Positions 1 through 64,000 of a stretch of 64,000 bases of DNA are shown in pieces; position 1 is the first letter of the stretch, and the number at the start of each line of letters is the position of its first letter. This DNA is from Armatimonadota bacterium. Its GTDB lineage: Bacteria; Sysuimicrobiota; Sysuimicrobiia; Sysuimicrobiales; Humicultoraceae. Location: contig JBBIOM010000007.1 in the NCBI GenBank assembly GCA_037443365.1, positions 1 through 64,000 of the forward strand, given 5' to 3'. The position numbers and the translations under genes are program-made. Below the pieces are notes generated by a model that did no database searches, was not told where the DNA came from, and saw only the letters and a list, made by a program, of their open reading frames with translations.

Positions 1-160
1 CGAGGGAGCCGGCTAGAGCAATGCGTCCAGTAGCGCTCTGGCTCGCGCCCTCGAGATGCCCCAGCCCACATTCCCCTGCGGCCCCGGTAGTCTTCGGAAT
101 CCCGCTGATAGGTGTCTCTTCTCCCTGTAACAGAAATGACCGCGAGGAGGCAGGCACATC

Positions 161-1525
161 ATGACATCAAATGCGCGCCATATCGACGCGTTCCTGTCGG
201 AGCGCCTGGATGAGTACATAGCCGAGACCGCACGGCTCTGCGCCTCACCCAGCATCTCGGCGCAGGGGGTTGGCCTTCCCGAGTGCGCGGGTCTCGTGGC
301 AGATCTGCTCGAGCGCAAGGGCTTCCAGGTCCAAAGCATCCCCACCGAAGGGGCACCCGTGGTCGTCGGGCGGCTGGAGGGCCTGGCCTCCCGGACGTTG
401 CTCTTCTACAACCACTACGACGTGCAGCCCCCAGAGCCGCTCGAGCTGTGGACCACGCCACCGTTTGAGCCCGTGGTGCGCGACGGCGCGCTCTACGCCC
501 GGGGCGCCAAGGACGATAAGGGCGAGTTCGTGGCGCGCCTGGCCGCGGTGGACGCGGTGCGCGCCGCGCACGGCGGGACCCCACCCTGCGGGGTGCTGTT
601 CGTGGTGGAAGGGCAGGAGGAGATAGGGAGCCCGCACATAGCGCGGTTCGTACAGGACCACAAGGATCTCCTCTCGTGCCACGGCGCGGTCTGGGAGGAA
701 GGCGGGACCGACGCCGATGGCCGGCCGCAGGTGTCGCTGGGCCGGCGCGGGATCCTGGAGGTCGAACTCGGGGTTGAGACCATGCGGGTGGACGCCCACT
801 CCGGGGCGGCCGATACGCTTCCCAACGCTGCCTGGCGGCTGCTGCGCGCGCTTGCGAGCCTGAAAGGGCCTGACGAGCGCATCCGCATACCGGGCTTCTA
901 TGACGCGGTCCTGCCGCCGTCTGCCAGGGATGTCGAGATGCTCGATGCGCTGCCCGACTACGAGCCGCACCTGCGCGCCACCTACGGCGTGCGCGAATTC
1001 GTGCTTGGGCGAAAGGGGCGGGACCTCAACCGCGCGGTATTCGAGCCGACCTGCAACATCCAGGGCCTGACCGCGGGATACCAGGGCGCGGGCGCCAAGA
1101 CGGTCATACCCGCGCGCGCTGCGGCCAAGCTCGACTTCCGGCTGCTGCCCGATCAGGATCCGGATGAGATATTCGGCCTGCTTGAGAAGCACCTCGAGCA
1201 CGAGGGATTTGGCGATGTAGAGGTAACGTGGATCGGCGCGATGTGGCCGTCCCGGGTCTCGGTGGACGATCCGCTCGTCGGGCTGACCGCGCGCACCGGA
1301 GAAGAGGTCTACGGGAAGCCCAGCCTGCTCCTACCCCTGGGCGGAGGGAGCAGCCCCTTCTACGCCTTCGCCCGGCCGCTCCGAATCCCGGTGGTGACCG
1401 CCGGGGTGGGCTACGGGCGCAATCGCACGCACGCGCCTGACGAGCACGTGCGTCTCTGCGACTTCCTCAACGCGGCCCGGCACATAGCACGCATCCTGGA
1501 GGGGTTCGGCGACCTGGGGTCATAG
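161..1525 (+). CDS. M20/M25/M40 family metallopeptidase (ArgE/DapE-like)
   Basis: YNHYDVQPPEP, RGAKDDKG, EGQEEIGS and HAPDE motifs; GAGGAGG RBS upstream. Confidence 0.9.
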   Translation: MTSNARHIDAFLSERLDEYIAETARLCASPSISAQGVGLPECAGLVADLLERKGFQVQSIPTEGAPVVVGRLEGLASRTLLFYNHYDVQPPEPLELWTTPPFEPVVRDGALYARGAKDDKGEFVARLAAVDAVRAAHGGTPPCGVLFVVEGQEEIGSPHIARFVQDHKDLLSCHGAVWEEGGTDADGRPQVSLGRRGILEVELGVETMRVDAHSGAADTLPNAAWRLLRALASLKGPDERIRIPGFYDAVLPPSARDVEMLDALPDYEPHLRATYGVREFVLGRKGRDLNRAVFEPTCNIQGLTAGYQGAGAKTVIPARAAAKLDFRLLPDQDPDEIFGLLEKHLEHEGFGDVEVTWIGAMWPSRVSVDDPLVGLTARTGEEVYGKPSLLLPLGGGSSPFYAFARPLRIPVVTAGVGYGRNRTHAPDEHVRLCDFLNAARHIARILEGFGDLGS

Positions 1526-2362
1526 CAGCCTGTGCAGCGCTGAGTGGTCCAGATCGCCGCCGCCCTCGTCCACCAGCGTCTGAAGACGCGCGGTGACGCT
1601 CTCGGTGTGTGGAAGACGTGCGCCGACCGAGGACGCCAGGCCGAGCGCCATGCGCAGGTCCTTGAGATGCGCCCTGGCCTTGCCGCCCGGCACGTAGGCG
1701 CGCCTGATCATGCGCGTGCCGTGGATCTGGAGCACAGCGGAGTCCGCGAACCCACCGCGCAGGGCCTGCTGCACCAGTCCGGGGTCGAGACCGCACTTCT
1801 CGGCGAGCGTCAACGCCTCGGCCACCGCCTCGATGGCCAGCCCCACGATGATCTGGTTGATGATCTTGGTCGTGTGCCCGGAGCCGGCCTCCCCGACGTG
1901 GACCACGTTGCCGCCGAGCGCCTCGAGCACGGGCCAGGCGCGCGCCACGTCCGCCGCCGATCCCCCGGCCATGATGGCCAGCGTGCCCGACGATGCGCCT
2001 TCCGGCCCGCCTGATACCGGCGCGTCCACCCACCCGATTCCGCGCGCCCCAAGACGGGCCGCGTGCGAGCGCGATCGCGCCGGGTCCGACGAGCCCATGT
2101 CGAGCACGAGGTGTCCAGGGCGCATGTGCGGCTCCAGTTGCGCAAGCACCGCGTCCGTGGCGCTCGTGTCAGCCAGCATGAGGAGCAGGACCTCTGCCGC
2201 GGCCGCGTCGTTGAGGTCCTGACACAGCGGGATTCCAGCGACCAGATCCCGAGGAAGGCTTGAGCGGTTCCAGCCGCGCGCATCGGACCCCCTGTCGAGC
2301 AGCCGACGGGCCATGGGCCGCCCCATGAGGCCCAGGCCCAGCACGGTTACGCTGGCAGGCAT
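1520..2362 (-). CDS. NAD(P)-dependent beta-hydroxyacid dehydrogenase (3-hydroxyisobutyrate / 2-hydroxy-3-oxopropionate reductase family)
   Basis: GLGLMGRPMA Rossmann motif, DAPVSGG, catalytic K in GHTTKIINQ, KDL. Confidence 0.9.
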   Translation of the reverse strand: MPASVTVLGLGLMGRPMARRLLDRGSDARGWNRSSLPRDLVAGIPLCQDLNDAAAAEVLLLMLADTSATDAVLAQLEPHMRPGHLVLDMGSSDPARSRSHAARLGARGIGWVDAPVSGGPEGASSGTLAIMAGGSAADVARAWPVLEALGGNVVHVGEAGSGHTTKIINQIIVGLAIEAVAEALTLAEKCGLDPGLVQQALRGGFADSAVLQIHGTRMIRRAYVPGGKARAHLKDLRMALGLASSVGARLPHTESVTARLQTLVDEGGGDLDHSALHRLL

Positions 2363-2470
2363 CGCATGTCAACCCCTTTCCAGGTCTTCAATCAATGTAA
2401 CTCGAAGGCAGGCGGCGTACCACCTGCATGCGCACAGGAAGAGGGCCGGTCGCGCCGGAATCCTTGACAC

Positions 2471-3667
2471 GTGGACCCGCTGGGCGCGATGCCTGTGGCC
2501 TTGGCGCTCGGCGCCGCCGTCATCGAGGCCCGGCGCCACCGTCGGCATCTGGAGAGCATTCCCCACCGGATACACGTGAACGGCACGCGCGGTAAGTCGA
2601 GCGTCGTGCGCCTGGTCGTCGCTGGCCTGCGCTCTGGCGGGCTGCGGGTCGTCGGCAAGACCACGGGCTCCGCTCCCCGCATCCTGCTGCCCGACGGCTC
2701 AGAGGTCGACCTGCGCGGCAGCCGGCGACCCTCGCTGCACGAGTACCAGCAGGTGGCCGCGCTCGCCTCGCGCGCCCGAGCCGACGCGCTGGTGGTGGAG
2801 TGCATGGCGGTGCGCCCGGAGCTGCAGCGAGTCGCCGAGACGCACCTGATCCGCGCGACCGTCGGGGTGCTTACCGGAGCGGGCCTGGATCATGTCGGCG
2901 TCATGGGCGGCTCGCTGGGCGAGATCACGGAGGCGCTGGCAGCGACGATTCCCGCAAAGGGCGTGCTGGTGACGTCCGGCCCATCGCCGCCGCCTGTCTG
3001 GCTAGAGCGGGCCGTGGAGCGCGGGACTCGTGTGCGTACCGCGGTCGCTGATCCCGACATGCCGCTTCCCGCTGGCCACATTGAGTGGCCCGAGAACCAG
3101 GCAATCGCCCTGGAGGTATGCCAGGAGGTAGGCGTAGACCGCACCACCGCGCTGGCCGGCATGCTCCGGGTGGGGGGCGATCCAGGGGCGCTGCGCGTAT
3201 GGCGCCTGCACCGGTCCGGCCGCCCGGGTGCGCGATGCGACCCGGGAATATGGCTGGTCGGCGCCTTCGCCGCCAACGATCCGGCATCGACCAAGCGGCT
3301 GCTTGGGCTCGTGCGCCGGCAGTTCGGCCTGAGTGCGGTGCCGTTGAGCGGAATCCTGAACACCAGGTCCGATCGGGGCGAGCGCACCCTGCAGTGGTGC
3401 GATGCGCTGCTCTCGGGGGAGTTCCATGTCGACCGCCTGATCCTGACCGGTCCGCACGCCCGGGCAGCCGCAGGACTGCTGGACCGGCATGGGTGGGGGA
3501 AGGGGCGCGTGCGCGCACCTGCCAGGGGTTCCCCGGAAGAGGTGACCCGCGCCGCTATCGAGGGAACCGATGGACCCCTCCTGGTGGCCGGGATGGGAAA
3601 CGTCGCCGGGCTGGGATCGGCGCTCCTACGGTATTGGTCCGCGGTGGGCGCGGATGCGAGGGGGTGA
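2471..3667 (+). CDS. pgsB: poly-gamma-glutamate synthase PgsB/CapB
   Basis: RIHVNGTRGKSSVVRL, GKTTG, ECMAV, AFAANDP and NTRSDRGER motifs; alternative start ATG 2489. Confidence 0.92.
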   Translation: MDPLGAMPVALALGAAVIEARRHRRHLESIPHRIHVNGTRGKSSVVRLVVAGLRSGGLRVVGKTTGSAPRILLPDGSEVDLRGSRRPSLHEYQQVAALASRARADALVVECMAVRPELQRVAETHLIRATVGVLTGAGLDHVGVMGGSLGEITEALAATIPAKGVLVTSGPSPPPVWLERAVERGTRVRTAVADPDMPLPAGHIEWPENQAIALEVCQEVGVDRTTALAGMLRVGGDPGALRVWRLHRSGRPGARCDPGIWLVGAFAANDPASTKRLLGLVRRQFGLSAVPLSGILNTRSDRGERTLQWCDALLSGEFHVDRLILTGPHARAAAGLLDRHGWGKGRVRAPARGSPEEVTRAAIEGTDGPLLVAGMGNVAGLGSALLRYWSAVGADARG

Positions 3668-3670
3668 AGC

Positions 3671-4102
3671 ATGGCTGAGGCGCTGGGTGCCGGTCTGATC
3701 GTGTCGCTGCTCCTTTCCGAGGTGGTGGGGTTCTCCGCCGGAGGCCTGATCACACCGGCGTACCTGGCCCTGCTGCTGGATCAGCCGTGGCGCCTGGCCG
3801 GGACACTTGTCGCGGCAGGGGCCGCCTACGGCGCCTATCGAGGGCTGTCCGGCCACGTGATCCTCTTTGGTCGGCGGCGGTTCGTGGCCATGGTGCTGCT
3901 CGGCGTTGCCTCGAGCTGGATCATCCAGGCGGCCGCTCCTGCGGCCGCTGTAGCCCTGGCAGTGCCGGTGGGCACCATCGGCTACGTTCTGCCCGGCTTG
4001 ATCGCCAACGATTTCGAGCGGCAGGGGATCCTGGCCACCGTGGCCATGCTGGCCGCGGCCACGGTGGCCGCGGCGCTGGCGATCCGCGCGCTGGGGCTGT
4101 AG
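3671..4102 (+). CDS. pgsC: poly-gamma-glutamate biosynthesis membrane protein PgsC/CapC
   Basis: GFSAGGLITPAYLAL, ILFGRRRF, IGYVLPGLIAN..RQG; directly follows pgsB. Confidence 0.93.
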   Translation: MAEALGAGLIVSLLLSEVVGFSAGGLITPAYLALLLDQPWRLAGTLVAAGAAYGAYRGLSGHVILFGRRRFVAMVLLGVASSWIIQAAAPAAAVALAVPVGTIGYVLPGLIANDFERQGILATVAMLAAATVAAALAIRALGL

Positions 4103-4109
4103 GCGCGGG

Positions 4110-5189
4110 TTGGGCGCGGGCGTGCGGCGGCATCGCTACCCCCCGGCTGTGCTCGCGGCTCTGCTAGGCCTTTCGCTGGCCGCAGGCGCCGCTGGCCGCG
4201 TCACCTCCGCGCCCCGCGAGTCCTCTGAGGCGATGCTGCGGGCCGCCGGCCTGATGGCGCAGGGGATCGCCGCGGTGCGCCAGGCGCGGCTGGGGCAAGG
4301 CCTGGCACTCAATCCATGGACAGATCCCAACCAGACAGGCCTGATCGGGACCGAGTGGTCGGCCATGACCACGACACTGGGCTCGCTTGTCTCCAAGCGC
4401 ACCTGCACGAATCCCAACCTGGCAGCCGGCCTGGCGCGCTGGCTACATGAGGCAGGCGTGGGAGAGGGCAGCGTCGTGGCAATCGGCGCCTCGGGATCGT
4501 TCCCGGCGCTTGCGCTCGGGACGCGTGCCGCGGTGCTCGCCTTGGGAGCCCGGCCCGTCAGCATCAGCTCGGTGGGCTCTTCCAGCTGGGGAGCCAACGA
4601 GCCGGCGTTCACCTGGCTGGACATGGAGGTCGCGCTGGAGCGCGCCGGCCTGGGCCCGCGCTCCGTGGCCGCGTCCCTGGGAGGCGAGGACGACGAGGGC
4701 TCAGGCCTTGGTCCGGACGCGCGCCGCCTGCTCGTGGCGGCGATCGCTCGCTCGGGTGTTCCGCTGCTCTCGGGCGCGACGCTAGATGCACGGATAGGGG
4801 CGCGCATGGACGCCTACGACGCCGCCTCCGGCGGACGGATCGCGGCCTTCGTCAACATCGGAGGGGCCCTGGCCAACACGGGAACATGCCCTGGCGTCAT
4901 GCACCTGCGTCCCGGCGTGCACCGCGTCCTTCCCCCCTGCCGGGGAGAACCAGGTGTCATGTGGCGGATGAGCGCGCGAGGGATCGTGGTTCTGCACCTG
5001 CTGCACGCCGACGGCATCGCGGCAGCGTTCGGATTGCCGGTTGACCCTGTGCCGCTCCCAGAGCCTGGGCGCGGAGCACCTTTCGCCCAGGCGTCACGCC
5101 CGGGCTCCGCGGCGCTGCTTGTCGCCTTCCTGGCATGCCTGCTGGCAATCGTCCGGATGGGCTCCGGGGTGAATAGGGCAGGTGCCTGA
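4110..5189 (+). CDS. pgsW: poly-gamma-glutamate system protein PgsW
   Basis: DPNQTGLIG.EWS.MTTTLGSL.SKRT.TNPN, SGSFP, SSVGSSSWGAN, FVNIGG; position after pgsBC. Confidence 0.85.
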   Translation: MGAGVRRHRYPPAVLAALLGLSLAAGAAGRVTSAPRESSEAMLRAAGLMAQGIAAVRQARLGQGLALNPWTDPNQTGLIGTEWSAMTTTLGSLVSKRTCTNPNLAAGLARWLHEAGVGEGSVVAIGASGSFPALALGTRAAVLALGARPVSISSVGSSSWGANEPAFTWLDMEVALERAGLGPRSVAASLGGEDDEGSGLGPDARRLLVAAIARSGVPLLSGATLDARIGARMDAYDAASGGRIAAFVNIGGALANTGTCPGVMHLRPGVHRVLPPCRGEPGVMWRMSARGIVVLHLLHADGIAAAFGLPVDPVPLPEPGRGAPFAQASRPGSAALLVAFLACLLAIVRMGSGVNRAGA

Positions 5190-5243
5190 TGGCATGAAGG
5201 TCCTCGCCGGTCTACACTAGAACCGATGTGGGAGGTGAGGCAA

Positions 5244-5858
5244 ATGCCCTGTAGCAGGGTTCTCCGTGCCGCACTTGGGCTGCCGGCCAGGACGGCGCTG
5301 CTGGCCGCACTCGCGATCCTGTGCGTCGCCGTGCCCGCAGGCCTGGCGGCGCCGGCGGCGGGCGCGCCCGCGTTCACGGCAGACCCTCCGGTCCTGCTTA
5401 CCTCGGCCGGACAGAGCGCGGATCTGCAGATCGTCAAGATCCTCCTGGAGCGGCTGCGGCTGCCCGATGTTGCGACGAAGCCGCTGGCTCGCGTCGAGGA
5501 TGTGCGCGACATCCGGACCCTGGTCGTCGCGGTGGGCGGCAGTTCGAAGGGCTTGGGCGCAGCAGGGATTGACGCCGACCAGGAGATGGCGCGCGTGGCC
5601 GCGCTGCTCGTACGGGCGCAGGAGGCCGGGGTCAAGGTCCTCACACTGCACGTGGGCGGCAACGCCCGGCGGGGAGAACTCTCCGACCGCTTCATAGCCG
5701 CGGTGGTGCCCAGAAGCGGGCACGTGATCGTGGCGTCGGACGGCAACGCCGACGGGCTGTTCACGCGCCTCGCGACGCAACACCGCGTTACCCTTGAGAG
5801 CGTCGAGCGCCTCTCCGACGTGGAGCCGGTGCTCCGAAGGATCTTCCGCGTCAGGTAG
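5244..5858 (+). CDS. exported DUF6305-like protein
   Basis: signal peptide; PVLLTSAGQSAD, VAVGGSSKGLGAAGID, LHVGG..RRG.LSD, GNADG; GGAGGTG RBS before ATG 5244. Confidence 0.75.
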   Translation: MPCSRVLRAALGLPARTALLAALAILCVAVPAGLAAPAAGAPAFTADPPVLLTSAGQSADLQIVKILLERLRLPDVATKPLARVEDVRDIRTLVVAVGGSSKGLGAAGIDADQEMARVAALLVRAQEAGVKVLTLHVGGNARRGELSDRFIAAVVPRSGHVIVASDGNADGLFTRLATQHRVTLESVERLSDVEPVLRRIFRVR

Positions 5859-5899
5859 GCCGTGCGGCAGTTCGGATCTCTGTTGGAGGTGAACACGCG

Positions 5900-7603
5900 A
5901 TGATGAAGCACCTGTGGCGCCCCTGCGGCGCGCTGGCCGCGGCGGTGACAGTGGCCGTTGGGGGAGTGCTCGCCGCGCCTGGTACTCTCGTGGCGCAGAC
6001 GATCAACCCGATTGCGACCGGGCGTGCCGGCATGGTGGCCACTGCAACCCCGCTGGCCACCGAGATCGGGCTCGAGGTTCTTCAGCAAGGCGGCAACGCC
6101 ATAGACGCCGCGGTGGCTGCCGCGTTTGCGCTTGGTGTGGCCGAGCCGAACGCCTCAGGGCTGGGCGGGGGAGGGTTCATCCTTGTCCGCTTCGCCCGCA
6201 CGGGCGAGCTCGCCTACATAGACTACCGCGAGGTGGCGCCGGCCGCTGCCAGGCCGGACATGTACCTCGATCCCGACGGCCGCGTGCGCCCGGGCTCCAC
6301 GACGGTTGGCCATCTGGCCGTGGGCGTGCCGGGCACGCTGGCGGGCCTGCACATGGCGCTTACACGCTACGGCACGATGAGTCTCAAGCAGGTGATGGCT
6401 CCGTCTGTGGCGCTGGCCGAGCGCGGCTACGTGGTGACCAAGACGCTCTCCGGCATGATGCAGGACAATCTGGACAAACTCAACCGGTTCCCGGCGGCCG
6501 CGGCGGTCTATACCAAACGGGGGCTTCCGTACGATCCGGGTGACCGCCTGGTGCTGCGCGACCTGGCGGCCACGTACCGCCTGATCGCCTCGACCGGGCC
6601 GGCCGCTTTCTACGAGGGCGAGATCGCCGACGCCATCGTGGCCGAGATGAAGCGGGGCGGAGGCCTCATCACGAAGGCCGATCTGGCCGGCTATCGTCCG
6701 AAGATGCGCGTTCCGGTGCGCTCGACCTACCGCGGTTACGAGATCATCTCCAGCCCGCCTCCCAGTTCGGGCGGCACGCATGTGATTCAGGCGCTCAACA
6801 TCCTCGAGGGCTACGACATGGCTGCCCTGGGCTTTCAGACCCCGGCCGCCCTGCACCTGACGATCGAGGCGTTGAAGCGCTCGTTCGCGGACCGCGCGCG
6901 ATACATGGCCGACCCGGACTTCGTCCCGGTGCCGGTCGCCGGTCTCGTCTCGAAGGACTACGCGGCGCTGCTGCGCAGGGGCATAGATCCGAACCGGGCC
7001 TCGCCCAGTGTCGCCCCGGGCAACCCCGAGCCCTTCGGCAAGTCGGCCAACACCTCGCACATATCGGTGGTGGACCGCGAGGGCAACATCGTGGCGCTCA
7101 CGCAGACGATCAACTACTTCTTCGGGTCGGGCGTGCTGGTGCCCGGGACCGGGATCATCCTGAACAACGAGATGGACGACTTCGTGCCCACCCCTGGATC
7201 GGCCAACTCCGTGCAGCCCGGCAAGCGGCCGCTCTCGAGCATGGCGCCCACGCTGGTGCTCCGCGAGGGCCGGCCGTTCATGACCGTGGGCTCGCCGGGC
7301 GCCACGCGTATCATCTCGGCCCTGGCGCAGATCATCATGAACGTCGTGGACTACAAGATGGACATCCAGACCGCGATCGAGGCCCCGCGCATTCACGCCA
7401 TGACACGCGACGTCTTCATGGAGGGTCGCATCTCTCCCGACGTGCGTGCGGCGCTGGCGGCGATGGGGCACCCGCTCCTGGTCCGCGGCCCCATGGATCT
7501 CTACTTCGGCGGCGCGCAGGGGATCCTGATCGCGCCCAACGGCGTTCTGTTCGGCGGAGCGGATCCGCGCCGCGACGGGTTCGCCAAGGGGTTCTGGTTC
7601 TAG
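5900..7603 (+). CDS. ggt: gamma-glutamyltransferase (exported)
   Basis: GGNAIDAAVA, SGLGGGGF, autoprocessing site N|TSHISVVD, LNNEMDDF, PGKRPLSSM, GSPG, DPRRDG; signal peptide. Confidence 0.95.
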   Translation: MMKHLWRPCGALAAAVTVAVGGVLAAPGTLVAQTINPIATGRAGMVATATPLATEIGLEVLQQGGNAIDAAVAAAFALGVAEPNASGLGGGGFILVRFARTGELAYIDYREVAPAAARPDMYLDPDGRVRPGSTTVGHLAVGVPGTLAGLHMALTRYGTMSLKQVMAPSVALAERGYVVTKTLSGMMQDNLDKLNRFPAAAAVYTKRGLPYDPGDRLVLRDLAATYRLIASTGPAAFYEGEIADAIVAEMKRGGGLITKADLAGYRPKMRVPVRSTYRGYEIISSPPPSSGGTHVIQALNILEGYDMAALGFQTPAALHLTIEALKRSFADRARYMADPDFVPVPVAGLVSKDYAALLRRGIDPNRASPSVAPGNPEPFGKSANTSHISVVDREGNIVALTQTINYFFGSGVLVPGTGIILNNEMDDFVPTPGSANSVQPGKRPLSSMAPTLVLREGRPFMTVGSPGATRIISALAQIIMNVVDYKMDIQTAIEAPRIHAMTRDVFMEGRISPDVRAALAAMGHPLLVRGPMDLYFGGAQGILIAPNGVLFGGADPRRDGFAKGFWF

Positions 7604-7618
7604 ACGCCAGGCCCTGAG

Positions 7619-8893
7619 ATGACGGTCCACCCCGCCCTGATCCTGGCCGCCATGGCAGGCACCTTCGCCGTGGCGGCCCTGGCTTTCCGCTGGCCGGTAG
7701 GGCTGGCGCTGGCGCTGGGGGCGACCTCCGGGACGCTGCTCGCCGGGGAAGGGATACCGCTGCGGCATCTGGTCGAGGGAAGCTTCGGGTTCCTGGACGT
7801 GATCCTCATGATCGCGTCGGCGATGATCTTCATGAAGGTCCTGCAGCGCAACGGCCTGCTCGAGACCCTCGGCCGGCAGATCCTCGACGCCTTTCGCGGA
7901 CGCCCTTCCCTTCTCTTGATCGCGCTGATGCTCTTCGTCATGTTCCCCGGCATGATGACCGGGTCTTCGAGCGCCTGCGTGTTCACAACGGGCGCGATCG
8001 CGGCCCCTGTGCTGATCGCGATGGGCATACCTACGGAGCGGACGGCGGCCATAATCGCCATGGGCGCGGTCCTTGGAATGGTGGCGCCGCCGGTCAACAT
8101 CCCGGCGATGATCATCGGCGGCGGGGTTGACATGCCCTACGTTGGCTTCGGCATTCCGCTGCTGTTGTTGACAGTACCCCTGGCCGTGCTGTTCGTGCTG
8201 CTGCTGGGGAGGCGGCATGTGGCAGACGCCGGGCGGATTCCAGCCGACCGGCTTCCGCCCTCGCACTACGCGCGGCTCGGAGGTCGCCTCTACCTGCCGC
8301 TGCTGGTCGTGGGGACCTTCATGATCGGCCCCAAGGCCACGCCGTTGATCCCTGATCTGGGGCTTCCGCTCGTCTTCCTGCTGGGCGCGGCGACCGGCCT
8401 GGTCACCGGACTGCCGGTGCGTCCGATGCGCGTGGCGCGAGAGGCGGTGCACGAGGCGCTGCCGGTGATGGGTATTCTGATGGGTGTGGGCATGTTCATA
8501 CAGGTCATGGCGCTCACCGGGGCGAGGGGGGCCGTGGTGATCGCTGGCCTGGTCCTGCCCTCGGTGCTGCTGTTCGGCGCCATAGCCGTGACGATGCCCC
8601 TGTTCGGGGCCGTCTCCGCCTTTGGATCCGCGTCGGTCCTGGGCGTGCCGTTCTTCCTGGCCCTGCTTGGGCGCAACGGGATCGTGGTGGGCTCGGCGCT
8701 CTCGCTCATTGCAAGCCTGGGCGACCTGATGCCGCCCACCGCGCTGGCAGGGATCTTCGCCGCGCAGGTGGTGGGGCTGCCCGGCTACTTCGGTGTCCTG
8801 CGCCGGTGTCTGATCCCGGCGGTCATCGTGGCGGCGGTCGGGATCGCCGCCCTCGTATGGGCCAACCCGCTGGCCAGGCTGCTGGGACTATGA
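7619..8893 (+). CDS. TRAP large-permease (DctM)-like / ion-transporter superfamily membrane protein
   Basis: about 11-12 hydrophobic segments; PGMMTGSS, LGMVAPPVNIP, LGDLMPPTA hairpin motifs. Confidence 0.8.
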   Translation: MTVHPALILAAMAGTFAVAALAFRWPVGLALALGATSGTLLAGEGIPLRHLVEGSFGFLDVILMIASAMIFMKVLQRNGLLETLGRQILDAFRGRPSLLLIALMLFVMFPGMMTGSSSACVFTTGAIAAPVLIAMGIPTERTAAIIAMGAVLGMVAPPVNIPAMIIGGGVDMPYVGFGIPLLLLTVPLAVLFVLLLGRRHVADAGRIPADRLPPSHYARLGGRLYLPLLVVGTFMIGPKATPLIPDLGLPLVFLLGAATGLVTGLPVRPMRVAREAVHEALPVMGILMGVGMFIQVMALTGARGAVVIAGLVLPSVLLFGAIAVTMPLFGAVSAFGSASVLGVPFFLALLGRNGIVVGSALSLIASLGDLMPPTALAGIFAAQVVGLPGYFGVLRRCLIPAVIVAAVGIAALVWANPLARLLGL

Positions 8894-9036
8894 TCACCTG
8901 GGTCTACCGCGCGATCGTGCTCCTGTTGCTGGTCCTGGTGGCCCTCGATCTCGCGGAGGAGCGGGACCTCAAGAAGCAACTCGTGGCCGCCATCGTGCTG
9001 GTGCCGCTCCTGCTGCGGCTGCTGATGGTGCGATGA
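8890..9036 (+). CDS. 48-aa two-helix membrane peptide ([48 protein letters not shown])
   Basis: ATGA start/stop overlaps with both neighbours (8890-8893 and 9033-9036); two hydrophobic helices. Confidence 0.8.
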   Translation: MITWVYRAIVLLLLVLVALDLAEERDLKKQLVAAIVLVPLLLRLLMVR

Positions 9037-10172
9037 CGACGGCGACGCGGGCCGCGCGCGTCCTGGCCACCGGACTAGCCGCGATTACCCTGGTTGTAGC
9101 CGGGATCGCCGCCGGGGCCTTTGCGCGCATGCATCGTCCGGAACCGATCGCACAAGGGGTCGGTGTGACGCGCCGGAGTACGCTGGCCGCCTACGAACCC
9201 TCGCTGGCGCGGACCTCGGGCGACACCGAGGTCTTCTTCCTGGACGGCGGGCGGCCCGGCGGCATCGTGCTCGTGCTGGGCGGAACACACCCCAACGAGC
9301 CCGCTGGCTACCTGACGGCGGTGCTGCTCGTAGAGCGCGCGCGCATCGGGTCGGGCCGGCTGATAGTGGTCCCGCGCGCCAACGGCAGCGCCTTCACCCA
9401 CAACGATCCCCAGGAGGGTGCTCCGCAGACGTACCAGATCCCCACGCCGGGCGGCCCGCGATCCTTCCGGTTCGGATCGCGCAACACCAACCCGGTGGAT
9501 CAGTGGCCCGATCCCGATGTCTACGTGCATGCCTCGTCGGGTCAGCGCCTCTCGGGTTCCGAGGTGCGCAATCTCAACCGGGCCTTTCCAGGACGCGGGG
9601 ACGGGACCTTCACCGAGCGGATCGCCCTGGGCATCGCCGCCCTCATCCGCCGGGAGCAGGTGGACCTCGTCATTGACCTGCACGAGGCCTCGCCCGAGTA
9701 CCCGGTCATCAACGCCATCGTCGCGCACGAGCGGGCGATGCCTCTGGCAGCCGCGGTGCTGCTCGAGATGCAGATGGCGGGGATCCAGATCTCGCTGGAG
9801 GCATCGCCCGTAAACCTGCGGGGACTCAGCCATCGTGAGCTGGGCGACCACACGCCCGCGCTGGCGGTGCTGATGGAGACGCCCAATCCCGCGCAGGGCC
9901 GCATCCGGGGCCGTACGGACGCTCGCCTGGTCGTGGAGGGCCGCGATCCTGTGTATGAGCGCGCCGCGCGTGCCGGACGGCTCTTCGTGCCTTTCGATGT
10001 GGGCGGATGGCCGATCGAGGCGCGCGTGGCACGGCACCTGACCGGCATCGTGCTGTTCGCGCGCCTGCTGGGTGACGCCAGGCCGGGCCGAGGCGTAGTC
10101 ATCGAGGGGGTGCCGGAAGCCGATGCCCTCCGGCGCGACGGCCTGGGCGCCTATCTCCGGCCTCCCCTGTAG
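9033..10172 (+). CDS. succinylglutamate desuccinylase/aspartoacylase (M14) family deacylase, N-terminally membrane anchored
   Basis: [10 protein letters not shown] (HxxE), [17 protein letters not shown] motifs. Confidence 0.85.
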
Positions 10173-10293
10173 GAAGGGGTGCGGCTATTCAGGTCTCGAA
10201 CCGATGCGGCCCTGGCGGCCGGCTGGTACCGTCAGTCTCGGTGAGAACCACTCCTGTGCCCGTTGGAGCCAATTTTCGAAGGAGGCGATCCTG

Positions 10294-11577
10294 GTGGCAA
10301 CCGTGAAGTACACCCGCGAGGAAGCACTCGAGTACCACGCTCAAGGCCGGCCCGGCAAGATCGCGATCACCCTGACGAAACCGTGCGCCACGCAGCGCGA
10401 CCTCACGCTGGCGTATTCCCCGGGCGTGGCTGAGCCGGTGCGCGCGATTCATGCCAATCCCGCCGACGCGTTCAAGTACACCAACAGGGGCAACCTGGTC
10501 GCCGTCATAAGCAACGGAACGGCCATCCTCGGATTGGGCAACCTGGGGCCTTTGGCCAGCAAGCCGGTAATGGAGGGCAAGGCACTGCTCTTCAAGCGCT
10601 TCGCGGACGTTGATGCCTTTGACATCGAGATTGACGCCACGACCCCCGAGGAGATCATCGCCGTATCGCGCGCACTGGCGCCGACGTTTGGTGGCATCAA
10701 CCTCGAGGACATCAAGGCCCCCGAGTGCTTCGAGGTCGAGGAGCGTCTCATCCAGGAGTTGGACATCCCGGTCTTCCACGACGATCAGCACGGCACCGCC
10801 ATCATAGGCGGGGGGGCACTGCTCAACGGCCTGGAGATGACGGGCCGGCGGATCGAGGATGTCCGGTGCGTGATAAGCGGAGCCGGAGCCTCGGCGATCG
10901 CCTGCGGCGAGTTCTTCGTGCTCATGGGCGCGAAGCGCGAGAACATCATCCTGGTTGACACCAAGGGCGTGGTCTACAAGGGCCGGACCGAGGGGATGAA
11001 CCCCTACAAGGCGCGGTTCGCGATCGAGACCAAGGCCCGCACACTGGCCGATGCCATGGTGGACGCCGACCTGTTCTACGGCCTCTCGGTGAAGGGCCTG
11101 GTCACGCAGGACATGGTGAAGCGCATGGCTCCCAGGCCCATCCTGTTCCCGATGGCCAACCCCGATCCGGAGATCCCCTACGACGAGGCGCGCGCGGCCA
11201 GGCCCGACGCGATCGTGGGCACCGGGCGCTCCGACTTTCCCAACCAGGTCAACAACGTACTGGGCTTTCCCTTCATCTTCCGTGGGGCGCTCGATGTGCG
11301 CGCCAGCAAGATCAACGAGGAGATGAAGATGGCCGCCGCGCGCGCGCTGGCCGCCCTGGCCAAGGAGCCGGTGCCCGAGGGCGTGCTGCGTGCCTACGGT
11401 CTGACCAGCCTGGAGTTCGGGCAGGAATACGTGATCCCCAAGCCCAACGACCCGCGCGTGGCGCTGTGGGTGGCCCCGGCCGTGGCCGAGGCAGCGATGA
11501 AGTCGGGCGTGGCCCGCGTGCAGGTGGATCTGGCGAAGTACCGCCAGGAGCTGGCTGCGCGCCTGGGGCAGTCCTAG
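10294..11577 (+). CDS. NAD(P)-dependent malic enzyme, MaeB-type catalytic domain without the PTA domain
   Basis: [67 protein letters not shown] before GTG 10294. Confidence 0.92.
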
Positions 11578-11601
11578 GCAGTTCCACTAGATCGTGCTCT
11601 T

Positions 11602-11633
11602 GCGCAGGGCCCGGGATCCCCCGGGCCCTGTGC
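11602..11633. terminator. GC-rich hairpin between convergent genes
   Basis: GCGCAGGGCCCGGG-ATCC-CCCGGGCCCTGTGC. Confidence 0.6.
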
Positions 11634-11634
11634 G

Positions 11635-13200
11635 CTATCGGGTTCGCTCGGGCTCCCAGCCGTAGACAGGGAGGATGTCCACCGGCGCGTAGTCATCCGT
11701 GAGAACAGGGACGTCGTCGGTGTACACCTTGCCGTCATAGAAGTCCCTGGCGTAGCGATCGAGCGGCAGGCGCGCGCGCCCCCCTGCGCGCAGGCGCTGC
11801 GCGACCGCCAGGATCTCCTCGGCCGATATCCCGGCGCGCGCGCCCGCGACCAGGATGATCGTGCGTGTCTCGGTGGGGTTGCGGGCCAGGCCGAACGCCG
11901 TCGGGAACGGGTAGAGCCCGGGGAAGACCCGGGCATAGGTCCGATACAACGCGCGAAACAGCCGGCTCTGCGGGCCCTCCAGGGCGCCGATGATGTTGGA
12001 GACGACGACTCCGCCGGGGGCCAACCTGCCCCTGGCCGTCTCGAGGAACTCGCGCGTGGCCAGATGGAAGGGTATCCCCTCGGCGAAGTAGGCGTCCAGG
12101 ATGATCAGGTCGTACCGCGCCTCGGTTCTGCGCATGAACACGCGCCCGTCCTGGATCACCACGCGGTGGCGCGCGTCTTCCTTCACCTCGAAGAACCGCC
12201 TTGCCACGTCGGCCACCGCGGGGTCGAGCTCGATGCTATCCACGCTCATGTCGGGGTAGTCGCGCGTGAACCGCTTGGGGATCGAGCCCGCGCCCAGGCC
12301 CACGAGCAGCACGCGCCTGATGGCCGGGTGGAAGACGTGCGCCAGGTGCGCGTACGATGTGTAGAGGAACGGGCTCTCGAACGGGTCACGCAGGACCATC
12401 CCGCCCTGAAACGACCGGTTGAACCGGAGGTAGCGGTTGAGGCCGTCCTCCGTGACGCTGATCTGGTGATAGGCGCTGTCCTTCTCGTAGAGGACGCGCG
12501 AGGTCGGGAGCTTGATCGGCGCCCCCTGTAGCGGCGGCGCGACCAGCAGCGCAAGGGCCAGCGTCGCCATCCCCGCAACGGGGCGGACCGGCCGCGCCCG
12601 TGCGGCGACCAGCATGCCCGCGAGCACCAGCAGCGTGCCGCCCAGCAGACACAGGATCGTTCGCACTCCCAGCGCGGGGATCAGGAAGAAGGCGGTGCCG
12701 ACGGTGCCGGCTATGCTCCCGGCCGTGGAGAGCGCGTAGAGCACGCCGGCGCTCGCGCCGACCGTGTTGAGATCCCTCGCCACCAGCTTGATGGCGAACG
12801 GCGAGGTCATGCCCATCAGCACGCTGGGGACCGAGAAGAGCGCGATCGAGGCCAGCATCGGGTTGAGCCGCGGTCCCAGGTCCCACGCGTCGAACGCCAC
12901 AAGAACCGGGCGCGCCACCACTATGAGCGCCAGTATCGTCAGGCCCGCCAGCATGAGCAGCCCCGCCAGCACGGTGGGCTTGGGCCAACGGTCGGCCATC
13001 AAGCCGCCCAGGTAGTAGCCCAGGCTCAGCGCTCCCAGGAAGATGCTGATCAGCCCGCCCCAGACGAAGACCGAGCTCCCGAAGAACGGCGCGACCAGGC
13101 GGCTCCCCACGATCTCGAGGCCCATAAACACGGCGCCGCTTCCAAACACGACGATGCGCAATACCACCGAAGCGCCTCCCGCGGTAACGAAGATGGTCAT
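11635..13200 (-). CDS. membrane-fused spermidine synthase-like SAM-dependent transferase
   Basis: N-terminal TM domain (SGAVFMGLEIVGSRL, YALSTAGSIAGT); C-terminal VGLGAGS, ELDP, DGR, LDAY, LTDDYAPV. Confidence 0.85.
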   Translation of the reverse strand: MTIFVTAGGASVVLRIVVFGSGAVFMGLEIVGSRLVAPFFGSSVFVWGGLISIFLGALSLGYYLGGLMADRWPKPTVLAGLLMLAGLTILALIVVARPVLVAFDAWDLGPRLNPMLASIALFSVPSVLMGMTSPFAIKLVARDLNTVGASAGVLYALSTAGSIAGTVGTAFFLIPALGVRTILCLLGGTLLVLAGMLVAARARPVRPVAGMATLALALLVAPPLQGAPIKLPTSRVLYEKDSAYHQISVTEDGLNRYLRFNRSFQGGMVLRDPFESPFLYTSYAHLAHVFHPAIRRVLLVGLGAGSIPKRFTRDYPDMSVDSIELDPAVADVARRFFEVKEDARHRVVIQDGRVFMRRTEARYDLIILDAYFAEGIPFHLATREFLETARGRLAPGGVVVSNIIGALEGPQSRLFRALYRTYARVFPGLYPFPTAFGLARNPTETRTIILVAGARAGISAEEILAVAQRLRAGGRARLPLDRYARDFYDGKVYTDDVPVLTDDYAPVDILPVYGWEPERTR

Positions 13201-13250
13201 TCACTCTTCGCGCTTGCCCGCGGCCGGGCCTTCTGCGAGGGCGGCCGGGT

Positions 13251-13259
13251 TGGTATACT
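13251..13259 (+). promoter_or_regulatory. extended -10 promoter for pyk (possibly leaderless)
   Basis: TGG-TATACT ending 5 nt before ATG 13265. Confidence 0.55.
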
Positions 13260-13264
13260 TCGGG

Positions 13265-14701
13265 ATGATTCCAACCATGGGCAGTCTGCGCAGGACGAAG
13301 ATCGTGGCCACGCTCGGGCCCGCATCTGAGGAGCCCGAGACCATCCGCAAGATGGTCGGTGCGGGCGTGAACGTTGTGCGCCTGAACTTCTCCCACGGCA
13401 CGCCCGATGAACATGCGCGCCGCCTGGAGCGCGCGCGAGCGGCCGCCACTGAGATGGGAGTGCCGCTCGGTGTGCTCGTGGACCTTCCCGGCGCCAAGAT
13501 CCGCGTGGGCGACCTGCCCGGCGGCGCCCTGGACCTGAAGACTTGTGACGAGGTAGCCCTCGTCCCAGGCCGCACTGCCTGTGGAGGCACGATACCCGTG
13601 GACTATGCGAGCCTGACCGAGGACGTGCGCCCGGGCCAGCACGTCTTCATGCAGGACGGCGAGCTCGACCTGGTTGCAAGGAGCGTGGCCGAGGGCCGGG
13701 TTAACTGCGCCGTCGAGTTCGGGGGGCGCCTGCGACAGCACGCCGGGGTGAACCTGCCTGGTGTGAGCCTGCGCATGCCCGCGCTGACCGGGGACGACCG
13801 GGCGGCCCTGGCCTGGGGGATTGCCCAGGGCGCCGACTTCGCCGCCCTGTCGTTCATCGAGAGCGCGGCGGGTGTTGAACAGGCGCGGCGGTGGATCGGG
13901 GAGCGCGGCGGGACGATCCGGCTCGTGGCCAAGATCGAGCGCCGCTGCGCCCTCGAACGCATAGAGGAGATCGTCGCATCCGCAGACGGCGTGATGATCG
14001 CCCGGGGCGATCTGGCCGTGGAGACCTCGATAGAAGAGGTGCCTCTCGCCCAGAAGTCCATCATCGGCTTGTGCAACCAGCAGGGGAAGCCGGTCATCAC
14101 CGCGACGCAGATGCTCGAGAGCATGGCGATCCGCCCGCGGCCCACGCGGGCCGAGGCCGCGGACGTGGCCAACGCGGTGCTTGACGGCACCGACGCGCTG
14201 ATGCTCTCGGGCGAGACGGCCATTGGACGGCACCCGGTCGCATCGGTCGCGACAATGGCCGCGATCGCGGCGCGCGCCGAGGACGCGCTGCCGTACGAGC
14301 GGCTGCTCGGCAGGCACGCGCACGAGCGGACCGGCGACGCCGGCGCGGCGATAGCGCTGGCCGCCGTCCAGGCCGCGGAGGCGATTGGTGCCGCCGTCAT
14401 CATCGCCGCGACAGGGTCAGGCAGCACCGCGCGCAGGGTGTCGCGGCTGCGCCCAAGGCGCCCGGTCGTCGCGGTGACGCACACCGCACAGACGCTGCGC
14501 CACCTTTCGCTTGTCTGGGGCGTCTGGCCGGTGCTCGTGGAACGCGCCAGCGACATCGAGGCGCTCGCGGAGTGCGGCATTCGCGCCGCGCTGCGGCTTG
14601 GCATAGCGCGTCCCGGTGATCGGGCAGTGATCACCGCGGGACTCCCAATCGGCCAGCCCGGAACGACCAACTTCCTCAAGGTCGCGAGGGTAGAGGAGTA
14701 G
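13265..14701 (+). CDS. pyk: pyruvate kinase
   Basis: RRTKIVATLGPAS, RLNFSHG, AKIE, MIARGDL, TATQMLESM, DALMLSGETA; start 13265 or 13277. Confidence 0.96.
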   Translation: MIPTMGSLRRTKIVATLGPASEEPETIRKMVGAGVNVVRLNFSHGTPDEHARRLERARAAATEMGVPLGVLVDLPGAKIRVGDLPGGALDLKTCDEVALVPGRTACGGTIPVDYASLTEDVRPGQHVFMQDGELDLVARSVAEGRVNCAVEFGGRLRQHAGVNLPGVSLRMPALTGDDRAALAWGIAQGADFAALSFIESAAGVEQARRWIGERGGTIRLVAKIERRCALERIEEIVASADGVMIARGDLAVETSIEEVPLAQKSIIGLCNQQGKPVITATQMLESMAIRPRPTRAEAADVANAVLDGTDALMLSGETAIGRHPVASVATMAAIAARAEDALPYERLLGRHAHERTGDAGAAIALAAVQAAEAIGAAVIIAATGSGSTARRVSRLRPRRPVVAVTHTAQTLRHLSLVWGVWPVLVERASDIEALAECGIRAALRLGIARPGDRAVITAGLPIGQPGTTNFLKVARVEE

Positions 14702-14715
14702 GAGGAGGCAGACGA

Positions 14716-16434
14716 ATGGCACCTGCGGTGGACCTGGCGCAGGCCTTTCCCCGGCGCTTCGTTCCCGAGCGCGCGGACATGGGGCAGTGGGAGCAGATCG
14801 AGCCGTTGTTCCGGCGCCTGCTCGACGCGCAGCCCGACTCGCCGGGCGCGCTGGAACGGTGGCTGGAGGACGCAAGCGAGCTCCTATCCGCGATCCACGA
14901 GGAGGGTGCCCGCCGGTACGTGGCCATGACCTGCCAGACCGACGATCCGACCCGCGAGCAGGCTCACCTGTTCTTCATCGAGCAGATCGCTCCCCGGGTC
15001 AAACCGCTTTCCCACGCGCTCGACGAGGCCTACCTGCGCTCGCCGCACCGCGCCGCGCTGCCGGAGCGGTACGCGATGCTGGACCGGCTTATCTCTAATC
15101 GCGCGGCGCTCTTCCGGCCCGAGAACGTTCCCCTCGAGACCGAGGAGGCGAAACTCAAGCAGCAGTACCAGAAGACCGTGGGTGCCATGACGGTCGCCTT
15201 CCGGGGCAAGGAGCACACCCTGCAGCAGATGGCGCGCTATCTGGAGGAGCCCGATCGCTCCGTGCGCCAGGAGGCGTGGGAACTGGTCGCCCGCCGCCGC
15301 CTCCAGGACCGTGACCGGCTGGAAGACCTCTTCGATGAGCTCCTTGCGCTGCGCGTGCGGATAGCGCAGAACGCCGGCTGCGCCGACTACCGCGAGTTCG
15401 CGTTCCGGCAGCGCGAGCGCTTTGACTACACGCCGCAGGACTGCCTCGTGTTTCACGAGGCAGTCGAGACAACGGTACTGCCGCTCGTCCGGCGGCTGCG
15501 CTCCGAGCGGAGGCGGTCGCTGGGCCTACCGGAGCTGCGACCGTGGGACCTCGAGGTGGACCCGCTCGGCCGGCCGCCCCTTCGGCCGTTTGAGACATCC
15601 GAGCAGCTGGCCTCTGGGGTGGAGCGGATATTCTCGCTTGTCGATCCCGAGCTGGGCGAGCAGTTCCGCTTCCTGAGGGACGCCTCGCTGCTGGACCTGG
15701 AGAGCCGGAAGGGCAAGGCCCCGGGAGGATATCAGAGCACGCTGTACGAGCGCCGCGTTCCGTTCATCTTCATGAACGCGGTGGGCATGGATGGCGACCT
15801 GCGCACCCTGCTGCACGAGGGCGGGCACGCGTTTCACATGCTCGCCGCCCGCGCCGACCCCATACTCGACTACCGCGACTCCCCGCTCGAGTTCGCCGAG
15901 GTCGCCTCGATGGCGATGGAGATGCTCGCCAGCCCACACCTGGATGTGTTCTACTCCTCGCAGGCAGACGCGCGGCGCGCGCACCGCGAGCAGATAGAGC
16001 GCACCGTGTTCATCTTTCCCTGGGTGGCTACCATTGACGCGTTTCAGCACTGGATCTACACGCATCCCGCGCACTCACGCGACCAGCGCCGCGGGGAGTG
16101 GGCACGGATCCTTGCGCAGTTCTCACCCGAGGTGGACATGCGCGGGTACGAGGACGTGGCCGGCTACCTGTGGCACCGGCAGCTGCACCTGTTCCTCGCC
16201 CCCTTCTACTACATCGAGTACGGCATCGCCCAGATGGGCGCCCTGCAGGTGTGGCTGCGCGCCGGGAGCGACAGGGCCGGGGCTATTGCGCGCTATCGCG
16301 CGGCGCTGGCGCTGGGCGGACGCGTACCCCTGCCCGCGCTCTTCGAGGCGGCGGGCGCCCAGTTCGATTTCTCGGCCCGCATAATGGGCCCGCTGATGGC
16401 GGCGCTTTCCGAGGCGCTCGACGAGGCCGGCTAG
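14716..16434 (+). CDS. M3B oligoendopeptidase F family
   Basis: RKGKAPGGY, LLHEGGHAFH (HExxH), EFAEVAS, PFYYIEYGIAQ. Confidence 0.92.
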   Translation: MAPAVDLAQAFPRRFVPERADMGQWEQIEPLFRRLLDAQPDSPGALERWLEDASELLSAIHEEGARRYVAMTCQTDDPTREQAHLFFIEQIAPRVKPLSHALDEAYLRSPHRAALPERYAMLDRLISNRAALFRPENVPLETEEAKLKQQYQKTVGAMTVAFRGKEHTLQQMARYLEEPDRSVRQEAWELVARRRLQDRDRLEDLFDELLALRVRIAQNAGCADYREFAFRQRERFDYTPQDCLVFHEAVETTVLPLVRRLRSERRRSLGLPELRPWDLEVDPLGRPPLRPFETSEQLASGVERIFSLVDPELGEQFRFLRDASLLDLESRKGKAPGGYQSTLYERRVPFIFMNAVGMDGDLRTLLHEGGHAFHMLAARADPILDYRDSPLEFAEVASMAMEMLASPHLDVFYSSQADARRAHREQIERTVFIFPWVATIDAFQHWIYTHPAHSRDQRRGEWARILAQFSPEVDMRGYEDVAGYLWHRQLHLFLAPFYYIEYGIAQMGALQVWLRAGSDRAGAIARYRAALALGGRVPLPALFEAAGAQFDFSARIMGPLMAALSEALDEAG

Positions 16435-16453
16435 CCCTCGCCGGTCATCAGTG

Positions 16454-17464
16454 CTACCTGAGCCCGGCCAGGATGGCGCGCCACACTTCGGCGCGGCGCC
16501 CCGGAACCAGCGGCTCGTAGATCCCGAGGCGGTCAGCGAGCCCACCGTACTCGGCGCGCAGCCGGGCGGCGACATCGTCCGGCGGGCCCCAGACCGAGCA
16601 CGCCTCCAGCATGTCGTCGGGGATCTGGCCGGGCATCTCCTGCCACCTTCCCTGGGCAGCGAGCCGGCCCAGCTGCTCTCCAACCTCGCCCCAACCGTGC
16701 AGGTCCAGGACCGGCCGGTACGCGGGCGTGGATGCATAGAAGGACAGATGCCGCCGGACGTCCTGCAGACCCGCCCGTACCTCGGCTTCGTTCCCGACCG
16801 CGGCAAGCACGCCGGCGGCGACGCTGAAGTGCTCGCGTGGTCGGCCGCTTCGGGCCAGGCCGGCCGCTATGCCAGGGGCCGCCACCTCGCGGAGATAGCG
16901 GCGCGTGTGGAACGGGTGGACGTGGAAGCCGTCGGCGACCTCGCCGGCCAGGCGGCACATGCGCGGGCCCACGCCGGCGATCTCTATGCGCAGGGCGGGC
17001 GGTGTCGGGCCCGGGGGCGTGAAGAACGGCGTCATGAGCGACAGGTTGAAGTACCTGCCGCGGAACCGCAGCGGTCGGCGCTCGCTCCACGCCGCCCACA
17101 CCTCGCGGATCGCTCCGATCACCTCGCGCATCTTGGGCGCGGGCGGGTCCCACGGCATCCCGAAGCGGCGCGTGATGTGCGCCTTGACCTGGGTGCCCAG
17201 CCCCAGCACGAACCGCCCGCCTGAGAGGGCGGACAGGTCCCAGGAGGTGTACGCGAGGGTGGTGGGGCTCCGGGTGAAGGCCAGGGCGACGGAGGTGCCC
17301 AGCGTGATCCGCGTGGATGCGGCCGCGGCGGCCCCAATTCCAAGGAACGGGTCGTGGTCGGTCTCCGTGACCCACATTCCATCGAAGCCCAGGCGTTCCG
17401 CTTCCCCGACGATGGCCGGGACCTCGCGGAGCGATGCGTAGACCAGGCGCGTGTCGACCAGCAT
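16454..17464 (-). CDS. LLM-class probable F420-dependent oxidoreductase (TIGR03617-like)
   Basis: ETDHDPF, AFTRSP, LGLGTQVKAHITRRFGMPW, LMTPFF, HPF, FYASTPAY; GGGAGG RBS before ATG 17464. Confidence 0.85.
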   Translation of the reverse strand: MLVDTRLVYASLREVPAIVGEAERLGFDGMWVTETDHDPFLGIGAAAAASTRITLGTSVALAFTRSPTTLAYTSWDLSALSGGRFVLGLGTQVKAHITRRFGMPWDPPAPKMREVIGAIREVWAAWSERRPLRFRGRYFNLSLMTPFFTPPGPTPPALRIEIAGVGPRMCRLAGEVADGFHVHPFHTRRYLREVAAPGIAAGLARSGRPREHFSVAAGVLAAVGNEAEVRAGLQDVRRHLSFYASTPAYRPVLDLHGWGEVGEQLGRLAAQGRWQEMPGQIPDDMLEACSVWGPPDDVAARLRAEYGGLADRLGIYEPLVPGRRAEVWRAILAGLR

Positions 17465-17616
17465 ATCGCCCTCCCGCTGCGTGCATGCCAGCGCAGGAGC
17501 ATTCACCGCCCGGGGAGGAGTTCCCCCTGCGGCGACGAACGTATAGGACTCATGAGAGAGGCCGGAGGGAAGAAAGCCCTGGGGGAGGGTGGTCGGCGCA
17601 CCGAACGCGGTGCCGC

Positions 17617-19422
17617 ATGCGCGCACGTGCACTGCTGATTCTGGCGGCCGTACTGGTCGCGGCATCGCCTGCCGCGGGCCAGACGGCGATACAGGTTGTG
17701 GTCAACGGGTCGCCGGCTCAGCTGGCCGCGCCTGCCCTGATGCAGGCCGGCCAGGTGATGATCCCGGCGACGCGCGTATTTGAGCTCTACGGCGCCGCCG
17801 CGGTCTGGCTGCCCGCGGAGCGCACGGTGCTCGTAACGAACCGCACGGGCCGAACGATTCAGATGCGGATCGGGGATCCGCTCGCGCTCGTGAACGGCCA
17901 GGCCAGGCACCTGCCCGCGCCAGCGGCGCTGATCGGCGGGCACGCGTACGTGCCGGCGCAGTTCGTCTTCGCGGCCCTGGGCGCCTGGGTCCGGTACGAC
18001 GAGGCCGTGCGCACCCTGCACGTCGCCTCCCAGATAATGTCGGTTACCTTGCAGCGCGGCGGCGGGGCCATCAGGGTTGTCCTCGACGCGACCGGCCCCC
18101 TGGTGGCTCAGATACGGACCCTGTCGGATCCCGACCGCCTGGTGGTTGACCTGCACGGCGGCGCGTTTCGTCCCCCTGATCAGGAACTGCAGGTTGCGGA
18201 AGCCGGCGTGGTGCGCGTGCGCGCCGCCCAGTTCCAGGTGAAGCCGTACATCACGCGCGTGGTCCTGGACCTGCGCGAGCCGGTAGAGGCGCGTACAATC
18301 GCCTCCGCCGACTCGTTTGAGTTCGCAATAGAGGTGAGGCCCCGCGGACAGGCGCCGGCAGTCCAGGCTCCTGCCACCCCGCCGGCCGTCGCCCCGCCGG
18401 CCGCCGCCCCGCCGCCACCCGCCGCCCCGCCGGCCTCCGTTCCCGCGCCTCTGCCTGCCACGGCACCGGCGCTCCCTCCTCTGCCCGAGCAGCCCGAGCA
18501 GACGGTCCTGCTGCCCCCCGAACCGATTCCTGATGACGGCATCCCGCGCGTGCTGCAGGTGCGCGTCGAGCAGACGTCCGGCCGCCTGCGCGTGTTCGTC
18601 GAGGGGACGATGCCGCTGGAGTACACGGTTCGCGAGCTGCTCGAGCCAGATCGCCTGGTGATTGACGTGGCCGGGGCGGTGTTCGTGCCGGTGAAGCAGG
18701 AGATCCCTCTGGCCGGCCCGGCCGTGGCCGAGGTGCGCGCAGCGCAGTTCCAGGCGGATCCCAACATTACGCGCGTGGTCGTGGAGTTCCGGCGCAAGAC
18801 CCAGTACACCGTGACAGCCGGCGGCGCCGACGGCAGCGTGATCCTGGTCGAGATCTCCGAACCGTCGCTGCGCGGGCATGCCGTGGCCATTGACGCCGGG
18901 CACGGCGGCCGGGACCCGGGAGCGATCGGAGTCACCGGCCTGTACGAGAAGGAGGTCACACTCGACATCGCGCTGCGCGTGCGCGAGTTGTTGGTGCGCA
19001 GTGGGGTGCGCGTGATAATGACGCGCGAGACCGACACCTTCGTTGAGCTGGCCGATCGAGCGCGCGCTGCGCGGGCCCAGGGCGCAACCGCCTTTGTCAG
19101 CATTCACGCCAACGCCGCGACCCGCCCGGGCGCCAGCGGGAGTGAGACATACTACCTGACCCCTCAGAGTCTTGTGCTCGCGCAGATGATGCAGGAGGAG
19201 CTGGGGCGGATCCAGGGGCTGGCCAACCGCGGCGTGCGCACGGCGAACTTCCAGGTGCTGCGCGAGAACGAGGCCCCGGCGGTGCTGGTCGAGGTGGCGT
19301 ACCTTTCCAACGCCGACGAGGAGGCCCGGCTGCGTGCGCCTGCCTTCCGGCAGCGCCTGGCCGAGGCGGTCGCGCGCGCGGTGCAACGTTTCCTCGTGAT
19401 CTACCCGGTACCCGCGAGCTAG
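17617..19422 (+). CDS. N-acetylmuramoyl-L-alanine amidase with copper-amine-oxidase N-terminal-like domain, two AMIN domains and Pro/Ala linker
   Basis: signal peptide; repeated PDRLVVD / VRAAQFQ..P.ITRVV AMIN motifs; IDAGHGGRDPGA, EKEVTL, FVSIHAN, LVEVAYLSN. Confidence 0.9.
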   Translation: MRARALLILAAVLVAASPAAGQTAIQVVVNGSPAQLAAPALMQAGQVMIPATRVFELYGAAAVWLPAERTVLVTNRTGRTIQMRIGDPLALVNGQARHLPAPAALIGGHAYVPAQFVFAALGAWVRYDEAVRTLHVASQIMSVTLQRGGGAIRVVLDATGPLVAQIRTLSDPDRLVVDLHGGAFRPPDQELQVAEAGVVRVRAAQFQVKPYITRVVLDLREPVEARTIASADSFEFAIEVRPRGQAPAVQAPATPPAVAPPAAAPPPPAAPPASVPAPLPATAPALPPLPEQPEQTVLLPPEPIPDDGIPRVLQVRVEQTSGRLRVFVEGTMPLEYTVRELLEPDRLVIDVAGAVFVPVKQEIPLAGPAVAEVRAAQFQADPNITRVVVEFRRKTQYTVTAGGADGSVILVEISEPSLRGHAVAIDAGHGGRDPGAIGVTGLYEKEVTLDIALRVRELLVRSGVRVIMTRETDTFVELADRARAARAQGATAFVSIHANAATRPGASGSETYYLTPQSLVLAQMMQEELGRIQGLANRGVRTANFQVLRENEAPAVLVEVAYLSNADEEARLRAPAFRQRLAEAVARAVQRFLVIYPVPAS

Positions 19423-19446
19423 CCTACAGGCCCAGGGGGGCGACCC

Positions 19447-20181
19447 ATGCTTCGAGCCGACGGACGTGCCGCCGACGAGATGCGGCAGGTCCAGATCACC
19501 CGGAACTTCATCCCGCACGCGGAAGGGTCGGTGCTCATTACGCTCGGCGAGACGCGCGTCGTGTGCACCGCTACCGTGGAGGAGCGCCTGCCGCCGTGGC
19601 TTCGCGGTGCGGGCCAGGGTTGGATCACGGCCGAGTATGGCATGCTGCCCCGCTCGACGCACGAGCGCACCCCGCGTGATCCGGGTCGGCAGGGCGGGAG
19701 GACGCATGAGATCCAGCGCCTGATCGGGAGGTCGTTGCGCGCGGCGGTGGATCTCCAGAAGATGGGCGAGCGCACGATAACGGTGGATTGCGACGTCCTC
19801 CAGGCCGACGGCGGTACCCGGACTGCCGCGATCACGGGCGCGATGGTGGCGCTCGTGGACGCGCTGGCCGTGCTGAGGCGCACCGGTGCCCTGGGCTGGT
19901 GGCCGCTCCGCGAACTGGTGGCGGCCACCAGCGTGGGGATAGTCGAGAACGAGGTCCGCCTGGACCTGACCTATACCGAGGACGCGCGCGCCCGCGTGGA
20001 CCTCAACCTGGTCATGACCGAATCGGGCAACATGGTCGAGGTGCAGGGGACCGCGGAAGGCCTGCCATACAGCCGGGCGGAGCTCCTCGACATGCTGGCG
20101 CTGGGCGAGGTCGGGATCCGCGCGCTCGTCGCGGAGCAGAAGGCGGCGCTGGGCGACGCCCTGTCGGGACAGCCGCGTTGA
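19447..20181 (+). CDS. rph: ribonuclease PH
   Basis: [50 protein letters not shown]. Confidence 0.97.
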
Positions 20182-20795
20182 CGCTGGAGATCGTCCTTGC
20201 CACGCGCAATCCCGGGAAGCTCCGCGAGCTGCGCGCGCTGCTCGAGGGCCTTCCGGTGCGCGTCCTGACCCTCGACGACTATCCGGGAGTCCCGGCCCTG
20301 CCCGAGACCGCCGACACCTTCGAGGGCAACGCGAGGTCGAAGGCGACGGCCGTAGCGCTCATGACCGGGCGAATCGCGCTTGCCGACGACTCGGGTCTCG
20401 AGGTGGATGCGCTGGGCGGCGCGCCTGGGGTTCACTCGGCGACGTTCCTGGGTGAGGGCGCGACCGACGCCGATCGGATCGCCTGGGTGCTCGAGCGGAT
20501 GCGCGGGGTGGAGGATGACCGCCGCACTGCCCGGTTCCGCGCCGTGGTGGCCGTGTCCACCCCTGATGGGGCCGTGCGCACCTTCGAGGGCATCTGCGAG
20601 GGGCGCATTGCCGCGGCGCCCCGAGGGGCCGGGGGTTTTGGATACGATCCGATCTTCTTCCTTCCGGCGCACGGATGCACCATGGGGGAACTCCCTGTTG
20701 AGTCCAAGAACGCCATCAGCCACAGGGCGCGGGCGCTGCGGGCCGCGCGCGCACATCTGGCATCACTGGCCGGCGCGGCATCGTCTCCCGTGTGA
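20178..20795 (+). CDS. rdgB: XTP/dITP diphosphatase (Ham1/RdgB)
   Basis: [49 protein letters not shown] start overlapping the rph stop. Confidence 0.95.
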
Positions 20796-20814
20796 AGAAC
20801 CCTGGAGAAGGCGC

Positions 20815-22455
20815 CTAGAGGATTGCTCTGGAATCGCGCTCCAGCAGCGTGCGCCGCGCCAGGGGCACCGGTGGAGCGCCGAGCCCGATCAGCCGGTCGT
20901 GGAACTCCCGTAGCGAGAAGGCCGCCCCGCGTTCTGCCCTGTAGTCGTCACGCAGTTTCCGGATTAGGAACTTGCCCAGCGTGTAGTTGAGGTACCCCGG
21001 GTCGAAGGTGCCGCGCACTGCCTCCTTGCGCGCGGTGAGCGGCTCCATGTAGGCGCGGTCCTCGAACAGGGCCGCCGCCTGATCCACCGTCATCCCTCCC
21101 GCGTGCATCCTGATCGCGGCCAGGTACCTGACCTGCCGCACCAGGGCCTCGGCGAGCTGGGCCAGGTGGAACTTCGGGCTTCGGTCAACGCCGGCTTCGA
21201 GCATCATCTCCTCGCAGTAGTGCGCCCACCCCTCGATGAAGGAGTACGAGGTCAGCATCTTGGCGGTCCGCGAGGGGGCGTTCCTGATCCTCAGGAAATG
21301 GATGAAGTGACCCGGGTAGGCCTCGTGGATGCTGACGTCCTTGAGCGTGGCGTAGTCGAACTTCGTCAGCCATTCCTCGCGCTTCTCCCGCGGCCAGTCA
21401 GGCAGAGGAGGTGTGACGTAGTAGTAGGACTCGGCGGTCTCCTCAAAGGGGCCTGCTGAATCCATCATGGCGAAGGCCCACCGCGCGAACGGCGGCGTCT
21501 CCTCGACCAAAGGCCGCGCGTCACCTGGGATCGTCACGATCGCCTCCTCGATCAGGAACCGCCGCAGGCCCTCCAGCATCGCCTGCGTCTGCGGGATGAG
21601 CTCCTCTTCGCTCGGATGCTCCCTGGCCAGAAGACCCATGACCTCGCGCGGGTGCTCGCCCGGGGCAACCTGCGCTGCCACCTCACAGAGGTCCGCGCTC
21701 AGCCGCTCCATTTCGGATTCGCCCAGGGCGATGAGGCGGTCGAGGGGTACATCCACCATCTCGCCGCTTCGCAGCATCGCTGCCAGGGCCGCCTCGCCGA
21801 TGGCGAACTCCCCGGTGGCGTGGTCCCTTGATTCGGCGAGGGACGCCTCGAATCGCTCCAGGGCGGCGCATGCCGCAGCGCGTGCCGCCTCGAACCGCGC
21901 GTGCAGCGGCGTGCCCGAGACCGCCGCGGCCGCGCGCGCCAGATCGCCAGCGTAGTACGCCCTGTATCCGCCGTAAACCTCGATCGCGGTCTCGACGATG
22001 GGTAGGGCCAGGGGCTCTTCGAGGTGAGCCCGGGCTGTCTCCAGGAAGCCGGGTATCTCCTCGAGGTGGCAGGCAAGCGCGCGCAGGCGCTCGGGGAGCG
22101 GCGCGTAGGCGCGCTTGATGTATGTGGTGACGTCCAGGGGGAAGCTCCAGGCGACCGGGTTGCGCGCGTGCTCGCGCAGGACCTCGAACCGAAGGCGCTC
22201 ATGGGCGATCGTCTGGGAGATCAGGGCTGCGTCATGTGAGGCCTGGGCCGTCAGGTCTTCACGCGGCAGTTCTACAAGACCCCGTTCCCACGTGGCGAGC
22301 CTGCGCATCCAGGAATCGAGCGCAGCCCTTGAGTAATCGCCCGCCCTCCCATCGTAGGCATGCAGCCCCATGCCCGAACCGCTGGTGGGGTAGAACTCCA
22401 GGTAATCGGCCAGGAATCCCTGCGAGATGCGCTCGAACTCGTTATCCGGTTGCAC
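20815..22455 (-). CDS. DUF885 family protein
   Basis: HEAYPGHF, FIEGWAHYCE, PGYLNYTLGK, FHDRL..G..P motifs. Confidence 0.85.
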   Translation of the reverse strand: MQPDNEFERISQGFLADYLEFYPTSGSGMGLHAYDGRAGDYSRAALDSWMRRLATWERGLVELPREDLTAQASHDAALISQTIAHERLRFEVLREHARNPVAWSFPLDVTTYIKRAYAPLPERLRALACHLEEIPGFLETARAHLEEPLALPIVETAIEVYGGYRAYYAGDLARAAAAVSGTPLHARFEAARAAACAALERFEASLAESRDHATGEFAIGEAALAAMLRSGEMVDVPLDRLIALGESEMERLSADLCEVAAQVAPGEHPREVMGLLAREHPSEEELIPQTQAMLEGLRRFLIEEAIVTIPGDARPLVEETPPFARWAFAMMDSAGPFEETAESYYYVTPPLPDWPREKREEWLTKFDYATLKDVSIHEAYPGHFIHFLRIRNAPSRTAKMLTSYSFIEGWAHYCEEMMLEAGVDRSPKFHLAQLAEALVRQVRYLAAIRMHAGGMTVDQAAALFEDRAYMEPLTARKEAVRGTFDPGYLNYTLGKFLIRKLRDDYRAERGAAFSLREFHDRLIGLGAPPVPLARRTLLERDSRAIL

Positions 22456-22540
22456 GGATGCTCCTTTGTTGGGTTTGCCCGGACACTCACGCGGATGCCG
22501 GGCATCTTCTCCCGGAGCCGCCGTGATCCCTCCCTGGAAC

Positions 22541-22579
22541 TTTCGGCTTGCCTAAAGAAGAGGATTCGGGTACCTTAAG
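22541..22579 (+). promoter_or_regulatory. feoAB promoter (TTGCCT-17-TACCTT) overlapped by two DtxR/SirR/MntR-like operator boxes
   Basis: TTTCGGCTTGCCTAAA (22541-22556) and ATTCGGGTACCTTAAG (22564-22579) resemble TTAGG-N4-CCTAA. Confidence 0.55.
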
Positions 22580-22586
22580 AACGACC

Positions 22587-22838
22587 ATGATGACCGCGCG
22601 CACGCTCTCGGAGATGCGCCCAGGCGAGACCGCCCGCCTGGGGCAGATGCCGGCCGTGGAGGTCGGCCTGGCGCAGGAACTTGCGGCCGTGAGGTTGCTG
22701 CCTGGAGAGGTCGTTACGGTTCTGGCCGAGGTGGGCGCAGGCGGGCCCTTGCTGGTGCAGGGAGCCGGCGGCGTCTTCGCCTTGGGCCGCCGTCTCGCCG
22801 CTCGCCTTTCCGTTGAGGGTCTGGGTCCGTGCCCCTAG
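22587..22838 (+). CDS. feoA: ferrous iron transport protein A
   Basis: TLSEMRPGE, LLPGEVV, GGPLLV, FALGR..A SH3-like FeoA pattern; upstream of feoB. Confidence 0.8.
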   Translation: MMTARTLSEMRPGETARLGQMPAVEVGLAQELAAVRLLPGEVVTVLAEVGAGGPLLVQGAGGVFALGRRLAARLSVEGLGPCP

Positions 22839-24817
22839 GCTGCCACGATCCCAGGTCTGGCACCCCTGCCGACGGGGACATGCAGGTCGCCCTGGCCGGC
22901 AACCCCAACGTCGGCAAGTCCACGGTCTTCAACCTGCTGACCGGCTTCGGCGCGGCCACCGCGAACTACCCGGGCACGACCGTCGAGGTCACCGTGGCCG
23001 CCGCGCGCATCAACGGGAGCCGCGTGACCATCCTCGACCTGCCGGGCACGTACGCCCTCACGGGACACACAGAGGATCAGCAGGCGGCTCGGCGCGCCCT
23101 CCTGGAGGAGCGTCCCGACGCCGTTGTGGCGATCCTTGATGCCACCAATCTGGCGCGCAACCTGTACCTGGTCCTGCAGCTTGTGGATCTGGGGTTCCCG
23201 GTTGTGGTGGCGCTGAACCTCACGGATGAGGCAGAGCGGCGGGGGATTCACATTGACGCGGCTCGCCTGGGAGCACTGCTGGGGGTTCCTGTGGTTCCCA
23301 CGGTCGCCACGCGGCGCCACGGGATGTCCGACCTCATAGCCGAGGCCATGCGCCAGGGAAGGCCGTCCGCGCAGCCCAGGCACAGGTACTGCGCGGAGAT
23401 CGAGGACATCGCCGCACGGGTCGCGGCGCTCCTGGAAGGACACGTTCTGCCGGCGCGCGGGCGCGCGCTGCTGCTCCTTGAGGAGGGTGACGCTTCCGGG
23501 TTGCCCCCTGGGGTGATCACACCAGGGGCCGCCGCGGAGGCCGCGGCGATTGCCCGCGCGGTGAGCGCTCAGGGCGGGGAGGCCCTGGCGCTGGCGATCG
23601 CGCGCGAGCGGCACCTGGCGGCCGAGCGCATCGCGCACGAGGCGACACTGCGTTCAGGCCAGGCGCAGCGGCTGCACCTCTGGCGCCTGGCCACGCGGCC
23701 TGCAACCGGCGTGCCCCTGCTCCTCGCGGTGCTGGGCGCGGTGTTCGCGTGCCTGTTCTGGGGCGGGGGCGTGCTGGCCGGATTCGTGGATGCCCTCTGG
23801 GTGCGCACCGCCTCGCCCGCCATCGCCACGCTCTCCGCCTGGGCCCTGGGAGACGGCGTGCTCACGCGCATCGTGCACTGGGGCCTGGATGCGGGCCTGC
23901 TGGCCGTGCTCACCGTGGGCATCCCCTATGTGTTGACGTTCTATCTGCTGCTCTCGATCCTGGAGGACAGCGGGTACCTCAACGTTGCCGCGGTGCTGAC
24001 CGACCGGTTGATGGGCCGCCTTGGCCTGAACGGCAGGGCCGCGATCCCCCTGGTGGCGGGCGCCGGCTGCAGCGTGCCGGCGATGCTCGGGTTGCGGGTG
24101 CTGCGCAGCGAGCGCGAGCGACTCATCGGCGCCACGCTCGTGGCCTTGCTGCCGTGCAGCGCGCGTACGGCCGTGATCATGGGCGCGGTCGCCTTCCTGG
24201 GCGGCTGGCGCGCGGCGCTGCTGCTCTACCTGACCGTGGGGGTTCTCATCCTGGCGACGGGCTGGGGGCTCAACCGCCTGGTGCCTGGCCGGGCGCCGGA
24301 CCTGCTCATGGAGGTCTTCCCGTTTCGCTGGCCGATGCCGCAGGGCGTGCTGCGCAAGGCGTGGTCGCGGGCCCGCGAGTTCGTCACCGTGGCCGTTCCG
24401 TTCGTTTTGGTCGGGAGCCTCCTGCTGGGCGCGCTGTACGAGACGGGCCTGATCCGTCTAGCCGAGCGGCCGCTGTCCCCGATCGTGGAGGGCTGGCTCG
24501 GCCTGCCGCCGGTGGCCGGGCTCACGCTGATCTTCGCGGTGCTGCGCAAGGAGCTCGCGCTGCAACTGCTCATCGCGCTCGCCGTCGTGCAGTACGGCAG
24601 CAGCGCGAGCAGCCTGTCGGCGTTCATGACGCCCAACCAGGTGTTCACCTATGCGCTCGTGAACACGATATACATTCCCTGCGTGGCGACGATGGCAGTA
24701 CTGGCGAGGATCCTGGGCTGGCGGCGGGCCGCGGCGATCTCCGTGTTCACGATCGTGCTGGCGCTTGCCGTCGGGGGGCTGGCCACGCGGCTGCTGGCTC
24801 TCTTGGGATTCGGATAG
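22829..24817 (+). CDS. feoB: ferrous iron transport protein B
   Basis: G1 GNPNVGKS, NYPGTTV, DLPG, NLTD; gate motifs LEDSGY, GCSVPA, PCSAR, YIPCVAT; alternative start 22880. Confidence 0.95.
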   Translation: MPLGCHDPRSGTPADGDMQVALAGNPNVGKSTVFNLLTGFGAATANYPGTTVEVTVAAARINGSRVTILDLPGTYALTGHTEDQQAARRALLEERPDAVVAILDATNLARNLYLVLQLVDLGFPVVVALNLTDEAERRGIHIDAARLGALLGVPVVPTVATRRHGMSDLIAEAMRQGRPSAQPRHRYCAEIEDIAARVAALLEGHVLPARGRALLLLEEGDASGLPPGVITPGAAAEAAAIARAVSAQGGEALALAIARERHLAAERIAHEATLRSGQAQRLHLWRLATRPATGVPLLLAVLGAVFACLFWGGGVLAGFVDALWVRTASPAIATLSAWALGDGVLTRIVHWGLDAGLLAVLTVGIPYVLTFYLLLSILEDSGYLNVAAVLTDRLMGRLGLNGRAAIPLVAGAGCSVPAMLGLRVLRSERERLIGATLVALLPCSARTAVIMGAVAFLGGWRAALLLYLTVGVLILATGWGLNRLVPGRAPDLLMEVFPFRWPMPQGVLRKAWSRAREFVTVAVPFVLVGSLLLGALYETGLIRLAERPLSPIVEGWLGLPPVAGLTLIFAVLRKELALQLLIALAVVQYGSSASSLSAFMTPNQVFTYALVNTIYIPCVATMAVLARILGWRRAAAISVFTIVLALAVGGLATRLLALLGFG

Positions 24818-24837
24818 CCGTGAAGGAGGCATGGCGC

Positions 24838-26193
24838 ATGTCCCCAGAGCACGTGCACAGGCACATAGACATGCACCGCCAGGAGTCGCTGGAGATCCTC
24901 AAGACCCTGGTTCGCCAACCCAGCATCAGCGCGCAGGGGATCGGCGTCAGCGAGTGCGCCCGCCTGCTGGCCGGGGTCATGAGCGATCTCGGGATTCCCT
25001 CGGAGGTGATCGAGACGCCGACCGCTCCGGTCGTGTATGGCGAGGTCGCCGGGAAGCCTGAGGGCTACACGCTGCTGTGCTACGGACACTACGACGTGCA
25101 GCCGCCCGAGCCGCTCGATCTGTGGGTGAGCCCGCCTTTCGAGCCCACGGTGCGCGACGGCCGGCTCTACGGCCGGGGGACCGGCGACAACAAGGGCCAG
25201 CTGATCGCCCACGTGCTGGCGGCCAAGGCCTGGATCGAGGCCGCGGGGGCGCCGCCTGTCAACCTCAAGTTCGTCTTCGAGGGGGAGGAGGAGTCGGGGT
25301 CGGGCGGGCTGGCCGAGTTCGTGAGGAAGCACAAGACGCGCCTGGCAGCGGACCTGGTCTACATCTCCGACGGCGGGCTGCATCCCAGCGGCGCGCCCGT
25401 CATCTCCCTGGGCAACCGCGGGATAGTGGGGATCACGCTTGTCGCCCAGGGCGCCGATCGCGACAACCACTCGGGCAACAAGGGCGGCGTGGCGCCCAAC
25501 CCTGTCTGGATGCTGGTGAACCTGCTCTCGACCATGGTGGATCCCGCGGGCCGGGTGCTGATCGAGGGCTTCTACGACAACGTGCGACCGATCGGTCCAG
25601 TGGAGGAACGGCTCCTGGCCGGTATGGAGTTTGACCCCCGCGAGTTCGCCGCAACAATGGGGCTCGATGACCTGCCGATGGACGGGGCCACCTACTGGAA
25701 GCGCATCATGCTGGAGCCGTACTTCAACATCAGCGGATTCGCCAGCGGCTACGTGGGTCCGGGATCCAAGACCATCATCCCCTCGAGGGCCGAGTGCCGC
25801 ATAGACATCCGGCTGGTGGTGGATCAGAAGACCGGCGAGATCTTCGAGAAGGTGAAGGCGCACGCGGCACGCGTGGACCCGCGCGTTCAGGTGCTCGCGC
25901 GCGGCTTCGGGTCCATGGAGCCCAGCCGCACTTCTGTGGACCACCCGGCCGTGGCCGTTGTGGCCGGCGCCATCCGGGCGGTACGGGGGATCGAGCCGTT
26001 TGTCAACCTCTGTTCAGGGGGGAGTCTACCCAACGCGGTCTGGCCCACGGTGCTTGGCGCAGATCACATCGGCGTGCCCTACGCCAACGCCGATGAGGGC
26101 AACCACGGCCCCAACGAGAACCTGAGCCTGGAACGGTTCTACGACGGCATCCACGTGAGCGCCGAGGTCTTCCGCGCGCTGGCTGGCGTCTAG
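24838..26193 (+). CDS. M20/M25/M40 family metallopeptidase (second paralog)
   Basis: YGHYDVQPPEP, GRGTGDNKGQ, EGEEESGS, NHGPNE; AAGGAGG RBS. Confidence 0.9.
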   Translation: MSPEHVHRHIDMHRQESLEILKTLVRQPSISAQGIGVSECARLLAGVMSDLGIPSEVIETPTAPVVYGEVAGKPEGYTLLCYGHYDVQPPEPLDLWVSPPFEPTVRDGRLYGRGTGDNKGQLIAHVLAAKAWIEAAGAPPVNLKFVFEGEEESGSGGLAEFVRKHKTRLAADLVYISDGGLHPSGAPVISLGNRGIVGITLVAQGADRDNHSGNKGGVAPNPVWMLVNLLSTMVDPAGRVLIEGFYDNVRPIGPVEERLLAGMEFDPREFAATMGLDDLPMDGATYWKRIMLEPYFNISGFASGYVGPGSKTIIPSRAECRIDIRLVVDQKTGEIFEKVKAHAARVDPRVQVLARGFGSMEPSRTSVDHPAVAVVAGAIRAVRGIEPFVNLCSGGSLPNAVWPTVLGADHIGVPYANADEGNHGPNENLSLERFYDGIHVSAEVFRALAGV

Positions 26194-26213
26194 GCGCCGC
26201 TGGCTCCTCGCCG

Positions 26214-26242
26214 TTGCGGAGCGCGCGCGGCTCTGCTACGAT
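26214..26242 (+). promoter_or_regulatory. sigma70-type promoter of tRNA-Pro
   Basis: TTGCGG-17-(TGC)TACGAT. Confidence 0.6.
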
Positions 26243-26250
26243 CGCGGCGT

Positions 26251-26327
26251 CGGGGCGTAGCGCAGCTTGGCAGCGCGTCTGGTTTGGGACCAGAAGGTCG
26301 GCGGTTCGAGTCCGCCCGCCCCGACCA
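26251..26327 (+). tRNA. tRNA-Pro(TGG)
   Basis: CGGGGCG/CGCCCCG acceptor stem, TCTGG-TTTGGGA-CCAGA anticodon arm, GTTCGAG T-loop, encoded CCA. Confidence 0.97.
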
Positions 26328-26345
26328 GTGTTCATGCGAGTTTCG

Positions 26346-26625
26346 TCACTTCTCTCCGTTCGAGGATAGCCCAAGATCTAGGTGTAAGTCAGGTGTAGAG
26401 AACAACCGCGCCCCCGGCACGCGGATGCCTTGCTCCTGCATCCCAGGGAGAACGTGCGCGTAGACATCACCTGCGACGCTCACGCACGAATGCCCTAGGG
26501 CTTCACTAACGACCTCCTAGGTCCACGTCTTCTCGACGGAGCCCAAGGGCCTCGCTCGGTCGCATCCCGCTCTCAATAGGCATGAGATGGAGCCGATAGT
26601 AGCATGAGGATCGTTTCGCTTCGGC
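26346..26625 (-). pseudogene. tyrosine recombinase/integrase remnant with internal deletion and frameshift
   Basis: Box I-like YYRLHLMPIESGMRPSEALGLRREDVDL followed in another frame by Box II-like VSEALGHSCVSVAGDVYAHVLPGMQEQ (from 26510, stop at 26346). Confidence 0.85.
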
Positions 26626-26802
26626 TGGGAGAGGCGTCCCAGAAATCGACTGCGAGGGCGCCTGTGCCGAGTGCTGATCGTTCTGAAAGGGCACAAACGG
26701 ACTTTCGATGATCAGCGAGGAGGGGGCCCGGACGGGAGGAGTGCAGGCGTCAAGAAGCAAACCTACGATAGATCGTTCTCAGCATCCTGCTGGGAGGCTG
26801 CC

Positions 26803-27453
26803 ATGCTGGTTCGCGAGCGAATGACAACGGATCCGGCGACCATCACATCCGGCATGTCGGTGCCGGACGCCCTGCGTCTGATGCGCCAGAGAAAGATCCG
26901 ACGCCTGCCCGTGGTCGATGGCCACGGACAGCTGGTCGGGATCGTCTCCGACAAGGATCTGCTCTACGTGGCGCCCTCGCCAGCGACCACGCTGGCGATC
27001 TGGGAGATCCCCGAGTTGCTCGGCAGGCTTAAGGTCGAGCAGGTTATGACCCGGGAGGTTGTCACAGTGTCTGAAGACGCGCCGCTGGAGGAAGCGGCGC
27101 GCATCATGGTGGACCGCAGGATTGGCGGCCTGCCCGTCATGCGAGGCAAGACTCTGGTCGGCATCATCACCGAGACGGATCTGTTCAAGGTGTTCCTGGA
27201 ACTGCTGGGTGGCCGCAGACCAGGCGTGCGTGCGACCGTTTCCGTCTCTGGCGTCAAAGGCACGATGGCCAAGATCACCGGCGCGATCTTCGGCGTCGGC
27301 GGCGATATCGTCGGCCTCGGTCTGAGCGAAGTCAAGGATGCCGCCGGAACGCCCTGGCGTGTCACGTTGAAGGTGCAGGGCGTCTCCCGGGAGAAGCTCG
27401 TGGCGGCCATCCGGCCTGTCGTGCAAGATGTCCTGGAAGTGCGCGAGACGTAA
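26803..27453 (+). CDS. CBS-pair plus ACT domain protein (AcuB-like)
   Basis: MLVRERMT.DP, IRRLPVVD, LVGIVSDKDL, IGGLPV, LVGIITETDLF, C-terminal ACT-like domain; GGGAGG RBS. Confidence 0.88.
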   Translation: MLVRERMTTDPATITSGMSVPDALRLMRQRKIRRLPVVDGHGQLVGIVSDKDLLYVAPSPATTLAIWEIPELLGRLKVEQVMTREVVTVSEDAPLEEAARIMVDRRIGGLPVMRGKTLVGIITETDLFKVFLELLGGRRPGVRATVSVSGVKGTMAKITGAIFGVGGDIVGLGLSEVKDAAGTPWRVTLKVQGVSREKLVAAIRPVVQDVLEVRET

Positions 27454-27556
27454 CGATCAGGGCGCGGAATACGGAAGTACCATTGGGTATGTAGGAAGAC
27501 TTCCGACGTTCTTCGCGGTGGGGCCAGCACGGCCCCGCCCTAGCGTCTCCCGGTGC

Positions 27557-27640
27557 TACATCCTCCCCAAGCATCTTCAGGCCGCCTGGCGGGCCAAGTT
27601 GCAGCACGCCTATCGTCAGCCGACGTACGCAACCGCGCGC
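27557..27640 (+). pseudogene. IS256-family transposase fragment (tentative)
   Basis: translates YILPKHLQAAWRAKLQHAYRQPTYATAR, resembling the post-CxxH helical segment of IS256/Mutator transposases. Confidence 0.5.
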
Positions 27641-27749
27641 AGCGTTGCAGCAGAGCATGATGAAGGTGAACGGCGGACTGGTGGCGTAATGGTGGCTGGG
27701 GCTGCTCGTGCAATCTCAACTGGCCTGGGTCTTGGAGTAGGACTACTCC

Positions 27750-27794
27750 TTTGGAACCAGAAGGTCGGCGGTTCGAGTCCGCCCGCCCCGACCA
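27750..27794 (+). repeat. attR-like duplicate of the tRNA-Pro 3' half
   Basis: TTTGGAACCAGAAGGTCGGCGGTTCGAGTCCGCCCGCCCCGACCA, 44/45 identical to 26283-26327; 5' half of the tRNA absent. Confidence 0.93.
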
Positions 27795-27828
27795 ATGCAG
27801 CACACCACCTCTGTCACGGAGGTATCGC

Positions 27829-28959
27829 ATGAAGCCTCGCCACAGCGGATCCCCCTGGTACACGACTTCGCGCAGGCGCGGTGCATTCGGGGTTGCGCTC
27901 GCGGTGCTGTTGTGCGCCGTCTCCCTGACACCGCCCTGCGGTATCGCCCAGACGCCGTTCTACGCGGGCAAGACCATCGAGCTGCTCGTCACGTTCGCGC
28001 CCGGGGGCGGCACCGACCTGGATGCGCGGTTCTTCGCTCCGTTCTTCGAGAAGCACACCCCGGGCAACCCGCGAGTGATCGTGCGCAACATGGCCGGCGG
28101 GGGAGGGGTCACCGGCGCCAACTGGTACTGGAACAACGCCAAGAACGACGGCCTGATGATCATCGCGGCTTCGGGTTCCAACAAGATACCCTTCATCCTC
28201 GGCGTGCCTCAGGTCCAGTACGACTTCCGCAAGTGGAGGCTCATCAAGGTCAACGGGGTGGGCGGTGCCGTCTACGTATCGCCGCGAACTGGCATCCGCA
28301 AGGTTGACGACGTCCTCAAGCCTCGTGAGCGGCTGGTGTACGGCAGCATAGGTCCCACATCCGTTGACCTGACGACGCTGCTGGCATTCGAGGTGCTCGG
28401 CATGGAAGTCAAGGCGGTCTTCGGGTTCGAGGGCAGGGGCCCGGCCCGCCTGGCCTTTGAGCGGGGCGAGATCAGCATAGACCACCAGACGACGCCGGCC
28501 TTCTCATCGCAGGTGGGGCCGCTTGTCAAGGAAGGCAAGGCCGTCCCGATCTTCTCGCTGGGGCAGCTGAATGAGCGCGGGCAGATCGTCCGCGATCCCG
28601 GGTTTGCCGACCTGCCGACCGTGTACGAGGCCTTCCAGACGCTGTACAAGAGCAAGCCCGACGGCTACATCCGGTACAAGGCCTACAGGTCGATCCTTTC
28701 CGCGGGGTTCTCGTTCCAGAAGACCTTCTGGGTTCCGGAGGGGACACCGGTTGAGGCGCTAGGCGCCCTGCGCGAGGCAGTGGACCGGATGCAGCGCGAC
28801 CCCGCCTTCCAGCAGCAGGCCAGTACCGTCCTGGAGGGCTATCCCGTGACCCGGGGTGACCTGGCCGAAACCGCGGTCCTGCGGTCGCTCGGCATCACGC
28901 TTGACGTGCGTCAGTACATCCTGAACCTGCTGCGCACGAAGTTCGGCGTGGCGATCTAG
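27829..28959 (+). CDS. tripartite tricarboxylate transporter substrate-binding protein (TctC/Bug-like)
   Basis: signal peptide; FYAGKTIELLVTFAPGGGTD..AR, VRNMAGGGG, DGL, ARLAFERGE. Confidence 0.85.
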   Translation: MKPRHSGSPWYTTSRRRGAFGVALAVLLCAVSLTPPCGIAQTPFYAGKTIELLVTFAPGGGTDLDARFFAPFFEKHTPGNPRVIVRNMAGGGGVTGANWYWNNAKNDGLMIIAASGSNKIPFILGVPQVQYDFRKWRLIKVNGVGGAVYVSPRTGIRKVDDVLKPRERLVYGSIGPTSVDLTTLLAFEVLGMEVKAVFGFEGRGPARLAFERGEISIDHQTTPAFSSQVGPLVKEGKAVPIFSLGQLNERGQIVRDPGFADLPTVYEAFQTLYKSKPDGYIRYKAYRSILSAGFSFQKTFWVPEGTPVEALGALREAVDRMQRDPAFQQQASTVLEGYPVTRGDLAETAVLRSLGITLDVRQYILNLLRTKFGVAI

Positions 28960-28981
28960 CCCGGGGCAGCACGGGTTTCTC

Positions 28982-30934
28982 ATGGCAGAGGCCATCGCGG
29001 CGGCCGCGGCCGTCTTCCTGGATCCAGTTCGCCTGGGCCTCATGATGCTCGGGATCCTCGCGGGGATCTTCGTCGGCATACTCCCAGGGCTGGGCGGGAT
29101 CGTGGCGGTGAGCATCATGCTGCCGTTCATCTACAAGCTGGACGCCGTGGCCGCGCTCGCGACCATGACCGGGGCGGTGGCGGTGGTGCACACCTCGGAC
29201 ACCATCACCTCGGTGCTGCTGGGGGCACCCGGCTCGGCTGCCTCCACGCCCTCGGCGCTGGAAGGACACCCGCTGGCCAGGAAGGGACAGGCCGCGCGGG
29301 CCCTTTCGGCCGCGTACCTGGCATCGCTCATCGGGGGCATCATCGGCGCCGTCGGGCTCACGCTCTCGATCCCGATCGCGCGGCCGTTCGTCCTCGCCTT
29401 CGGGTCCCCTGAGCTCTTCATGCTGTGCGCGCTGGGCGTGTCCTTCGCTGGCGGCCTGCTCGGGAAGGTCCCGCTCAAGGGCATCGCCGCGGGCCTGTTT
29501 GGCCTGCTGCTGGGGACCGTGGGGCCCACGCCGGCGGTGGCCGAGTTGAGGTTCACCTTGGGCCAGATGTTCCTGGCCGACGGGTTCAACGTGGTCATCG
29601 TGGCGCTGGGCCTGTTCGGCATCGCGGAGATGATCTCCATCCTGTCCAGGGGCGGAGGCATCAGCCACAAGATAGATCTTGGCAGCGGATGGGCCGAGGG
29701 CGTGCGCGACGTGGTGCGGCACCGCTGGCTCGTGCTGCGCGGATCGCTCGTTGGAATGTGGGTCGGCGTCCTGCCGGCGTTGGGCGCCACGGCCGGCGCA
29801 ATGATGGCCTATGGGCAGGCCGTGGCCACCGCGAGGGACAAGGAGAACTTCGGGAAGGGCGACATTCGCGGGCTGATAGCCGCGGAGGCCTCCAACAACT
29901 CGGTCATGGCCGGCGACCTGATTCCCACGCTCCTGTTCAGCGTGCCTGGGAGCGCCACGGCCGCGCTGATGGTGGGCGCGCTGCTTCGCTACGGCATACT
30001 GCCGGGTCCCCGCTTCGTAACCGAGCACCTCGACCTGATGTACGTGATCGTGTGGTCGTTCGCGTTCTCCAGCGCCGTGGGAGCCGGGTTGTGCTTCCTG
30101 CTCAGCCCATCGCTCGCCAGGCTCACCCGCGTGCCGTTCTCCTACATCGCCCCGCCGGTGCTGCTGACGATGCTGCTCGGCGCCTACCAGGTCTCGAACG
30201 CTATGGGCGAGATATGGTTGCTCCTCCTGCTGGGCCTCTTTGGGTGGGGCATGAAGCAGGCCGGCTGGCCCCGCGCCCCCCTGCTGATCGGATACGTGCT
30301 CGCGCTGCCCATGGAGCGGTACTTCTGGCTCACGCTCAACCTCTACGAGGGCTACACCTGGCTGCTGCGTCCATGGGTGGTGGCATTTGGCCTTGTGCTG
30401 GTGGCGCCGTTCGTGTGGGGCTTCGTCCTGCGGCGGCGGAAGCGCGAGGAGCAGGCGATCGAGCACCCCCGGTCCCCAGCGCGCTGGCAGGCGCCGTCGG
30501 CCGTGGGCGTGCTCTTCGTCATCCTGTTCGCGGCCGCGATTCTCGAGGCCGGCCGCTACCAGCCTGCGGCGCGCCTGCTGCCCTGGGCGGTCGCGATCCC
30601 GGGGCTCCTTGTGGCGGCCCTACAGGTGGCGGCGGAGTCGCGCGGGCGCTCTGGCGGCGCCGACGATGACGAGGAGGGCGATGAGGGCGCGCCTCCCGAC
30701 CCGCTGGAGGCGCGGCGGCGTCCCAGGCGGGCCTTGATGCACCTGGGCGGGATCGTGGCCTGTGCCGCCCTGATCAGCGTGATGGGATTCCGCGCGGCCA
30801 CGGCCCTGTACATGCTCGTCGCGCTCCTTGTGGCGGCCCGAATGACGCCGATCAAGGCGGCGCTGTACACGGCGATCACGATCGGCCTGTTGTGGTTCCT
30901 GGGCGATTCGGTCCTGGGGCTCAAGTGGCCGTAG
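28982..30934 (+). CDS. tripartite tricarboxylate transporter permease TctA with fused C-terminal TctB-like domain
   Basis: GILPGLGG, LLGAPG, GLIAAEASNNS, IPTLLFSVPGS, WPRAPLLIGYVL; extra ~150 aa four-TM tail. Confidence 0.85.
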   Translation: MAEAIAAAAAVFLDPVRLGLMMLGILAGIFVGILPGLGGIVAVSIMLPFIYKLDAVAALATMTGAVAVVHTSDTITSVLLGAPGSAASTPSALEGHPLARKGQAARALSAAYLASLIGGIIGAVGLTLSIPIARPFVLAFGSPELFMLCALGVSFAGGLLGKVPLKGIAAGLFGLLLGTVGPTPAVAELRFTLGQMFLADGFNVVIVALGLFGIAEMISILSRGGGISHKIDLGSGWAEGVRDVVRHRWLVLRGSLVGMWVGVLPALGATAGAMMAYGQAVATARDKENFGKGDIRGLIAAEASNNSVMAGDLIPTLLFSVPGSATAALMVGALLRYGILPGPRFVTEHLDLMYVIVWSFAFSSAVGAGLCFLLSPSLARLTRVPFSYIAPPVLLTMLLGAYQVSNAMGEIWLLLLLGLFGWGMKQAGWPRAPLLIGYVLALPMERYFWLTLNLYEGYTWLLRPWVVAFGLVLVAPFVWGFVLRRRKREEQAIEHPRSPARWQAPSAVGVLFVILFAAAILEAGRYQPAARLLPWAVAIPGLLVAALQVAAESRGRSGGADDDEEGDEGAPPDPLEARRRPRRALMHLGGIVACAALISVMGFRAATALYMLVALLVAARMTPIKAALYTAITIGLLWFLGDSVLGLKWP

Positions 30935-30983
30935 TGAAGCGTGCCGCAGGAGTTAGGGAGCAGAAGCAGGGAGGAGGAGTCGC

Positions 30984-32174
30984 ATGCAGGCGCGCATTCC
31001 GGCGGTCATGATGCGCGGCGGCACCAGCCGGGGGCTGTTCTTCCGTCGTGAGGCCCTCCCGGGCCCGGGCGAGTTGAGGGACCGCGTGATCCTGCGGGCG
31101 TACGGCAGCCCCGATCCCTACGCCAGGCAGATCGATGGAATGGGCGGCGCGACCTCGGTGACCAGCAAGGTCGTGATCGTGGGACCGTCCGATCACCCCG
31201 ACTGCGATGTGGACTACTTGTTTGGGCAGGTGGACATCCGGCGCCCGCTCGTGGACTACACCGGGAGTTGCGGAAACCTGGCCGCGGCCGTGGGACCGTT
31301 CGCCATCGAAGAAGGCCTCGTGGAATGCACGCATCCCCTCACCCGGGTGCGCATCTGGCAGGTCAACACCGGCAAGCGCATCATGGCTCACGTTCCGACT
31401 GACGGGCGGTGCCCGGAGGTGGAGGGGGAGTTCGCCATTGACGGCGTTCCCTTTCCTGGGGCGATGATCCGTCTCGAGTTCCTGGAGCCCGGGGGTTCGT
31501 GCACGAGCGGCTTCCTGCCCACCGGAGCCGCCTGTGACGAACTGGAGATTCCTGGCATGGGGCGGATCCAGGCAACCCTGGCAGATGCCGCTAATCCGGT
31601 TGTCTTTGTGCGCGCGGAAGATGTCGGGCTGCGCGGCGAGGAGTTGGGCGACGAGATCGATGGCAGTCCATCCGTCCTTCGCGCGCTCGAACTCATCCGT
31701 AGCCACGGAGCGGTCGCCATGGGCCTCGCCTCTTCCCCGCGCGAGGCCTCGGAACGCAGGCCCGGCACCCCCAAGGTTGCCTTCGTCTCGCCGCCGTCAG
31801 ACTACCGCACCTCGCGAGGAGAGCAGGTGGACGGCGGGGCAATCTCGCTCGTCGCCCGCATCATGACCATGGGCACGCTGCACCGGACCTACGCCATCAC
31901 AGGCGCCATCGCCACGGCGGCGGCCGCGCTGGTGCCGGGAAGCGTGGTCAACCGAGTGGCGCGCACAGCCATCGGCGAGCCTGAGCAGGAGCTGCTGCTT
32001 GGGCATCCCAGCGGCGTGCTGCCCGTGGGCGCGCGCGTCACACGACGGGCCGAGGGCTGGGTTTGTGAGAAGGGCGTCGCTTTCCGGACGGCGCGACGCC
32101 TCATGGAGGGTCACGTCTGTATCCCGGCCTCAACATACGCGGCGGACGCGCGCGTGCCCCAGCCCGGGGGCTAG
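30984..32174 (+). CDS. prpF: PrpF-family isomerase (methylaconitate/aconitate/oxalomesaconate isomerase-like)
   Basis: MRGGTSRGLFF, GSPDPYARQIDGMGGATSVTSKV, SCGNL, HPSG, RTARRLMEG. Confidence 0.9.
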   Translation: MQARIPAVMMRGGTSRGLFFRREALPGPGELRDRVILRAYGSPDPYARQIDGMGGATSVTSKVVIVGPSDHPDCDVDYLFGQVDIRRPLVDYTGSCGNLAAAVGPFAIEEGLVECTHPLTRVRIWQVNTGKRIMAHVPTDGRCPEVEGEFAIDGVPFPGAMIRLEFLEPGGSCTSGFLPTGAACDELEIPGMGRIQATLADAANPVVFVRAEDVGLRGEELGDEIDGSPSVLRALELIRSHGAVAMGLASSPREASERRPGTPKVAFVSPPSDYRTSRGEQVDGGAISLVARIMTMGTLHRTYAITGAIATAAAALVPGSVVNRVARTAIGEPEQELLLGHPSGVLPVGARVTRRAEGWVCEKGVAFRTARRLMEGHVCIPASTYAADARVPQPGG

Positions 32175-33007
32175 AAGAAGAACTCGTCGGTGCTCGCGCC
32201 GTCGTCGAAGACGAGGGTGCGTGCGATGCGCCCCTGGGGAACCACGAATACCAGCGAGCACGCCCCGGCATCTCCAGGCCGCACCAGCAGCGTCGAGCGG
32301 CAGGCGTCGGACAGCCGGAACGTGGATGGGTCGTAGGCGTAACCCTGGCCCTCGCGGTCCGTGAGCGCGAAGAAGTTGGGGTTGAGGGCCTTCGTCCCAC
32401 GGCCCAGGTTCTTCAGCGTGATGGCTATCTGCGCCGAGCGCACAGGAGTACCGCTGTACTTGGGAGCGCGCGCGGTCAGCACGACGTCGCGGGCCGGGCG
32501 TTCATCCGCCAGCAGCGCCCGCACGAAGGCCTTGGGGTCGAAGACGCCGATCCGGATGATCGTGCCGCTTCCCACGCCCAGCACCAGCCCCATGGCGTCG
32601 TACCAGAGGATCCGCTCATCGCCGCCTCCTGACGACGGCGGTCCGTACGCCGCTGTCGCGGTCGAAGCGGGTTGACCCACGCCCACTCCTCGCTCTGTAC
32701 GGTACCGCTCGCCCGTCGTCAGCAGGATCACGACCTGGTCGTCACGCACGCCGACGGCGGTGCGCTGCCGGTCGTAGTAGAGGTACTGGACCGAGCCCGA
32801 GGCGTGCGTGCGGTCGGGTTGTCCCCATCCCGGCGTCTGGTGTATCGTCCGTGTGGGAACACCCAGGCGCAACGCCCCCAGCGACTGCCCCGGCACCACG
32901 AGCCAAGCGTCGGCCGGCGCCCCGGAGGTCAGCACAGGCGGTGTGGAGAGCACGCAGAGGCCAGCGGCAAGATGGAGTGCGATGATGACGCACAGCGCAC
33001 GATACAT
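32171..33007 (-). CDS. exported protein with C-terminal DUF4352-like Ig-fold domain
   Basis: signal peptide; VPGQSLG.LRLG, TERGVGVG N-domain; ITLKN.G...LNPNFFALTD.EG..Y...LVF.VP. Confidence 0.6.
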   Translation of the reverse strand: MYRALCVIIALHLAAGLCVLSTPPVLTSGAPADAWLVVPGQSLGALRLGVPTRTIHQTPGWGQPDRTHASGSVQYLYYDRQRTAVGVRDDQVVILLTTGERYRTERGVGVGQPASTATAAYGPPSSGGGDERILWYDAMGLVLGVGSGTIIRIGVFDPKAFVRALLADERPARDVVLTARAPKYSGTPVRSAQIAITLKNLGRGTKALNPNFFALTDREGQGYAYDPSTFRLSDACRSTLLVRPGDAGACSLVFVVPQGRIARTLVFDDGASTDEFFF

Positions 33008-33036
33008 GTCAGCATCTAGTTCGCCACGGCCTTGCC

Positions 33037-33065
33037 TTGACCCCCTTTTGGGGCGGTGCTACCGT
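33037..33065 (+). promoter_or_regulatory. sigma70-type promoter of the moxR operon
   Basis: TTGACC-17-(TGC)TACCGT. Confidence 0.6.
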
Positions 33066-33100
33066 GGCGGTAGCGTGTGCGAGCAAGAGGGAGGAGCAGG

Positions 33101-34147
33101 GTGACGAAGCCGCTGGAGTTGTTCCAACAGGCCTCCGCGACGATGCGTAAGGTGCTCTACGAGATCAAGCGCGTGATCGTGGGGCAGGACCTGATGCTGG
33201 AGCGTCTGCTGGTGGCGCTCCTTGCGCGGGGGCACGTCCTCCTCGAGGGCGTTCCCGGCCTGGCCAAGACCCTGGCCATCAAGAGCGCGGCCCGGGCGAT
33301 CGACTGCGAGTTCAAGCGCATCCAGTTCACGCCGGACCTGGTTCCGGCCGATCTGGTCGGAACCCGCATATACAACCGCCAGACCGGCGCGTTCGACGTG
33401 GAACTGGGTCCTGTCTTCGCCAACTTCGTCCTGGCGGACGAGATCAACCGCGCTCCGGCCAAGGTTCAGTCGGCGCTGCTCGAGGCGATGCAGGAGAGGC
33501 AGGTGACGATCGGCAAGCAGACCTTCCCCCTGCCGTCTCCCTTCCTCGTGATGGCCACGCAGAACCCCATCGAGAGCGAGGGGACCTACCCGCTGCCCGA
33601 GGCGCAGGTGGACCGCTTCATGTTCAAGGTGGTCATAACCTATCCCAGCCGGCACGAGGAGGTCACGATCGTCGAGCGCATGAGCGCCGCCCCTCCCGAG
33701 GTGGCTCCTGCGATCAGCGCTGCGGAGCTGCTCGAGCTGCAGGCCATCACCGACGCGGTGTACGTGGACGCGCGGATCCGCGAGTACTCGGTGACGCTGG
33801 CCGCCGCGACCCGCCGTCCGGACGAGGTGGGGCTGGACCGGCTGGGCCGCTACATCGCCTACGGAGCCAGCCCGCGCGCGTCGCTCAACATGGTGCTCGG
33901 AGCCCGCGCCCTGGCGCTGCTGCGGGGGCGGGAGTACGTGATGCCCGAGGACATAAGGGACATAGCGCCCGAGGTGCTGCGCCACCGCCTAGTACTCTCG
34001 TACGAGGCCCTGGCCGACGCGGTCGGGCCCGATGCGCTAGTGGAGCAGGTGATCGCGGCCGTGCCGGCACCGCGCCTGGCGTTGGGCGATCCGCACGAAT
34101 CACAGCGCGTCGGGGCCTCCGGGGGCGACATCGCCCGGGGAGAGTAG
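33101..34147 (+). CDS. moxR: MoxR family AAA+ ATPase
   Basis: EGVPGLAKT Walker A, RIQFTPDL, LADEINRAPAKVQSALLEAMQE, ATQNPIE. Confidence 0.95.
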   Translation: MTKPLELFQQASATMRKVLYEIKRVIVGQDLMLERLLVALLARGHVLLEGVPGLAKTLAIKSAARAIDCEFKRIQFTPDLVPADLVGTRIYNRQTGAFDVELGPVFANFVLADEINRAPAKVQSALLEAMQERQVTIGKQTFPLPSPFLVMATQNPIESEGTYPLPEAQVDRFMFKVVITYPSRHEEVTIVERMSAAPPEVAPAISAAELLELQAITDAVYVDARIREYSVTLAAATRRPDEVGLDRLGRYIAYGASPRASLNMVLGARALALLRGREYVMPEDIRDIAPEVLRHRLVLSYEALADAVGPDALVEQVIAAVPAPRLALGDPHESQRVGASGGDIARGE

Positions 34148-34153
34148 CCGGCC

Positions 34154-35101
34154 GTGCCGGCCGCCGTGTTGCCCGAGACGCCCGAGCAGCTGCTGCGGCG
34201 GCTGGAGTTTGCGGTCGTGCGCCGCCTGGACGGCTTCCTGTTCGGGGACTACCGCGGGGTCTTCTACGGGCCCAGCCTCGATCTGGCCGAGGTGCGGGAA
34301 TACCAGCCGGGTGACGAGATCCGTCGAATAGACTGGAACGTGACGGCGCGCATGCGCCGCCTCTTCGTCAGGCAGTACCACGAGGAGCGCGAACTCACCG
34401 CCTGGCTCCTGGTGGACGCCTCGCCTTCCATGGGCTTTGGCACGCGGCGGCTCCTCAAGCGCGAGATGGCGGTCGAGTTCGCGGGGACCGCCGCCTACAT
34501 CGTCGCCCGCCACGGCGACAAGATAGGCGCGATCGCGTTTCCGGGCCGGGGCCTGCCGCTGGTCCCGCCCCGCGCGGGCCGGCGCCACGCCCTGCGCATC
34601 CTGCACTCCCTGATGCAGGCCGGATCCCCAGGCCCAGAGACGCCTGGCGTGCCCGGGACGGCCAGTCCACAGGGGATGACCGATCTCGCTGGCGCGCTTC
34701 GCGCCGCGTCCGGGATGCTGCGCCGCCGCTGCCTTGTCTTCATCGTATCGGACTTCATCGCGTCCGACGGATGGGAGAGGCCGCTGTGCGAGCTTGGACG
34801 CCGTCACGATGTGATCGCGGCCTGGATCCGCGATCCGGCTGAGGAAGCCCTGCCCGATGTGGGCGTGATCCCGGTAAGCGATCCCGAGACCGGGGAGCAC
34901 ATCTGGATCGACACATCCGACGCGCGCGTGCGTTCTGCCCATCAGGCGCTCGTCAGCGAGCGCCGGGCGAGCGTGACAGGGGCGTTCCGGCGCGCGCGTG
35001 TGGACCACCTGGTGCTCTCCACGGCCGAGACGCTTGTGGGTCCCCTGGTGGATTTCGTGCTGCGGAGGCGCAGGCGCCTGTGGATTTCACCTGGCCGCTG
35101 A
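34154..35101 (+). CDS. DUF58 domain protein
   Basis: EVREYQPGDEIRRIDWNVTAR, DASPSMGFGT, SDF. Confidence 0.92.
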   Translation: MPAAVLPETPEQLLRRLEFAVVRRLDGFLFGDYRGVFYGPSLDLAEVREYQPGDEIRRIDWNVTARMRRLFVRQYHEERELTAWLLVDASPSMGFGTRRLLKREMAVEFAGTAAYIVARHGDKIGAIAFPGRGLPLVPPRAGRRHALRILHSLMQAGSPGPETPGVPGTASPQGMTDLAGALRAASGMLRRRCLVFIVSDFIASDGWERPLCELGRRHDVIAAWIRDPAEEALPDVGVIPVSDPETGEHIWIDTSDARVRSAHQALVSERRASVTGAFRRARVDHLVLSTAETLVGPLVDFVLRRRRRLWISPGR

Positions 35102-36012
35102 TGCTCTGGACGCTGGCCCTGGCCCCGCTCCTCTGGTGGGGGTACCGCGCCCTCATCCGGCGCCAGCGGCGGGCAGCCGAGCAGTTTGCCGAGCCGCGAC
35201 TGTTCGGGATGGTGGTATCGCGCCCGCCGGGATGGCAGAGATCCCTTCCTGCCGCGTGCCAGTTGGCCGCCCTGCTCCTGCTGGCGGCGGGCATGGCGCG
35301 CCCTGTCACCGCGCTGCCCCACCGGGTGAACCGCGCGGCCGTCGTCATCGCGATTGACACGAGCAAGAGCATGATCGCGACAGACGCGCAGCCGACGCGC
35401 CTGGAAGCCGCGCGCAGGGCGGCGCTCCTGCTGGCGGACCTGGTGCCCCGAACGACCGCGCTCGGGCTCGTGTCGTTCAGCGAGTACGGCACGGTCCTGC
35501 TTCCGCCCGGGACCGACAGGCGCGCGCTGGCCGATGCGATCGAGCGTCTCCGGCCGCAATCGGCCACCTCCATCGGCGGCGGCATCACGGAGGCGGTGCG
35601 CGTGCTCGCTGCGCGCGCGGGTTCTCCTGGTTCCATCGTGATCGTCTCGGATGGTGTGAGCAACTTCGGGCCGGACCCGGACCAGGCCGCAGCCCGTGCG
35701 CGGGACGAGGGCGTGCGGATCTTCGCGGTGGGCGTGGGCAGGCCGGGCGGGACCGTCATGCGGGTCGAGGGCCAGCTCGTGCTCGTGCCCGCCGACAGGG
35801 CCGGGCTTGCGCGCATAGCCCAGATCACCGGCGGGCAGTTCTTTTCGGCGGCCGGCGAGGAGGAGCTGCGGGCGATTGCGCGCATGCTCAACCGCGACAT
35901 GGGTTGGGAGTTCTCCCGCCAGGAGGCGACGTTTCTCCTCGTTGGGGCGGCCGGACTCCTCATGCTGGTCGGCGGCGGGTTCTCGCTGCGATGGTTCGGA
36001 CGCCTCCCGTGA
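35080..36012 (+). CDS. BatA-like VWA domain membrane protein
   Basis: MIDAS DTSKSM, TSIG, VSDG; N- and C-terminal TM segments. Confidence 0.88.
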   Translation: MDFTWPLMLWTLALAPLLWWGYRALIRRQRRAAEQFAEPRLFGMVVSRPPGWQRSLPAACQLAALLLLAAGMARPVTALPHRVNRAAVVIAIDTSKSMIATDAQPTRLEAARRAALLLADLVPRTTALGLVSFSEYGTVLLPPGTDRRALADAIERLRPQSATSIGGGITEAVRVLAARAGSPGSIVIVSDGVSNFGPDPDQAAARARDEGVRIFAVGVGRPGGTVMRVEGQLVLVPADRAGLARIAQITGGQFFSAAGEEELRAIARMLNRDMGWEFSRQEATFLLVGAAGLLMLVGGGFSLRWFGRLP

Positions 36013-36046
36013 TGCTGCGCCCGCCTTCTGGGGGCGTTTCCGGGCC

Positions 36047-37024
36047 ATGACCTTCGAGTGGCCGTTCGTGCTGTGGGCACTGGCGGCGCTGCCGCTGCTG
36101 GCGTGGGCGTACGGCAGGTCGCAGCGGAGGCGCCCGCGCGCGGTCGTGGTCGTCCCAGACGTGGGGATGCTGGCGCGGGCAGGGGGAGGCCGCCGCAGTT
36201 GGCGCAGGTGGACGCCCCCGACCCTCTACCTGCTCGGACTCGCGGCGATTGTGATCGGGCTGGCGCGACCCTCTGCGCCGCTGCCGGCGCCCGCGCGCGA
36301 GGGGGTGGTGGTGCTCTCCATTGATGTGAGCCGGAGCATGCTGGCCGATGATCTGCGGCCCAGCCGGCTAGCCGGCGCGAGGACCGCGGCGGCGGAGTTC
36401 GTCCGGGCGCTGCCCGACGGCTTCCGCGTGGGCCTGGTCACCTTCAGCAGCTACGCCACGACGGTCGTGCCGCCGACCACCGACCGGGCCCGCGTGCAAG
36501 ACGCGATCAGCCTGCTCACCACGGAGTATGCCACCGCGATAGGCGAAGGCCTGCTCGAAGCGGTCTGGGCGCTGCCCGGCCGCGTCCGCCCGCCGCTGGG
36601 AAGCACGGCGATGCCGGAGCCGGCCGGCCGGCTTCCCCCAGGGGTCGTGGTGCTGCTTTCGGACGGTCAGAGCAACCGGGGGACTCACCCGCTGGAGGCC
36701 GCGCGCATCGCGCGCGATCTCGGCGTGAGGGTTTACACCGTGGGGCTTGGCACGCCTGAGGGCACGGTTCTCAATGTCGCCGGGCGCAGCATCCTTGTGC
36801 GCCTGGACGAGCAGACCCTGCGGGAGATGTCCGAGATCGCCGGCGGCGCGTACTACCGGACCACGAACCTGCGCGAGTTGCGCCGGGCGTACAGGGACCT
36901 GGGCCGGGAGATCGGGTGGGAGCGCCGTCCCACCGAGGTGACCGCGCTAGCCGGCGGTGCGGCGCTGGTGTGCCTGCTGGCCGCGGTGGTGTCTTCGCGC
37001 CTCGCAGTGCACCGGATTCCATAG
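36047..37024 (+). CDS. BatA-like VWA domain membrane protein (paralog)
   Basis: MIDAS DVSRSM, TAIG, LLSDG; begins MTFEWP. Confidence 0.88.
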   Translation: MTFEWPFVLWALAALPLLAWAYGRSQRRRPRAVVVVPDVGMLARAGGGRRSWRRWTPPTLYLLGLAAIVIGLARPSAPLPAPAREGVVVLSIDVSRSMLADDLRPSRLAGARTAAAEFVRALPDGFRVGLVTFSSYATTVVPPTTDRARVQDAISLLTTEYATAIGEGLLEAVWALPGRVRPPLGSTAMPEPAGRLPPGVVVLLSDGQSNRGTHPLEAARIARDLGVRVYTVGLGTPEGTVLNVAGRSILVRLDEQTLREMSEIAGGAYYRTTNLRELRRAYRDLGREIGWERRPTEVTALAGGAALVCLLAAVVSSRLAVHRIP

Positions 37025-37056
37025 GGAGCCGGGCGAAGGGCGAGGCGTGACATCTG

Positions 37057-37065
37057 TGCTATACT
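37057..37065 (+). promoter_or_regulatory. extended -10 promoter of tRNA-Arg
   Basis: TGC-TATACT 13 nt before the tRNA. Confidence 0.55.
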
Positions 37066-37078
37066 CGTGCCTGGCCGC

Positions 37079-37154
37079 GCGCCTGTAGCTCAGCGGATAG
37101 AGCGGCTGCCTTCTAAGCAGCGGGCCGGGGGTTCGAGTCCCTCCAGGCGCGCCA
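37079..37154 (+). tRNA. tRNA-Arg(TCT)
   Basis: GCGCCTG/CAGGCGC acceptor stem, GCTGC-CTTCTAA-GCAGC anticodon arm, encoded CCA. Confidence 0.96.
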
Positions 37155-37170
37155 GTTCGTCCCCGGGGGC

Positions 37171-37584
37171 CTAACGGCAGGCGATCTCCGCAGCCCGGAA
37201 CTTCCACTCGTATGTAACCGGCTCAGCCTTCGACGGAAAGGTGAATGACACCCTGTGCCAGCCCACAGCCAGCGGGGCCCTGGGCTGGTAGGCAAGGGTG
37301 GCCAGGCTCTGGGGCAAGTCCTTCGTGCCGCTCGCCTGGGCACTCGCCGTGACGTCCCTGCCATCGAGTCTCAGCGTCACCACCGTGACGTCGAGACTGC
37401 CATACCGCCGCATGGCATCGGTCAGGCGCAGGTGTACGCCTATCACGGGCGTGCGACAGACCGTGCTAGTAGGCCGCGGCAAGACCCCTGAGATCTCGGG
37501 CGGCAACGCATCCGGCGTTCCGTTCGCCAGTGCTGCCGCCGCCGCAGCCAACACCAAGCATGCGATTGCCCCGAGCGACCTCAC
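37171..37584 (-). CDS. small exported hypothetical protein (Ig-like, LDGRDVT...L..GWH.V...WKF pattern)
   Basis: signal peptide; GAGGTG RBS; fills the gap between tRNA-Arg and the dipeptidase gene. Confidence 0.6.
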   Translation of the reverse strand: MRSLGAIACLVLAAAAAALANGTPDALPPEISGVLPRPTSTVCRTPVIGVHLRLTDAMRRYGSLDVTVVTLRLDGRDVTASAQASGTKDLPQSLATLAYQPRAPLAVGWHRVSFTFPSKAEPVTYEWKFRAAEIACR

Positions 37585-37747
37585 TCCACACCTCTTGAGT
37601 CAGGATGAGACACCTTGCTTGCTTCTCGCAGCACCACACGTGTTCCTACTGAATGGGCGCCCGACGACACGAAGCAGGACTGGAGCAGAGCCGCGGCAAA
37701 AGCCCCATGCAAACCTGGCCGATCAGCGCCGGAAGGGATGCCGCGGC

Positions 37748-38830
37748 GTGCATGACGCAACCGGGACGTACCCACTGATCTTCGACGGTCACAACGACAC
37801 GGTCCTGAGCCTGCAGGACACCGGCCGATCGTTCTTCGAGCGGTCTGATGCAGGACACGTGGACCTGCCCCGCGCGATGGAGGGCGGGCTGGGCGGCGGG
37901 TTCTTCGCCATCTACATCCGTGATCCGGCCGTATCGGACAAGACCCAGGAGGACCCCTCGCGGGCCGACAGCTCGATGCGCCTGTACACGGACGAGAGCA
38001 CGTGGCCCGCTCCGATGTCGCTCGAGTACGCGCAGGCCACCGCGCTGGACATGCTGGGACGGCTGCTGGCGATCGAGCGGGCCTCCGACGGGAAGGCAAG
38101 GGTCGTGCGCAGCGCGGCCGAGCTGCAGCGGTGTCTCGCCACGGGCGTCTTCGCCATGCTGCTGCACTTCGAGGGAGCCGAGCCGCTCGATCCTGAAGGC
38201 CGCGCGCTCGAGGTGTTCTACGCCGCGGGGCTGCGCTCGGTTGGGATAACGCACAGCCGCCGCAACCGCTTCGCGCAGGGCGTGCCGTTCAAGTTCCCTC
38301 ACTCGCCCGATACCGGTCCCGGGCTCACCGACGCCGGAAGGGAACTGGTGCGGCAGCTCAACCGCCGCAGGGTTGTGATCGATCTGTCGCACATCACCGA
38401 GCAGGGCTTCTGGGATGTGGCGGGGCTGACCGATGCCCCGCTGGTCGCCACGCACTCCAACGCCTTTGCGCTGACGCCATCCCCGCGCAACCTCACGGAT
38501 CGGCAACTCGACGCGATCCGCGATAGCCGGGGGGTAGTGGGACTGAACTTCCACGTGGGCTTCCTGCGCGATGACGGCGCGCGGGACGCCAATACGCCGG
38601 TCGCGCGCATGGTCGAGCACATTGACTACATGGTCGAGCGGATGGGGATTGACTGCGTGGCCCTGGGCTCGGACCTGGACGGAGCGGTCATGCCCGCCGA
38701 GCTGAAGGACGCCGCCGGTCTGCCCGGTCTCATGCGTGCGCTCGCGGACCGCGGGTATGCGGGAGATGACCTGCGCAAGGTCGCCCATCAGAACTGGGTC
38801 AGGGTCTTGCGTGAGACCTGGGGTGATTAG
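37748..38830 (+). CDS. M19 membrane (renal-type) dipeptidase
   Basis: FDGHND, HFEGAE, GLTDAG, IDLSH, ATHSNA, RNLTDRQL, ALGSDLDG, NWVRVL. Confidence 0.92.
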   Translation: MHDATGTYPLIFDGHNDTVLSLQDTGRSFFERSDAGHVDLPRAMEGGLGGGFFAIYIRDPAVSDKTQEDPSRADSSMRLYTDESTWPAPMSLEYAQATALDMLGRLLAIERASDGKARVVRSAAELQRCLATGVFAMLLHFEGAEPLDPEGRALEVFYAAGLRSVGITHSRRNRFAQGVPFKFPHSPDTGPGLTDAGRELVRQLNRRRVVIDLSHITEQGFWDVAGLTDAPLVATHSNAFALTPSPRNLTDRQLDAIRDSRGVVGLNFHVGFLRDDGARDANTPVARMVEHIDYMVERMGIDCVALGSDLDGAVMPAELKDAAGLPGLMRALADRGYAGDDLRKVAHQNWVRVLRETWGD

Positions 38831-38848
38831 GCGCGCCGTCTCTCGCCC

Positions 38849-40003
38849 GTGATGAAGATCCTGATCGTCACGCCGGTCTTCCCGCCCGACATCGGCGGGC
38901 ATGCCACGGCCATCCCGCCCCTGGCCGGCGAGCTCTGCCGACGCGGGCACCGGGTCACCGTGATCGCGGTGGCCGACCGCGCGGACCCGGACGATGCGCG
39001 GCATGCGTTCGCGATCGTGCGCCTTCCCCGGCGTACCCCCAGGCCCCTGCGGTGGCTGCGGACGATCGGAGCGATCTGCGATCTGGGAAGACACGCCGAT
39101 GTCCTGCTGGTGTACGGTCTCGCCCTGGAAGCGGTGGTTGCCAACGCCGTGATCCGGCGGCCCTTGGTAATGAAGGTCGTGGGCGACCTTGCCTGGGAGC
39201 GTGCGGTGCTGCTGGGTTGGGTGCGCGACACGTTCGAGGCGTTCCAGCAGCGCCGGTACGGGATCAGGGTAGGGGCGCTGCGGCGTCTTCGATCCTGGTG
39301 GACGCGGCGGGCGGATCGCGTGATCGCGCACTCGAGGTGGATGGCCGGTTGGATCGAGCGCTGGGGAGTTCCGCTTTCCCGTATTGCGGTAGTACCCAAC
39401 GGCGTCGAGCCGCCCGAGGAGCGGGTGCCGGGCGTCAAGCCGCTTTCGACGCCGGTGACGCTCGCGACCGCGGCGCGTCTTACGCCCTGGAAGGGAATCG
39501 AGGATCTGATCCGCACGGTCGCCGCCATGCCCGGCGTGGGCCTGATCGTGATCGGTGACGGCCCACACCGGGGGCATCTGGAAGGCGTCGCCCGTAGTTC
39601 GGGCACATCCGGCCGCGTGCACTTCGCGGGCCTGCGCACGCGCGAGGAGACGCTTGCCATCATGGCCTCGTGTGACATCTTCGTGCTGAACTCCACCTGG
39701 GAAGGCATGCCCCATGCCGTGCTCGACGCGATGGTCCTGGGGATGCCCCTGATAGCCACGGCGGTCGGAGGCGTGCCAGAGGTCGTCCTGCACGGAGAGA
39801 GCGGTCTGCTGATACCTCCTTCAGATCCCGATGCTCTGCGCAGGGCGCTCGAGCGCCTGGTCGCGTCGCCCGCCGAGCGCGCGCACCTGGCAGGCGGCGC
39901 GCGCCGCCGCGCGGAATGCTTCACGATCTCGCGCGTGGCCGACGCTACCGAGGATCTCCTGCGCACCGCCGCGCAGCGGGCCGCCGGGACGGCCCGACCG
40001 TGA
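38849..40003 (+). CDS. GT4 glycosyltransferase
   Basis: FPPDIGG, ARLTPWKG, STWEGMPHAVLDAM, TAVGGVPE. Confidence 0.9.
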   Translation: MMKILIVTPVFPPDIGGHATAIPPLAGELCRRGHRVTVIAVADRADPDDARHAFAIVRLPRRTPRPLRWLRTIGAICDLGRHADVLLVYGLALEAVVANAVIRRPLVMKVVGDLAWERAVLLGWVRDTFEAFQQRRYGIRVGALRRLRSWWTRRADRVIAHSRWMAGWIERWGVPLSRIAVVPNGVEPPEERVPGVKPLSTPVTLATAARLTPWKGIEDLIRTVAAMPGVGLIVIGDGPHRGHLEGVARSSGTSGRVHFAGLRTREETLAIMASCDIFVLNSTWEGMPHAVLDAMVLGMPLIATAVGGVPEVVLHGESGLLIPPSDPDALRRALERLVASPAERAHLAGGARRRAECFTISRVADATEDLLRTAAQRAAGTARP

Positions 40004-41118
40004 AGATTCTCCACGTCACCAATACGGTGACGGTGGGTGGGGCGGAGACCGCGCTGCTGGCGCTGTGCCGGCAGCACCGCGAGGCCGGGCTCGATCTGAC
40101 CGTTGCGTGCCTGCGCGAGTACGCCGGCGGCCCCCGGTCGCTGCGGCATGAGTTCGAGCGTGTTGGGGTGGCGGTGCGCGACCTGGACCGCGCCCGGGGA
40201 GATCCCTTCTGCGTCTGGGACCTTGGCGCCGTGGTCCGCCAGGAGCGCCCTGACATACTTCACACGCACCTGCCCAGATCAGACATCGCGGGAGTGATCG
40301 CGCGCGGGCGGAAGCCGATTCCCAGGGTTGTGACCGTGCACGGTGCATACGGCGCGCACGGGCTCTGGCGGCTCCTGCTGCCGGCGCTGGCGGGCGTATG
40401 GCGCACTGCCGACGCCGTGTTGGCGCCTTCGAATGCCGTGCGCCTCTGGCTGGCTCGGGCATGCGGCGTGCGTTCGGAAAGGGTGCGCGTGGTTCACAAT
40501 GGCGTTGAGGTCGAGCAGTACGCTTCGGCGCGGCGCGATCTTCGGACAGAGTGGGGGATGGACGCGCGGCCGACCATCGGTGCCGTGGGCCGGATCGAGC
40601 CCGACAAGGGGCACGATCTCCTGGTCCGCGGCATGCAGTCCGTGCTGCGCGAGTTCCCCGACGCGCTGCTGCTGATCGCAGGGACAGGCGCGCCGCGGCA
40701 CTTGCGTTCGCTGGTCGGGCTAGTGCGCCGCCTGGGGTTGGCCGAGAGCGTGCGGCTCGTGGGATTCCAAGAGGACATCTGCTCCTTCCTGCACGCCGTG
40801 GATGTGTTTGCCTGCGGGTCACGCCTTGAGGGTTTCGGGCTGGCCGTCGCCGAGGCGATGGCCGCGGGGAAGCCCGTTGTCGCTGCCCGCATCCCGCCCA
40901 TGGACGAGGTCGTTCAGGACGGCGAGACCGGCCTGCTCGTGGCCCCGGAGTCACCTGAGGCGTTTGGACGAGCGATCACGGCGCTTCTGCGTGATACCTC
41001 TGCCGCGCTGCGGATGGGCCGGGCAGGACATCTGCGCGCGGCTCTGCGGTTCACCTCCGCGCGCATGGCCGCCGAGATCCTTGCCGCGTATCACGCTGTG
41101 CTGCGAGGGACCGGGTGA
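40000..41118 (+). CDS. GT4 glycosyltransferase
   Basis: GGAE, LHTH, GRIEPDKG, SRLEGFGLAVAEAMAAG; GTGA overlap with the previous gene. Confidence 0.9.
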   Translation: MKILHVTNTVTVGGAETALLALCRQHREAGLDLTVACLREYAGGPRSLRHEFERVGVAVRDLDRARGDPFCVWDLGAVVRQERPDILHTHLPRSDIAGVIARGRKPIPRVVTVHGAYGAHGLWRLLLPALAGVWRTADAVLAPSNAVRLWLARACGVRSERVRVVHNGVEVEQYASARRDLRTEWGMDARPTIGAVGRIEPDKGHDLLVRGMQSVLREFPDALLLIAGTGAPRHLRSLVGLVRRLGLAESVRLVGFQEDICSFLHAVDVFACGSRLEGFGLAVAEAMAAGKPVVAARIPPMDEVVQDGETGLLVAPESPEAFGRAITALLRDTSAALRMGRAGHLRAALRFTSARMAAEILAAYHAVLRGTG

Positions 41119-42320
41119 AGCCGGGCTGGCTGCGGCCGGTCTTGGACAGCGCGTTCCTGGCCGGGGGTCGGGCCGCGGGGATGGTAGCCGGGTTCGCCAT
41201 GGCCGCTGTGTTCGCCCACCTTTCGACCCGGGAGGTCTTCGGGCAGTACCGCTACGTTATGGTGCTCCTCGGGGTGATCGGGCTGACCGCGCTCCCCGGT
41301 GTGACCGTGGCGGTGATGCGGGCCAGCGCCCGCGGGGATGAAGGCGCGCTCGGCGCGGGCATACGCGCCCGCTTCAGAGCGTCGCCGCTTGGGGTCGGCA
41401 TCCTGCTCGTGCTGGCCGTGACGCTGGGCGTCGGGGGCCAGCCAGCCGTGGGGCGCGCGCTTGGGATCGCCGCCCTCTGCTTCCCTCTGCTGACCGCGCT
41501 GGAGCTCTACCTGCCGTTCCTTGGCGGTAGGCAGGACTTCCACAGGTACGCGCTGTTCCAGGGCGCGGTCGTGGCGCTGCCGGTCCCGGTCGTTGCGATG
41601 GCGCTGCTGACAATTGGCCGGGCGGAGGCCGCGGTGTTCGCCTGGCTTGCCAGCACAGTCCTGCTACACGCCGTCCTTCTGCGGGCGACCGCGCGCGATC
41701 TGCGTTTCGATGCGGCCGCCAGTCCCGAGGTGGTGCGCTACGGGCGCCGGCTTTCGCCGATCTACTTCGTTTCAACCGGCCAGACCTATCTCTCGGGCCT
41801 GGTCGTGGGGACCTCCTTGGGACATGTCAGTCTGGCGGTATTCTCCATCGGCATGGTGTGGTGGGAGGCCCTGCGGCAGGGGATGTCCCTGATCAACCTT
41901 CAGATGCTTCCGCGCATGGCCGCGGCCCCGCAGGATGACGCGCACCGCATCGTGCGGCGCAGCCTGGCCATCGGTTCTCCGGCGGCGGCCGCGGTTGGAG
42001 GCTTGATGGCCCTCGCCATGCCGGTGCTGGTGCCGGCGTTATTCACGGCGCAGTACCGCGAGAGCGTGCTGGTGTCTCAGATACTGGTTGCCGGAGCGGC
42101 GTTGGGCTTTCCCGGGAGTCAGGCAAACGCCTTCCTGGCGGCCCGGGGTCATGTCCGGGCGCAGTACTGGCTGGCCGCTACGGCGTTCGCCGCCGAGGTT
42201 CTGGGTCTTGTTCTGTTGACGACACGCTTCGGTGTGGCCGGCGTGGCCGCGGCCAAGTCCATCGCGCGGCTGTGGCACTCGTTGTTCGGGACGGCGCTTG
42301 TGGCAGCGATCGGGCGATGA
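41115..42320 (+). CDS. Wzx/RfbX-like oligosaccharide flippase
   Basis: about 11-12 TM segments; LSTREVFGQY, QMLPRMA, FTAQYRES, FGVAGVAAA. Confidence 0.75.
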   Translation: MKPGWLRPVLDSAFLAGGRAAGMVAGFAMAAVFAHLSTREVFGQYRYVMVLLGVIGLTALPGVTVAVMRASARGDEGALGAGIRARFRASPLGVGILLVLAVTLGVGGQPAVGRALGIAALCFPLLTALELYLPFLGGRQDFHRYALFQGAVVALPVPVVAMALLTIGRAEAAVFAWLASTVLLHAVLLRATARDLRFDAAASPEVVRYGRRLSPIYFVSTGQTYLSGLVVGTSLGHVSLAVFSIGMVWWEALRQGMSLINLQMLPRMAAAPQDDAHRIVRRSLAIGSPAAAAVGGLMALAMPVLVPALFTAQYRESVLVSQILVAGAALGFPGSQANAFLAARGHVRAQYWLAATAFAAEVLGLVLLTTRFGVAGVAAAKSIARLWHSLFGTALVAAIGR

Positions 42321-43687
42321 GGCCACTTCGCGCGGCCCTGGCGCGCGGCCTCTTTGAGGTTGGGTCGCGCCTGTTCCGCCGCGAGGCCCGGCGCGAACTG
42401 GCCGTGCTGAGGTGGGCCGAGCATGCCGATCCGCGGGAACTGCGTGCCCGACAGGAGGCCCGGCTCCGTGCGTTGATCCGATGGGCCTACGACACGGTTC
42501 CCTACTACCGGCATGCCATGGACCAGGCAGGGGTTTCGCCCGGCGACATCCGGGGCATTGACGATCTCCCGCTTCTGCCCGTACTGCGACGGCGCGATGT
42601 CCGAACCAACCTTGATTCCCTGGTGTCAGATCGCGCGCACACCAGGGATCTGTTGCCCCAGGTGACATCAGGGACGAGCGCTGGTCCGATCAGGTCATTC
42701 CTCGACAGGCGTGCCTTGCCGTTCGAGCGGGCTACCCAGTGGCATTCCCTGGAGTGGGCCGGTGTAATGCCATGGGAACCCGTTCTGATGCTCACGATGG
42801 CCGGGTTCGGTCCGCAGACCCAGATCAGCACGTGGTGGAACAAGCTGACCGGGAGCGCCTTAATGCCGCTGGAGATCCTTCATGCGCGCCGGCCGTTGCC
42901 GGTCATCGAGATGCTGGAGCGCCTGGCACCAGCGGCGATCCTGGGTATGCCCAGTCTACTGCACCTGCTGGCGCAAACGGTCCTACTCTCCGGGCGGCCG
43001 CTGCGCGCCCGGCCGCGCCGCGTCTTCTACCAAGCGGAGCACATGGGGGAGGACACGCGCGAGTTGATCGCACGGGCATTTGGAGTGCCGGTATTCTCAC
43101 GCTATGGGGCGCGGGAGCTCTCGGGGCTGATCGCCCAGACCTGCGAGTGCGGGCTGTGGCATCTGGACACCGAGGGTTTCATGGTCGAGGTTGTATCGGG
43201 GGAACCGGGCGACCCGCAGGGGATGCCGGCCCAAAGAGGGCGATTGGTCATCACCGACCTGCGCAACCATGTCATGCCTTTCATACGGTACGAGATCGGA
43301 GACGTAGGCGCGGCTGTCAGGGAGGAAGGGTGCGCGTGCGGTTGTACCCTGCCGGTCCTGGGCGCACTGGAAGGCAGGTACTGGGATTGGGTTGTAACGG
43401 CTGCAGGTCTTACGATTCCCGCGTCGGTCCTTCAGTACAAGACGACACGGCTGCACGGCGATCTGATCTGGGAGTACCAGTTCCGGCAGGACCGCACTGA
43501 GAAGCTGGAGGTCGCGGTTGTGCCGGTCGGCGACTACGGCGACGACCGCCAGGAGGAGCTGGCCCGGTGCCTGGAGGCGGTATTGGGAGGTGGGATCGCC
43601 GTGCGAGTGACGCCGGTCGGGCACATACCCCGCGAGCCGTCGGGCAAGCGTCCCGTGCTGAAGAGCACGCTCCACCAAGGCAGGTAG
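42317..43687 (+). CDS. phenylacetate-CoA ligase/CapK-like adenylate-forming enzyme, copy 1
   Basis: VPYYR, TSGTSAGP, YGAREL, RYEIGD, EGR, PSGKR. Confidence 0.85.
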   Translation: MRPLRAALARGLFEVGSRLFRREARRELAVLRWAEHADPRELRARQEARLRALIRWAYDTVPYYRHAMDQAGVSPGDIRGIDDLPLLPVLRRRDVRTNLDSLVSDRAHTRDLLPQVTSGTSAGPIRSFLDRRALPFERATQWHSLEWAGVMPWEPVLMLTMAGFGPQTQISTWWNKLTGSALMPLEILHARRPLPVIEMLERLAPAAILGMPSLLHLLAQTVLLSGRPLRARPRRVFYQAEHMGEDTRELIARAFGVPVFSRYGARELSGLIAQTCECGLWHLDTEGFMVEVVSGEPGDPQGMPAQRGRLVITDLRNHVMPFIRYEIGDVGAAVREEGCACGCTLPVLGALEGRYWDWVVTAAGLTIPASVLQYKTTRLHGDLIWEYQFRQDRTEKLEVAVVPVGDYGDDRQEELARCLEAVLGGGIAVRVTPVGHIPREPSGKRPVLKSTLHQGR

Positions 43688-43691
43688 AGGC

Positions 43692-45053
43692 ATGCTGCGC
43701 ACATCCCTCATGCACGGTCTCTTTGAGCTGGGATCGCGCCTGGTCCGCCGTCGGGCGCGGAGCGAGCTCGCCGTCCTGAGGTGGGCCGAGCGTGCGGATC
43801 CCGAAGAGCTGCGCGCGCGGCAGGAAGCCCGGCTCCGTGCCCTGATCCGCTGGGCCTACGAGACGGTTCCCTACTACCGCCAAGTCATGGACCAGGCAGG
43901 GGTGGCGCCCGGCGACATCCGGGGCGTAGATGATCTTCCTCTGTTGCCCATACTGCGCCGGCGCGACGTCAGGTCGCATGGCAAGGCCCTGGTCTCGCAT
44001 CGGGCCAGGAGCCGAGACCTGCTGACCAGGACGACATCGGGTACGAGCGGCGAGCCAATCGTCTTCTTTCGCGACAGGCGCACCGTGCCGTTCGAGCAGG
44101 CCACCAGGTGGCTTTCCGCGGAGTGGGCAGGGGTAGCGCCCACCGACCCCACACTGCGGCTGACGCTGGGCGATGTCTCGGCGCGGGCCTCTCAGGGGTC
44201 CTGGTGGAACAGGATTGCAGGTGGCACCTCCATCCCGCTGGAGGTCCTGTACTCGCGAGAGCCGGCTCCCATTATGCGGGCACTGGAGCGCTGTGCGCCG
44301 GTGGTCATCCTTGGGTATCCGAGCCTCCTGCACCTGCTGGCCCAGGCGGTCCTTCGCGCCGCCAGGCCGCTGCGCGCCCGGCCGCGCTGCGTCTTCTACC
44401 AGGCGGAGCAGATGGGGGACGATACGCGTCATCTGCTCGTCCGCGCTCTCGGCGTGCCCGTCTTCTCACGCTACGGGGCGGCGGAACTGTCAGGTCTGGT
44501 TGCTCAGACCTGTGCGAGCGGACGGTGGCATCTGAACACCGAAGGGTTCGTAGTGGAGATCGTGGATGGGGAGCCCGGCTGCGCCCAGGGAGTGCCAGCA
44601 CACAGGGGGCGTCTGGTCGTAACCGACCTGCGCAACATGGCGATGCCGTTTGTGCGCTACGAGATCGGCGATGCGGGCACGGCGGCAGTGGAGGAGAAGT
44701 GCCCGTGCGGTAGGACCCTGCCGCTGCTGGGCGAGTTGGACGGCCGGGCCTGGGAGTGGGTCCTGACGCCGGCGTGCCTCCGGATCCCGTCAATCATTCT
44801 CCAACGCATCATGCGGCTGCACGCTGATCTGCTTTGGGAATACCAGTTCCGGCAGGACCGGCCCGAGGAACTGGAAGTCGCGGTCGTACCCGTCGGCGAC
44901 TACGGTGAGGACCGCCGGGACGAGCTGGCCCGGGCCCTGCAGGCGGAATTGGGGCGCGACATAGCGGTGCGCGTGACGCAGGTCGAGCGCATACCACGCG
45001 AGCCGTCAGGCAAGCGCCCGGTGATGAAGAGCACCTTCGACCAGGAGAGGTAG
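43692..45053 (+). CDS. phenylacetate-CoA ligase/CapK-like adenylate-forming enzyme, copy 2
   Basis: VPYYR, TSGTSGEP, YGAAEL, RYEIGD, DGR, PSGKR. Confidence 0.85.
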   Translation: MLRTSLMHGLFELGSRLVRRRARSELAVLRWAERADPEELRARQEARLRALIRWAYETVPYYRQVMDQAGVAPGDIRGVDDLPLLPILRRRDVRSHGKALVSHRARSRDLLTRTTSGTSGEPIVFFRDRRTVPFEQATRWLSAEWAGVAPTDPTLRLTLGDVSARASQGSWWNRIAGGTSIPLEVLYSREPAPIMRALERCAPVVILGYPSLLHLLAQAVLRAARPLRARPRCVFYQAEQMGDDTRHLLVRALGVPVFSRYGAAELSGLVAQTCASGRWHLNTEGFVVEIVDGEPGCAQGVPAHRGRLVVTDLRNMAMPFVRYEIGDAGTAAVEEKCPCGRTLPLLGELDGRAWEWVLTPACLRIPSIILQRIMRLHADLLWEYQFRQDRPEELEVAVVPVGDYGEDRRDELARALQAELGRDIAVRVTQVERIPREPSGKRPVMKSTFDQER

Positions 45054-45057
45054 CACC

Positions 45058-46473
45058 GTGGCACACGGCAGCGCAGGCGGGATCATGCGCGCCGCGCGGT
45101 CGGCCGGGTTCCGCGCGCTGTTCCGGATGGCGGCCCCCTTTGCCCTGCGCGAGACGTGGCAGCATCTGGTGCTGCTGCGCGCGATGGAGCGCGCCGATAC
45201 CGGCGTGCTGCTGGAGAGGCAGGAGGCCCGCCTGCGCGGGCTGATCGCCTGGGCGCACTCAACGGTTCCCTACTACGAGCGGATCATGCGACAGGCGGGC
45301 GTATCCCCATCCGACATCAGCGGCATCGAGGATCTGCGCGCGCTTCCGATACTCCGGCGCTCCGACATCAGGGCCGCGGCCACTGACATGATCTCACGGT
45401 GCGCCGGTCCTGGCGACTGGTTCATCAAGTCCACGTCTGGAACCACGGGCCAGCCGCTGCGCATCTACCGTGACCGCAGGACCTTCTCGTTCGAGCAGGC
45501 CACCATCTGGCACTCGCATGAGTGGGCCGGTGCGACCCCGGTGGACAGGTGGTTGATGGTGACCGCCCCTGCCAATCAGCACGGCCGCTCGAACATCACC
45601 CGGTGGAAGCGCCTCTGCGGAGGACGCCTGGTGCCGCTCGAACCCCTGGTGGGTATGCAGTCGCAGCCGGTGCTGGCAACGCTCGACGCCACGGCGCCGG
45701 AGGTGATCCGGGGCGTCCCCAGCCTGCTCGGCCTGCTGGCACAGATCGTCCTGCGCGAGGGGTACCGGCTGCCAGAACGCCCTCGGTGCCTGCTCTATAC
45801 GGGCGAGCACATGAGTGAGGAGGTCCGCGGGCTGATCGGCGCGGCGTTTGGCGCTCCCATCTTCTCCGTGTACGGGGCCAACGAACTCGCTGGCGTGGTG
45901 GCGCAAACATGCGAGTTCGGGCGCCTGCACCTGAACACCGAGGGGTTCATCGTGGAGGTCGCAGACGGCCAGCCCGGCGACAGGCAGGGTGCGCCGGCTG
46001 CGCGCGGGCGGCTGCTCATCACCGACCTGCGCAACCGCGTCATGCCGATCATCCGGTACGAGGTGGGCGATGCTGGCGTGGTAGGCGACGGCGCGGGCTG
46101 CCCCTGCGGCAGGACGCTGCCGCTGCTGGGCGGGCTGGAGGGACGGATCGCGGACCTCATTGTCACGCCGTCGGGCCGGCGGCTCCCGGTGACGCTGCTC
46201 CGCCAGCCGGCCCGAAGGTATCAAGAGATCTTTGGAGAGTACCAGTTCAGACAGGAGCGTCCGGACGAGCTGGTGATGCTCCTGGTGCCCACGGATGGCT
46301 TCACGCGCGAGGCGGCCCAGGGGCTGGCGCGCGTTCTCGAGTCTGCCCTGTACGGTGAGGTGGTTGTGCACGTGGAGGCCGTGGAGCGCATAGCGCGCGA
46401 GCCCTCGGGCAAGCGTCCCCTGCTGAAGACCACCCTTGTCAATCTTGACGACACCCTCCAGCGTCGCGCATGA
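45058..46473 (+). CDS. phenylacetate-CoA ligase/CapK-like adenylate-forming enzyme, copy 3
   Basis: VPYYE, TSGTTGQP, TGE, YGANEL, RYEVGD, EGRIAD, PSGKR; start may be ATG 45084 region or 45058. Confidence 0.85.
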   Translation: MAHGSAGGIMRAARSAGFRALFRMAAPFALRETWQHLVLLRAMERADTGVLLERQEARLRGLIAWAHSTVPYYERIMRQAGVSPSDISGIEDLRALPILRRSDIRAAATDMISRCAGPGDWFIKSTSGTTGQPLRIYRDRRTFSFEQATIWHSHEWAGATPVDRWLMVTAPANQHGRSNITRWKRLCGGRLVPLEPLVGMQSQPVLATLDATAPEVIRGVPSLLGLLAQIVLREGYRLPERPRCLLYTGEHMSEEVRGLIGAAFGAPIFSVYGANELAGVVAQTCEFGRLHLNTEGFIVEVADGQPGDRQGAPAARGRLLITDLRNRVMPIIRYEVGDAGVVGDGAGCPCGRTLPLLGGLEGRIADLIVTPSGRRLPVTLLRQPARRYQEIFGEYQFRQERPDELVMLLVPTDGFTREAAQGLARVLESALYGEVVVHVEAVERIAREPSGKRPLLKTTLVNLDDTLQRRA

Positions 46474-47882
46474 CCACGGGCATCCCAGCGGCGCCCGACA
46501 ACGACGCGCTGATCCCGGCCCTCGAGATCGCCCGGCTGCTGCGCGACCGGTACTGCGGAAGAAGCGGGCTCCTGGCGCGCGTCGTGGACGTGCGGCGCGG
46601 GCAGGTTGTTGATCCCGGCCCGATCGTGGATGAGCTGGGCGACTACGTGCAGTACGTGCACGAGCTCGGGCGGATTGCAGGTGAGGACGCGCTGTGCGAG
46701 TGGGCGCAGGGGCAGGTCATCGGCGCGCTGCGCCTCACCCAGGCCCCGGGCGGCCTCATCCATCCTTTCGCGCCCGGGTCCGGCCCGCGTGGACGCGTCC
46801 ACAGGGTGATCTACTCCAACCTGGCCACCGTGGACACGCTGTGGGGCCTGGTGGAATCGCTTCGCACCTGGGGGAAGGGCGTGATATCCCTCGAGACCGA
46901 TCGCATGCTCACCGGCGTCAGGCGTCTTGCCTGCGGCCGCGACGGGCTTCCGGTCTACGCGGCGCTTCCCTGGGGGTTCCCTGGGATGCAACTGCCCGTC
47001 TCCAGCCCCATGCTGGCCGGCATCTGGATGGAGTGCCTCGTCAAGTTCGGCGATGCCACCGGCGATGATGCCCATCTCTCGTGGGCCACGGACATGGCGC
47101 AGGCGGTGTTGGACACGCCGGAGTTCCGCTCGCGCGGGCTTCCTCCGGCGCGCCTTCCCACCAGCGCACTGGGTGACGCGCTGGCCTCCCTGCTCGACCT
47201 CGCGTTCAGGGCGCGCGGGCGCCTTGAGTCCGCCGGCGGTGTTGTTGCCAAGGGTGATGCCTTCTTCGCCTTTGGGCTGCTCGCCCTCCACAGGGCGACC
47301 GGTTGGGAGTGGGCTCGCGACGCCGTGCTGCGCTGGAAGCGGGCCGCGCTCGATTCCATGACGGCGCAGGACGGCAGGTTCTACGACGTCCGTCCGGCGC
47401 GGGGAGCGCCAAGAGACGTCGCGCTGTTCGCGAACAACACCTGGCTGGAGGTGCTGCTGGACATCTTCCACGACCTGCGCGACGAAGAGTCCCTCGCGGC
47501 CGCATGCCGCTCCGCGCGCGCGTGGCTGCATCGGCGCACGGCCGCCGGCCTGATGCCGGACCGCGACACCGACAGCCGCGCCACGCTCGACCCGCTGGTG
47601 GATTTCGCCGTGAACCTGCTCAAGATCGCGGAGCAGACAGGGGATAGGGAGTGGGGGGAGGCCGCCGCAGGGATCTCCGAAGCCATTGAGCGGTGCTTCC
47701 GCCAGCCGTTTGGCCTGGCATGGTCCGCCGAGGCGCGAACCGGGGAGGCGGCCTCCACCGTGATTGCCGCCAAGTACCTGGGGCTCTACCTCAAGCTGCA
47801 CCTGGTGCATCACCGCGTGCGCGCGCAGGGTGCCCGCATCTTCGCGGATCCGCACCTCCGGTCCCTGGCCACCGATCGGTAG
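46470..47882 (+). CDS. hypothetical protein, probable (alpha/alpha)6-barrel (sugar epimerase/hydrolase-like)
   Basis: repeating helix-ATGD/GW-x-W/L-A units (DATGDDAHLSWA, RATGWEWARDA, EQTGDREWGEAA); ATGA coupling to copy 3. Confidence 0.6.
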   Translation: MTTGIPAAPDNDALIPALEIARLLRDRYCGRSGLLARVVDVRRGQVVDPGPIVDELGDYVQYVHELGRIAGEDALCEWAQGQVIGALRLTQAPGGLIHPFAPGSGPRGRVHRVIYSNLATVDTLWGLVESLRTWGKGVISLETDRMLTGVRRLACGRDGLPVYAALPWGFPGMQLPVSSPMLAGIWMECLVKFGDATGDDAHLSWATDMAQAVLDTPEFRSRGLPPARLPTSALGDALASLLDLAFRARGRLESAGGVVAKGDAFFAFGLLALHRATGWEWARDAVLRWKRAALDSMTAQDGRFYDVRPARGAPRDVALFANNTWLEVLLDIFHDLRDEESLAAACRSARAWLHRRTAAGLMPDRDTDSRATLDPLVDFAVNLLKIAEQTGDREWGEAAAGISEAIERCFRQPFGLAWSAEARTGEAASTVIAAKYLGLYLKLHLVHHRVRAQGARIFADPHLRSLATDR

Positions 47883-47983
47883 GGCGCGCCGCGGGGCCGC
47901 CTAGAAGCCTCGCTTCTTGGGTACAACTCCCTGTAGAGGGACCATCAGCAGGGCTGATCCCTGTTGCCGGAGGGGAGAGGCCG

Positions 47984-48301
47984 GTGTACCCAGACCTAGC
48001 GGCCGACGTTGCGCGGCTGCTCCTGGCATTGCTTGACGAGAAGGCCTGGTTCCGCCACGGCCTCAACGACGCCCGCCTTGCCGAACTAACGGGGATGTCG
48101 CCGCATCAGGTCGCCGGCGCCCGCGCGGAGGCGGAGGCCCTGGGGCTGGTCGAGAGGCAGGGTGCGGGCACCGACCGCGCGGTAACGATGCTCACGCCCA
48201 GGGGCGTCGCGAGGGCGCAGGCCCTGCGCCCTCGCGCTGAGGGACCTGGCAGCGAAGGAGGAGCAGGCGCCGAAGCAGGCGGCGAAGGCGCGCCCGATTG
48301 A
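47984..48301 (+). CDS. small winged-helix DNA-binding protein (MarR/DtxR N-domain-like)
   Basis: ARLAELTGMSPHQV...E..GLVER...LTPRG pattern; GGAGGGGAG RBS before GTG. Confidence 0.6.
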   Translation: MYPDLAADVARLLLALLDEKAWFRHGLNDARLAELTGMSPHQVAGARAEAEALGLVERQGAGTDRAVTMLTPRGVARAQALRPRAEGPGSEGGAGAEAGGEGAPD

Positions 48302-48327
48302 GACGCCCCAAGGCGCTGTGCTACAAT
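48298..48327 (+). promoter_or_regulatory. sigma70-type promoter of tRNA-His
   Basis: TTGAGA-18-(TGC)TACAAT. Confidence 0.65.
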
Positions 48328-48341
48328 CGGGGCTGACCCGT

Positions 48342-48420
48342 GGTGGCCGTAGCTCAGCCTGGTTAGAGCGCCTGGCTGTGGCCCAGGAGGGCGCGGGTTC
48401 GAATCCCGTCGGTCACCCCA
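48342..48420 (+). tRNA. tRNA-His(GTG) with encoded G-1
   Basis: G-GTGGCCG/CGGTCAC-C-CCA acceptor stem, CCTGG-CTGTGGC-CCAGG anticodon arm. Confidence 0.96.
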
Positions 48421-48445
48421 TGCCTGTGCATTGAGGTCAGAAACC

Positions 48446-48477
48446 GCGAGGGACGCGGATGATCCCGCGTCCCTCGC
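48446..48477. terminator. bidirectional terminator between tRNA-His and groEL
   Basis: 13-bp stem GCGAGGGACGCGG/CCGCGTCCCTCGC, followed by TTCTT on + and GTTTCT on -. Confidence 0.7.
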
Positions 48478-48509
48478 TTCTTCACCTGGCCGATCCAGGG
48501 AAGCCGCTT

Positions 48510-50141
<1,632 letters not shown>

Positions 50142-50165
50142 CTTGATCCTCCCAACGAAAGTGTG

Positions 50166-50192
50166 TTAGCACTCTCCACCGGAAAGTGCTAA
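50166..50192. promoter_or_regulatory. CIRCE element (HrcA operator)
   Basis: TTAGCACTC-N9-AAGTGCTAA, one mismatch from consensus, just upstream of the groEL RBS. Confidence 0.9.
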
Positions 50193-50352
50193 TCCAACTC
50201 CATATTGTTCAGGACCGGCAGCGTCAACGCAAGAATGGAGCCCGGGCCGTGCTGGTTGGTTTTCGGCCACTGGCTCGCAATATCTCAACGAAGTTCGCGA
50301 TTTCTCCGCCTTTCGCGCCTTTTCGCCGCCAGGGGCCGGCGTTGCCGCCGGC

Positions 50353-50361
50353 TGCTATACT
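50353..50361 (+). promoter_or_regulatory. extended -10 promoter of the DUF881 gene (probably leaderless)
   Basis: TGC-TATACT ending 6 nt before GTG 50368; no SD. Confidence 0.55.
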
Positions 50362-50367
50362 TAGGGC

Positions 50368-51108
50368 GTGTCGCGCGCTACCCGGCCTTTGCAGTCCGCC
50401 CGCTGGCTTCAGGGCGTAGTGGCGCTCTTCCTGCTGGCGGTCGGCTTCATGCTGGCGGCGCAGGTGCGGGCCCGGGAGCCCATTCGCCAGGCAGGAGCCC
50501 TGCCCTCATGGCGTCTCCCGGAGCTGGCCGTGCTCGTCCGGCAGCAGGAGGAGGCGCGGCGGCTGCTAGAGGCCGAGGTGGATGAACTCCGAAGGCGCTC
50601 ACGCGACTACGAGGCCGCGGTCATCGAAGGCCGGGGCCTCTCGCAGGCCATGGCCAGGGAGTTGACCCGCTACAGGCTTGCGCTGGGTCTGGTTCCGGTG
50701 GAAGGCCCTGGGGTCCGCGTGGTGGCCAGGGGTGGGGCTCCGGGGAAAGGCGGCATCGTGCCCGCGGGCGTCGAGGCGCAGGACCTGTCGGGCGTGGCAA
50801 ACGAGCTCTGGGCTGCGGGTGCCGAGGCCATGGCCATCAACGGCGTGCGCATCCTGGCCACCACAGGCATCCGGATGGATGAGGGCACCTTGCGCGTGGG
50901 TTCGGCGGCCGTCGCGCCTCCCTACACAATCGAAGCCATCGGTGATCCGGCCGCGCTGCAGGCAGCCTTGGCCATCCGCGGCGGGTTCGTGGAGGGACTG
51001 CGCTCGGTGGGGATTCACGTGACGGTCGCGGCCCAGGAGCGCCTGCGGATACCGGCCAGGGATGCCGTGGCGCCCCTGCGTCATGCCCGGCCCATGAGCG
51101 CCGACTGA
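50368..51108 (+). CDS. DUF881 family membrane-anchored coiled-coil protein
   Basis: GL.PVEGPGV.V, DL...NELWAAGAEAMAING.RI..T, PPY.IEAIGDP..L. Confidence 0.88.
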   Translation: MSRATRPLQSARWLQGVVALFLLAVGFMLAAQVRAREPIRQAGALPSWRLPELAVLVRQQEEARRLLEAEVDELRRRSRDYEAAVIEGRGLSQAMARELTRYRLALGLVPVEGPGVRVVARGGAPGKGGIVPAGVEAQDLSGVANELWAAGAEAMAINGVRILATTGIRMDEGTLRVGSAAVAPPYTIEAIGDPAALQAALAIRGGFVEGLRSVGIHVTVAAQERLRIPARDAVAPLRHARPMSAD

Positions 51109-51115
51109 TACCCCC

Positions 51116-51287
51116 AAACGGCGGCGCGGCCGCCGCCAGGTGAGCAGGGGGTTGCCCCTTCTCCTCCGGCCGGCACGGCCGCACCGTTGCCCCCGTCCTC
51201 AGAGATGCGGACCGCGCTTGGGTCAGGGGCGCTAGGCGCGTTCTTGATACGCCCCGGCCTTGCGATCCCTTCCTCTTTCGAGGCGGG
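51116..51287 (-). ncRNA. candidate orphan structured non-coding RNA (~170 nt)
   Basis: own TTGACG-17-TATAAT promoter, several stems including CCTC-GAAA-GAGG, terminator-like 7-bp hairpin at the end; no gene to lead. Confidence 0.55.
51120..51137. terminator. 7-bp GC hairpin ending the candidate RNA and/or the DUF881 mRNA
   Basis: GGCGGCG-CGGC-CGCCGCC; followed by GTTT on the minus strand. Confidence 0.5.
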
Positions 51288-51292
51288 GCCTC

Positions 51293-51321
51293 ATTATATG
51301 CATGCCCTCCCGGGCCGTCAA
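51293..51321 (-). promoter_or_regulatory. near-consensus sigma70 promoter with no downstream CDS
   Basis: TTGACG (51321-51316), 17-nt spacer, TATAAT (51298-51293). Confidence 0.8.
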
Positions 51322-52500
51322 TCAGTCTCGCCCGTGCCTCTCGACCGCCAGCGCCACCGCCTCACCGCCGGCCAGGCAGGCCGCGGCCACGCCGCGCCGG
51401 CCCTCGCGGGCGGGCATCGCATGCAGGAGCGTGGTCAGGATGCGCGCGCCGCTGGCGCCTATGGGGTGCCCCATTGCCACGGCTCCACCCCGGATGTTGA
51501 CGCGATCGGAGCCGATCCCGAGCTCCCGGCTTGCGGCGATCACCACCGCCGAGAACGCCTCGTTGATCTCGTAGAGGTCTACATCCTGTGCGGCCCATCC
51601 CGTCTTGGCAAGCAAGCGCCGGATCGCCTCGGCGGGCGCGATCGTGAACCACTCGGGCGCCATCGCCGCGGTGGCACCGCCGGCGATCCGGGCCAGCGGC
51701 GCCAGCCCCATGCGTCGGCTGGCCTCGCTCGAGGCCAGCACCACGGCCGCGGCGCCGTCGCTGATCGAACTCGCGTTGGCCGCGGTCACGGTGCCGTCTT
51801 CCTTGAAGGCGGGCTTCAACGCCGGTATCTTGGCGTAGTTCACTCGACGCGGCTCCTCGTCCTCGGTTACCACCGGGGCGCCGCCCCCGGGCTCGACCGG
51901 CAGAACCTCGGAGCCGAACTCGCCCGCGTCCATCGCGGCGATCGCCCGGCGGTAGCTCTGTGCGGCGAACGCGTCCTGCTCCTCCCTCGTGATCCCGCGT
52001 GTGCGGGCCAGCAGCTCGGCGCAGTTGCCCATGTGCCCGTGGCCGTAGGCGTCGTGCAGCCCGTCACGCAGGATGACGTCCACAAGAGCGCCGTCGCCGA
52101 GCCGGTACCCGGTGCGCGCCCGCTCGGCCAGATACGGGGCCGCGCTCATGTTCTCCATACCGCCGGCGACCACGACCTCGGCCTCCCCGGTCTGGATCGC
52201 CTGGCAGCCGAGCATCACGGCCTTGAGTCCCGACCCGCACATCTTGTTGACCAGCGTGGCCGGAACCGAGTCAGGCAAGCCGGCCGCCAGCGCTGCCTGG
52301 CGCGCCGGGGCCTGGCCCAGGCCCGCGCTCAGCACGTTGCCCATGATCACCTCGTCCACCGAGCCAGCCGGAACACCGGCGCGGCGCACGGCCTCGGCCA
52401 CCACGAGGCCGCCCAGCCTCGTGGCCGGGATCGCCGACAGGCCGCCCATGAACCGTCCGATCGGAGTCCGCACCGCGCTCAGGATCACCACTTCAGCCAT
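51322..52500 (-). CDS. acetyl-CoA C-acetyltransferase (thiolase)
   Basis: RTPIG, NKMCGSGL (Cys), NEAF, GHPIGASGARI, CLAGGEA; GGAGG RBS. Confidence 0.95.
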   Translation of the reverse strand: MAEVVILSAVRTPIGRFMGGLSAIPATRLGGLVVAEAVRRAGVPAGSVDEVIMGNVLSAGLGQAPARQAALAAGLPDSVPATLVNKMCGSGLKAVMLGCQAIQTGEAEVVVAGGMENMSAAPYLAERARTGYRLGDGALVDVILRDGLHDAYGHGHMGNCAELLARTRGITREEQDAFAAQSYRRAIAAMDAGEFGSEVLPVEPGGGAPVVTEDEEPRRVNYAKIPALKPAFKEDGTVTAANASSISDGAAAVVLASSEASRRMGLAPLARIAGGATAAMAPEWFTIAPAEAIRRLLAKTGWAAQDVDLYEINEAFSAVVIAASRELGIGSDRVNIRGGAVAMGHPIGASGARILTTLLHAMPAREGRRGVAAACLAGGEAVALAVERHGRD

Positions 52501-52567
52501 GCCGCACCTCCGCTCGATGTCCCCCACCCAGTCTACCGTGAGCACCGCGGCCCGCAAGGTGGGTTCT

Positions 52568-52597
52568 TTGACACCCCGTCTGGGGCTGATGTATAAT
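52568..52597 (+). promoter_or_regulatory. consensus sigma70 promoter of rpsU-yqeY
   Basis: TTGACA-18-TATAAT. Confidence 0.85.
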
Positions 52598-52730
52598 ACG
52601 CCCGTCACAAGACCTGCCACGGTCGTTGAGGCGGCGGTCGGAAGCGGCGGCCGCGTCGGTTCTGGAGGGCAGGTTCCTCAAGCGCAGGGTGGAGGAGCCT
52701 GCTTCCTGTCTGTCTGAGGGGTGATGCGCG

Positions 52731-52907
52731 ATGGCGGAGATACGCGTGGGCAAGGACGAGAGCCTGGATGCCGCGCTGCGTCGTTTCAAGCGGCAGGTGA
52801 AGCGGTCCGGGATCCTCACCGACGCCAAGCGTCACGAGCACTACGAGACCCCGGCCCAGAAGCGGCGCCGCAAGATCGCGCGCAGCGCGAAGCGGCGGCG
52901 CCGATAG
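52731..52907 (+). CDS. rpsU: 30S ribosomal protein bS21 (58 aa, absent from the ORF track)
   Basis: MAEIRVGKDESLDAALRRFKRQVKRSGILTDAKRHEHYETPAQKRRRKIARSAKRRRR; upstream of yqeY. Confidence 0.95.
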   Translation: MAEIRVGKDESLDAALRRFKRQVKRSGILTDAKRHEHYETPAQKRRRKIARSAKRRRR

Positions 52908-52925
52908 GCGAGGCAGCCGCGCGGC

Positions 52926-53384
52926 ATGGAGGCGCCGGGGGCGATTCAGCACCGCCTGGAGGAGGATCTGAAGGCGGCGCTGCGCGCCAGGGACACGCTG
53001 CGCACCTCCACGATCCGCCTGGCGCGGGCCGCCCTCAAGAACGCCGAGATCGAGCGCCGTCGGCCCCTCAATGAGGCCGAGGTAATCGAGGTCCTCCGGC
53101 GCGAGGTGCGACGCCGGCGCGAGGCGATCGAGGCCTTCACGAGGGGCGGGCGCGACGACCTCGTCGAGAAGGAGCAGCTGGAGATGGCCGTCCTGCTGGG
53201 GTACCTGCCGGCGCAGCTCGAGGAAGCCGAGATCCACCGGATCGTGGCCGAAGTGGTCGCGGAGGTGGGCGCGACCGGCGGCGGGGAGTTCGGGCGCGTT
53301 ATGGGTCCGGTGATGCGCCGCGTTGCCGGGCGGGCAGATGGCAGGACCGTGGAGCGCATCGTACGCGAGGCGTTGGGGTGCTAG
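52926..53384 (+). CDS. GatB/YqeY domain protein
   Basis: DLKAALRARD, RREAIEAF..GGR.DL.EKE, YLPAQL, GRVMG...GRADG. Confidence 0.92.
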   Translation: MEAPGAIQHRLEEDLKAALRARDTLRTSTIRLARAALKNAEIERRRPLNEAEVIEVLRREVRRRREAIEAFTRGGRDDLVEKEQLEMAVLLGYLPAQLEEAEIHRIVAEVVAEVGATGGGEFGRVMGPVMRRVAGRADGRTVERIVREALGC

Positions 53385-53409
53385 GCGGGTCTTTGGGCGA
53401 AAGCGCGTG

Positions 53410-53439
53410 AGCCCGGGGCGGTCCCCGGGCTTTCGTGTT
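53410..53439 (+). terminator. intrinsic terminator after rpsU-yqeY
   Basis: AGCCCGGGG-CGGT-CCCCGGGCT-TTCGTGTT. Confidence 0.7.
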
Positions 53440-53476
53440 GGCGGCCGACGCGGCCGGAAGGGGTGATCCGCGGGCA

Positions 53477-53959
53477 ATGACTGCGCCGTCGAGACGGAGG
53501 AGACCGACCAAGCGCGCCCAGAGCGCGGGCGGCGTGGTCTACGAGCGCCAGGGCGGAGCAGTGCGCATACTGATCCTTCAGCACGAGGCCGGCAAGTGGA
53601 TGCTGCCGAAAGGCACGATTGAGCCCGGGGAAGCGGCCGAGGCCGTGGCGCTGCGAGAGGTGCACGAAGAGGCGGGTCTCTCGAACGTGCGCGTGGTGGG
53701 AGACCTGGGACAGGAGCGGTACTCGTTCTACTGGCGTACGGAAGGAGCGTTCTACGACAAGACCGTGCACTACTTCCTCCTGGAGTTCCTGGGCGGGCAG
53801 GAGACCAGGCCCCAACGCGAGGAAGGATTCGTCGCGGCGGAGTGGGTGTCGTTTGACGAGGCGCTGGCGCGGATCAAGTACAAGGAGACACGCGAGATAG
53901 TCCGCCGGGCGCAGATCGCGTTGGAAAGCCGCTTTGCGGCCGGGGAGGCAGAGGGATGA
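53477..53959 (+). CDS. NUDIX hydrolase (Ap4A hydrolase-like)
   Basis: SAGGVV, WMLPKGTIEPGE...VALREVHEEAGL Nudix box, KTVHYFL. Confidence 0.9.
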   Translation: MTAPSRRRRPTKRAQSAGGVVYERQGGAVRILILQHEAGKWMLPKGTIEPGEAAEAVALREVHEEAGLSNVRVVGDLGQERYSFYWRTEGAFYDKTVHYFLLEFLGGQETRPQREEGFVAAEWVSFDEALARIKYKETREIVRRAQIALESRFAAGEAEG

Positions 53960-55233
53960 GCAGCGAGACGGACGAGCGCGTGCGGCGTGTGCTGCAGCAG
54001 TACTCAGACCACCTGAACCCCTCGTGGGTTCGCGGGTACAAGTTCCTGGGTGTGGAGACGCTGGAGACGGAGGCCGAGGGCGCGATCATACGGGACGCCT
54101 ACGGCCGCGAGTACCTGGACTTCGCCTGTGGCCCCGCCGTATTCATCGTGGGGCACCGTCACCCCAGGGTTGTTGAGGCCGCACGGCGCGAGCTCGACCG
54201 GATGCCGCTCTCGGTCAGGATCATGCCTAACGAACCGATGGGCCGGCTGGCCGAGCTCCTGGCCGAGATCACACCGGGCGATCTCCAGTACGTGTTCCTC
54301 TGCAACAGCGGCGCCGAGGCGAACGAGGGCGCGATCAAGCTGGCGCGCGCCGCGACCGGGCGCCCTGAGATCATCGCGACGATAGGCGCGTTCCACGGCA
54401 AGACGCTGGGCGCCCTCTCGATCTCAGGACGCGAGCTGTACCGCAAGCCGTTCGAGCCCCTGATCCCCGGCGTCACACATGTGCCGTTCGGGGATGCCGG
54501 GGCCGTCGCCGACAGGATAACCCCTCAGACCGGCGCCGTGATCGTGGAGCCGATCCAGGGCGAGAACGGCGTCGTGGTCCCTCCCGACGGCTACCTCCGC
54601 GCGCTGCGCGGCGTCTGCGACCGCTCTGGCGCCCTGCTGATCTTCGACGAGGTGCAGACAGGCCTGGGCCGCACCGGGAGGATGTGGGCGTGTGAGCACG
54701 AGGGCGTGGTTCCCGATATCCTCACCTCGTCCAAGGGCCTGGGTGGTGGCATCGCGCCCGTCGGCGCCTTCATCGCCCGTCCCCACCTGTGGGAGGCCAT
54801 GACCAGGCATCCATACATGCACACAACGACCTTCGGCAACCGCCTGGGGTGGGCGGCGTCCGCGGCCACCATACGCGTCATCCAGGAAGAGGGGCTGCTG
54901 GCGCGCGCCACGGTGATAGGGGATCGCCTCATGGCGGGGCTGAGGCGGGCCGCCGCGTCTGTGCCCGGGATGGTCACGGGTGTGCGCGGCCGCGGCTGCC
55001 TGGTGGGCGCGGAGTTCGCCGACGCCGACGTGGCGTTTCTGGTCCTGGCGGGGATGGTGCAGCGGCAGGTGCTGGCCTTCCACGGGATCAACCGCGGCGA
55101 GGTCATCAGGTTCGCTCCGCCCCTGATCGCCACCGACGCGCAGGTGGACCGCGCCGTGGAGGTGTTCGGCGAAGCCATGGGTGAAGCGGAGGCGCTGCTC
55201 GCCGAGCTGCGCGCCTCCTCCGACGCGTCATAG
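53956..55233 (+). CDS. class III PLP aminotransferase (putrescine/acetylornithine aminotransferase-like)
   Basis: NSGAEANE, FHGKTLGALS, EPIQGE, FDEVQTGLGRTG, SSKGLGGG, HTTTFG. Confidence 0.9.
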   Translation: MSSETDERVRRVLQQYSDHLNPSWVRGYKFLGVETLETEAEGAIIRDAYGREYLDFACGPAVFIVGHRHPRVVEAARRELDRMPLSVRIMPNEPMGRLAELLAEITPGDLQYVFLCNSGAEANEGAIKLARAATGRPEIIATIGAFHGKTLGALSISGRELYRKPFEPLIPGVTHVPFGDAGAVADRITPQTGAVIVEPIQGENGVVVPPDGYLRALRGVCDRSGALLIFDEVQTGLGRTGRMWACEHEGVVPDILTSSKGLGGGIAPVGAFIARPHLWEAMTRHPYMHTTTFGNRLGWAASAATIRVIQEEGLLARATVIGDRLMAGLRRAAASVPGMVTGVRGRGCLVGAEFADADVAFLVLAGMVQRQVLAFHGINRGEVIRFAPPLIATDAQVDRAVEVFGEAMGEAEALLAELRASSDAS

Positions 55234-55267
55234 GCCGCACCCGAAGCGGGCGACAGCGTGAGCCGTG

Positions 55268-55296
55268 TTGTGGACGGGTCCATGATATGCTAGTGT
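55268..55296 (+). promoter_or_regulatory. putative promoter of the ABC transporter operon
   Basis: TTGTGG-17-(TGC)TAGTGT. Confidence 0.4.
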
Positions 55297-55371
55297 CTCA
55301 ATGAGCCGGATGGGACAGAGGACGAAGCAGGTGGATCAGAAACAGGAGGAACAGAAGGAGGGAACGCCATC

Positions 55372-56928
55372 GTGAGGTACCTTCCCGGGCGCGCAGTTGC
55401 GCTTGCAGTTGTTCTGGCCCTTGTTCTAATCCCGCTGATGCCCACCGCGGCGCAGCAGCCACGGCGTGGCGGCGCGCTGCGAATCGCGCACATCGGTGAG
55501 CCGCCGACGCTGGATCAGCACTGGACCACCGCGGCGATCACCGGCCACATCATGTACCACGTCAACGAGGGCCTGTTCGCGGTCAACCGCAAGTTCGAGC
55601 CCAAGCCGGTGCTGGTGGACAAGTGGACGCTCTCCCCAGACCGGATGACCTACACGTTCACCCTGCGCAAGGGGGTGAAGTTCCACAACGGCAAGGAGAT
55701 GACCAGCGAGGACGTCAAGGCGTCGCTCGAGCGGTGGGGACGCATCGCGACACGGGGCAGGGGGCTGTTCGCCAACGTGGTGTCGGTCTCGAATCCCGAC
55801 GCCCTGACCGTGGTGATGAAACTGCGGGAACCGTACGCGCTGCTGCCGCTGGATCTGGGCTGGGTCGGACAGTCCGCGGTCATCTTCCCCAAGGAAGTGA
55901 TCGACGAGGCCGGCACAGGCATGGTCAAGCGGTTCATCAGCACCGGCCCGTACAGGTTCGTTGAGCACCTCCCCGACCGCCACATCCGGCTTGATCGGTT
56001 TGAGGGCTACGCGGCCCGCACCGAGGATCCAGACGGCGCGACAGGCCGCAAGCACGCCTACTTCGACTCGATCTACATCATCCCGGTGCCGGATGCCGCT
56101 GTTAGAATCGCGGGCGTCAAGCGTGGCGAGTTCCACTTCGCCGAGACGATTCCGCCCGACGAGTACGACCGCCTTCGCACCGATCCCGACCTCGTGCCCT
56201 TCATTACCGAGACGGCGAGCTGGCTCACCGCGGTCTTCAACAACAGGTCCCCGCTGATGGGCAACCGCAAGATCCGCCAGGCCTTCCAGGCCGCGCTGGA
56301 TCAAGAAGCCGTCATGCGCGCCGCCTATGGCAACCCGCGCTTCTGGCGGATAGACCCCGGGCTGATGCCCAAGGAGCACTATCTCTGGACGGATGCCGGC
56401 AAGGAGTTCGTCAACCAGAAGAACCCCGAACGCGCGCGCCAGTTGCTGGCGGAGGCCGGGTACAAGGGCGAGCCCATTCGCTGGATAACGACGATGGAGT
56501 ACGTTGCCTACGGGACCGCGGCCCAGGTGGTCAAGCCGATGCTCGAGCGCGCAGGATTCGTCGTGGACCTCCAGGTTGTTGACTGGGCCACGCTCGTGGC
56601 GCGCCGCGCCCGGCCCGAACTCTGGGACGTGTTCAGCACGGCCTTCAGCTTCGTGGCCGACCCGGTGCTGTTGTTGTCGCTTCAGCCCACGTGGCCGGGC
56701 TGGTACGACAACCGTGACATGAACGCGATGATGACCCTGATGCGGCGGCACTCCGATCCGAAGGTCCGCCACGATCTCTGGAAGCGAATGCAGAAGCTCT
56801 GGTACGAGGACGCCGGCACCATCAAGTTCGGCGACTACTTCGTGCTGCACCTCTTCAGGAAGGAACTCAAGGGCTACGTGAACATACCGACGCACGTCTG
56901 GTGGAACTCGTGGCTCGATGCGCGCTAG
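55372..56928 (+). CDS. peptide/nickel ABC transporter substrate-binding protein (family 5)
   Basis: signal peptide; RRGG.LR, YTFTLRKGVKFHNG, TGPYRF, RARQLLAEAGY. Confidence 0.92.
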   Translation: MRYLPGRAVALAVVLALVLIPLMPTAAQQPRRGGALRIAHIGEPPTLDQHWTTAAITGHIMYHVNEGLFAVNRKFEPKPVLVDKWTLSPDRMTYTFTLRKGVKFHNGKEMTSEDVKASLERWGRIATRGRGLFANVVSVSNPDALTVVMKLREPYALLPLDLGWVGQSAVIFPKEVIDEAGTGMVKRFISTGPYRFVEHLPDRHIRLDRFEGYAARTEDPDGATGRKHAYFDSIYIIPVPDAAVRIAGVKRGEFHFAETIPPDEYDRLRTDPDLVPFITETASWLTAVFNNRSPLMGNRKIRQAFQAALDQEAVMRAAYGNPRFWRIDPGLMPKEHYLWTDAGKEFVNQKNPERARQLLAEAGYKGEPIRWITTMEYVAYGTAAQVVKPMLERAGFVVDLQVVDWATLVARRARPELWDVFSTAFSFVADPVLLLSLQPTWPGWYDNRDMNAMMTLMRRHSDPKVRHDLWKRMQKLWYEDAGTIKFGDYFVLHLFRKELKGYVNIPTHVWWNSWLDAR

Positions 56929-56945
56929 CGTGGAGACGGGTCGTG

Positions 56946-56975
56946 CGATGGAGGGGGCCATAGCCCCCTCCATCG
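56946..56975 (+). promoter_or_regulatory. intercistronic stem-loop after the binding-protein gene
   Basis: perfect 13-bp stem CGATGGAGGGGGC-CATA-GCCCCCTCCATCG with no U-tract. Confidence 0.65.
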
Positions 56976-57021
56976 GGAACGCGCAGGCCTCGCGGGCCTC
57001 GGACAGGACTCCGAGTCAACC

Positions 57022-57966
57022 ATGAGCGGATACATCGTCCGCCGGCTGATCGCCCTTCTGCCGGTGTTGCTGATAGTCGCAACCGTGGGGTTCTTCCTCA
57101 TCTACCTGACGCCGGGCGACCCGGCGTCGGTCATGCTGGGTCCCGACGCCACCACCGAGGACGTGGAGAACCTCAGGCACCTGATGGGATTGGACAGGCC
57201 CCTCATCGTCCAGATCCTCCGGTGGTACGGCCGCACACTGCGGGGGGATCTGGGCTACTCGATCTTCCTGCAACGCCCGGTGGTCCAGGCGATATTCGAG
57301 CGGCTGCAGCCCACCGTGATGCTGACGCTCATGTCCCTCATCGTGGCGGTGCTCATCGGGATTCCTACCGGCGTCGTCGCCGCGGTGCGGCGCAACACCT
57401 GGGTGGACCAGGCCGCGATGGGCGTGGCGCTGCTGGGCGTGTCGATGCCCAGCTTCTGGTTCGGCCTGAACCTCATTCTGGTCTTCTCGGTGTACCTGGG
57501 GCTCTTCCCGGTGGCGGGGTACGTGCCCCTGGCCGAGTCGGTCTCCGGCGCCTTTCGGTCGTTGGTCCTGCCCGCCGTGACGCTGGGCTTCGGCGCCTCG
57601 GCGCTGATTGCGCGCATGACGCGGTCGAGCATGCTCGAGGTGCTGGGACAGGACTACATCCGGACGGCCCGGGCCAAGGGGAACCTGGAGCGGATAGTCG
57701 TCTATCACCACGCGCTCCGCAACGCCATGATCCCCACGCTGACAGTGGTGGGCCTGGCGATGGGCGGTCTTCTCGCCGGCGCCATAGTGACCGAGACGGT
57801 CTTCGCCCTGCCGGGCGTGGGGCGCCTGGTAATCTCGTCCGTGATGAGGCGCGACTACCCCGTCGTCCAGGGGGTGTTGATGTTCGTTGCGGGATCGTAC
57901 GTGTTCGTGAACCTGTTGATTGACGTGCTCTACGTATACCTAGATCCGCGGATCAAGTACGCGTGA
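57022..57966 (+). CDS. peptide ABC transporter permease (DppB/OppB-like)
   Basis: PGDPA, GDLGYS, DYIRTARAKG, HALRNA, RDYPVVQG, LDPRI. Confidence 0.93.
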   Translation: MSGYIVRRLIALLPVLLIVATVGFFLIYLTPGDPASVMLGPDATTEDVENLRHLMGLDRPLIVQILRWYGRTLRGDLGYSIFLQRPVVQAIFERLQPTVMLTLMSLIVAVLIGIPTGVVAAVRRNTWVDQAAMGVALLGVSMPSFWFGLNLILVFSVYLGLFPVAGYVPLAESVSGAFRSLVLPAVTLGFGASALIARMTRSSMLEVLGQDYIRTARAKGNLERIVVYHHALRNAMIPTLTVVGLAMGGLLAGAIVTETVFALPGVGRLVISSVMRRDYPVVQGVLMFVAGSYVFVNLLIDVLYVYLDPRIKYA

Positions 57967-57973
57967 GGTCGGC

Positions 57974-58876
57974 ATGAGCGAGGGAATAGTCACGACGGGT
58001 GCTCTCCCGGCGTACCAGGCGCGCTCGACGGGCGCCTGGGCCGCGGTAGTGCGCGGGCTGCGGCGGAGCAGGTCCACGGCGATAGGCGGGTGCATAGCCC
58101 TGGCCATCCTCACGATCGCCGTGCTGGCCCCGGTGTTCGCGCCCTACGATCCCATGGAGATTGAGGTCCCGCGGCGGCTGCTGGGTCCCAGTGTCACGCA
58201 CCCCTTCGGCACCGACAACATGGGGCGCGATATCCTGAGCCGGGTGATCTTCGGGGCCCGGATATCGCTCGTGGTCGGGATCTTCGTGGTGTTCTGCGCC
58301 GCGACAGCGGGGATAACGCTCGGCCTGACGGCGGGGTACTCCGACCGACTCGACCGGTACATCATGAGGGTCATGGACGGCCTGATGGCGTTCCCTTCGA
58401 CGCTGCTGGCCATCGCGCTCATGGCCGCCCTGGGCGCCCGGCTCTCGAACGTCATCATTGCCCTGTCCATCGTCTACACGCCCAACGTCGCGCGCGTTGT
58501 GCGCAGCATCACGCTCGTGGTCCGCGAGCAGGACTACGTGCAGGCGGCCCAGGCCCTGGGTGCGCGCGACTCGCGCATACTCTCCCGCCACATACTGCCC
58601 AACTGCCTGCCCCCCGTGATTGTGCAGGGCACCTTCATCTTCGCGCAGTCGGTGCTTGCCGAGGCCGCCCTGAGCTTCCTGGGCGTGGGCCTACCCCCGT
58701 ACATACCGAGCTGGGGGACCGTCATAACCACCGGGCGAATGTTCATGCAGACCGCACCCTGGATCACCATATTCCCAGGGGTGGCTATCCTCGTGACGGT
58801 GCTGGGCCTGAACCTGCTGGGCGACGGGCTCAGGGACCTGGCAGACCCAAGGCTGCGTGGACGGCTCGGCCAGTAG
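57974..58876 (+). CDS. peptide ABC transporter permease (DppC/OppC-like)
   Basis: HPFGTDNMGRD, GARISL, YVQAAQALGA, EAALSFLG, GDGLRD..DPR. Confidence 0.93.
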   Translation: MSEGIVTTGALPAYQARSTGAWAAVVRGLRRSRSTAIGGCIALAILTIAVLAPVFAPYDPMEIEVPRRLLGPSVTHPFGTDNMGRDILSRVIFGARISLVVGIFVVFCAATAGITLGLTAGYSDRLDRYIMRVMDGLMAFPSTLLAIALMAALGARLSNVIIALSIVYTPNVARVVRSITLVVREQDYVQAAQALGARDSRILSRHILPNCLPPVIVQGTFIFAQSVLAEAALSFLGVGLPPYIPSWGTVITTGRMFMQTAPWITIFPGVAILVTVLGLNLLGDGLRDLADPRLRGRLGQ

Positions 58877-58917
58877 GCGGCAGGGCTTCACCTGTGGATG
58901 AACTGAACGGGCGCGGG

Positions 58918-61566
58918 ATGAGCGGGATGGCAATCGCCCGCCGCTTCCTGCGCTTCTTCCAGGACCGCGACCACCGGGTGGTCCCCAGCGCCTCGCTGGT
59001 GCCCCCCGGCGACCCCACGCTCCTCTTTACGAACGCCGGCATGGTGCAGTTCAAGGACGTCTTCCTGGGGGTCGAGCAGAGGTCATACGCTCGCGCGGCC
59101 TCAATACAACGCTGCATGCGCGTCAGCGGCAAGCACAACGACCTGGAGCAGGTGGGGCCCAGCCCCCGCCACCACACGCTGTTCTTCATGGCCGGCAACT
59201 TCAGCTTCGGCGACTACTTCAAGCGCGAGGCGATAGCGTACGCCTGGGAGTTCATGACGCGCGAGTTGGGCATCGCTCCCGAGCGGCTGGTCGCCACGGT
59301 GATGGACGGCGATGACGAGGCGCTCGCGCACTGGAAGGCCGTGGGCCTGCCGGCGGAGCGCATCCTGCGCATGGGCGAGGCGACCAACTTCTGGTCGATG
59401 GGCGAGGTCGGCCCGTGCGGCCCCACGGCGGAACTGCACTACGACTGGGGCCCGTCGCGGTGCACGTGCGGCCGATCCGACTGCAGCGTGGCCCTGGACA
59501 ACAATTGCCAGCGATGGCTCGAGGTGTGGAACCTGGTGTTCATGCAGTACAACCAGGCGCCAGACGGCAGCCGCGCGCCCCTGCCCAAGCCGGGTGTGGA
59601 CACCGGGATGGGAATCGAGCGTGTGGCGGCCGTCCTGCAACAGGCGGCCTCCAACTACGACACCGACATGTTCGCGCCGATCCTGGGGCGGGTGCAGTCG
59701 CTCCTCGGGCACACCGACGCACAGCGCCAGGAGGCCATCGTCGCCTACCGCGTGATCGCCGACCACGGCCGGGCCGCGACGTTCCTGGTCGCCGACGGGG
59801 TGGTGCCGGGCAACGAGGGGCGCTCCTACGTGCTGCGCATGATCATGCGCCGGGCGATCCGGTTCGGACGGCGCATCGGCTTCGAGGGACCGTTCCTGGG
59901 TGAGATCGCCGACGCCGTGATCGCGCACATGGCCGCGGAGTTCCCCGAGTTGAGCGCACGGCGCGAGTTCATCCTCAAGATCCTGGGAGACGAGGAGGCG
60001 CGCTTCGCCCAGACGCTCTCCGGAGGGCTGGAGCGGCTGGCCGAGGTCGTGGCGGCGACGCGCGCGCAGGGTGGGAGCATCATCTCAGGCCCCGACGCCT
60101 TCCGGCTGTACGACACCTTCGGGTTCCCGATTGAGATGACACGGGATCTCGCGGGCGAGGCGGGCCTTGGAGTGGACGAGGTGGGCTTCCAGCGCGAGAT
60201 GCAGGAGCAGCGCCGCCGGAGCCGCGAGGGCGCGGGCGATCAGGGGGGGAGAGGAGCGGCCGCGGTGGAGCCGGGCGCGCTTGACGGTCTTCCGGCCACG
60301 ATCTCGGCCGGCCACGCCCGCCGCGAGGCGCAGGCGCGGGTGCTGGCGGTGATCCGCGATGGCGTGCGAGTACCCGCATCCGACGCGGGCGACGAGGCAG
60401 TGATCGTCTTGGACCGCACGCCGTTCTACGCCGAGGCAGGAGGCCAGGTGGGCGATGCGGGCACCCTCCTCGCACGCGGCCTGCGCCTGGAGGTCGGCGA
60501 TGCGCGCCACATCACGCCGACCCTCGTCGGGCACTTCGGGCGCGTGGCCGCTGGCCGGGTGCGCGAGGGGATGCGCGTGCGGGCAGCGATTGACGGGCCC
60601 CGGCGGGACGCGGTGCGACGCAACCACACCGCCACCCATCTGCTGCACCAGGCCCTCGTGGAGGTGCTCGGGGAGCACGTGCAGCAGGCGGGATCGCTCG
60701 TGGCGCCCGATCGCCTGCGATTCGATTTCACCCACCCCGCCGCCCTGGCACCGGAGCAGCGGGCGCTCGTGGAGCGCCGCGTGAACGAGATGGTGATGGC
60801 CGCGCGGCCGGTGCGCGCGGAGGTGATGCCGCTCGACCGCGCGCTCTCGCGCGGGGCGAAGGCCCTCTTCGGCGAGAAGTACGGCGAGCGCGTCCGCGTC
60901 GTTTCGGTCGCGGGGTACAGCCGCGAGCTCTGCGGCGGAACGCACCTGGCCAACACCGGAAGCGTGGGCCTGTTCACCATCACATCCGAGAGCGCGGTGG
61001 CCGCGGGCATCCGGCGGATAGAGGCCGTGACAGGATGGCACGCGTACGAACGCGCGCGAGCGCACGAGCAGCTTCTCGGGGAGGTGGGCGCGGCGCTCCG
61101 CGCCGCACCCGCGGAGGTGCTCGAGCGCGTGCGGCGCCTCAGCGAGCGTGTGCGCGTCCTCGAGCGCGAGGCGAAGCAGCGTCCGGCCGGCCAGGAGAGC
61201 GAGGCGCGCTGCGAGGTGACCGATGCAGGGGGCGTGCGCGTCGTGACCGCGCGCCTGGAGGGCGACGCCGGGCACGAATCCCTGCGCGCGGCGGGCGACC
61301 GCCTGCGTGGTCGCTTCGGCAGCGGCGTTTACGTGCTTGCGGGTCCGGCCGGAGGCAGGGTGAACCTGGTCGTGATGGTAACCCCGGATCTCGCCGGGCG
61401 CGGCCTGCGCGCGGATGTCCTGGCGCGCGCGATCGCCGGGCGCATGGGAGGCACCGGGGGGGGAAAGGCCGAACTGGCGCAGGCGGCAGGCCGAGACCTG
61501 GAGCGTCTGGATGAAGCCATGGCGTCGGCCGCTGACGAGGTGAGGCGCCTGGGTGCGACAGGCTGA
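58918..61566 (+). CDS. alaS: alanine--tRNA ligase
   Basis: DPTLLFTNAGMVQFK, GNFSFGDYFK, DTGMG, NHTATHLLH, ELCGGTH, GGGK; alternative start GTG 58894. Confidence 0.98.
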   Translation: MSGMAIARRFLRFFQDRDHRVVPSASLVPPGDPTLLFTNAGMVQFKDVFLGVEQRSYARAASIQRCMRVSGKHNDLEQVGPSPRHHTLFFMAGNFSFGDYFKREAIAYAWEFMTRELGIAPERLVATVMDGDDEALAHWKAVGLPAERILRMGEATNFWSMGEVGPCGPTAELHYDWGPSRCTCGRSDCSVALDNNCQRWLEVWNLVFMQYNQAPDGSRAPLPKPGVDTGMGIERVAAVLQQAASNYDTDMFAPILGRVQSLLGHTDAQRQEAIVAYRVIADHGRAATFLVADGVVPGNEGRSYVLRMIMRRAIRFGRRIGFEGPFLGEIADAVIAHMAAEFPELSARREFILKILGDEEARFAQTLSGGLERLAEVVAATRAQGGSIISGPDAFRLYDTFGFPIEMTRDLAGEAGLGVDEVGFQREMQEQRRRSREGAGDQGGRGAAAVEPGALDGLPATISAGHARREAQARVLAVIRDGVRVPASDAGDEAVIVLDRTPFYAEAGGQVGDAGTLLARGLRLEVGDARHITPTLVGHFGRVAAGRVREGMRVRAAIDGPRRDAVRRNHTATHLLHQALVEVLGEHVQQAGSLVAPDRLRFDFTHPAALAPEQRALVERRVNEMVMAARPVRAEVMPLDRALSRGAKALFGEKYGERVRVVSVAGYSRELCGGTHLANTGSVGLFTITSESAVAAGIRRIEAVTGWHAYERARAHEQLLGEVGAALRAAPAEVLERVRRLSERVRVLEREAKQRPAGQESEARCEVTDAGGVRVVTARLEGDAGHESLRAAGDRLRGRFGSGVYVLAGPAGGRVNLVVMVTPDLAGRGLRADVLARAIAGRMGGTGGGKAELAQAAGRDLERLDEAMASAADEVRRLGATG

Positions 61567-62023
61567 CGGGCCGCGCGTCCTGGCGATAGACCCGGGCGAG
61601 CGGCGGTGGGGGATCGCCATCAGCGATCCGTTGGGTCGCATCGCCCTGCCCCTCGAGGTACGCGCGCGAGCCGGCTGGGCGGGTGACCTGGCCTATCTGC
61701 GGCAACTGGTGGACACATACCGCGTGGGCGAGGTCGTCGTGGGACGCCCCCTGACGACCCGGGGGAGCGCCGGCCCCCAGGCACAGGCTGCCGCGCGCCT
61801 TACCCTGCGCCTGCGCAGTGCGCTTCGCGTGCCGGTGGTGGAGGTGGACGAACGCTTTTCCACGGCGGGCGCGGACCGGGCCCTGCGCGAGGGGGGTGCT
61901 GGCGGCCGGCGGCGCCGCATGCAACGCGACGCGGTGGCGGCCGCGCTTATCCTGCAGCCATACCTGGACCGCCGCCGCGGGGCGTTGCCCGGTTCGGATG
62001 AAGGTGCTATGCTCCCTCCGTAG
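61553..62023 (+). CDS. ruvX: YqgF/RuvX family pre-16S rRNA nuclease / Holliday junction resolvase-like
   Basis: LAIDPGERRWGIAISD, VVVGRP, VDERFST, DAVAAALILQ. Confidence 0.92.
   Translation: MRQADGPRVLAIDPGERRWGIAISDPLGRIALPLEVRARAGWAGDLAYLRQLVDTYRVGEVVVGRPLTTRGSAGPQAQAAARLTLRLRSALRVPVVEVDERFSTAGADRALREGGAGGRRRRMQRDAVAAALILQPYLDRRRGALPGSDEGAMLPP
61985..62013 (+). promoter_or_regulatory. internal promoter in the ruvX 3' end for DUF1292-mltG-yqeG
   Basis: TTGCCC-17-(TGC)TATGCT. Confidence 0.5.
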
Positions 62024-62085
62024 CTGACGACCGCGCCGGGGGAGGCGTGGCGGGCAATGGGGAGTCGCCGGCTCGGAGGTGCTGC

Positions 62086-62445
62086 GTGATCGAGGAACTG
62101 GAAACCGTTACGTTGGAAGACGAGGACGGCATCGAGCATCGGTTCAACGTCGTGGAGATCGTGGAAGTTGAGCGTCGTCGCTATGCCGTGTTGCTCCCCG
62201 AGGACGAGGAGGACGCGGCGGCGGTCATCTTCAGGATGGAGAGCGCCGACCATCTCGTACCGATCGAGGACGACGAGGAACTAGGCCGGGTGGTGGCCGC
62301 GCTTGAGGAGACGGCGGGCTACAGCGAGATCATTCTCGAGGAGGGCGGCGAGGATCGCGGCGACCTGGAATCGCTCGACGATCTCGTCGGCGAGGTTACG
62401 CCGAACGGGGACCGTGGAGACGATGACGACGAGGAGGATGAGTAG
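62086..62445 (+). CDS. DUF1292 family acidic protein
   Basis: VTLEDEDG.E..F, YAVLLP, IFR, LVPIEDDEE; GGAGG RBS before GTG 62086. Confidence 0.85.
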   Translation: MIEELETVTLEDEDGIEHRFNVVEIVEVERRRYAVLLPEDEEDAAAVIFRMESADHLVPIEDDEELGRVVAALEETAGYSEIILEEGGEDRGDLESLDDLVGEVTPNGDRGDDDDEEDE

Positions 62446-62463
62446 GCGCTCCTGCGGACCGCC

Positions 62464-63453
62464 ATGATCGGGGCAGGCGTGATGCGCCGCCACTGGCTCC
62501 GGCGCGCGGTGTTGCTTGCAGGCACCGCGATCGCCGGCGCCGCGTTTCTGGGCCTGTGCGCGGGCGCGCTCCTCTGGTGCATGATGCGTCCTGTCGGAGG
62601 ACCCGGCCCGGCGCGAACGGTTGTCTTGACACCGGGGCAGACCACCTCGCAGATCGGCGCTGCCCTTGTGCAGGCCGGCCTGGTGCGCAGCGCGCGCGCG
62701 GTCGTCCTCGCCGCGCGGCTGCAGCGCGCCGACGGACGGCTCCGCCACGGCGAGTACGCGCTTGACCCCGGTCAGGGCGCCTGGCAGATCGTGCGCGTCC
62801 TGGCCCGGGGCGAGGCGGTTCTCCACCGGCTCACAATCCCGGAGGGATTCACGGTTGCTCAGATAGCCGATGAGCTGGCCAGGACCGGGCTGGGCGACCG
62901 CGGCCGGTTCCTCGAGATGGCGCAGGGCCTCGAGGGCTATCTCTTTCCTGACACCTACCTCCTGCCGCGCGGTCTGGGGGAGGAGGCCATCATCGAGCGC
63001 ATGCGCGCGCGATTCAACGACGTGGTCGGCCCCGAACTGCGCAAGGCGGCCCGAGAGCGCGGGTTGTCCCTGCAGGCGTTGGTGACGGTGGCCTCAATGA
63101 TCGAGCGGGAAGCCCGGGTTCCCGAAGAGCGCCCGGTGATCGCGGGCGTCATCTACAACCGCCTGCGCCTGGGCATGCGCCTGGAGATAGACGCCACGGT
63201 CCTGTACGCGTTGGGGAGGCACAAGACCGAGCTCGCGCTCGCCGATCTGGGCGTGGAATCGCCGTACAATACCTACCGGCATGCGGGCCTGCCGCCGGGA
63301 CCGATTGCCAACCCCGGCCTGGCCGCGATCTCCGCCGCGGCCGCCCCGGCGGAGACGCCGTTCCTGTTCTATGTCCTGCGGCCCGACGGCTCGCATCACT
63401 TCAGCCGCACGCTGCGGGAGCACCAGGAGGCGGTCAGGCGGTACAGGCGATGA
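62464..63453 (+). CDS. mltG: endolytic transglycosylase MltG
   Basis: TIPEG, LEGYLFPDTY, ASMIEREA, NRL..GM.L.IDATV, SPYNTY..GLPPGPI.NPG. Confidence 0.95.
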   Translation: MIGAGVMRRHWLRRAVLLAGTAIAGAAFLGLCAGALLWCMMRPVGGPGPARTVVLTPGQTTSQIGAALVQAGLVRSARAVVLAARLQRADGRLRHGEYALDPGQGAWQIVRVLARGEAVLHRLTIPEGFTVAQIADELARTGLGDRGRFLEMAQGLEGYLFPDTYLLPRGLGEEAIIERMRARFNDVVGPELRKAARERGLSLQALVTVASMIEREARVPEERPVIAGVIYNRLRLGMRLEIDATVLYALGRHKTELALADLGVESPYNTYRHAGLPPGPIANPGLAAISAAAAPAETPFLFYVLRPDGSHHFSRTLREHQEAVRRYRR

Positions 63454-63980
63454 GCCGTCTGCTGCGCCTGCTCGCTCCGCGGTACCGAGTCCGCACAATC
63501 GTTGACCTCACACCCTCGCGGCTGCGGGCCTGGGGGATCGAGGCCCTCATGCTCGATCTCGACAACACGCTGGTCGCCTGGGGCAGGCTGGACCCGCCGG
63601 ACGAGGTCGTGGCCTGGCTGGAGGACCTCCGGCGGTCTGGAGTGCCGGTCTGCCTGGTGTCCAACACCCTCCCGTGGAGACTGGGGGCCGCTTCCGCGGC
63701 GCTGGGTCTGCCGGCGGCGCCGGGGCGGTCCAAGCCCAGCGCCGACAAGCTGCGCCGGGCGCTGCGCATCCTGGGCACACCGTTGGGGCGGACGGCGATA
63801 GCCGGCGACCAGCTCTTCACCGACGTGCTGGCCGGGAACAGGCTGGGCGTGCCCACAATCCTGGCTGGCCCGCTGTCCCCGCGCGAACCCCTGCGCGCGC
63901 GCGTGGTGCGGGCGTTGGAGCGGCTCGTGCTTCGCGCGCTGGCCCGCAGGGGGGTGGAGGCGGAGTGGCCTGAGGACTGA
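63450..63980 (+). CDS. YqeG family HAD IIIA phosphatase
   Basis: DLDNTL, VSN, KP, GDQLFTDVLAGNRLG. Confidence 0.92.
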   Translation: MSRLLRLLAPRYRVRTIVDLTPSRLRAWGIEALMLDLDNTLVAWGRLDPPDEVVAWLEDLRRSGVPVCLVSNTLPWRLGAASAALGLPAAPGRSKPSADKLRRALRILGTPLGRTAIAGDQLFTDVLAGNRLGVPTILAGPLSPREPLRARVVRALERLVLRALARRGVEAEWPED

Positions 63981-64000
63981 CCGCGCCCTGGCGCGGGCAT

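Follow-up and report, generated by a model that had tools for sequence, protein, structure and literature searches.

A conserved stand-alone structured RNA of Sysuimicrobiota that appears to be a new RNA family

Orphan structured RNAs turn up regularly, and the raiA motif RNA and OLE RNA are lineage-restricted examples found by comparative genomics. The RNA described here resembles both in its strong covariation, its restriction to certain taxa, the lack of a consistent downstream gene, and a function that is obscure at discovery. It differs from them in having no Rfam match, in being smaller than OLE, and in occurring, among the genomes searched, in CSP1-3/Sysuimicrobiota only. It is also like 6S RNA (RF00013) in that both are stand-alone, highly structured RNAs of about 170 to 185 nt with a strong promoter, usually present in a single copy and presumed to bind protein. 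However, 6S RNA forms one rod with paired ends and a central bubble, whereas the present RNA consists of two side-by-side hairpin domains. A further hallmark of 6S RNA is its binding to RNA polymerase holoenzyme, for which it is a template for product RNA. Some bacteria carry two 6S RNAs, a precedent to which we return below. The signal recognition particle (SRP) RNA (RF00169, RF01854) has a conserved apical domain IV, whereas the present RNA is most variable at the apex of its 3′ rod. With the c-di-GMP-I riboswitch (RF01051) it shares hairpin domains in GC-rich intergenic DNA and a GAAA loop, the latter solely in the copy of the window (the whole 64-kb stretch of DNA analyzed); unlike that riboswitch, it gives no match to the model, its GNRA loop is not conserved, no consistent gene follows it, and few of its unpaired bases are conserved. 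Finally, the 3′ rod, followed in most copies by a U-rich tract, is reminiscent of an intrinsic terminator, but in contrast to plain terminators it has a stem of about 25 bp, a middle part conserved in sequence across the phylum, and conserved internal loops. What appears to be new is the family itself, which belongs to an uncultured phylum and is strongly supported by comparison among genomes.

CSP1-3/Sysuimicrobiota has been described as a prevalent, never cultivated phylum, among whose members Fervidifonticultor is counted, in a study that also reports one metatranscriptome of an enrichment (PMC11604079). In the window, a thiolase gene and a DUF881 gene converge on a 213-bp gap (51109-51321), in agreement with a preliminary description of this locus. 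The stop codon of the thiolase gene directly adjoins the −35 box of a predicted minus-strand promoter, TTGACG-17-TATAAT (51321..51293), which matches 11 of 12 consensus positions in a promoter scan. It had been noted earlier that the window has no more than two TATAAT hexamers, one of them in this promoter, and a count of the hexamers bears this out. Each of the two hexamers has TTGAC 17 to 18 nt upstream, and properly spaced pairs of TTGAC and TATAAT did not occur in any of 100 shuffles of the window; between 46 and 56 kb, the scan returned 4 promoter-like sites, against 0.5 expected. The RNA predicted downstream of the promoter (Table 1) is present once in its 2.2-Mb assembly. Among listed sequencing runs, the stretch or part of it is contained in four DNA runs, all of one study, and in no RNA run.

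Table 1. Features of the RNA locus and RNA genes elsewhere in the same genome (positions refer to the window unless a contig is named)
Feature	Position	Strand	Description
Predicted RNA, ~171 nt	51116..51286	minus	5′ end inferred 7 nt after −10 box; 3′ end inferred at U run
Covariance-model match	51112-51291		153.8 bits (R1), 117.6 bits (R2)
−35 hexamer TTGACG	51316..51321	minus	promoter scan
−10 hexamer TATAAT	51293..51298	minus	one of two TATAAT in window
5′ domain	51191..51287	minus	long irregular hairpin (RNAalifold on MAFFT alignment); P1 CCCGYCU/GGRCGGG, P2 GAGR/YCUC, inner CYGC/GCRG, GGYC/GRCC, variable apical stem
Unpaired CAAG	51217..51220	minus	internal loop of 5′ domain
CAAGAA	51241-51246		apical loop of 5′ domain; contains second AAG
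3′ domain	51123..51185	minus	long rod hairpin, ~25 bp, 11-bp base; asymmetric GNCN/G loop, GCCNR/YNGGC helix, purine-rich loop with one conserved A per strand
U run GUUU	51116..51118	minus	4 nt after rod; 8 nt before opposite-strand DUF881 stop codon
DUF881 gene	50368-51108	plus	Pfam PF05949, 129.5 bits; convergent neighbor of RNA
Thiolase gene	51322-52620	minus	Pfam Thiolase_N + Thiolase_C; upstream neighbor of RNA
groEL	48510..50141	minus	same strand as RNA; Pfam Cpn60, 272.6 bits
CIRCE operator of groEL	50166-50192		1 mismatch
Second TATAAT promoter	52568-52597	plus	~125 nt before rpsU
rpsU (S21)	52731-52907	plus	
YqeY gene	52926-53384	plus	follows rpsU
6S RNA of the genome	contig C4, 3474-3655		74.6 bits, canonical
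SRP RNA of the genome	contig C16, 46632-46897		176.1 bits
RNase P RNA of the genome	contig C19		264.9 bits
tmRNA of the genome	contig C47		148.3 bits

Among 60 relatives searched by BLASTN, 18 other genomes, belonging to 6 genera, contain near-full-length matches with 66 to 85% identity. A covariance model (R1) made from a MAFFT alignment of 19 copies found the RNA in 65 of 94 phylum genomes, and a model (R2) made from 44 diverse copies found it in 72 of the 94; E-values of these covariance models are rough. All R2 matches in the phylum are full-length, and there is mostly one per genome, with two copies in five genomes (G053, G064, G077, G078, and G080). Leaving aside the window's own genome (G000), the RNA is present in 30 of 33 genomes of family f1, 20 of 22 of f2, 20 of 23 of f4, and the one genome of f7, and it was found neither in the 12 genomes of f5 (completeness, 72% to 100%) nor in the single genomes of f3 and f6. 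The model also gave two weak matches in f5, of 14.5 and 13.9 bits, which are in fact genes for tRNA-Lys and tRNA-Leu. The phylum is small, as the same 94 genomes stand under “class” and under “phylum.” Two unpublished genomes, G024 and G015, are both among the 72 with the RNA; the G024 copy is part of alignments A1 and A2 and, through them, of model R1, and alignments A3 and A5 include neither genome.

Beyond the phylum, the R2 search gave no RNA in a sample of 151 genomes from the phylum of a Clostridia metagenome-assembled genome and no match in five single genomes. A sample of 151 genomes from the phylum of a Planomonospora, on the Actinomycetota side, gave one weak match (28.4 bits), which was discarded for its missing helices and many nonstandard pairs. 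Pattern scans also retrieved copies: among the matches listed, 5 of 80 from a degenerate pattern scan of genome contigs and 9 of 80 from a tighter scan of metagenome contigs are real by the model, the latter giving no further hint at function. As far as searched, the RNA is confined to CSP1-3/Sysuimicrobiota.

The fold is one of two separate, covarying hairpin domains. RNAalifold on a structure-blind MAFFT alignment of 19 copies predicts 44 consensus pairs, 14 of them with compensatory changes. The covariation test on related genomes proposed in the preliminary description was extended to 63 copies, in an alignment fitted to model R2 and thus favoring structure, although its helices were first predicted on the structure-blind alignment: 94.6% of cells form standard pairs (79.8% in shuffles), 34 of the 44 pairs show compensatory changes, both sides have changed in 428 cells, and none of 500 shuffles matched any measure of pairing or covariation. 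Sliding the partners by 1 to 3 columns lowers pairing to 37 to 52%; the 44-copy set gave the same picture. The top mutual-information pairs are the RNAalifold helices, an apical stem, and one extra P2 pair, the highest lying in the 3′ domain; neither a pseudoknot nor pairing between the domains was seen in the mutual information.

Helices 1 to 6, in the 5′ domain, are 89 to 100% paired over the 63 copies, with compensatory changes at 21 of 25 pairs, and helices 7 and 8, in the 3′ rod, are 98.8% and 95.4% paired, with compensatory changes at 13 of 19. In the rod, the basal pairs covary freely and the apex is of variable length; the middle is almost invariant (CGG-YYGYG-NCN-GCC ... GGCGGCRG-CCG). 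Several helices are conserved in sequence; unpaired bases conserved phylum-wide are few and short, namely, the CAAG of the internal loop (A, A, and G each at least 97% conserved in 44 copies) and the AAG in the apical loop of the 5′ domain, which is variable apart from it. Family f1 conserves a 15-nt apical loop, CAAGAACGCGCCGCA, with a sequence that is not retained in f2 or f4.

The preliminary description had proposed five helices from the single sequence. The structure-blind alignment of 19 members upholds the apical hairpin GAG-A-AGGGG-CAAC-CCCCU-G-CUC, which is 83% paired with five compensatory pairs. By contrast, the GCCCCG/CGGGGC helix (71% of cells paired), the long inter-domain stem GCGCGG..CAUC/GGUGCGG..GUGC (72%), and the terminal 7-bp hairpin (71%) find no support in the same alignment, and their bases pair otherwise in helices supported by covariation. 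The CCUC-GAAA-GAGG hairpin takes a middle position: it is compatible with the 63 copies (94% paired; shuffles, 92.7%) but has no compensatory pair. Its loop is GAAA in the window's copy and GAAC, GCAC, AAAC, GAC, or GAU in others. It is in competition with P1 and P2 and could be a folding intermediate.

The strand of the RNA follows from U-G and G-U pairs that are conserved among the 63 copies (59 of 63 at one pair), since the opposite strand would have A-C mismatches in their place; the earlier assignment to the minus strand is borne out in this way. Single-sequence folding does not pick the strand and proves little alone, since both strands fold better than shuffles (z = −2.87 for the minus strand and −2.57 for the plus strand). 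We ruled out a small open reading frame in the gap: the 63 copies show no 3-nt periodicity, their lengths spread over all classes modulo 3, and a complete reading frame of at least 10 amino acids is absent from 44 of them.

At the 3′ end, the U run noted earlier is present, but in the window it is only 3 long and stands 4 nt from the stem, and a consensus terminator scan made no call. Among the 63 copies, the T run after the rod measures at least 3 in 52 and at least 4 in 36. At the 5′ end, TTGAC occupies the −35 position in 53 of the 63 copies, 47 have 9 or more of the 12 consensus positions at a constant distance, and in most copies a TAnnnT −10 box, often preceded by TGn, ends 7 nt before the first position of the model. 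The predicted promoter thus has what is expected of the sigma-70 type, with hexamers 16 to 18 nt apart and a conserved position. The gene upstream differs by genus (thiolase, glycoside hydrolase, aconitase, peroxiredoxin, or transporter), and thiolase is found there in only 16 of 58 loci. As judged from sequence comparison, our data show the RNA to be a transcription unit of its own with a positionally conserved, putative sigma-70-type promoter. The conservation of promoter, fold, and U-rich 3′ end across the phylum supports the proposal of a stand-alone structured RNA gene, and we consider it highly probable that the gene is real.

A search of Rfam 15 (4,227 families) with the window and homologous loci (15 loci, the window's own among them) returned no match to the RNA at the gathering thresholds or at an E value of ≤10. 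This outcome of the Rfam search suggested earlier supports the idea of a possible new class; the RNA appears, from its sequence and predicted fold, to be a new family of a familiar kind, the stand-alone bacterial structured RNA. The preliminary description also found the size suggestive of 6S RNA. That suggestion is not supported: RF00013 (threshold, 46.4 bits) gives no match, the genome has a canonical 6S RNA elsewhere, and the RNA has two hairpin domains and not a rod, with no pairing of its 5′ and 3′ ends in the mutual information. It was right in stating that hallmarks of SRP RNA, RNase P RNA, and tmRNA are absent, as none of these models matches and the genome's own copies lie elsewhere (Table 1). 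Paralogy with the genome's own 6S RNA and SRP RNA was rejected, the local alignment scores being reached by 159 and 13 of 200 shuffles, respectively. With regard to RNA-binding proteins, G000 (97.7% complete) has no match to CsrA (PF02599) or Ro/TROVE (PF05731), the partners of CsrB-type and Y-RNA-type RNAs, and a borderline match to Hfq (26.8 bits). A full-text literature search found nothing relevant on this RNA or on the RNA biology of the phylum.

The RNA has a partly conserved neighborhood. In 41 of 44 loci its neighbor is DUF881. The two genes converge in 33 of these, in arrangements that range from overlap to a distance of 172 nt (mostly under 90 nt); in the other 8, which all belong to f2, DUF881 precedes the RNA on the same strand. 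Of 58 loci, 49 encode a GroEL homologue no more than 2.5 kb away, with the gene downstream on the RNA strand in 37 and upstream and divergent in 12; the other nine comprise four second copies of the RNA and five loci with short flanks. The link to DUF881 and groEL is not obligatory, because the RNA occurs without DUF881 and f5 keeps the gene pair without the RNA. Thirteen genomes of four genera have the RNA without any DUF881 match (RNA versus DUF881: g15, 6/7 versus 0/7; g25, 3/3 versus 0/3; g22, 3/3 versus 0/3; g20, 1/1 versus 0/1). In f5, DUF881 is present in 12 of 12 genomes and the DUF881-groEL pair is kept in the 5 examined, yet the RNA was found in none of the 12, and at the syntenic site the model finds nothing even with its filters off. 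In three of these five f5 genomes (L218, L222, and L223), tRNA-Lys(CUU) and tRNA-Leu(UAG) fill the site after the DUF881 stop codon. We read the linkage to DUF881 and groEL as inherited synteny. The role of an antisense regulator of DUF881, which had been raised for the RNA, is not supported as its core role in view of the 13 genomes without DUF881, the reverse situation in f5, and the nonconvergent arrangement in f2.

The window's groEL is a solitary gene that has no groES immediately before it (gap, 50142-50367). It has a promoter-like site of its own upstream, and the CIRCE inverted repeat upstream of it implies control by HrcA. HrcA control of the RNA was rejected, since the only CIRCE of the window is that of groEL and the HAIR motif is at chance level. 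In f2, the RNA lies between an upstream gene for a trypsin-like protein and a codirectional DUF5666-CsoR-CopA operon that begins 45 to 69 nt downstream; in loci L195, L201, L172, and L200, a DUF5666 protein, a CsoR-type repressor, and a copper P-type ATPase are encoded after the RNA on the same strand, and the same four loci have a conserved ATAGAC shortly before the −35 box. In L172, a SAM-IV riboswitch match at 2569-2673 (minus strand), near the copper ATPase gene, scores 31.6 bits, below the gathering score of 38 bits (E = 0.11). Second copies of the RNA in genus g26 (L203 to L206) have another upstream sequence, with TAGCGA instead of TTGACA, and in those of L203 and L204 both the CAAG bulge and the apical loop are missing. 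The L203 copy and an Hsp20 gene are oriented divergently; in L205 and L206 the neighbor of the copy is a gene for a carbon-nitrogen hydrolase. The copy next to Hsp20 is a weak hint at a stress or proteostasis neighborhood.

The reading that we favor, with somewhat more confidence than doubt, is that of a previously undescribed structured noncoding RNA, about 170 nt long, that works in trans through the binding of protein. Transcription of such an RNA would be strong, starting at about position 51286 and ending at the RNA's own 3′ rod, and the product, stable and probably abundant, would act in trans. One or more proteins would dock at its helices of conserved sequence and at its small loops rich in purines (CAAG, AAG, GNCN/G, and A opposite A), and the RNA would be a component of a ribonucleoprotein or a protein decoy, not an antisense RNA, an mRNA leader, or a metabolite sensor. 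The features conserved phylum-wide are helices and purine bulges with no long single strand, which argues against seed pairing; the absence of a rich set of conserved junction bases argues against an aptamer, that of a constant downstream gene against a leader, and the occurrence without DUF881 against an antisense role. We also count the 3′ rod, with its nearly invariant middle and its apex of variable length, and the lack of a pseudoknot signal in the mutual information toward protein binding.

The same observations bear on what else the RNA might be. A trans-acting sRNA whose conserved loop pairs with mRNAs and controls their translation or decay, possibly with Hfq, would fit a gene that stands by itself and has a hairpin and a U tail at its end, the 15-nt f1 loop could be its pairing seed, and the borderline Hfq-like match could be its partner; this is nevertheless unlikely, because a conserved single strand of at least about 6 nt, as in seed-type sRNAs, is not found phylum-wide, the only conserved unpaired bases being CAAG and AAG, the sequence of the f1 loop is absent from f2 and f4, and nearly all of the molecule is in covarying helices, which is unusual for such sRNAs. 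We give still less credence to a cis element, be it an antisense or 3′-end module for DUF881 or a riboswitch-like leader or attenuator for groEL or the copper operon. The distance of 8 nt between the 3′ end of the RNA and the DUF881 stop codon, the frequent adjacency of DUF881 and GroEL, the position of groEL directly downstream (about 170 to 210 nt) in 4 loci, the copper operon in f2, and the weak terminator in the window's genome are all in its favor. Against it stand the four genera with the RNA and no DUF881 match, the f5 genomes with the gene pair and no RNA, the flip of orientation to both DUF881 and groEL in f2, the promoter and CIRCE operator of groEL itself, and the small number of conserved unpaired bases, which makes the RNA a poor aptamer candidate.

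It is very improbable that the RNA is a second, divergent 6S-like RNA that binds RNA polymerase. The size of about 170 nt and the strong promoter would suit it, but there is no RF00013 match at an E value of ≤10, the 74.6-bit 6S RNA of the genome lies on another contig, covariation gives two hairpins with neither a closing stem of the 5′ and 3′ ends nor a central bubble, and the alignment to the genome's 6S RNA is no better than those of shuffles. A nonfunctional GC-rich spacer with a chance fold beside a fortuitous promoter can practically be dismissed. GC-rich DNA folds readily, and both strands of the gap do fold better than shuffles; such a spacer is contradicted by the 66 to 85% identity across three families in noncoding DNA, by compensatory changes at 34 of 44 pairs that none of 500 shuffles equaled, and by the positionally conserved promoter. 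Protein binding in trans as the main role would leave room for local effects in cis in some lineages, which are possible given groEL near the RNA in 49 of 58 loci and the copper operon of f2; in the window's genome, the weak terminator means that read-through antisense to DUF881 and into groEL is possible.

A single-copy, strongly promoted, covarying RNA in about three-quarters of the genomes of a phylum has the signature of an important cellular RNA. We tentatively put forward, as a conjecture that may well prove wrong, that it is a fifth housekeeping-grade RNA of Sysuimicrobiota, a subunit or decoy of a conserved protein, placed beside the chaperonin gene for protein-quality or stress control; one extra copy lies by Hsp20, and the f2 copies lie by a trypsin-like protease and a copper-stress operon. 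If this is true, it would constitute a new ribonucleoprotein system and not a variant of 6S, SRP, CsrB, or Y RNA. The absence of the RNA from the whole of f5 offers a natural comparison set for phylogenetic profiling of its partner, and the covariance model is a well-supported annotation aid for Sysuimicrobiota genomes.

The only other comparable promoter of the window drives a ribosomal protein gene, rpsU (S21), followed by the YqeY gene. It is a perfect TTGACA-18-TATAAT, and the untranslated leader of about 125 nt that follows (region 52568-52730, plus strand) matches no Rfam family and could be a candidate S21 autoregulatory element. The longest reading frame of the thiolase gene starts with a GTG at 52620, inside this rpsU promoter. 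Because the Pfam domain begins at residue 44 and an ATG stands at residue 42, the true thiolase start is probably near 52497 (region 52497-52620, minus strand).
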